A stretch of DNA of 32,000 bases from Ignavibacteriales bacterium (GCA_031406095.1 JANOGR010000137.1:1-32000); one strand, 5' to 3'. Shown: positions 1 to 32,000, counted from the first letter of the stretch. The notes: generated from the sequence alone by a model not told the origin. Program-made: numbers and translations.

Positions 1-1
1 T

Positions 2-1945
2 GCCGTAGATGTCACAAGCCCGTTAAGGCCTCGCGGAAAGCTCAACGCGCCGTGGGAAGTTGCCGATCAGCTCATGGGAATCATGATGCAGGAAGCGAAC
101 AAACGAGCTCTTGAGCAGGCAGATGCGGTCGTGAAACCGGACCTCGGAGCTCATCTGTCTTCTGATTTTACTGACTTGCAGTCCATTATCAGAAAAGGCG
201 AAGAATGTTCGGATTCTGTGATGCAGTCGATCCAGGCAATGTTTTCTTCCAGGCTGAACGACTCCCAGGGCAGCGGGAATATAGAATTCAAGAATCCGAG
301 ATTTGTTGCCACTTCCGACGTGCCGCACCAATTGGCCGAAGTCATATCGGGTACCCGTGTTTCGGAGATTGAGCTGAAGAAATCGCTGGTTCAACTTTAT
401 CAGTCAGGTGATTATGATTCACTCGAAGTGGTCGTCGAACAGAACGATGTTTCTTCAACAATGCAGCTACACTCTGTTCCCTATCCGGTGCTCGAAGGAG
501 TGGAATTCACCGGCAATAGGAGCATTGCTTCGGATACGTTGATGGTGCCATTCCGTCCGCTTATAGGGAGACGCATCAACGCGCATCAGTCGCAGAGCGC
601 ACTCAAAGAGATTACAGGATATTACCGAAGGCAAGGATATTCGCTTGCCCGGATTCAGAAAGTGAATCTGGATCGCTCGACGGGCCGTGCCACAATTGTA
701 ATCGATGAAGGCACGATCTATCGGATGGACATCGTCGGAACAAAGGAAACAAAAGACTATGTCATTTGGCGGGAGGTTCCGCTGAACGACGGCGACATCC
801 TGCAGATTTCCAAAGTGGCAGAAGGGATCCGAAACCTTTACGGAACTGGTTTATTTGAACAAGTGTCGATCGGCATTCGGAAGGAGGGGGACAATAACAT
901 TTTGGTGATCAAAGCGAGAGAACGAAGCACCGACCTCATCAGGTTCGGCCTGGTGATCGACAGTGAGCGAAACGCCCAGCCTTACATCGATGTCCGTAAT
1001 GAAAACCTGTTTGGCATCGGCGCGGAAATCGGCCTCAGGTTTTTCGGAGGATCGCGCAACCGCAGCCTCATCGGTGAGTTCAAAGCGATAAGGATTTTCG
1101 ACACGTACCTCACGGCCAGCGTAAAGGGTTATTCGACCTTGCGTGATGTGAACGTATTTGAATTCGAACCCCAAACAGTCGCCGACCCGCTCCACTGGGA
1201 CCGTGTCAAGGTGGGCGAATACCGGGAAGTCAAGGATGGAGCATCGCTGAGCTTCGGGACGCAGCTCGAAAGACTCGGGAGTGTCACGGTCGAAGGGAGG
1301 ATTGAGAATCACCGGGTGTACAATATCTTCGAGCAGCGGGTTTCAAACCAGAGCTATAAGATCTCCTCAATCAGGTTCGGAACCCGGCTTGACACTCAGA
1401 ACAGGTTTCCCTATCCGTCCGATGGAATCCTTGTCAACTTTTCTTACGAAACAGCCCTCATCAATGTGGGTAACGCAATCGGCTTTACAAAGATGTCGTT
1501 TGAGTATTCGAAATACCAGCAACTCTTCCCCCGGCATGTTATAAGGCCGAGATTCGTCCTGGGCGTAGCAGATGAAACTCTTCCCGTTTCCGAGCATTTC
1601 AGCATCGGAGGACAACACAGCTTTTTCGGCATCCGGGAGGATAACGCAAGAGGGCGTCAGCTTATTGTCGGAAGTCTCGAATACATCTACGAGAGCCCGT
1701 TTAAACTTTTCTTTAATACCTATCTGAAAGCACGGTATGACCTGGGGGCGATCTGGTCTACACCTGAACAAATCCGCATTGTGGATTTTATGCATGGCAT
1801 CGGAGTGGGGGTTGCCTTCGACACGCCGATCGGTCCTGCCGAGTTTTCCCTTGGCCGGGCTTTTTTTTTCAGAAAGGAAATACTGGATAACCCGCTCAGC
1901 TTGGGCCCCTTCATTGCCTACTTCAGTATCGGCTATTCGTTTTGA
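2..1945 (+). CDS. Omp85/BamA-family outer-membrane beta-barrel with a POTRA-like segment. It is 5'-partial and is probably the translocator half of a patatin-like (PlpD / type Vd-like) protein.
   Basis: The frame is open from nt 2 to the ATG at 74, so the gene most likely starts left of the window. There is a POTRA-like stretch (ITGYYRRQGYSLARIQKV..ATIVIDEGTIYRMDIVG) followed by a long region of alternating beta-strand pattern. The C-terminus ends in an aromatic beta-signal, FSIGYSF-stop. The patatin N-terminus is inferred from the usual architecture only. Confidence 0.7.
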   Translation, partial: AVDVTSPLRPRGKLNAPWEVADQLMGIMMQEANKRALEQADAVVKPDLGAHLSSDFTDLQSIIRKGEECSDSVMQSIQAMFSSRLNDSQGSGNIEFKNPRFVATSDVPHQLAEVISGTRVSEIELKKSLVQLYQSGDYDSLEVVVEQNDVSSTMQLHSVPYPVLEGVEFTGNRSIASDTLMVPFRPLIGRRINAHQSQSALKEITGYYRRQGYSLARIQKVNLDRSTGRATIVIDEGTIYRMDIVGTKETKDYVIWREVPLNDGDILQISKVAEGIRNLYGTGLFEQVSIGIRKEGDNNILVIKARERSTDLIRFGLVIDSERNAQPYIDVRNENLFGIGAEIGLRFFGGSRNRSLIGEFKAIRIFDTYLTASVKGYSTLRDVNVFEFEPQTVADPLHWDRVKVGEYREVKDGASLSFGTQLERLGSVTVEGRIENHRVYNIFEQRVSNQSYKISSIRFGTRLDTQNRFPYPSDGILVNFSYETALINVGNAIGFTKMSFEYSKYQQLFPRHVIRPRFVLGVADETLPVSEHFSIGGQHSFFGIREDNARGRQLIVGSLEYIYESPFKLFFNTYLKARYDLGAIWSTPEQIRIVDFMHGIGVGVAFDTPIGPAEFSLGRAFFFRKEILDNPLSLGPFIAYFSIGYSF

Positions 1946-1986
1946 ATCGTGCAACGAAACCCCGCTAAACTCGTATTCTCTAGAGC

Positions 1987-4518
1987 ATGAAAAACCCGTT
2001 TGAACGGATGTCCGCCCGGTCAATTCGTATTATTTATACAGCTCTGACGCTCGTTGTGCTCGGAGTTACGAGTCTCAGTTTTGTCGACGTCATGTTTACC
2101 AAGACTCTCGGCAACGACCAGTGCGCGTGGAGAAACCTGGACGGAACGGGTTCGCGCTTGCTCATTACGGACGTCGTGCCCGGCGGCGTGACAGAACTTG
2201 CCGGGATCAGAGACGGCGATATTCTTCTTGAACTTGGGGGTACCCCGTTTGCCAGCATCGGAGAAGCTCAGCAACGCATCAACAAAGTCCGTCCCGGCGA
2301 ATCCATCCAGTATCTCGTCCAGCGTGGAGAATCGAAATTCGAGACGAAGGTGGAAATCCTTCGTGTTGTGAACACGCCATATCTTGCGCAGTTTCTTCTG
2401 GGTTTGGGTTTTCTCATTGTGGGATACATTGTGGTTCTTAGCCGTCCCCAGGGAAGGACTCAGCGAAGATTTGGCCGTTACAGTCTTGTGATGATGCTCT
2501 TTTTCGGGCTTTCGGTCTTGAACCTAAATCCTGATGTCAATCCGATGTGGAAGTTGGCACTCCTTGGCAGTAGCTTTATCATTGCGCATTTCCTTGCTCC
2601 CTCGGTGTTCCTACGGTTCTTTTTTCACTTCCCCGTTCATTTGCCAAACCTCGACCGAAGGTGGGTTGGCGTTTGCCTGTACGTCATCGGAGCGTTCGTT
2701 TCTTTGCCTTTTCTTCCATTCTTCCAACTCGGCCAAATGCCCATTCCTGTTATAGCTTCCATATTTGGGACGCCCTATGTTTTCTATTTCGGAGGGCTTG
2801 GGCTTTTCTGCTACAGTTATTTCAGGAGAATTCCAAAAGAGCGGCGGGCAGAACTGCGGCCCATCCTCATCGGCATTGCGATCGGGTCGGCTGCATTCAC
2901 ATACAGTCTGATCGTGTCGGCATCAAACCCGTTCATCATTTTTCTGAACCCTGTTATGCTTTTACCTGGGGCACTCATACCAGTGGTTCCTATATTCTTC
3001 GGCTACGCCATTTTCCGTTATCGGCTGATGGACATCGACCTTGTCATTCGCAGAAGCCTGTTCTACTCCATGGTCACGGCAAGTGTGGCAGCATTGTATA
3101 TTCTCATCGTTTACGTTGTCGGCAACTTCATTGCATACGCGTTCGGGACAGAAGAAAACCGGCTCGTCAGCGTGCTGGCCCTCGTGGTGATTGCGTTTAC
3201 CTTCGAACCGATCAAGCAGCGGATCCAGGACTGGATCGACCGCTTTTTCTACAGGGAACGCTACAACTATCAAAAAGCTCTCCTTGAGCTAAGCCAGGAG
3301 TTGCCGAGGCAGATGAATCTCGAAGAAATCCTCAATTCGATGGTTTCACGGATTTCCCTCACGATGCATATCGACAAAGTCGCCGTCGTTCTCTGCGACG
3401 AAACCATCGGCTGCGTGACAATGAATATCGACAAGGATTGCTGCGAGTTTCGTGAAGAACCCACGGGGCTTCTTTCGGTCCTGCGTCGAACGAGGAAACC
3501 TCAATCGTTTGCGCTCCTGTCTCAAGAGCCTGATTCCGTTGCATTAAGCCCAGTCGACAAAGAAAAACTGGTGAAGAGCGGAGTTGTTCTGTCTGTTCCG
3601 ATGTTTCTGAAAGACCGTCTCATCGGCATGATCAATGTTGGGCCGAAATTATCCGGGAAGGTGTATTCCCAGGAAGATGTAGACTTGCTTTCAACTGTCG
3701 CAGGGCAGGCGGCCATCGCCATCGAGAATGCTCGACTGCACTATTCTGAGATTGAAAAGGAACGGTTTAAAGAAGAGCTTTCCCTCGCTCGCAAAATCCA
3801 GCAGGGATTATTGCCGAAAGAAAACCCCTTGATTCCGGGGCTGGATATTGCCGGGATCTCGATTCCCGCAACGACGGTCGGAGGAGACTATTTTGATTTC
3901 ATCCAGCTTGGCCCGCAGAAGATCCTCGTGGTTGTGGCAGATGTTTCGGGGAAAGGCATGTCTGCCGCACTCTACATGTCGAAGGTACAGGGCATGGTGC
4001 AGCTTGCCGCACACATGTATGACTCACCGAAAGAAATGCTCATCAACGTGAACCGTCGAATTTTCGATGGCATCGAGCGCAAGTCCTTCATCACCATGAT
4101 TCTGGCTTTGTTCGACCTCGAGAAAAAGAGCGTGCGCATTTGCCGGGCAGGACACAACAAAGCTCTTATATCAAGCAACGGACAGCTGCAGTATCTCGAT
4201 GCGCCGGGCATTGGTCTCGGACTGGAGCGTGGGCCGGTCTTCGAAGGCGAGCTGCGGGAAGTTGTTCGGCCGTTGACGCCCGACGGCCTGTTCTTGTTCT
4301 ACACCGACGGGCTTACGGAAGCGATGAACGGACAGGGAGTCCAGTTTGGGGAGGAGTCTGTGTCGCAGCTTGTGAAAGACAAGAGAGGATTGTCCGCTCC
4401 GGCTTTACAGCGCACCATCCTCACAGCCGTCGAAGAGTTCCGCGGCGAGGCAGAACAGCATGACGACCTGACGATGGTGGTGGTAAAAGGGATCCCGAAA
4501 TCCGAACACACAGGCTGA
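1987..4518 (+). CDS. Membrane sensor phosphatase with an N-terminal PDZ domain, a polytopic TM core, a GAF domain and a C-terminal PP2C/SpoIIE (RsbU-like) serine phosphatase domain
   Basis: A PDZ-like segment (VVPGGVTELAGIRDGDILLELGG) follows an N-terminal TM helix. About 250 aa of hydrophobic helices come next, then a GAF-like region (LSVPMFLKDRLIGMINVG...AAIAIENARL). PP2C motifs are present: GGDYFDF, VADVSGKGMSAALYMS, FYTDGLTEA and DDLTMVVVK. Confidence 0.85.
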   Translation: MKNPFERMSARSIRIIYTALTLVVLGVTSLSFVDVMFTKTLGNDQCAWRNLDGTGSRLLITDVVPGGVTELAGIRDGDILLELGGTPFASIGEAQQRINKVRPGESIQYLVQRGESKFETKVEILRVVNTPYLAQFLLGLGFLIVGYIVVLSRPQGRTQRRFGRYSLVMMLFFGLSVLNLNPDVNPMWKLALLGSSFIIAHFLAPSVFLRFFFHFPVHLPNLDRRWVGVCLYVIGAFVSLPFLPFFQLGQMPIPVIASIFGTPYVFYFGGLGLFCYSYFRRIPKERRAELRPILIGIAIGSAAFTYSLIVSASNPFIIFLNPVMLLPGALIPVVPIFFGYAIFRYRLMDIDLVIRRSLFYSMVTASVAALYILIVYVVGNFIAYAFGTEENRLVSVLALVVIAFTFEPIKQRIQDWIDRFFYRERYNYQKALLELSQELPRQMNLEEILNSMVSRISLTMHIDKVAVVLCDETIGCVTMNIDKDCCEFREEPTGLLSVLRRTRKPQSFALLSQEPDSVALSPVDKEKLVKSGVVLSVPMFLKDRLIGMINVGPKLSGKVYSQEDVDLLSTVAGQAAIAIENARLHYSEIEKERFKEELSLARKIQQGLLPKENPLIPGLDIAGISIPATTVGGDYFDFIQLGPQKILVVVADVSGKGMSAALYMSKVQGMVQLAAHMYDSPKEMLINVNRRIFDGIERKSFITMILALFDLEKKSVRICRAGHNKALISSNGQLQYLDAPGIGLGLERGPVFEGELREVVRPLTPDGLFLFYTDGLTEAMNGQGVQFGEESVSQLVKDKRGLSAPALQRTILTAVEEFRGEAEQHDDLTMVVVKGIPKSEHTG

Positions 4519-4594
4519 CCCTCCTTTTGCTTCTCGGCAAAAGTTTCTATATTCACTTCTATCCAAAACGACCACATTTGAACGTCGTCAAGCC

Positions 4595-4861
4595 ATGACA
4601 ACAAAACCGCCACCGTCTGTATCTGAATTCGCTGCAGAATCCGTTGAGAAGCTGGCATACAGCGTTGTCGCGGACATTGCCACGCGAGAGCCCAACGACC
4701 GCAACCGGCTCGGGTATCACGTTTGGGCATGGTTGAAGGAACGGAGCGGAACACTCGAACAGGCTGTAAAGAATTCCGGATCTCGCACCGAACAGCCACT
4801 CGACGCCGTGTACGAAATCATCGCAAAGCGCCTGCAGGAAAAAGGCGTATCAGGGTGTTGA
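4595..4861 (+). CDS. Hypothetical small protein (88 aa)
   Basis: This is the only sizeable ORF in the gap, and it is in the same orientation as the upstream gene. It has no recognisable motif and no clear SD sequence. Confidence 0.3.
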   Translation: MTTKPPPSVSEFAAESVEKLAYSVVADIATREPNDRNRLGYHVWAWLKERSGTLEQAVKNSGSRTEQPLDAVYEIIAKRLQEKGVSGC

Positions 4862-4888
4862 AAAAGACATGCACTAAACTTTTTGCTT

Positions 4889-4960
4889 GTCATTCCCGCC
4901 CGCCTTCCGCTGCGATGGCTCGCGCAGGGGCGGGCAGGCACGTCTTAAGCGGGAATCCAG
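4889..4960 (+). repeat. REP-like palindromic element (gtcattcccgc ... gcgggaatccag) with a nested GC-rich inner stem
   Basis: The outer 8-bp stem pairs attcccgc (4892-4899) with gcgggaat (4949-4956). An inner gcccgcc/ggcgggc pairing is also present. The spurious ORFs crossing this region are a product of the element itself. Confidence 0.7.
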
Positions 4961-5015
4961 AACGAGTTTCATTTTGGCATCTTGTTTTCGTCACGAGAGA
5001 CAATACGGTTCGAGT

Positions 5016-5070
5016 TCTGGACTCCCGCCTGCCTGTCCGGTAGGCAGGCTTACAATCCGCGGGAGTGACA
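5016..5070 (-). repeat. Second copy of the same REP-like family, in inverted orientation
   Basis: actcccgc (5021-5028) pairs with gcgggagt (5059-5066), and there is an inner ctgcct/aggcag hairpin. The reverse complement reads tgtcactcccgc...gggagtccagaac, which matches tgtcattcccgc...gggaatccagaac of the first copy. Confidence 0.65.
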
Positions 5071-5121
5071 GTCTCATTTTCTGTTGTCATAGTGCCTGAT
5101 TCTGAGAAATTATGCGTGTTA

Positions 5122-5145
5122 GCGTCAGGAGGAAACTCCTGACGC
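5122..5145. repeat. Simple member of the 'gtcagga' palindrome family: a 10-bp stem with a GAAA loop
   Basis: The sequence gcgtcaggag-gaaa-ctcctgacgc forms perfect pairing. Confidence 0.75.
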
Positions 5146-5194
5146 CGCCGCAGAACCAGTTTTTCAACAGCCTGTTAAAGAACGCCTTGACACG

Positions 5195-5230
5195 AAAAAC
5201 CCGTCACAGGAATACTGGGACGGGTTTTTT
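5195..5230 (-). terminator. Bidirectional intrinsic terminator downstream of csp
   Basis: The sequence aaaaacccgtc-acaggaatactgg-gacgggttttt has an A-run on one side and a T-run on the other. It lies 13 nt past the csp stop codon. Confidence 0.8.
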
Positions 5231-5242
5231 ATTACCTACCGC

Positions 5243-5443
5243 TTAGACTTTGGCGACTTTGACCGCCTGTAAACCTTTGGGGCCCTGCTCAACTTCGAAT
5301 TCGACCTTGTCGCCTTCGTTGAGCGTTTTGTAACCTTCGCCGTTGATCGATTTATAATGGACGAATACGTCTTCACCGGTGCTGCGCTTGATGAATCCGT
5401 ACCCCTTCGCATTATTAAACCACTTCACTGTACCTTGTTCCAT
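5243..5443 (-). CDS. csp: Cold-shock protein, CspA family (66 aa)
   Basis: [20 protein letters not shown]...DVFVHYKSI carries the RNP1 (KGYGFI) and RNP2 (VFVH) motifs. The length is typical for the family. Confidence 0.95.
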
Positions 5444-5726
5444 AAGGGTACTTCTTCCTTATTGGTTGAACATGAACACCATTTGTTTCACAAAAACAAA
5501 AGGCGCAATCCCGCGAAGCGGGACACCTTCTCCCGAAGGGATCCCTTCGGGAATTGTTCAGCTTGACCGCTTGCGCGGTCTTGGCACAATCTTTCCGCAA
5601 CGGTTCGAAGCCCCACAGCCGAGCCCATCCGAAGACGGGCCTGCACGCCGAAGGGCGGCGTTTCGGCCCGCAGGCGGGCAAAAGCAAAACAAATTGTGAT
5701 GAAACAAGAACGGTGCTGTGAATTGA
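5444..5726 (-). promoter_or_regulatory. Long (~280 nt) GC-rich structured 5' leader of csp. It contains a terminator-like hairpin with a U-tract (5492-5527) and a 22-nt perfect palindrome (5531-5552).
   Basis: This is the span between the predicted -10 box and the ATG. Multiple perfect hairpins are visible. On the minus strand the sequence ggtgtcccgc-ttc-gcgggattgcgcc is followed directly by ttttgttttt. Confidence 0.5.
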
Positions 5727-5732
5727 CGTGAA

Positions 5733-5761
5733 AGTATACAATTCGCAGCCGACAAATGCAA
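5733..5761 (-). promoter_or_regulatory. Sigma70-type promoter, putatively for csp
   Basis: The minus strand reads TTGCAT, then 17 nt, then TATACT. Confidence 0.5.
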
Positions 5762-5807
5762 GCCCGCCTGAATTGAGTAATGTCTTAATTTGTTTGGTCC
5801 GTAAGTG

Positions 5808-5890
5808 GTGTCAGGAGCCCGCCCCCGCCAGACCGCTCGGCGGGCTGGCGAACGACTGGTCGTTCAGTCGGGCGGGTTTCCTCCTGACAC
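5808..5890. repeat. Complex member of the 'gtcagga' palindrome family: an outer 10-bp stem enclosing a second stem and two inner hairpins
   Basis: gtgtcaggag (5808-5817) pairs with ctcctgacac (5881-5890). cccgccc (5818-5824) pairs with gggcggg (5870-5876). The inner hairpins are cccgcc/ggcggg and gaacgac/gtcgttc. Confidence 0.75.
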
Positions 5891-5901
5891 AGGCAGGGTT
5901 T

Positions 5902-5949
5902 CGGTCAGGACGTCCGCCAAAAACACGGCGGATAAAAAAGTCCTGACCG
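5902..5949. repeat. Member of the 'gtcagga' palindrome family with an inner tccgcc/ggcgga hairpin
   Basis: cggtcaggac (5902-5911) pairs with gtcctgaccg (5940-5949). The inner pairing is tccgcc (5913-5918) with ggcgga (5927-5932). Confidence 0.75.
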
Positions 5950-5997
5950 CACCAACTTAAGACACCACCCTGAATTGTTCCAGATTCGCAATGATGG

Positions 5998-8349
5998 CTA
6001 CTCGTTTTCCCCCAGCCAGATGCCGAATTCCTCGTTTTCTTCGGATTCTTTGACCCCTTCGGACTTCTCCCTGGTTACTTTTTTTGTCAAAATCCTGATT
6101 CCCTTGGGTGAGAAACCAAACAAGTCGTCGAGTGAAAAAATGATTTTGAAATCCTCGGGTTCAAAAAACTCCCGGAATTTTTCAGCGCACTCGTTGAGGC
6201 GTCCGAGATAATATGCCGTGTTCTCATCAGGCAGGTTGGAATCCCACTCGTCAGCGATGCGGCAATTGTCGGCGATCTTGACTTCCTGGTGCGTTCCCGT
6301 GACGTAGTAAGAAATCCTCTCGCCTGCTTTGAAATAGAGACCGGCCTTTCGCGCTGCTTCGTATGTAGCAGAAACATTCCGTTGGCCGTGTTCAACGAGT
6401 CTGGTGTATGTCTCGAGATCCTCGCGAACCGTCTCTGTGCGGCAGAAATCTGCTGCTTCCCATTGGTGGTTCCTGACCTGCGTTGTGAAAGAGGCGTATG
6501 TGTGGTGAAGTCGCGGAATCTCACCGGTCAGGAGACATTCAATGCATCGTTGGACAAATAAACGGCTAAATCGCTCCATGGATCGTGAAATAAGTGAACT
6601 GCCCCTGATGATGAGGTTGTCGGAGTCATCAAGCAGGGCATAGTTTTTCATCTTGTAGCTCAGCATTTTCTTGTATCTTCCTTCAAGAATGAGGTTGATT
6701 CCTGCCGGCAGGGTTTTTGAGACCCGCTCCACAAAGGCCTCTGTGTTTTTCTCACCGCGAATGTTATCGGGAGCAATGAAAAAAATACCGTCCGTGTCAA
6801 CCTCGATAGGAAGAGCGTTGAACAGTTCCATTTCTCTCAGAATCGAACGTAAAATGGTTTGACCTGTCGAGGTGACCACATCCGCTTGTTGGTAATCATT
6901 GAACAGTCCTCTGCTGTATCCAAGATACCCGTAGAATGAATTGATAAGAATTTTGAATGCAGACTGCATAGCGTCAAAGTGGGCGCGCGAGCGGGCCGAC
7001 TTCGCCCGCTTCATGTTCGATTTGGCCTTTAACCTCAGGTTTGTAAGCTCCCGGAGAAGGGGGACAAACACATCCAGAGTATCCGTGCGGGGTTTCACGG
7101 GCTTGGAAATCATGATGGAAGGGTAGAGGGATTCCACATCGGCTTGCAGGACGTTCTCCAAAACGCCCGTCGAAAAAATATCGGTGTATCCTCCCACCGT
7201 CTGAGCACCCCTTTGTGGCCTCGGGATTGAATGTTTTTGCCTGAGGTATTCGCGCAAAACCAGTGATTCCAGCCTTGCCGATGAACCCAGCTGAGCAACG
7301 GTTCCGTAGCCAAACGGACACATTTGCGCAAGATAGAAATTACTCGGAGAAAGACGCTCGCTCACCGCCTCGATGACGTGGGTATTGCCGAGAGAGTATT
7401 GAAGAAGGGTTTCAGGACGCTCGTCCCAAACGGACGTTATGCGGTGTTTTGGGATTGCAGCGAACTGTTGTATCTGGAAATGGGCACTGAGGTGGTTGAG
7501 GTCGTAGCCCTCAAGAGAACGTTTGGAGTAGTCATAGGTTCGTACCAGGTGTGATGTGTCGATGAGATGCCTGCCGGGGCAATCGTAAACCGTAAACTCG
7601 TCCTCCGAGTAAAACCGCTTCTGATAGGTCTTCAAGGCATGTTGGCCTCTACCAAGTATGAGGTCGATACCAAGCAACTCGCATCTTTGTGCAATGTAGG
7701 GTAACACAAAACTGAAGAACTCGTGTCCTTCAATGATATCGGGGTCTTTCTCCTGAATCAAAGCGATGAATTGCCCAAGCATCTCTTTTTCGTCCAGCTT
7801 TCGCCCGTCAAGCTGCTGTTTCCACCTGTGATTATCTGACATCGAAATCACAACAATCCGACCCTGCTGTTTCAAGGAATCCGTCAACCTCTGATTCGCG
7901 GAATACACCTGAATATCGATCTGCATTCTGTTGAGGTCCCGAAACGACATGCCCTTGAACGAAGTTTTTCCAGATTGCATGAGGTATTGGTACACAGGGT
8001 CGGGACGAAAAAGCATCGAATCGACCTCTTGATAACTATCGGCGCGGGGCCTGCGGGTTTTGTTATACTGGTTGAGGACGAAGTTGACGGCTTCCCACAT
8101 TTCGTTCCACCGTTTGAACACTAAAAGGTGTTTGTAGTCGTGTTGGCCCGTGAGTTCTTTGATCCAATAAAAGGCGGGAAACCCTGTGATGAGGGAGGCA
8201 TCGGCTAGAAAGAAAAAGGGAAAGAATTCCACGTCTTCATGCGTGACCTTTCCCTCGATTCGTTTGTAGATGCGGACGAGCGAATCGTTCAGCTGGTAGA
8301 CGGCGACAATACACTCATCTGTATGGTGTCCATACAGAAGGGGGCTCAT
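5998..8349 (-). CDS. Family-B DNA polymerase (Pol II-like) with substituted 3'-5' exonuclease motifs
   Basis: The polymerase motifs are intact: motif A DVESLYPS, motif B KILINSFYGYLG, motif C EVDTDG and a KxY-like YKMKNY. In the exonuclease motifs, Exo I reads DIQ where DIE is expected, Exo II reads GHEFFSFVLPY where GWNVVQFDL is expected, and Exo III reads YSLGN where YxxxD is expected. I placed the start at the ATG at 8349. The longer ORF starting at 8469 would overlap the upstream gene. Confidence 0.85.
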   Translation of the reverse strand: MSPLLYGHHTDECIVAVYQLNDSLVRIYKRIEGKVTHEDVEFFPFFFLADASLITGFPAFYWIKELTGQHDYKHLLVFKRWNEMWEAVNFVLNQYNKTRRPRADSYQEVDSMLFRPDPVYQYLMQSGKTSFKGMSFRDLNRMQIDIQVYSANQRLTDSLKQQGRIVVISMSDNHRWKQQLDGRKLDEKEMLGQFIALIQEKDPDIIEGHEFFSFVLPYIAQRCELLGIDLILGRGQHALKTYQKRFYSEDEFTVYDCPGRHLIDTSHLVRTYDYSKRSLEGYDLNHLSAHFQIQQFAAIPKHRITSVWDERPETLLQYSLGNTHVIEAVSERLSPSNFYLAQMCPFGYGTVAQLGSSARLESLVLREYLRQKHSIPRPQRGAQTVGGYTDIFSTGVLENVLQADVESLYPSIMISKPVKPRTDTLDVFVPLLRELTNLRLKAKSNMKRAKSARSRAHFDAMQSAFKILINSFYGYLGYSRGLFNDYQQADVVTSTGQTILRSILREMELFNALPIEVDTDGIFFIAPDNIRGEKNTEAFVERVSKTLPAGINLILEGRYKKMLSYKMKNYALLDDSDNLIIRGSSLISRSMERFSRLFVQRCIECLLTGEIPRLHHTYASFTTQVRNHQWEAADFCRTETVREDLETYTRLVEHGQRNVSATYEAARKAGLYFKAGERISYYVTGTHQEVKIADNCRIADEWDSNLPDENTAYYLGRLNECAEKFREFFEPEDFKIIFSLDDLFGFSPKGIRILTKKVTREKSEGVKESEENEEFGIWLGENE

Positions 8350-8377
8350 CTCCGGAGGAGATGTCGATTGCGTACTG

Positions 8378-9139
8378 TCATTTATTCTTGCCAAGTTCCA
8401 AGAAAGGTCTGAGCAGGTCGATGGGGATGGGAAAGATGGTCGTGGAATTCTTATCCGTAGCAATCTCACGGAGTGTTTGCAGATACCGGAGCGTCAAAGC
8501 GCTCGGTTGTTTTGCGAGAATCTCTGCCGCTTCAGAAAGTTTTTGCGAAGCCTGGAATTCACCCTCAGCTGCGATGACTTTGGCGCGACGTTCACGCTCT
8601 GCCTCGGCTTGCTTTGCCTTGGCTCTCTGCATTTCCTGCGGGAGGTCGATTTGCTTGACTTCCACCGTTGACACCTTGATTCCCCACGGAGCAGTGTGAC
8701 TGTCGATGATCTGCTGAAGCTTCAGGTTGATTTTGTCACGTTGTGACAGCAAATCGTCCAACTCGGACTGTCCCAGCACGCTTCGGAGTGTCGTTTGCGA
8801 GAGTTGGGATGTTGCGAAAAGAAAATTCTCCACGTCAATGATGGCTCTTTGTGGCTCGATCACACGGAAATAGATGACAGCATTCACCTTGATGGAAACG
8901 TTATCCTGAGTAATAACATCTTGCGGAGGGACATCCATGACAACGGTGCGCAGGCTGACCTTTACCATCTTATCGATGAACGGCCATAGCCAGATAATAC
9001 CCGGACCTTTCACGCCAAGCACTCGGCCGAGTCTGAAGATAACTCCGCGTTCATACTCCCGCAGAATTCTGACGGCGTTTGCGGCGAGGATGATAAAAAA
9101 AAAGACGAGAAGATAGAGAGCGGGCGATACCATATTCAT
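8378..9139 (-). CDS. SPFH/band-7 (stomatin-like, slipin) membrane protein
   Basis: An N-terminal TM helix is followed by [14 protein letters not shown]...[13 protein letters not shown] and a C-terminal coiled coil ([24 protein letters not shown]). It sits directly downstream of NfeD, which is the classic pairing. Confidence 0.9.
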
Positions 9140-9169
9140 AGAAGTCTCCTTGAGTGGACGTGAGATTCC

Positions 9170-10444
9170 TTACGTGAGTTTTTCAACGATGACCATAAGT
9201 TCATGTAATTCGACGACGCGGACGCGGTCTCCCTTGGAAATTTCGCCCTTTTTTGTCTGGGCACTCCAGATTTCTCCATGAACTCGCACGTGCCCCGTGG
9301 GGTTCAGGGTTGATATTGCCTCACCCGTTTCCCCGATGAGGCCCTCCGAGCCGGTTGTAGCCTTCCTGGTTTGGGCTTTAAGCCCCAATCCGATGACCAC
9401 CAAGAAAAAGAGAGACGTAATGGCAACAGACGTAATAATGACGGACCAGGAGATCTCGATGAATTCCAGGGCAGAATCAGACCGTATGAGCATCATCGAG
9501 CCAAGCAAGAGTGAAATGACTCCTCCCACACTCAGCAAGCCGTGGCTCACCACCTTGATTTCAAGGACGAATAGTATGACAGAGAAAATGATGAGAGCCA
9601 AACCCGCATAGTTGATAGGGAGAGTATGGAAAGAATAGAATGCGATGATCAAGCTTATAACACCCACAATTCCCGGAAGAATCGAGCCGGGGTTATAGAG
9701 TTCGAACAGGAGTCCATAGACGCCCATCATGAACAGAATGTAGGCGATGTTGGGATCGCTGAGGATATCCAACACTTTTTCAGACCAGCCCATTTCATAT
9801 GTCTCGATCGAGGCACCTTTCGTTTGGAGCGTGACGGTACCACTGGTTGTTTCCACTCTCTTCCCATGAACTTTTTCGAGGAGCTCCTCAAGGTTTTGCG
9901 CCACAAAGTCAATCACGTGCTTTTCGAGCGCCTCTTGTTCTGTGATGGAAAGGCTTTTGCGGACGGCTTCCTCCGCCCACGCGACGTTTCTCTGCCGCTT
10001 TTCGGCAATCGAACGGATAAAGGCAGCGGCATCGTTCGTGGCTTTTTCCGTCATGATGGAATCTTGCTGGCCTTGCAGCGACACCGGGTGTGCGGCGCCA
10101 ATGTTTGTTCCAGGCGCCATCGCAGCGATGTGGCTCGCAAGCGTCACAAATACTCCAGCGGACCCGGCGTGAGCCCCGCTTGGTGCAACATAGACGATGA
10201 CAGGAATACTCGATTCGAGAATGTCGCTGACAATGACTCTTGTGGATTTAAGAAGGCCGCCGGGAGTGTTCAGACGAATGATGATACAGGTGGCACCGGC
10301 TTCCTTTGCGCGCTCGATGCTGCTGTGAATGAACTCGGCAGCGGCTGGATTGATTGCGCCGTCAATTCTTATGGACGCAACTTTCTGGGCGTGGAGGGTG
10401 GTGCTGAGAAGAGTGCACAGAATGAGAGAAGATAAACACTTCAT
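9170..10444 (-). CDS. NfeD-family membrane-bound serine protease (ClpP-fold, stomatin-operon partner protease)
   Basis: It has a signal peptide and a ClpP-like domain (IIRLNTPGGLL...APSGAHAGSAGVF...GAAHP). Several TM helices follow, and the C-terminus has an OB-fold NfeD domain (GHVRVHGEIWSAQ...GDRVRVVE). An AGGAG RBS lies 8 nt upstream. Confidence 0.9.
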   Translation of the reverse strand: MKCLSSLILCTLLSTTLHAQKVASIRIDGAINPAAAEFIHSSIERAKEAGATCIIIRLNTPGGLLKSTRVIVSDILESSIPVIVYVAPSGAHAGSAGVFVTLASHIAAMAPGTNIGAAHPVSLQGQQDSIMTEKATNDAAAFIRSIAEKRQRNVAWAEEAVRKSLSITEQEALEKHVIDFVAQNLEELLEKVHGKRVETTSGTVTLQTKGASIETYEMGWSEKVLDILSDPNIAYILFMMGVYGLLFELYNPGSILPGIVGVISLIIAFYSFHTLPINYAGLALIIFSVILFVLEIKVVSHGLLSVGGVISLLLGSMMLIRSDSALEFIEISWSVIITSVAITSLFFLVVIGLGLKAQTRKATTGSEGLIGETGEAISTLNPTGHVRVHGEIWSAQTKKGEISKGDRVRVVELHELMVIVEKLT

Positions 10445-10497
10445 GCGATTACTCCTGACGATAGAAGAAACGAAAACTCGGCTGCAAAATCAACTCA

Positions 10498-10526
10498 TTG
10501 CATTTCGGCCATTCTTTTTCTATTAT
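10498..10526 (+). promoter_or_regulatory. Sigma70-type promoter for tRNA-Ser(GGA), and possibly for the downstream operon
   Basis: The sequence reads TTGCAT, then 17 nt, then TATTAT. The -10 box ends 12 nt before tRNA position 1. Confidence 0.55.
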
Positions 10527-10538
10527 GGGTTTAACCAT

Positions 10539-10625
10539 GGAGAGGTGCAGGAGTGGTTGAACTGGCCACCCTGGAAAGGTGGTTTACCCGCAAGGGTAAC
10601 GTGGGTTCGAATCCCACTCTCTCCG
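10539..10625 (+). tRNA. tRNA-Ser (anticodon GGA), 87 nt, no encoded CCA
   Basis: The manual fold gives acceptor stem GGAGAGG/TCTCTCC and D-arm CAG-GAGTGGTTGAA-CTG. The anticodon arm is CCACC-CTGGAAA-GGTGG, followed by an 18-nt variable arm and the T-arm GTGGG-TTCGAAT-CCCAC. Confidence 0.9.
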
Positions 10626-10660
10626 CACTCACGTTCTCCGAGCGACTGTCCACACAATCC

Positions 10661-11038
10661 ATGAACGAAACGATCCTTGTCGCTGAAGACCAACAACACA
10701 TTCGGGCTCTCATCGAGTATAAACTCAAGAACAGCGGGTTTATTGTTGTGGCAGTGGAGGACGGTGTTGCGGCGTTGTCAAAAGCCAGGGAGATCAAACC
10801 AAGAATGATTCTCCTTGATGTGATGATGCCATTGATGACCGGGTTTGAGGTGCTCTCTGCCCTCAAACAGGATCCGACGACCAAGCACATCCCTGTTCTT
10901 CTTGTGACAGCGCAAAGCAAGGAGGAAGAAGTTCTTAAGGGACTTGAGCTGGGTGCGGAAGACTACATAACAAAGCCCTTCAGTCCAAACGAGTTAGCGG
11001 CTCGCGTAAAGAAGGTCCTTCTTCGCCACGCCAAATGA
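10661..11038 (+). CDS. Single-domain CheY-like response regulator (125 aa)
   Basis: ILVAEDQQHIR...ILLDVMMPLMTGFEV...PVLLVTAQ...ITKPF matches the receiver domain pattern. I placed the start at the ATG at 10661. The longer ORF from 10553 reads through the tRNA. Confidence 0.9.
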   Translation: MNETILVAEDQQHIRALIEYKLKNSGFIVVAVEDGVAALSKAREIKPRMILLDVMMPLMTGFEVLSALKQDPTTKHIPVLLVTAQSKEEEVLKGLELGAEDYITKPFSPNELAARVKKVLLRHAK

Positions 11039-11041
11039 CGG

Positions 11042-12388
11042 ATGAAGCTCCCTCGCCCACTTGCTTTTCGAGCGATCCTTCTTGAGTTTTTTCTTCTTTT
11101 TTTCTCTTTCCAAGCATCCGTTTCGATAACAACGCCTGAAGACCCGGATAAGCTGCTCCGGACAGCTTATGAACATCAGCGTGCGGGGAATTTTGCACTC
11201 GCCAAGGGTTTATGCAGGCGCATTCTGACCGAATTTCCGCATTACGTCGATGCCCGGAATCTCTACGCTCGAATGCTCGCATTCGAAACAAACTACGTTG
11301 ACGCCTTGTCCCAATACGATTCAGCCCTCGTGTTTTCCGAAAGAAACGAAGACGCTCGGTTTGGCAAAGCCCAGGTGTTCGGATGGATGGGCAGATTCAA
11401 GAATGCGACGGAAATTCTACAGCCTCTCACGGAAGAACAAGCTGGGAATGCGCTCTACGCGACGGAACTCGCCAAAGTTCTGTCCTGGTCAGGAGAACAT
11501 CTTCGCGCTTACAGGGAATACGAAAGAGCGTTTATTTTCGATTCGAAATCCGAGGAAGTTCTGAGGGGGGCAGCCCGCTCGGCGAAATCTCTCCACAGGA
11601 AAGAGGAAGCGCTCGATTGGTACCAAAGAGTTCTGGCTGTAGTTCCTTTTGACCGCGAAGCCCAATCCGAAATCAACAGGCTCTCATTCAGCGCTGCCAA
11701 CGAATTGCAACTTCAAACCTCGTATGAGGCATTTGAATCATCCAGTCAAAGCCATCAGCTTTTTGCAGCAGACTACTACCGTGAGCTTTCTGACCGATGG
11801 AAGTCCTATGTGCATTTTTCCAGCATCAGCAAATTTGGCATCACGGAATCGAACTTCGGGGCAGGGTGTTACGGCGTGCTGTCGTACGGAGCAAGCATTT
11901 TCGCACAGTTGTTTGTCTCTCCCGGAGCAAACGTCATACCCCGATTTGACGCAACCAGCGAGCTGTCGGTTGTACTGTTCAAGCAGGTGGAAGGGATCAT
12001 GGGATATCGTTTTTTTTCGTTCGCAAACACACAGGTGCTGCTCTTCACTCCCGGAACAACCGTCTATGTGAACGAAAGCCTTTGGATAACGCCCCGACTC
12101 TATCTCAGCCAGGCTTCGGATGGCTCGAGCTCTACGACATATCATACGACGCTGTTTTTCCGATTGGTTCCGTCAACGCTTATTCGTTTGGCGTTTTTCA
12201 GCGGGAATGAATCTTTCAGGGCCACCTCCATCGACCAGGTCATTTCAGTTCGCTCAGACGGAGTCGTGGCGGGGGTGAGAATGCGTGTGATGGAGAACCT
12301 GGGCCTGGAACTCTTGTATCAATTTACTTCCCGTGCTGCATCTGCCGGCTCACATTTCGGCGCTGGAACGCTCTCCCTCTATTTCTGA
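11042..12388 (+). CDS. Outer-membrane protein with N-terminal TPR repeats and a C-terminal beta-barrel (YaiO/PgaA-like candidate polysaccharide export porin)
   Basis: It has a signal peptide and TPR-like helical repeats over residues ~35-215. The C-terminal half has an alternating beta pattern and ends in the aromatic beta-signal GTLSLYF-stop. The start lies 3 nt after the response regulator stop codon. Confidence 0.65.
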   Translation: MKLPRPLAFRAILLEFFLLFFSFQASVSITTPEDPDKLLRTAYEHQRAGNFALAKGLCRRILTEFPHYVDARNLYARMLAFETNYVDALSQYDSALVFSERNEDARFGKAQVFGWMGRFKNATEILQPLTEEQAGNALYATELAKVLSWSGEHLRAYREYERAFIFDSKSEEVLRGAARSAKSLHRKEEALDWYQRVLAVVPFDREAQSEINRLSFSAANELQLQTSYEAFESSSQSHQLFAADYYRELSDRWKSYVHFSSISKFGITESNFGAGCYGVLSYGASIFAQLFVSPGANVIPRFDATSELSVVLFKQVEGIMGYRFFSFANTQVLLFTPGTTVYVNESLWITPRLYLSQASDGSSSTTYHTTLFFRLVPSTLIRLAFFSGNESFRATSIDQVISVRSDGVVAGVRMRVMENLGLELLYQFTSRAASAGSHFGAGTLSLYF

Positions 12389-12394
12389 GCAGAC

Positions 12395-13531
12395 ATGAGA
12401 TTTGAACTTCTTCTGGTCCTCGCCCTTGCCGCTTCGGCAACGTTCCTTATCATCGTAATCTCCATAGGGTTGATCGTCCACAAGTCCATTCACGGAAAAC
12501 GAACTCAACGAAGGCAGCTCCTGTATTCCAAGTATTCTCAGGTGATTACAGACCTCATCCTGCGAGAGCTGCCCTCTACTGAAGAAGGCCGGGAAGGCGC
12601 AATGTTTGGACAATATGATGAACTCATGGGTCCGCTCAAGGAAAAACTCGAAGCGATGACTACAAGGAAGCGGAGTCTTCATCGAGAAGCGCTCAAACTT
12701 GCGATCATCGACTTTGCCAAGGATGTATCGGGAGAAACCTCGGACCGTCTCGTGTATTTCTCGTATGCCCTGGCTTTCGTCGACGAGGAAATCAAATCTC
12801 TCCAAAGTCGGCATTGGTGGGTACGGGCTCAGGCAGTGCATGACCTTGGGTTGTTGCGTGCCCGTCGGGCCATCACGCCCATCACCGAAGCGCTCGAAGA
12901 CGTCCACCTGGACGTCCGTATTCAGGCCATGCAATCGCTCGTCATTCTCGGTGGAGTGCAATCGTTGCGCTCCATCTTGGGTCGGAGCAAGAACATTTCG
13001 CAGTGGGCGGCCATCGAGCTCTCGATCATTGTCATGACATACAAAGAGGATGCGATTTTATATCTGGTCGAGGGTCTGGGTTCGAGCGATCAGTCGGTGG
13101 TCTTGTTTTGCATTGAAATGCTGGCGGAGATTGGGTTTGTAACAGCCGTTGAACCGTTGAGAAAAATGGCAAGTGATTATCCGAACACTGTCATCCGGGC
13201 AAAAGCCGTTGAAGCACTGGGCCGGTTGGGCGACGAGCGAGCCGAGGAGATGCTGATTGGCCTGCTGAAAAACCCGATGCCGAATCTTCGCCTCAAAGCC
13301 ATTGAGGCCATCGGCAAAATCGGAATTCCGTCAGCGGTGCCTGTTCTTGCGGAGAGGTTGCGGGAGGGCAGCTTGGATGAAAAAATACTCGCAGCACGGT
13401 CGATCGCCTCTACGGGACCGGAAGGGATTACATTCCTGCATTCGCTTGCAGATGTTGAAAACAGTCTTGTCCGGGACGTGGCCTACCAGGTTCTCGAAGA
13501 GTTTGGCAGCAACGCTGCTACGGCATCATGA
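12395..13531 (+). CDS. Membrane-anchored HEAT-repeat protein
   Basis: A single N-terminal TM helix is followed by repeated HEAT/PBS-lyase-type units. These include WWVRAQAVHDLGLL, DVRIQAMQSLVILG, VIRAKAVEALGRLGD, LRLKAIEAIGKIG and ILAARSIASTG. Confidence 0.75.
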   Translation: MRFELLLVLALAASATFLIIVISIGLIVHKSIHGKRTQRRQLLYSKYSQVITDLILRELPSTEEGREGAMFGQYDELMGPLKEKLEAMTTRKRSLHREALKLAIIDFAKDVSGETSDRLVYFSYALAFVDEEIKSLQSRHWWVRAQAVHDLGLLRARRAITPITEALEDVHLDVRIQAMQSLVILGGVQSLRSILGRSKNISQWAAIELSIIVMTYKEDAILYLVEGLGSSDQSVVLFCIEMLAEIGFVTAVEPLRKMASDYPNTVIRAKAVEALGRLGDERAEEMLIGLLKNPMPNLRLKAIEAIGKIGIPSAVPVLAERLREGSLDEKILAARSIASTGPEGITFLHSLADVENSLVRDVAYQVLEEFGSNAATAS

Positions 13532-14958
13532 TGATTACTATCCTCGAAATCCTCCTCCAGACCTACTTCTATTTTGTCATGGGTTATTTCATACTCGTGA
13601 ACTTCTGTTATGCGGTGTTCCTTGTCCTTTCCTACAGGGAGATTCTGTACTACATGCGCCATAATTCCTTCAGCAATTATCGCAGTACCGTTCAGTCGGA
13701 AATAACACCGCCGATTTCGATACTCGCCCCGGCTTTCAATGAAGAAGCGACGGCGGTGGAAAGCGTCCGAAGTCTGCTGAAACTCAATTACGGCAAGTAT
13801 GAAGTCATTGTCGTGAACGACGGGTCCAAGGACAATACGATGGACAGGCTGATCCGTGAATTTCAACTTCTGCCTTCGAGACAGATTTATCAGCCGACCC
13901 TTCGAGCTGAGCGCGTGAGGGATATCTACAAGTCTCCAATGCCGGAATATCGCAATCTCGTCGTCGTGGACAAGGAAAACGGCGGCAAGGCAGACGCACT
14001 CAACGTGGGTATCAACGTTGCCCAATACCAGTATGTGTGCGCGATCGACGCGGATTCACTTCTGGAGGATGATGCCCTGCAAAAGGTGATGAAGCCGTTC
14101 CTGGAAGATGAGCATGTCGTGGCCTCGGGCGGGATTGTGCGTATTGCCAATGGTTGTGAAGTTGTGAATGGGCGTGTGGTGAAGGTAGCCCTGTCGTCAA
14201 AACTGCTGCCGATTTTCCAGGTCGTGGAGTATTTCCGCGCCTTTCTTTCGGGAAGAATGGCGTGGCAGGCCGTCAACGGCTTGCTCATTATTTCCGGAGC
14301 ATTTGGGATGTTCAAGAAGTCTGCAGTTATCGAGGCGGGTGGGTATAATCGCGATACGGTGGGTGAGGATATGGAGCTCGTTGCCCGTATTCATCGAACA
14401 AAGTTGGAGAAGAAGGAGCCCTATCGGGTCGTCTTCGTGCCGGATCCCGTGTGCTGGACGGAAGCGCCCGAATCGATGAGTATCCTGTCGCGTCAGCGAA
14501 ACAGGTGGCATCGGGGCCTGCTCGACACGATGATTTTGCACAAGAAAATGTTGTTCAACGCAAACTATGGAGTGGTGGGCCTGGCGGCGGTTCCGTACTT
14601 CTTCTTCATCGAATTGCTAGGACCCATCTTTGAGTTTCTTGGGTATGTATCACTCTTCGGATTGCTAGCTCTCGGAATTCTCAACCTGAACATGTGGATT
14701 CTGTTCTTCATTGTGGCGTTGTTCTATGGAGTCATGTTCTCGGTGGGTGCGGTTCTCCTGGAAGAAGTATCGTTTCGCCGTTATCCCAAACCGCGGGACC
14801 TCGCGCTCCTCCTTTCATGCGGAGTGCTCGAGAATTTCGGATACAGGCAAATCACGCTCTGGTGGAGGATCCAGGCGTTTTACGACTATTTTGTGAAAGG
14901 TGTGAAATCCTGGGGAGTGATGCAGAGGAAGGGTTTTTCCACTGGAATAATAAGCTGA
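13528..14958 (+). CDS. Processive family-2 glycosyltransferase (PgaC/IcaA/cellulose-synthase-like polysaccharide synthase)
   Basis: An N-terminal TM region is followed by ISILAPAFNEE...VIVVNDGSKD, a DAD motif (CAIDADS), GEDMEL, and QRNRWHRG (the QxxRW motif). C-terminal TM helices complete the protein. The ATG overlaps the upstream stop codon (ATGATGA). Confidence 0.9.
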   Translation: MMITILEILLQTYFYFVMGYFILVNFCYAVFLVLSYREILYYMRHNSFSNYRSTVQSEITPPISILAPAFNEEATAVESVRSLLKLNYGKYEVIVVNDGSKDNTMDRLIREFQLLPSRQIYQPTLRAERVRDIYKSPMPEYRNLVVVDKENGGKADALNVGINVAQYQYVCAIDADSLLEDDALQKVMKPFLEDEHVVASGGIVRIANGCEVVNGRVVKVALSSKLLPIFQVVEYFRAFLSGRMAWQAVNGLLIISGAFGMFKKSAVIEAGGYNRDTVGEDMELVARIHRTKLEKKEPYRVVFVPDPVCWTEAPESMSILSRQRNRWHRGLLDTMILHKKMLFNANYGVVGLAAVPYFFFIELLGPIFEFLGYVSLFGLLALGILNLNMWILFFIVALFYGVMFSVGAVLLEEVSFRRYPKPRDLALLLSCGVLENFGYRQITLWWRIQAFYDYFVKGVKSWGVMQRKGFSTGIIS

Positions 14959-14960
14959 GA

Positions 14961-15533
14961 CTATTGCACCATTCCGTATCGCTTATTCTGTGCCGTCATT
15001 TTCACAAAATATCGAAGCCGCTGACGGAGTATTTCCGGCCTTTTCCTGGCAGCCGTAATCCATCCAATCCGGATTCGTTTGTACGAATCGGGGAACTTGA
15101 GAAAGTTTCTCCAAGCGCCGCTGCGCTGCTTCAATGCCCGCATGATGTCGCGGGGTAGGGCGACGCGCTCTTTGCGGGCTGCTTTCGATCCCGAGTCAAA
15201 CTCCTCGGGTAATTTTGCCACTCCCACCTTTGTCATCCTGCCGAGTTCCATCAATCTCCTGGCTCGCTCGAGGTTCATGGCAGACCACACGGCTTTCGGC
15301 TTGCGCGGCGTAAACCGCTGAGCAAAGCGGTCCCTGTCTATCTTCTTGAGTGTACTGTCGATCCATCCGTAGCACAAAGCCTCTTCGACAGCGTCGTTGT
15401 ATGGAATTCGGGGCTTTCCGGACGCCTTATTGTAATACACCAGCCAAATCTCTGTTTTAGCATCGTAGTGCTCCCTCAGCCAGACCCTCCATTCTCTCCT
15501 GTTTTTGGCGTAGTACGTTTCCGTGACTTTCAT
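14961..15533 (-). CDS. YdeI/OmpD-associated family protein (DUF1801-related)
   Basis: YYAKNRREWRVWLREHY...IWLVYYNK...YNDAVEEALCYGWIDS...RFTPRKPKAVWS is typical of the YdeI family. I placed the start at the ATG at 15533. Confidence 0.8.
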   Translation of the reverse strand: MKVTETYYAKNRREWRVWLREHYDAKTEIWLVYYNKASGKPRIPYNDAVEEALCYGWIDSTLKKIDRDRFAQRFTPRKPKAVWSAMNLERARRLMELGRMTKVGVAKLPEEFDSGSKAARKERVALPRDIMRALKQRSGAWRNFLKFPDSYKRIRIGWITAARKRPEILRQRLRYFVKMTAQNKRYGMVQ

Positions 15534-15584
15534 AAACGATTTTTGCGATAGTAAGAAGCTATGAAGGGGAGATAAAGCAATCGG

Positions 15585-15602
15585 TTTGCGGAAGGGGAGG
15601 GA
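15585..15602 (-). repeat. 18-nt direct-repeat copy of the tRNA-Ser(CGA) 3' end (tccctccccttccgcaaa)
   Basis: It is identical to 15939-15956, which covers the last T-loop base, the T-stem 3' strand, the acceptor 3' strand, the discriminator base and 4 nt beyond. It lies 4 nt past the stop codon of GIY-YIG ORF 2. Confidence 0.9.
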
Positions 15603-15938
15603 CCGACTATGTCCCAAAAGAAGGGACTTCGTCGGTTAAAATTCTCTTCTTCAAAATAGCTTTACCCGACCCAGTTTTGAAGTATTTTTCGAGTTCTCTG
15701 GCTTTGCTTTGTGTCTTGACCGCGATAAAAGCATTGATTGCCAACGGCACATAAGCCCTCGTCGATTGGACTTCGCCATTATTATGCTCCTTGAGTCTGC
15801 GCTTTAGATCATCTGTAGAACCAATGTAGATAAAGTCTCTTTCAAGGCTTTTAAGGAAGTACACGTACCATTCTGGCATTGTTCTCCAGAGATTTTGGTG
15901 TGTTTGGAGCAAAACGAAGTCTGTTTTCCAGACGCAGT
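15603..15938 (-). mobile_element. GIY-YIG cassette 2: 336 bp of unique DNA between the intact tRNA 3' end and its 18-nt repeat
   Basis: The cassette is bounded by the direct repeats at 15939-15956 and 15585-15602. It contains a single ORF. Confidence 0.55.
15607..15879 (-). CDS. Small GIY-YIG (URI-domain, COG2827/UPF0213-type) nuclease family protein, 90 aa
   Basis: WYVYFLKS...FIYIGSTDDLKRRLKEHNNG...KARELEKYFKTGSGK shows the GIY, YIG, R and E core. The upstream part of the tracked ORF (to 16038) is a translation of the tRNA and was trimmed. Confidence 0.85.
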   Translation of the reverse strand: MPEWYVYFLKSLERDFIYIGSTDDLKRRLKEHNNGEVQSTRAYVPLAINAFIAVKTQSKARELEKYFKTGSGKAILKKRILTDEVPSFGT

Positions 15939-15942
15939 TTTG

Positions 15943-16029
15943 CGGAAGGGGAGGGATTCGAACCCTCGATAGCCCGGAGGCTATTCCGGTTTTCGAGACC
16001 GGCCGATTCAACCACTCTCGCACCCTTCC
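15943..16029 (-). tRNA. tRNA-Ser (anticodon CGA), 87 nt, intact, no encoded CCA
   Basis: The manual fold gives acceptor stem GGAAGGG/CCCTTCC and D-arm CGA-GAGTGGTTGAA-TCG. The anticodon arm is CCGGT-CTCGAAA-ACCGG, followed by an 18-nt variable arm and the T-arm GAGGG-TTCGAAT-CCCTC. Confidence 0.9.
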
Positions 16030-16035
16030 GAGTTT

Positions 16036-16312
16036 CAAATGATCATTTATTTCGATGAGTAGGCAGGAAATGTTTCATCAAGCCATTTGCGTCCTTGACC
16101 GCTTTTGAGGAACATTTCACGATCCCTTGCTTCTTTCTTTGTCGGAAATGACTCCTTGAGGATTTCAATCCAGGGGGTACCACCCTTGGTGAACTTGCTT
16201 AGTCCTCGATTATGTTGAGAAATCCTCACCTTTGGATCCTTGGCGGATCCAACATATCGTTTTCTCAATTTTTGGCTCCACAACACATAGACCCAGAACA
16301 TATGCAATAGAC
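16036..16312 (-). mobile_element. GIY-YIG cassette 1: 277 bp of unique DNA (11 nt, a 255-nt ORF, 11 nt) between two copies of the tRNA 5' half
   Basis: The cassette is bounded by direct repeats at 16313-16382 and 15996-16035. Each repeat covers aaactc plus tRNA positions 1-33. The cassette contains a single ORF. Confidence 0.55.
16047..16301 (-). CDS. Small GIY-YIG (URI-domain, COG2827/UPF0213-type) nuclease family protein, 84 aa
   Basis: FWVYVLWS...RYVGSAKDPKVRISQHNRG...EARDREMFLKSGQGRKWL shows the GIY-YIG core. The tracked ORF extends to 16370 only by translating the tRNA fragment, so I placed the start at the ATG at 16301. Confidence 0.85.
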   Translation of the reverse strand: MFWVYVLWSQKLRKRYVGSAKDPKVRISQHNRGLSKFTKGGTPWIEILKESFPTKKEARDREMFLKSGQGRKWLDETFPAYSSK

Positions 16313-16376
16313 AGACCGGCCGATTCTCCGCCGGAGGCGGATGCGCCTCTGGCGCAAACCACTCTCGCACCCTTCC
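16313..16376 (-). pseudogene. Displaced 5' half of tRNA-Ser(CGA), positions 1-33. It ends between U33 and anticodon base 34 and carries a 30-nt twin-hairpin insertion in the D-loop.
   Basis: GGAAGGGTGCGAGAGTGGTT[30 nt]AATCGGCCGGTCT is identical to the intact copy outside the insertion at 16327-16356. The 6 nt upstream of position 1 (aaactc) are also duplicated. Confidence 0.85.
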
Positions 16377-16460
16377 GAGTTTTGGAGTAATTACTCTGAA
16401 AAGGTACGGAAAACGTGTCTGAATTCAAAGGTGAGCGAGAGATGTCGCGTATTGAGTTCG

Positions 16461-16489
16461 TTGACATTACTACGTTTATTCAATATATT
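16461..16489 (+). promoter_or_regulatory. Near-consensus sigma70 promoter for the Fur/PerR-family gene
   Basis: The sequence reads TTGACA, then 17 nt, then TATATT. An AAGGAG RBS lies 7 nt before the ATG at 16522. Confidence 0.65.
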
Positions 16490-16521
16490 TTTATTGCATT
16501 ATTTATGTAAGGAGAATAGCC

Positions 16522-16920
16522 ATGGAGCAATTGCAAGGCACGAAACGAAGCAAGCAACGTGAGAAAATTTTCTACGCACTCAAAACTACACGGTCGCATC
16601 CGACGGCCGAGTGGGTATACGAGCAGGTCCGCGGAGAGCTCCCTAAAATCTCCCTGGGAACAGTGTACAGGAATTTACATGTTCTGAAACAACAGGGAAA
16701 GATCCTGGAGTTGGATTTCGGAGAGGGAACAAGACGGTATGACGCGTTCACACATGACCACTACCACTTCATCTGTGAAGAGTGTGGAAGCGTAAAGGAT
16801 CTTGATATTCCTCAGCAGGCGGATATCAATGAACGTGCGAACGGGTCTGTGCCGGGTAAAGTTCGCTCGCACCGGCTGGATTTCTTCGGCGTGTGCACTG
16901 ACTGCATCAACAAAGTCTAA
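16522..16920 (+). CDS. Fur-family metalloregulator, PerR-like by context
   Basis: A winged-helix region (TVYRNLHVLKQQG) is present. The motif HDHYHFICEECG plus the C-terminal CTDC gives the two CxxC pairs. It sits directly upstream of two peroxiredoxins. Confidence 0.85.
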   Translation: MEQLQGTKRSKQREKIFYALKTTRSHPTAEWVYEQVRGELPKISLGTVYRNLHVLKQQGKILELDFGEGTRRYDAFTHDHYHFICEECGSVKDLDIPQQADINERANGSVPGKVRSHRLDFFGVCTDCINKV

Positions 16921-16945
16921 CCCGCCTTTTCACATCGAAAATCAA

Positions 16946-16984
16946 CCCCCGCGACGACGCACAGCGTCGAAGTGGGGCTTTTGT
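16946..16984 (+). terminator. Possible weak intrinsic terminator or attenuator after the PerR-like gene
   Basis: The imperfect hairpin ccccgcgacgacg-cac-agcgtcgaagtgggg is followed by cttttgt. Confidence 0.35.
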
Positions 16985-17045
16985 CTCAAGCGAACCCCAA
17001 AACAACCAATCATGACAACCGAAGATCAGTTCCAGGAGGAATAAC

Positions 17046-17519
17046 ATGCCAGTTTCAGTAGGCCAAAAAGCGCCGGATTTCACGCTCGCAGACACGGAAA
17101 AGAAGCAACGAACGCTCAGCGAGTTCATAGGAAAGAAAACTGTTCTCGCATTCTATCCAGGTGCGTTTACGGGTGCATGCACAAAAGAGATGTGTACATT
17201 CCGGGATTCGATGTCTCGATTCAGCGAGATGAATGCGCAAATTGTAGGCATTAGCGTCGATTCCCCTTTTGCGAACAAAGAGTTTGCTTCCAAGAACAAC
17301 TTGCAGTTTCCGCTCCTCTCGGACTACACGCGAACAGTTTGCGGGCAGTATGCCGGGGTTCAACAGGATTTCGCCGGCTTGAAGGGCTACATGACATCCA
17401 AGCGCGCAGTGTTTGTCCTCGACAAGAGCGGCGTCGTGAGGTACTCCTGGATTTCAGAAAACCCTGGGGTGGAGCCTCCGTATGATGAAGTTTCGAAGGC
17501 TCTTGCAACTGAGAATTAA
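17046..17519 (+). CDS. Peroxiredoxin (AhpC/TSA superfamily, AhpE-like)
   Basis: GQKAPDFTL...VLAFYPGAFTGACTKEMC...ISVDSPF..FPLLSDY matches the family. A GGAGGA RBS is present. Confidence 0.9.
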   Translation: MPVSVGQKAPDFTLADTEKKQRTLSEFIGKKTVLAFYPGAFTGACTKEMCTFRDSMSRFSEMNAQIVGISVDSPFANKEFASKNNLQFPLLSDYTRTVCGQYAGVQQDFAGLKGYMTSKRAVFVLDKSGVVRYSWISENPGVEPPYDEVSKALATEN

Positions 17520-17590
17520 TACCGAAATGATGTTTCGCTCACACATTCACTTTCCTCCATACCGTTGAACCAAAAAAAGGAATTGATCCT

Positions 17591-18043
17591 ATGTTGAGAG
17601 TTGGTGAAAAAGCCCCCGACTTCTCATTGCCGACCGGGGACGGAAAAGTGCTAAGTCTCAAGGATTTTCGTGGCAAGAAAGTAGTCCTGTATTTTTACCC
17701 GAAAGACGACACACCGGGTTGTACGAGGGAGGCGTGTTCGTTTGAAGAAAACCTCGATGCCGTTCGAAAAAAGGGAGCCGTGGTCATTGGCGTGAGCGCC
17801 GACAGCCCGGACTCCCATCAGAAGTTCGCGAAGAAGTACGGACTTAGTTTTCCCCTTGTAAGCGATGAAAAGAAGAATATCGTCGAGGCGTACGGAGTCT
17901 GGAAGCAGAAATCGTTCATGGGCCGCAAATACATGGGCATCGAACGGACGACGTTTGTCATTGACAAAGAGGGCAAAATCCAGAACATGTTCGAAAAGGT
18001 GAGAGTAGATGGACACACAGACCAAGTGCTTGCTGCCCTATAG
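17591..18043 (+). CDS. bcp: Thioredoxin-dependent thiol peroxidase Bcp/PrxQ
   Basis: [10 protein letters not shown]...[19 protein letters not shown]...GVSADS...FPLVSD matches the family. Confidence 0.9.
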
Positions 18044-18070
18044 GCGAGCAGCGGAAAGCAGGGTGATGGA

Positions 18071-18478
18071 ATGACGTATGTGACACGCAGGGAAACTTTC
18101 AGCGCTTCTCACCGGTTGTATAATCCGGCATTTTCAGATGCGAAGAATGCCGAGATGTTTGACAAATGTTCCAACCCGAATGGGCACGGTCACAACTATA
18201 TCCTCGAAGTGACGGTTGCCGGAGAGCTCAACAAAGACTCCGGGTATGTCGTGGACTTGAAGGATCTCAAGCAAATCATCCGCAAAGAAGTCATTGAAAA
18301 GGTTGATCACAAGCATCTCAATCATGATGTCGATTTTTTGAAAGGCGTTATCCCCACGGCAGAGAATATCGCAAAGGCATTTTGGGACATCCTGCAAAAC
18401 AAAATTCACGCGGGAAAGTTGTATTCTATTCGCGTAAGGGAAACAGAGAATAATTCTGTGGAGTATAAAGGTGCTTAA
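18071..18478 (+). CDS. ptpS: 6-pyruvoyl-tetrahydropterin synthase (animal-type PTPS; QueD superfamily)
   Basis: FSASHRLY...[13 protein letters not shown]...DHKHLNHDV...[11 protein letters not shown]...[11 protein letters not shown] closely follows the motif order of metazoan PTPS, including the catalytic Cys. Confidence 0.9.
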
Positions 18479-19052
18479 GAGCCGCAGACGGAACGGCCAA
18501 GGAAGAATGGAAGACCTCGTTCGAGATCTTCTGAAGGAAATTGGTGAAGACGCTTCGCGGGAAGGATTGGCAAGGACACCGGAACGGGTGGCGCGGATGT
18601 ACAAGTTCTTCACCAAAGGATACACCCAAGACATCAAGGAGCTGATCAACGGCGCCGTTTTCAAGGAAAAATACAGCGAGATGGTGATCGTGAAGGATAT
18701 TGATTTCTTCAGCCTCTGCGAGCACCACCTTGTTCCCTTTTACGGAAAGTGTCATATCGCCTACATCCCCGACGGCAAGATCCTCGGCCTGAGCAAACTT
18801 CCCCGGGTCGTCGAGATGTTCTCGCGGCGGCTGCAGGTTCAGGAACGCCTCACGCAGCAAATTGCCGAAACGCTGTATGATTGCCTGAAGCCTCAAGGAG
18901 TCGGCGTGGTGATGGAGGCACGTCACCTCTGCATGATCATGCGTGGGGTCGAAAAACTCAATTCCGTTGCCACGACGAGCGCTATGCTTGGCACATTCCT
19001 CAGGGATGTGAAAACCCGAAGTGAGTTCCTCACCCTCATCCAAAGCCGCTAA
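18471..19052 (+). CDS. folE: GTP cyclohydrolase I (FolE type I)
   Basis: [14 protein letters not shown]...[21 protein letters not shown]...RLQVQERLT...HLCMIMRGV matches FolE. The start is uncertain. It is either the GTG at 18471, which overlaps the PTPS stop codon, or the ATG at 18507, which is preceded by aaggaaga. Confidence 0.9.
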
Positions 19053-19060
19053 ATCCTCAC

Positions 19061-19786
19061 TTGAAGTCTCGTTCTTCCCGAGTTGTTTGGATCACAGGCG
19101 CGAGCAGCGGAATCGGCTGGACATTGGCCGAGGTTTTTGCAGCTCGCGGTGACTTGGTGATCGCCTCAGCCCGGTCGGTGCATCTCCTGCGAAAACTCAA
19201 GCATTCCATCGAAGCGAAGAGAGGCCGCTGCGAGCTAGCTCGGATGGATGTCAGGAGCGAGAAAAACGTTTCGGCAACAGCGAGAGAGCTGCTTATGCGA
19301 GTGAAACACATCGACATTCTCGTGAACAACGCTGGCATTACGTATTTCAAAGAATTTCTCGCGACGACGACGAAAGAATTCGACAACGTTGTAAACACCA
19401 ACCTCCGTGGTCTGTTTCTGACGACGAAAGGCGTGCTTCCTTCCATGTTGAAGCGAAAAACGGGTTTGATCATCAATGTTCTTTCGTTCGCTGCCAAGAC
19501 GACCTACACAAAATCCGGGGCCTATGCTGCGTCAAAGTCCGGCGCAGAAGCGATGATGAACGTGCTCCGAGCGGAACTCCGCGAGAAGGGGATCGGCGTG
19601 ATGAACGTGTATCCGGGTGCGGTGCTGACGCCGATGTGGTTGCCGAAGCACCGGCAAAAGTATTCAAATCAGATGCTCGAGCCGCAAGAAGTGGCTGAAC
19701 TCATCTACGAAGCCTCTGTTCGGGCGAAATCCGTGATGGTGGAAGAGCTCATTATTCGTCCGCCGGGAGGTGACTTGAGCGTATGA
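19061..19786 (+). CDS. Short-chain dehydrogenase/reductase, candidate bacterial sepiapterin-reductase-type enzyme
   Basis: TGASSGIG, NNAG and the YAASK catalytic motif are present. The TTG start and pterin-gene context fit. The C-terminal VEELIIRPPGGD tail is shared with the next SDR. Confidence 0.85.
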   Translation: MKSRSSRVVWITGASSGIGWTLAEVFAARGDLVIASARSVHLLRKLKHSIEAKRGRCELARMDVRSEKNVSATARELLMRVKHIDILVNNAGITYFKEFLATTTKEFDNVVNTNLRGLFLTTKGVLPSMLKRKTGLIINVLSFAAKTTYTKSGAYAASKSGAEAMMNVLRAELREKGIGVMNVYPGAVLTPMWLPKHRQKYSNQMLEPQEVAELIYEASVRAKSVMVEELIIRPPGGDLSV

Positions 19787-20496
19787 AGTTGAAGAACAAG
19801 ATCGCGCTCGTCACCGGCGCAGGAAGGGGTATCGGGAAGGCAATAGCCTTGACGATGGCCAACGAGGGTGCATCGGTCATACTTACGGCAAGAACATTGA
19901 GGGAGCTTGAAGGAGTACGTCTGACGATAGAAGAACGGGGTGGAAAGGCCCAGTCAATTGTAGCGGATCTGACAAAGGACCCAGAGGTTGAGAAGATTTT
20001 CTCTCAGATCTCCGTTGAGTTTGGGCGGCTGGACATACTTGTCAACAACGCCGGAATTGGACATTTTGCGCCCGTGAGACTGCTGGCGGCTAAAGACTTT
20101 GATGCCATGTGGAATCTCAATATGCGGGCGCTGTTTTTGTGCACACAAAACGCCATTCCCATGATGGAAAACCAGAAGTCGGGTACCATTGTCAATATCT
20201 CTTCGCTGGCAGGGAAGAATGCATTTGTCAACGGAGCTGGGTATGCCGCAACCAAATGGGCGCTCATAGGCTTCTCGAAATGCCTCATGCTCGAAGAACG
20301 GGAGTATAACATTCGCGTCATCACCGTGTGCCCGGGTTCTGTCGATACGAGCTTCAATCCGCTGGAAGGAAAACGCGGCAACTCAGACAAGCTTCTCAAG
20401 CCTCAGGATGTGGCGGACGCCGTTCTCACCGCGATCACTCTCCCGGAACATGCAATGATGAGCGAGATTGACCTGAGGCCGACGAACCCGAAGTGA
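19783..20496 (+). CDS. Short-chain dehydrogenase/reductase (paralogue of the preceding gene)
   Basis: TGAGRGIG, NNAG and YAATK are present, with the tail SEIDLRPTNP. The ATGA overlap with the upstream stop codon indicates an operon. Confidence 0.85.
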   Translation: MKLKNKIALVTGAGRGIGKAIALTMANEGASVILTARTLRELEGVRLTIEERGGKAQSIVADLTKDPEVEKIFSQISVEFGRLDILVNNAGIGHFAPVRLLAAKDFDAMWNLNMRALFLCTQNAIPMMENQKSGTIVNISSLAGKNAFVNGAGYAATKWALIGFSKCLMLEEREYNIRVITVCPGSVDTSFNPLEGKRGNSDKLLKPQDVADAVLTAITLPEHAMMSEIDLRPTNPK

Positions 20497-20551
20497 AAGC
20501 CGGTTTCCAGCCTTGAATCCCCTTACCGCTTTCGGTATATTGAAGCTGTCG

Positions 20552-22399
20552 ATGAAAAAGGTACTCTTTCCGCTGTTCGTCCTCCTTGCCCTGCCGCTTA
20601 TTCATTCCGGTTGTTCAGTTTTCACTCCCATCGGCGATGCGATTTCCCATATGTACGAGAACACTGTTTCCTACTTCAACGCTTATTATAACGCGAAACA
20701 GGCTTTCGACGATGCAGAGAATGAAATTCGAACGGCCACATCGGCGGCCAGGTCGCTGGGTCAAAAACGGACGAACAGGTTCGTCGTGCCTGCTTCAGCA
20801 AAACAGAAACTCACCGTGGTTATAGATAAATGTTCCAGTCTCCTCACGTTTCACTCAACAAGCAGCTTTGTCGACAACACTCTTGTGCTTCTCGGAAAAT
20901 CGCATTTCTACCTGGAAGAATTCACCAAAGCCGAACGGAAGTTTACGGAATTGATAGAGCAGTATCCGTCCAGTTCTTTTGTCCTTGAGTCAAAGCTGTG
21001 GCAGGCCCGCTCCCTCGACCATCTCGGAAAACGTGAGGAAGCCTTGAAAAGTGCGGAAGCTCTGGCGGCAGAGTCGGAAAGCCTGGGGGAAGAAGAAACA
21101 GCAGCAGAAGCGCTTTTATTGGCCGCTGCCTTGTATGAAGGGCTGGGGAATCAGCAAAAAGCGGTTGCCCAGTATGAGCGCGTAGCCGCATTGACCGACG
21201 ACGATGAAATGCTGGCCGAAACAGATTTAAGGCTGGCGGATTTGTACTTCAGCGCCGGCCAGTATGATAAAGCAGTTCCAGCTTACTATAAGGCTGCCGA
21301 GCTGACAAGCGATATCGCATCCGGCTATCAGGCGAAACTTCAGGCGGCGGTGGCGCTGCGTGAACGAAAGGCATTCAATGAGGCGCTCGAGGTGACAGAC
21401 GATTTGACCAGGGATTTTCGGTATAAAGAATATGTGGGAATGACACGTCTCGAGCGGGCGAGAATTCTGTTTGCAGGCGACAGAAAAGAGGAAGCCATCA
21501 ACGAGTACCGGTTTCTTGACACCGCATTTGCACGCACCGACGTTGGGCCTCTCGCCTCCTTTCGAATCGGTGAATTCCTGGAAAAAGAAATCGGCGATTA
21601 TGACTCGGCAACGACGTTTTTCAACAGGGCATCGCTCAATAGAAACACTTCCGTGTATGAGACTGCACGGCGAAAAGCTGCCGCGCTGACAGGTTACAGG
21701 GAACTTCGCCGGTCTGTTGCTCATGATGACAGTTTGCTCCTTGTCAACATGGAACACGATTCCCTTGCCATGAAGGCGGATTCGCTCAGAAGGTTGCTGG
21801 CGGGGGCTTCAATTGAACTGGGCGATATCTTTGAAGCGGATCTCATGCTGCCTGATTCGGCAGTGGCCTGGTATCGCTGGTCGCTCGCTTTGGGCGTGGA
21901 CAGTGTCAAAAGCCCAAGGGCTCTGTTTGTCCTTGCAGAGATTGCCGCCGCGCATCCGGACAAACAATTTGGAAATCCAAGGGATTACTATCTAAAGATC
22001 ATTCAACAATTCCCCCGATCAAAATTTGCCGACCAATCAAGGGAGATTGTTGGCCTCCCAAAACAAGAGCAACAGACGGATGCGGCCGAACAATTGTTTG
22101 TTGAAGCTGAACGTGACATCGAAAGGGAACGGTACGAGAGTGCTCTCTTGGCGCTTTCCGGTATCACAGCAAGATTTCCGGGATCGCCGTTTGCAGCAAA
22201 AAGCGAATATACCATCGGAAGGATCTATGAGCATCGTTTGTCAAAGCCCGATAGTGCCCTTGCCCACTTTAAGAAGCTCATGGAACAACACGGTTCTTCG
22301 AAGTATGCGGCCGCGATAAGGACGAGGCTGACCGAAATGCCTGCACCCGTCCAGGATACAACGAAGGTTTCTCCCAATGTGCCACAGATGAAGCAATAA
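20552..22399 (+). CDS. TPR-repeat lipoprotein
   Basis: MKKVLFPLFVLLALPLIHSGC gives a lipobox. Multiple TPR-like repeats follow. The C-terminal YbgF-like repeat is ESALLALSGITARFPGSPFAAKSEYTIGRIYE. I placed the start at the ATG at 20552. Confidence 0.75.
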   Translation: MKKVLFPLFVLLALPLIHSGCSVFTPIGDAISHMYENTVSYFNAYYNAKQAFDDAENEIRTATSAARSLGQKRTNRFVVPASAKQKLTVVIDKCSSLLTFHSTSSFVDNTLVLLGKSHFYLEEFTKAERKFTELIEQYPSSSFVLESKLWQARSLDHLGKREEALKSAEALAAESESLGEEETAAEALLLAAALYEGLGNQQKAVAQYERVAALTDDDEMLAETDLRLADLYFSAGQYDKAVPAYYKAAELTSDIASGYQAKLQAAVALRERKAFNEALEVTDDLTRDFRYKEYVGMTRLERARILFAGDRKEEAINEYRFLDTAFARTDVGPLASFRIGEFLEKEIGDYDSATTFFNRASLNRNTSVYETARRKAAALTGYRELRRSVAHDDSLLLVNMEHDSLAMKADSLRRLLAGASIELGDIFEADLMLPDSAVAWYRWSLALGVDSVKSPRALFVLAEIAAAHPDKQFGNPRDYYLKIIQQFPRSKFADQSREIVGLPKQEQQTDAAEQLFVEAERDIERERYESALLALSGITARFPGSPFAAKSEYTIGRIYEHRLSKPDSALAHFKKLMEQHGSSKYAAAIRTRLTEMPAPVQDTTKVSPNVPQMKQ

Positions 22400-22421
22400 C
22401 GCGGGGAATAGCAAAAGGAAC

Positions 22422-23192
22422 ATGGTCCAGGAAATTGCGACGGTTACGGGAAGAAACGAAGTTGCGGATGGCATATATGTTGTAAAGTTTTCGTCTGCGC
22501 ACATCTCACGAACATCGCTTCCGGGCCAGTTTGTGAATGTCCGAGTTGGGAACGGATTTCTGCCCCTGCTCCGAAGGCCTTTCAGTGTATGTCGTACGCA
22601 GGATGACGAAGCTGAAATCGTCTTCAACATCGTCGGCGAAGGGACCCGCATCCTTTCCGAAAAGGAGCCCGGCGAGAAAATCGACGTGCTCGGACCGCTC
22701 GGCACTCCATTCGGATATCAAAAGGGTGTCGATACGGCTATCATGGTCGCGGGAGGTTTGGGTGTTGCTCCTTTTCCTCTGCTCACCCAGAAAATAAGAA
22801 ATCAAGTCAAAAGAATTGAAACGTTTGTCGGTGCGGCGACAGGGCGCAAGCTTTGGACTGAACACCTGGAAAACGTGCACGCAGCCACCGACGACGGAAC
22901 GAAAGGATTCAGGGGAACGGTCGTAGCACAGCTCGCAGAGTTTCTTGAGTCAAACAAAGTTCTTCACCCCAAGATATTTGGCTGCGGGCCCACACGCATG
23001 CTCCACGCGCTTTCAGACCTTGCAAAGCGGTATGAAATTGCATGCGACCTCTCCCTGGAGGGCGACATGGCGTGCGGGATGGGAATTTGTCAGGGTTGTC
23101 CGGTGGAGCGCGTCAACGGCACCAAGAAGTACTCGCTCGTATGCACCGATGGCCCGACATTCGACAGCCGAGAAATCGTACTGCAGGCATGA
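22422..23192 (+). CDS. pyrK: Dihydroorotate dehydrogenase electron-transfer subunit PyrK
   Basis: It has an FNR-like fold (RRPFSV, GGLGVAPF) and a C-terminal 2Fe-2S motif CGMGICQGC...C. Confidence 0.9.
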   Translation: MVQEIATVTGRNEVADGIYVVKFSSAHISRTSLPGQFVNVRVGNGFLPLLRRPFSVCRTQDDEAEIVFNIVGEGTRILSEKEPGEKIDVLGPLGTPFGYQKGVDTAIMVAGGLGVAPFPLLTQKIRNQVKRIETFVGAATGRKLWTEHLENVHAATDDGTKGFRGTVVAQLAEFLESNKVLHPKIFGCGPTRMLHALSDLAKRYEIACDLSLEGDMACGMGICQGCPVERVNGTKKYSLVCTDGPTFDSREIVLQA

Positions 23193-24133
23193 CAAAGACT
23201 TCGTTCAAACTGAGGGATGTCGAGTTCAAAAACCGGGTTCTTGTGGCTTCGGGCACATTCGGCTACGGGGATGAGCTGAAAGACCTCGTAGACGTGAACA
23301 TGCTCGGCGGGATGATCACGAAATCGCTTTCTTGGAAGCCGCGTGATGGGAACCCTCCCGGGAGGATCGCCGAAACCACCGGCGGAATGCTCAATTCCAT
23401 AGGCCTTGCGAATATCGGAGTACATCATTTTGTCAAGGACAAACTCCCATATCTCAAAACGTTGAATACCGTCGTCATTGTCAACATTGCAGCGAGTTCG
23501 ATCGATGAGTACTGTGATGTTCTGAGTCTGCTTGACCAGGAAGCCGCCGTCGACGGGTTTGAGATCAACGTTTCGTGTCCGAATGTGAAGGAAGGCGGGC
23601 TGAGTTTCGGTACCGACTGTGACGCCACCGCAGAAATCACATCGCGCCTTCGTCGCCTGACGGAAAAACCGCTCATCATCAAACTCACACCGAATGTGAC
23701 GCACGTTTCAGAATTTGCGAAGGCTGTCGCCCGGGCAGGTGCGGATGCCGTGTCGCTCATTAACACCGTCATCGGGATGGCCGTCGACATCAAAACCAGG
23801 AAGCCCAGGCTGTCGACGGTCACCGGAGGGTTATCGGGTCCCGCAATCAAACCGATTGCTCTGGCAAAAGTCTATGAAGCTGCTCAATCTGTGGATATTC
23901 CCATCATCGGCATTGGAGGGATCGCGAGTGCAGAGGATGCGCTGGAATTTCTCCTGGTGGGTGCTTCGGCGGTTCAGATTGGAACCATGAACTACGTCGA
24001 TCCATCCGCCTCCGTCAAGATCGCGCAAGGTATGGCTGAGTTTGCCGCCAGGAACAACGTGGGCGACCTCGCAGAATTTGTCGGTGCACTCGACGCAAAT
24101 GTCGAGTTTTCGGTCCTGCAATCCTGGTTGTAA
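23189..24133 (+). CDS. pyrD: Dihydroorotate dehydrogenase catalytic subunit (class 1B PyrD)
   Basis: FKNRVLVASGTFGYG...NSIGLAN...NVSCPNV...GGLSGPAIKP...IGIGGI matches PyrD. The ATG at 23189 overlaps the pyrK stop codon (ATGA). The tracked ORF start at 23042 lies inside pyrK. Confidence 0.9.
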   Translation: MTKTSFKLRDVEFKNRVLVASGTFGYGDELKDLVDVNMLGGMITKSLSWKPRDGNPPGRIAETTGGMLNSIGLANIGVHHFVKDKLPYLKTLNTVVIVNIAASSIDEYCDVLSLLDQEAAVDGFEINVSCPNVKEGGLSFGTDCDATAEITSRLRRLTEKPLIIKLTPNVTHVSEFAKAVARAGADAVSLINTVIGMAVDIKTRKPRLSTVTGGLSGPAIKPIALAKVYEAAQSVDIPIIGIGGIASAEDALEFLLVGASAVQIGTMNYVDPSASVKIAQGMAEFAARNNVGDLAEFVGALDANVEFSVLQSWL

Positions 24134-24142
24134 CCAATTCTC

Positions 24143-25447
24143 TTGACCTCATACTCAGACGCCCTCCGTTTTCTGTACGGACTTCAAAAATTCGGAATGA
24201 AATTCGGCCTTCGAGGCATCCGTCAGCTGATGAATGGCCTCGACCATCCCCACCGGAAGTTTCAGACGATTCATGTTGCAGGAACGAATGGCAAGGGCTC
24301 TACGGCTTGTATGCTCGCCGCGATGTTCACCGCGGCCGGCTATAAGACGGGCCTGTATACCTCGCCACACCTTCTTGATTTCCGGGAAAGAATCAGAATC
24401 AACGGAAAACAAATCTCGGAAGCGAACGTCACGAGGCTTGTGAGACGATTGATGGGCGATGCCAAGAAACTTCGCTCAACGTTCTTCGAGGTGACGACAG
24501 CGCTTGCCTTCCAGTATTTTGCTGAAAAAAAAATCGACATAGCCGTCGTGGAGACTGGCCTTGGTGGAAGGCTGGATGCCACAAATGTCATCACTCCCCT
24601 GGTTTCGGCCATTACAGGTATCGGCCTCGAGCATACAGAGATTCTGGGAAAGACGATCGAGAAAATTACCCTAGAAAAGGCCGGTATTATCAAACGCAAT
24701 GTTCCATGTGTGAGCGGAGTGGACATGCCGAACGCCAGACGCATCCTCCTCGATGTGTGCAAAAATAGGGGGTCGACATTGGTGGATTCCGGTGCGATGA
24801 AATGGAAACTCCGGAGTTCAACTCTCGACGGCATGGTCGTCGATCTTCGCCTGCGGGATTGCAGCATTGAAAATCTGAAAATCGACCTTGCGGGCTCGTT
24901 CCAAGTGAAGAATGCTGTCATTGCAATCCTGGCCGCCCAAATCGCTGCAAAGCGGATGAAGACAACCCTCTCTGAAAAAAATATTCGAAATGGATTGTCG
25001 AGGGTCAGAAGGTTGACGGGATTTCAAGGCCGGTTGGATGTTGTGAAAAAGCATCCGTTGGTTATTGCAGACGTAGCCCACAATCCCCAGGCGATACAAA
25101 GCCTGGTTGGGTCGTTGGCCGATGCGGGCTTCAAAAAAGTCGACTTGGTGTTCGGCGTTCTCAAGGACAAAGACTACGCTTCGATGATCGATGCCCTGAG
25201 AACGATCGTACGAAAATGCTACGTTGTGACCCCCAAAACCGAGAGAGCCCGGACTGGAATTGAACTAGCGGAGGAATTCCGGTTTCGTTTTGTCCATGTC
25301 AGCGGTGTCGACAGTGTGTCACGCGGCGTTCAACGTGCCATCGAATCCAGTGATAGCACACCGATAGTCATTACGGGTTCGAATTTCGTTGTCGCTGAAG
25401 CACTAGCATTCCTACGGGGGAAAAAATACTTGACAATAAACCAGTAA
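24143..25447 (+). CDS. folC: Bifunctional folylpolyglutamate synthase / dihydrofolate synthase
   Basis: IHVAGTNGKGST...YTSPHL...ETGLGGRLDATNV...DVAHNP matches FolC. The start codon is TTG. Confidence 0.9.
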   Translation: MTSYSDALRFLYGLQKFGMKFGLRGIRQLMNGLDHPHRKFQTIHVAGTNGKGSTACMLAAMFTAAGYKTGLYTSPHLLDFRERIRINGKQISEANVTRLVRRLMGDAKKLRSTFFEVTTALAFQYFAEKKIDIAVVETGLGGRLDATNVITPLVSAITGIGLEHTEILGKTIEKITLEKAGIIKRNVPCVSGVDMPNARRILLDVCKNRGSTLVDSGAMKWKLRSSTLDGMVVDLRLRDCSIENLKIDLAGSFQVKNAVIAILAAQIAAKRMKTTLSEKNIRNGLSRVRRLTGFQGRLDVVKKHPLVIADVAHNPQAIQSLVGSLADAGFKKVDLVFGVLKDKDYASMIDALRTIVRKCYVVTPKTERARTGIELAEEFRFRFVHVSGVDSVSRGVQRAIESSDSTPIVITGSNFVVAEALAFLRGKKYLTINQ

Positions 25448-25458
25448 TGGTCTATATT
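25430..25458 (+). promoter_or_regulatory. Near-consensus sigma70 promoter for rho, embedded in the 3' end of folC
   Basis: The sequence reads TTGACA, then 17 nt, then TATATT. The spacer contains the folC stop codon. Confidence 0.65.
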
Positions 25459-25631
25459 ACCATCGCAGTAGTTCATAGATTCTTCTCGAAGTACATCCAA
25501 CCACGCACACTCAATTTCAATTTCTCGTCTCCCGGCCTAGTAATTTCAAACAGGACTGAGGTAGCTGGTCCTCGAAACGACCCTCAAAATCTATATTTCC
25601 CTTCGCTTAATCTCTAAGGAGCAGTATCGGT
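25459..25631 (+). promoter_or_regulatory. rho 5' leader with a C-rich, G-poor (rut-like) tract at 25492-25533
   Basis: The tract tacatccaaccacgcacactcaatttcaatttctcgtctccc has 17 C and 2 G in 42 nt. An AAGGAG RBS lies just before the ATG. Confidence 0.5.
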
Positions 25632-26885
25632 ATGCCAATGGACATTACTGAGTTAAAGTCCAAAAAAATCGCGGAGCTGAATCAGATCGCGAAAGACATG
25701 AACATCGCGGGATACAGCGAAATGCGGAAACAGGATCTCATTTTCAAGATTCTCGAAGCCCAGACTGAAAAAGACGGGCTCAGCTTCAGCAAAGGCGTGC
25801 TTGAGGTTTTGCCGGACGGGTATGGGTTTCTCAGGTCGGTGGGTTACAGTTATCTCCCCTCGCCGGATGACATCTATGTTTCCCCCTCCCAGATCAAGAA
25901 ATTCGGATTGCGAACAGGTGACACCGTCAGCGGTCAAGTGAGGCCCCCCAAAGAAGGGGAGCGGTTTTTTGCCTTGCTGCGGGTCGAGGCCGTCAATGAT
26001 GAACACCCGGATGATATTCGGGATCGTGTCCTCTTTGAAAACCTCACACCTACCTACCCGCTGCATCGTATCAAACTTGAAACCGCACCAGGCGAATATT
26101 CAATGCGCATCATGGATTTGCTCTCGCCCATCGGAAAAGGCCAGCGTGGAATGATCGTGTCGCCGCCGAAGGCAGGTAAAACGATTCTGCTTCAAAAAAT
26201 CGCGAATAGTATTACCCGAAATCATCCGGAAGTGAAACTGATGATGCTTCTGATTGACGAGCGTCCTGAAGAAGTTACGGATATGGAGCGAACAGTCAGC
26301 GCCGAGGTGGTGAGTTCCACGTTTGATGAGCCGCCCGAACGACACGTGCAGGTATCCGATATGGTCCTCGACAAAGCCAAGCGATTGGTCGAGGCCAAAA
26401 AGGATGTGGTCATTCTCCTCGATAGCATTACCCGGCTCGCCCGTGCACACAATACGGTCGTCCCCCACAGCGGCAAGATTCTCTCGGGAGGCGTCGACGC
26501 CAACGCACTGCACAGGCCAAAACGCTTTTTCGGTGCGGCCCGAAATATCGAGGAAGGCGGAAGCCTTACGGTGATCGCTACCGCACTCGTCGATACCGGC
26601 AGCCGCATGGATGAAGTGATTTTTGAAGAATTTAAGGGAACCGGCAACATGGAGATCATCCTTGACCGTAAACTGAGCGACAAGAGAATCTTCCCGGCCT
26701 TCGACGTCAACCGGTCCGGAACGCGCAAGGAAGAAATCCTCCTTGAAGAGGATGAACTCAATCGGGTGTGGATTCTACGGAAGCTCGTGAGTGACCTGAC
26801 GCCCGTGGATGCGATGGAATTCATCATGGAGAAGATGCGCGGCACGAAGTCCAACAAAGAGTTCCTGAAATCAATGAATAGTTAA
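25632..26885 (+). CDS. rho: Transcription termination factor Rho
   Basis: The N-terminus reads [19 protein letters not shown], and the RNA-binding OB region reads [14 protein letters not shown]. The Walker A motif is PPKAGKT. Further matches are [10 protein letters not shown] and [22 protein letters not shown]. Confidence 0.95.
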
Positions 26886-26950
26886 AGGCTTTCCGGTGTC
26901 CACGCGCCGCATTGCATCCCCCTTCTGCCACTTCTTCGACACTCATTCCT

Positions 26951-28129
26951 ATGCCTGAAGCTGTCATCGTAAGCGCCTGTCGAACTCCCATCGGCTCGTT
27001 CATGGGCAGCCTCAGTTCTCTTTCTGCCACCCGACTGGGCGCTCTTGTTGTTGAAGAAGCCGTGAAACGTGCGGGCATCAAGAAGTCCGACGTTCAGGAA
27101 GTTATTATGGGAAATGTGCTCACAGCGGGAGAGGGTCAGGCCCCTGCGCGGCAGGCTGCGCTGTTCGCCGGTTTACCCGACTCGGTGGAATGCATGACCA
27201 TCAATAAGGTCTGTGGGTCCGGATTGAAGGCGGTCATGCTTGCTGCTCAGGCAATTCAGCTCGGCGACGCAGATATCATTGTGGCGGGAGGGATGGAAAG
27301 CATGTCCAACGCCCCGTATTTGCTGGAGAAGGGCCGCACAGGATTCCGCATGGGCAATGCCGAAGTTGTCGATTCGATGATCAAAGACGGGTTGTGGGAT
27401 GTCTATAACCAGTACCATATGGGAATCGCGGCTGAGCTTTGCGCGAAGGAGTGCGCTGTTCCCCGCGACGCTCAGGACGAGTTTGCGATTCTCAGCTACA
27501 AGCGTGCGCAATCTGCGAGTTCCGAGGGACGGTTCAAGGAAGAAATCGTGCCCGTGACTCTCAAAAGCAAAAAAGGCGATGAGGTGGTTACTCAGGACGA
27601 AGAGCCGTTCAAAACTGATTTCGCCAAGATCCCAAAACTCAAACCGGCATTTCAGGAAGGCGGAACGGTGACGGCAGCGAATGCCTCGAAGATCAATGAT
27701 GGAGCGGCCGCTGTCGTCGTGATGTCAAAAGAAAAGGCTCAACAACTCGGCGTGAAGCCCATTGCCCGTATTCTCGGCTATGCTTCGTCGGCAAAAAAAC
27801 CTGAATGGTTTACTACGGCTCCCGCCGATGTCATCCCGAAAGTCCTTCAAAGGATAAAATTGAAAAAAGAAGACATCGATTTGTTCGAAATTAACGAAGC
27901 TTTCGCGGTCGTTGCCCTGGCGGTAAATAAGATACTGGGTTTGGACCTCGACAAAGTCAATGTGAACGGCGGTGCAGTCGCGCTCGGTCATCCCATCGGT
28001 GCAAGCGGGACAAGAATTCTCGTGACTTTGCTGCATGCTCTGAAACAGCGACAAAAGATGCGAGGGATGGCGGCAATTTGCATCGGAGGCGGCGAGGCAG
28101 CGGGAATGGTTGTCGAGTTGCTCACTTAG
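26951..28129 (+). CDS. Acetyl-CoA C-acetyltransferase (thiolase II)
   Basis: VIVSACRTPIGSF...INKVCGSGLKA...NGGAVALGHPIGASG...CIGGGEA matches thiolase. I placed the start at the ATG at 26951. Confidence 0.9.
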   Translation: MPEAVIVSACRTPIGSFMGSLSSLSATRLGALVVEEAVKRAGIKKSDVQEVIMGNVLTAGEGQAPARQAALFAGLPDSVECMTINKVCGSGLKAVMLAAQAIQLGDADIIVAGGMESMSNAPYLLEKGRTGFRMGNAEVVDSMIKDGLWDVYNQYHMGIAAELCAKECAVPRDAQDEFAILSYKRAQSASSEGRFKEEIVPVTLKSKKGDEVVTQDEEPFKTDFAKIPKLKPAFQEGGTVTAANASKINDGAAAVVVMSKEKAQQLGVKPIARILGYASSAKKPEWFTTAPADVIPKVLQRIKLKKEDIDLFEINEAFAVVALAVNKILGLDLDKVNVNGGAVALGHPIGASGTRILVTLLHALKQRQKMRGMAAICIGGGEAAGMVVELLT

Positions 28130-28150
28130 AGATTTGAATAGAGGATACCC

Positions 28151-29020
28151 GTGTCAGACCAAAAAATCAGCAAGATTGCGGTCATAGGTTCCGGAACGAT
28201 GGGAAACGGCATTGCCCACGTGTTTGCACAGTATGGCCATAGTGTTCTTCTGAACGATATCAAGAAGGAACTTCTTGACCGGGCTTTGAACACGATTCAA
28301 TCCAACCTTGACCGCCAGGTGAAGAAGGGAACCATCACCGACAAGCAGAAGCAGGACACGCTGGCAAACATCGCATGCACGACAGACCTCGAAGAAGCTG
28401 CGCAAGCTGCCGACTTTGTCGTTGAAGCGGCCACGGAGAATGAGAGCGTCAAGAAAGAAATCTTTCGCACCCTCGATAAGAAAACAAATCGCGGCGTTAT
28501 TCTCGCTTCGAACACATCGTCGATTTCCATCACGGCTTTGGCAGCTGTGACCTCAAGACCGGATAAAGTCATCGGGATGCATTTCATGAACCCCGTTCCG
28601 GTGATGAAGCTTGTCGAGGTCATCCGGGGACTCTCCACTTCGAACGAGACCTATGCAACAGTCAAAAGCCTCACGGAAAAACTTGAAAAGACCCCGGTGG
28701 AAGTCAGCGATTATCCGGGGTTTGTGTCGAACCGGGTTTTGCTGCCCATGCTGAACGAAGCGATGTTCTGCGTCATGGAAGGTGTGGCCGCGCCTGAAGC
28801 GATTGACACCGTGATGAAGCTTGGCATGAACCATCCGATGGGTCCGCTGCAGCTGGCGGATTTCATCGGGCTGGATGTTTGCCTCTCCATCATGAATGTG
28901 CTGCACGAAGGCCTCGGCGACTCGAAATACAGGCCGTGCCCGCTTCTCAAGAAAATGGTGGCGGCGGGGCATTTGGGCAGGAAGACGGGCAAGGGATTCT
29001 ACGACTATACGCAGAAATGA
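28151..29020 (+). CDS. hbd: 3-hydroxybutyryl-CoA dehydrogenase
   Basis: [14 protein letters not shown]...NTSSISIT...[13 protein letters not shown]...GFVSNR...GRKTGKGFY matches Hbd. The start codon is GTG. Confidence 0.9.
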
Positions 29021-29024
29021 CGGG

Positions 29025-30164
29025 ATGAACTTCGAATTCAGCGAAACGCAATTAATGATCAAAGAGATGGCGAGGAAGTTCGCCGAGGAAGAGCTCGCGC
29101 CGACGGCCATGGAACGCGATGAAAAAGAAGAATTCCCTTACGTGCAAGTCAAAAAAATGGGGGAACTCGGTCTGATGGGAATGATGGTGGAAGAAAAGTG
29201 GGAGGGAGCCGGCCTGGATACGGTCAGTTATGTTTTAGCGATGGAGGAGATCTCAAAAGTGGATGCTTCGGCCGGTGTGATCATGTCCGTGAACAACTCG
29301 CTCGTGTGCTGGGGAATCGATGTCCATGGTACAGAGGATCAAAGGGAGCGCTATCTTCGTGATCTGGCTTCGGGAAGAAAGCTTGGCGCTTTTGCGCTTT
29401 CTGAGCCGGAGGCGGGTTCCGATTCAACAAACCAGCATACATCGGCGAAGCGCGATGGAGACAATTACATTCTGAACGGGACCAAGAACTTCATTACGAA
29501 TGGCTCGAATGCCGACTTGGTTCTGGTGATGGCTGCAACGGACCGTACGAAGGGCGCAAAGGGCGTCAGCGCGTTTATCGTGGAAAAGAATTTTCCGGGA
29601 TTCTCGGTTGCCAAAAAGGAACGAAAGCTGGGAATTCGCAGCTCCGACACGGTCTCTATCGCATTTCAGGACTGTAAAGTCCCCGCCGCGAATTTGATCA
29701 GCCAGGAGGGAGCCGGAATGAAATTTGCCCTTTCGACGCTGGATGGCGGAAGGATCGGTATCGCAGCTCAGGCGCTTGGCATTGCCCAGGGAAGTCTTGA
29801 GGCCTCCATCAAGTTCAGCAAGGAACGAAAAGCATTCGGCAAGCCTATCGGGGAACTTCAGGCGATCCAGTTCAAACTGGCTGATATGGCCACGAATGTG
29901 GAAGCCGCCCGGATGCTTACCCTCAACGCGGCAGCCTTAAAGGATCGTGGTGAAAAATTCGGGCATGCATCGGCGATGGCAAAACTCTTCGCTTCACGAA
30001 TTGCTGTTCAGGCGGCGCTGGAAGCGATCCAGATTCATGGCGGATATGGGTACGTCCGTGAATACAAAGTAGAACGCTTCCTGAGGGACGCAAAGATCAC
30101 GGAGATTTACGAAGGTACATCGGAGATACAGCATATCGTGATAGCAAGACATTTACTTCAGTGA
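29025..30164 (+). CDS. Acyl-CoA dehydrogenase (short-chain/butyryl-CoA type)
   Basis: FALSEPEAGSD...GTKNFITNG...ERFLRDAKITEIYEGTSEIQ matches the family. I placed the start at the ATG at 29025. The tracked start at 28896 lies inside hbd. Confidence 0.9.
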   Translation: MNFEFSETQLMIKEMARKFAEEELAPTAMERDEKEEFPYVQVKKMGELGLMGMMVEEKWEGAGLDTVSYVLAMEEISKVDASAGVIMSVNNSLVCWGIDVHGTEDQRERYLRDLASGRKLGAFALSEPEAGSDSTNQHTSAKRDGDNYILNGTKNFITNGSNADLVLVMAATDRTKGAKGVSAFIVEKNFPGFSVAKKERKLGIRSSDTVSIAFQDCKVPAANLISQEGAGMKFALSTLDGGRIGIAAQALGIAQGSLEASIKFSKERKAFGKPIGELQAIQFKLADMATNVEAARMLTLNAAALKDRGEKFGHASAMAKLFASRIAVQAALEAIQIHGGYGYVREYKVERFLRDAKITEIYEGTSEIQHIVIARHLLQ

Positions 30165-30188
30165 ATCGAAGAACATTCAGGATGGCAG

Positions 30189-30213
30189 AGGCGATCGTGA
30201 GATCGCCTTTTTT
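30189..30213 (+). terminator. Intrinsic terminator after the acyl-CoA dehydrogenase gene
   Basis: The hairpin aggcgatc-gtga-gatcgcct is followed by tttttt. Confidence 0.75.
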
Positions 30214-30237
30214 GTTTAAACGAAGTTGACCGTGCAG

Positions 30238-30642
30238 CTATGATGCTTTGAAGGGGGAGCCGAGATACCGATGCAATCTCGCCTCCATATCTTTTGCACT
30301 TTCCGGTTTGACGACGAATTCGTTTGCTCCACAGTTGAGTGCAGTTTCCTCGTCTGATTTCGAATGGAGGGCGGTCACAATGATGATCGGCACTTTTTTC
30401 AGGCGTGCATCCTCACGGAATTTTCGGCAAAGCTCAAACCCGGACATCTCCGGCATCATCACATCAAGCAACACGAGGTCCGGGACGTGTTTTGCGATTG
30501 CCAAAAGGGCTTCCTCCGCGCTCCGGGCAAGAACCGGTTCATAACCGGCGTTGATCACATATCTTTTAGCCATCTGAAGAATTGTCTCTTCATCGTCGAC
30601 AACCAGCACCGTCTTCCGTATTTCGCCTGATTGGGTCGTCAT
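30238..30642 (-). CDS. Single-domain CheY-like response regulator (134 aa)
   Basis: VLVVDDEETI...VLLDVMMPEMSGFEL...PIIIVTAL...VVKP matches the receiver domain pattern. I preferred the ATG at 30642 over the TTG at 30681. Confidence 0.85.
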   Translation of the reverse strand: MTTQSGEIRKTVLVVDDEETILQMAKRYVINAGYEPVLARSAEEALLAIAKHVPDLVLLDVMMPEMSGFELCRKFREDARLKKVPIIIVTALHSKSDEETALNCGANEFVVKPESAKDMEARLHRYLGSPFKAS

Positions 30643-30652
30643 AAACGAATGC

Positions 30653-30681
30653 AATCTAGCGAAGACGCTACGCAAAAGCAA
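30653..30681 (-). promoter_or_regulatory. Sigma70-type promoter for the response regulator
   Basis: The minus strand reads TTGCTT, then 17 nt, then TAGATT. The -10 box ends 10 nt before the ATG. Confidence 0.45.
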
Positions 30682-30691
30682 TCCGTGTTTC

Positions 30692-30720
30692 TTGTTTTTA
30701 GGCCGAACTTTTGGTAAAAT
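30692..30720 (+). promoter_or_regulatory. Sigma70-type promoter with an extended -10, for the beta-propeller gene
   Basis: The sequence reads TTGTTT, then 17 nt ending in TGG, then TAAAAT. The -10 box ends 8 nt before the ATG at 30729. Confidence 0.45.
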
Positions 30721-30728
30721 ATCGAGTC

Positions 30729-31769
30729 ATGTTTTCGAAATTCTTTTTTATTCTGCCGGTTTTGTTTCTGACGTGTATCAGCTCTGCACTCGAGTTGAAG
30801 AAAAAAATCAGAGGAAATATCGCTCCGAAATCCATTGTCCATTCCGGAACCGGACTCTTCTTTGCACAGAACATGATGTATAGACACTCGATCACCGTCT
30901 ACAACCGCGAGTATAACCTCGTGGCGACGATTCCGGACAAGATCAAATCTGACAAGCTCGATCCGTTAAAACATAGCGGAGAGTACCGCGGGGCCCCGGT
31001 TGAGGCGGCTTTCTCGCACAACGGCAAGTATGCCTGGGTTTCGAACTATCAGATGTTCGGCGCCGGTTTTACAAACCCTGGGAATGATTCCTGTGAATCC
31101 GGCAAGTTCGATATCAGTTATGTGTATCGGATCAACACGGAGACGTTGAAAATCGAAAAAGGTGTCGCTGTCGGATCGGTGCCCAAATACATTGCCGCAT
31201 CACCCGATAGTCGCTGGGTTCTCGTGAGCAACTGGTGCAGCGGCGACCTCAGTGTCATCGACACGGAACGTGACCTGGAAGTGAAGCGGATTCGACTTGG
31301 CCGCTATCCTCGCGGTATTGTGGTCGATTCCGCATCGACATTGGCATACGTGGCAGTCATGGGTTCTTACGACATTGCTGTGGTGAATCTTCATTCCTTT
31401 TCTGTTTCCTGGATAAGCGGAGTCGGCCGTTCTCCGAGACACCTGGCGCTTGACCCGGGCGGCAAATACCTTTACGCTTCTCTCAATGCTGAGAGTTCGA
31501 TCGCGAAAATCGACCTGGCAACAGGCCAAGTCGTCAAGAAAGTAAAAACGGGCGACACTCCCCGCAGCTTTGTCCTTTCAGAAAACGGCGAGTTTGCATA
31601 CGTCGCCAACTATGAATCAAACACGCTGAGCAAGATTGACTGCAAAGAAATGAAGGTTCTTGAAACAGTTGCGACAGATCATCATCCCATCGGAGTCACG
31701 TACGACCCTCAGGAGCGACAGGTATGGGTGTCTTGCTATTCCGGCACTATTTTGGTTTTTCAGGATTAA
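30729..31769 (+). CDS. Secreted YncE/YVTN-type beta-propeller repeat protein
   Basis: The signal peptide is MFSKFFFILPVLFLTCISSA. About 40-residue repeats recur, each with a P(R/K)..(A/V) core followed by a DG/D and a Y(V/A) strand. These include VPKYIAASPDSRWVLVSN, YPRGIVVDSASTLAYVAV, SPRHLALDPGGKYLYASL, TPRSFVLSENGEFAYVAN and HPIGVTYDPQERQVWVS. Confidence 0.75.
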   Translation: MFSKFFFILPVLFLTCISSALELKKKIRGNIAPKSIVHSGTGLFFAQNMMYRHSITVYNREYNLVATIPDKIKSDKLDPLKHSGEYRGAPVEAAFSHNGKYAWVSNYQMFGAGFTNPGNDSCESGKFDISYVYRINTETLKIEKGVAVGSVPKYIAASPDSRWVLVSNWCSGDLSVIDTERDLEVKRIRLGRYPRGIVVDSASTLAYVAVMGSYDIAVVNLHSFSVSWISGVGRSPRHLALDPGGKYLYASLNAESSIAKIDLATGQVVKKVKTGDTPRSFVLSENGEFAYVANYESNTLSKIDCKEMKVLETVATDHHPIGVTYDPQERQVWVSCYSGTILVFQD

Positions 31770-31791
31770 CGATGCAACAAAGGAACAAGAA

Positions 31792-32000
31792 ATGAACAAA
31801 GGACTCATTGTCATCGGTTCTGTCATTGTTGTTTTGCTGATCATCGGCGGTTGGGTGCTGTCCACGTATAATGGCATTATCAGCAGGGATGAGGGGGTGA
31901 AGGAAGCGTGGAGTCAGGTTGAAAACGTGTATCAAAGACGCTACGACTTGGTTCCAAACCTTATGGAAACCGTCAAGGGGTTTGCCAAACAAGAGCGCAC
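31792..32000 (+). CDS. lemA: LemA family protein, 3'-partial (runs off the window)
   Basis: My own translation of frame 1 gives MNKGLIVIGSVIVVLLIIGGWVLSTYNGIISRDEGVKEAWSQVENVYQRRYDLVPNLMETVKGFAKQER. This shows an N-terminal TM helix and the LemA signature (AWSQVE..QRRYDLVPNL). It is missing from the ORF track because no stop codon is reached. Confidence 0.85.
   Translation, partial: MNKGLIVIGSVIVVLLIIGGWVLSTYNGIISRDEGVKEAWSQVENVYQRRYDLVPNLMETVKGFAKQER

Follow-up and report, generated by a model that had tools for sequence, protein, structure and literature searches.

Introduction

Among the groups of bacterial family-B DNA polymerases, G3 ranks second in size, and we know of no member of it that has been characterised biochemically. 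The two surveys that define the group (PMC7544198, PMC12926913) portray a high-fidelity, proofreading enzyme, and G3 is reported with a conserved exonuclease active site (PMC12926913). A Glu residue before the DTD of motif C is a synapomorphy of G3, B10, and Pol-epsilon-N, and Salinibacter phages and Nostoc phage N1 are the only viral G3 members named (PMC7544198). Ignavibacteria are thinly sampled in both surveys: the genome list of the 2026 survey (PMC12926913), in the part that was available, names Melioribacter roseus, and the accessible part of the supplements of PMC7544198 has no Ignavibacteria or Chlorobi entries. A literature search found no paper joining Ignavibacteria with PolB.

Other accessory polymerases have dispensed with proofreading. 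PolB2 (group G2), which is thought to be a translesion extender, is a family-B polymerase with a single-Asp motif C and a missing Exo III, encoded in an iRadA-PPB2-PolB2 operon and assigned to a mutasome (PMC11791011, PMC8764526). The actinobacterial PolA2/APEX lineage combines a vestigial 3'-5' exonuclease domain with an intact polymerase site and a clamp-binding motif (PMC12926913). The catalytic subunits of eukaryotic Pol zeta and Pol alpha keep an inactivated exonuclease as a structural domain next to an active polymerase.

The polB gene described here lies in the window, by which we mean the whole stretch of 32,000 nucleotides that was analysed, from an Ignavibacteriales bacterium (GCA_031406095.1, JANOGR010000137.1:1-32000). 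Its product resembles PolB2 in being a family-B polymerase that would lack proofreading, and PolA2/APEX in its predicted accessory character, vestigial exonuclease domain, intact polymerase site, and candidate clamp motif; PolA2/APEX differs in polymerase family (A, with an eclipsed exonuclease) and in phylum. Pol zeta and Pol alpha share the retention of a disabled exonuclease domain but, unlike PolB, are multi-subunit enzymes with C-terminal metal-binding domains and belong to a Delta-like clade.

Results

PolB is a full-length family-B polymerase of group G3

The polB ORF (positions 5998‒8349, minus strand) encodes a full-length family-B polymerase of 783 amino acids, as judged by Pfam, HMMER, an AlphaFold (AF2) model, and Foldseek. 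A longer alternative frame with a GTG start extends to 8469 and runs into the SPFH gene. Since the homologue alignments open at MxxLLYG, the ATG at 8349 is the real start. Pfam matches DNA_pol_B (2e-26) and DNA_pol_B_exo1 (7e-13), and motifs A (DxxSLYPS), B (KxxxNSxYG), and C (DTD) are present. The model (mean pLDDT 90.4, pTM 0.83) has a family-B fold and superposes over its whole length on the 9N, KOD, and Tgo polymerases in Foldseek (TM 0.74‒0.76). By sequence and fold, the nearest solved relatives are these archaeal Thermococcales B3 enzymes, not Pol epsilon; sequence searches reached them at 8e-41 (phmmer) and 7e-91 (family profile), and E. coli Pol II at only 1e-7 and 1e-38, respectively.

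Judged by its sequence, PolB is a member of the uncharacterised bacterial group G3 (Kazlauskas 2020) and not an orthologue of Pol II. The G3 marker is present as E516 in E516-V-DTDG, and a Glu residue precedes the motif C DTD in 118 of 121 close homologues. In a search of 50,697 phage records, PolB matched best to Salinibacter phages (4e-126; identity 35%, query coverage 94%) and to Nostoc phage N1 (1e-35). Because these phages give the best matches and the motif contexts are common, every one of them being found in the Salinibacter phage G3 PolB, PolB clusters with the published G3 members. It further has in common with G3 the canonical architecture of N-terminal, exonuclease, and polymerase domains and the occurrence in FCB-group bacteria, and its C-terminus may likewise carry a clamp-like motif. 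The original prediction had read the exonuclease motifs against E. coli Pol II; the motif C Glu and the phage matches move the enzyme from the Pol II type (G1) to G3.

Two other groups were considered and rejected. The conserved Trp of the 'GWN' Exo II signature is absent from PolB, which reads EGHE there, so PolB does not belong to G1; E. coli Pol II is like PolB in length (783 amino acids), fold, and domain order, but the two are only 22% identical, and Pol II proofreads. Nor does PolB belong to G2/PolB2, since its DTD is intact, the Exo III Tyr (Y318) is present, and its neighbours encode SPFH and NfeD proteins rather than iRadA or PPB2.

PolB lacks a canonical exonuclease site but retains its polymerase motifs

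An active DEDDy 3'-5' exonuclease carries four carboxylates and the Exo III Tyr. Of this set only D145 and Y318 remain in PolB, and the other three carboxylates are substituted (E147Q, D215V, and D322N). Exo I (7909‒7917, minus strand, as are all features below) reads D145-I-Q147 in place of DxE, with D145 kept (codon 7915‒7917) and Glu replaced by Gln (codon 7909‒7911), according to alignments with intact homologues, Pol II, and the Salinibacter phage PolB. In Exo II (NxxxFD, 7705‒7722), Asn is replaced by E210 (codon 7720‒7722) and Asp by V215 (codon 7705‒7707). Exo III (YxxxD, 7384‒7398) keeps Y318 and has Asn at position 322 in place of Asp (codon 7384‒7386). The latter two readings come from HMMER against Pfu, from MAFFT, and from the alignment with intact homologues.

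The substitution calls rest on three independent alignments, all concordant: HMMER against Pfu (2jgu), which spans Exo II and Exo III; MAFFT with E. coli Pol II (from NC_000913) and the Salinibacter phage G3 PolB, which spans all three motifs; and, most telling, an alignment with exonuclease-intact homologues about 50% identical to PolB, which read LDIETYS, GHNIFGFDLPY, and YALDDV at the exonuclease motifs. None of them places an acidic residue at the positions of the Exo I Glu, Exo II Asp, or Exo III Asp. The motif readings and codon coordinates proposed originally, and with them the claim that three of four carboxylates are substituted, were thus correct. It is standard practice to make exonuclease-minus family-B enzymes (Pfu, T4, phi29, and Pol II) by changing a single carboxylate of Exo I. 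Contigs assembled from runs of three studies that cover polB show no difference at the substituted codons, and a same-genus genome (G001) has identical residues at these positions; the substitutions are therefore not an assembly artefact.

The polymerase motifs were predicted to be conserved, and all proved canonical in the alignments: motif A (DVESLYPS, D404; 7117‒7140), motif B (KILINSFYGYLG, K466; 6919‒6954), and motif C (EVDTDG, D518 and D520; 6787‒6804), whose Glu marks the G3/Pol-epsilon-N-like group (PMC7544198). The KxY motif, a primer-terminus contact, is also canonical (KNY, residues 568‒570; 6640‒6648). Toward the C-terminus, SLDDLF (6118‒6135) is a candidate β-clamp-binding motif, without the leading Gln of the QxxLF clamp consensus. 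A disordered acidic tail (pLDDT < 50) ends in a GIWL motif (6013‒6024), of which I777, W778, and L779 show little or no variation.

Selection was estimated by the Nei-Gojobori method from the window gene and its counterpart in a same-genus genome. The dN/dS of the whole gene is 0.116, and polB is a live gene under purifying selection. The value is 0.165 for the exonuclease domain, 0.081 for palm and fingers, and 0.059 for the thumb. The exonuclease domain (residues 135‒335; 7345‒7947), which matches PF03104 and is confidently modelled, has kept its fold and lost its catalytic site; it is relaxed two- to three-fold but remains folded and under constraint. Column entropies give the same picture across the family: no domain is better conserved than the exonuclease domain in the intact forms, and none is less conserved in the exonuclease-dead forms.

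Loss of proofreading is the ancestral state of a large clade

A word-indexed search returned 3802 proteins of this PolB family, 498 of which are in a representative library at E values up to 1e-30. By record titles, the hosts are metagenome-assembled genomes (MAGs) of Ignavibacteriales/Ignavibacteriaceae, Kryptoniota, and Rhodothermales/Salinibacteraceae; this host scan relied on polymerase-motif patterns and is thus blind to polymerase-dead forms. We aligned 254 members and scored eleven positions. Both sites are intact in 94 members, the exonuclease site is lost and the polymerase site intact in 128, both are lost in 29, and only the polymerase site is lost in 3.

In a FastTree phylogeny computed without the exonuclease-domain columns, PolB falls inside one uniformly exonuclease-dead clade of 115 clusters, which lies within one Ignavibacteriales family. 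The whole tree requires at least 20 changes of exonuclease state, so smaller exonuclease losses also occurred elsewhere. An IQ-TREE phylogeny of 46 rows recovers a 26-row exonuclease-dead clade with an SH-aLRT of 99; other families of the order are intact, and two intact genera (L012 and L016) are basal within the family of the window. A single loss of the exonuclease site took place at the root of this large clade, inside one Ignavibacteriales family. What might have been taken for a peculiarity of one gene is instead the ancestral state of the whole clade, which comprises at least 115 protein clusters.

The Exo I Glu is kept in none of the 115 clade members and is Gln in 72 of them, which is consistent with a single GAA-to-CAA change as the first hit; this Glu-to-Gln change was probably the first step of the loss. 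At most one of the four carboxylates is kept in 113 of the 115, whereas 98 have the full D-K-E-D-D set of the polymerase site. Since the loss, the positions that once formed the exonuclease site have drifted and are hypervariable within the clade, position 210 being Asp, Asn, Glu, Gly, Ser, or His. The family alignment, tree, and site scoring thus place PolB apart from the conserved exonuclease site reported for G3: whereas G3 as published has conserved exonuclease and polymerase sites, the entire clade described here is exonuclease-dead, and lineages nested in it are also polymerase-dead.

Orthologues without either catalytic site remain under selection

We surveyed 24 other genomes of the family together with the genome of the window. 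The intact enzyme is found in 2 of these 25 genomes and the exonuclease-dead, polymerase-intact form in 15, including that of the window. Six (G002, G004, G005, G012, G015, and G017) encode orthologues of full length (775‒794 amino acids) whose motifs A, B, and C have degenerated as well, and the remaining two gave no match. In the degenerate forms, the Asp of motif A is replaced by Glu, Ser, Gly, or Lys, the Lys of motif B is lost, and the DTD of motif C is TGE, DGE, DNE, DGS, or ERD in most, with DTD retained in G012. The same decay of the polymerase site is seen in a genome of another family (G040). The polymerase-dead forms have at least three origins on the IQ-TREE phylogeny.

A same-genus pair of polymerase-dead orthologues (G005 and G041, 83% identical) gives a dN/dS of 0.119 at a dS of 0.81, and the constraint is strongest in the N-terminal domain (0.083) and the thumb (0.074). 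Since this pair is under purifying selection, the polymerase-dead orthologues are functional proteins and not pseudogenes, and catalysis is not the sole property for which the family is selected. All forms, whether proofreading, exonuclease-dead, or polymerase-dead, have in common the basic KxY region, a motif resembling SLDDLF, and (G)IWL(D/G) at the very tip of the disordered acidic tail.

Gene neighbourhood and other polymerases of the genome

An SPFH/Band 7 gene (8378‒9139, minus strand; Pfam 1e-37) ends 28 nucleotides upstream of polB, and a gene for an NfeD membrane protease (9170‒10444, minus strand; Pfam) is the first of the conserved nfeD-SPFH-polB row. This order is found in 24 of the 28 loci of relatives that have enough flank, whatever their catalytic state, and in many named Ignavibacteria MAGs; it was not found in the Kryptoniota or Rhodothermales loci examined. 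The upstream flanks of three polymerase-dead orthologues (G005, G015, and G017) also carry nfeD and SPFH. PolB identities are 36‒66% and SPFH identities 70‒87%, so PolB evolves much faster than its neighbour. Between positions 5700 and 10800, a terminator scan found none between SPFH and polB, and a scan with the sigma-70 consensus, which does not cover Bacteroidota promoters, found no promoter above shuffled sequences. polB would most likely be co-transcribed with nfeD and SPFH. The row may reflect either a functional link or merely inherited gene order. There are no damage-response genes among the neighbours of polB, and a search of the genome with LexA_DNA_bind (PF01726) found no LexA; both observations speak against an accessory or translesion role. 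The missing LexA, together with the lack of iRadA and PPB2 neighbours, sets PolB apart from the PolB2 mutasome.

The genome (2.9 Mb, 100% complete by markers) encodes one DnaE, one Pol I, one Y-family polymerase, a DnaQ-like protein (contig C88), and a second PolB. This second, exonuclease-less PolB, split over two contig ends, is about 20% identical to that of the window and on sequence grounds carries the hallmarks of PolB2: motif C reads HAIIDC against YGDTDS, and the Exo II Asn and Asp are replaced by Tyr and Leu. Its Exo I and Exo III could not be aligned, and neither iRadA nor PPB2 lies alongside. A PolB2-like gene is present in 30 of 41 relatives (53‒84% identity), with no clean pattern between its presence and the catalytic state of the G3 copy; it is absent from the two intact-G3 genomes of the family, and other families have both.

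Discussion

The best explanation of these observations, to which we give a probability of about 0.7, is that PolB is a G3 polymerase with an intact polymerase site and a dead exonuclease site that serves in non-proofreading, clamp-linked accessory synthesis. The proofreading-dead but polymerase-competent enzyme of the original prediction is supported by the clade-wide loss of carboxylates, the retention of D-K-E-D-D in 98 of the 115 clade members, and purifying selection; from these sequence comparisons, PolB is probably a real and active non-proofreading accessory polymerase. PolB would synthesise DNA by extending primers without proofreading, probably tethered to the β clamp through the candidate SLDDLF motif, and its accessory role may lie in repair, gap filling, or the extension of mismatches or lesions. 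It would work beside DnaE, Pol I, the single Y-family polymerase, and the PolB2-like enzyme. We infer this accessory or translesion role by analogy.

In view of the polymerase-dead orthologues, it is plausible that PolB has a second, non-catalytic role throughout the lineage. On one reading, a single orthologous gene in a fixed nfeD-SPFH-polB row passes from a proofreading form to an exonuclease-dead form and on to one in which both sites are lost, under comparable purifying selection, and this nested series retains the N-terminal domain, the thumb, SLDDLF, and the terminal GIWL tip in all three states. It is possible, and we propose it tentatively while leaning against it, that the gene is kept mainly for a conserved function other than catalysis, for instance the recruitment of a partner or the binding of DNA or the clamp. 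If this is true, ImuB or the inactive half of Pol epsilon would have a bacterial counterpart in family B.

Taken further, PolB of the window itself might be selected mainly as a non-catalytic scaffold that binds DNA, the clamp, or a partner, its intact polymerase site being a remnant not yet lost or a secondary function. ImuB and the C-terminal half of Pol epsilon are analogues, and full-length polymerase-dead orthologues occur in at least six genera of the same family and in G040, with a dN/dS of 0.119 in the pair analysed. The features common to all forms (the SLDDLF-like motif, the terminal IWL, and the basic KxY region) and the conservation of the N-terminal domain and the thumb, which are the best conserved parts, also fit a scaffold. 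However, every polymerase catalytic residue is kept in the sub-lineage of the window, palm and fingers are under tighter constraint (0.081) than the rest, and 98 of the 115 clade members have the full catalytic set. On these grounds catalysis is still selected in the sub-lineage of the window, and we consider a mainly non-catalytic role for this PolB unlikely, though it deserves to be kept in mind.

It is far less probable that proofreading is retained, either in trans, for example by the DnaQ-like protein, or through an unconventional site in the same domain. Such a DnaQ-like gene is indeed present in the genome, the exonuclease domain is still under purifying selection, and a new Glu has appeared at the Exo II Asn position, but this very position varies between close relatives, as do the other former catalytic residues; there is no conserved substitute site, and nothing ties the DnaQ-like gene to polB. 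Least credible of all is a functionless pseudogene in the making, a reading we reject because, despite hypervariable exonuclease residues, the low identity of PolB relative to SPFH (36‒66% against 70‒87%), and a polB split into two frames in one relative (G025), the dN/dS is 0.116, more than 100 clusters have the 2.35-kb frame uninterrupted, the polymerase motifs do not vary, and the same sequence recurs in assemblies of several studies.

Thus, a non-proofreading accessory polymerase remains our preferred reading of PolB. Accessory polymerases that have lost their exonuclease are well documented (Pol alpha, Pol zeta, PolB2, PolA2/APEX, and many Pol I enzymes), and an enzyme of this kind is therefore already known. 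A large exonuclease-dead lineage inside G3, contrary to the published description of the group, appears to be undescribed, as does the nested series that leads down to selected but catalytically empty orthologues in a fixed gene row. A large lineage represented by MAGs only gave up proofreading and never regained it, and some of its genera gave up polymerisation as well and kept the gene. The natural series of exonuclease- and polymerase-positive, exonuclease-negative but polymerase-positive, and doubly negative orthologues is well suited to testing what a bacterial non-proofreading PolB does and why a family-B 'pseudo-polymerase' is retained.

Polymerase-dead orthologues of the window polB

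In several orthologues of the window polB, the polymerase catalytic residues of motifs A, B, and C are likewise lost (loci L032, L033, L034, and L124‒L127, in genomes G017, G005, G015, G012, G004, G002, and G040; L129/L130). These polymerase-dead orthologues retain full length, and the dN/dS of 0.119 for a same-genus pair indicates purifying selection. They constitute family-B "pseudo-polymerases".

At the C-terminal end of the window polB product (6001‒6135), SLDDLF, the candidate β-clamp-binding motif, is followed by a tail of roughly 35 residues, acidic and disordered, that terminates in GIWL. This tip is nearly invariant and is also retained in the polymerase-dead orthologues. The combination of an acidic tail and a hydrophobic tip may be likened to the C-terminal tip of SSB.

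Three family members (P0136, P0143, and P0200) have lost polymerase residues and retain the full exonuclease signature (DENDYD), representing an opposite path of decay. In one relative within the order, the orthologous polB (L128, G025:C1:50862-53170) is broken into overlapping frames, one of 503 and the other of 303 residues; the break is due to a frameshift or else to a sequencing error.

Second family-B polymerase

The genome of the window (G000) encodes a second family-B polymerase, broken across two contig ends (C151, L004:4741-6081; C51, L002:2-973) and flanked by purN-like and pdxJ genes. Its motif C has a single Asp and the exonuclease motifs are absent, both hallmarks of PolB2/G2. While bacterial PolB2 has been described with iRadA-PPB2 partners, the second polymerase of G000 lacks them. 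It was found in 30 of the 41 relatives, with 53‒84% identity.

Conservation of the nfeD-SPFH-polB order

The nfeD-SPFH-polB order (8378‒10444 and 5998‒8349 in the window) is conserved throughout the order (24/28 loci), with 10‒100 nt between SPFH and polB, and is also carried by many named Ignavibacteria MAGs. It is missing from the Kryptoniota and Rhodothermales relatives. The polymerase-dead orthologues of G005, G015, and G017, the genomes whose flanks were fetched, share this row, and the catalytic state of the polymerase makes no difference to its conservation.
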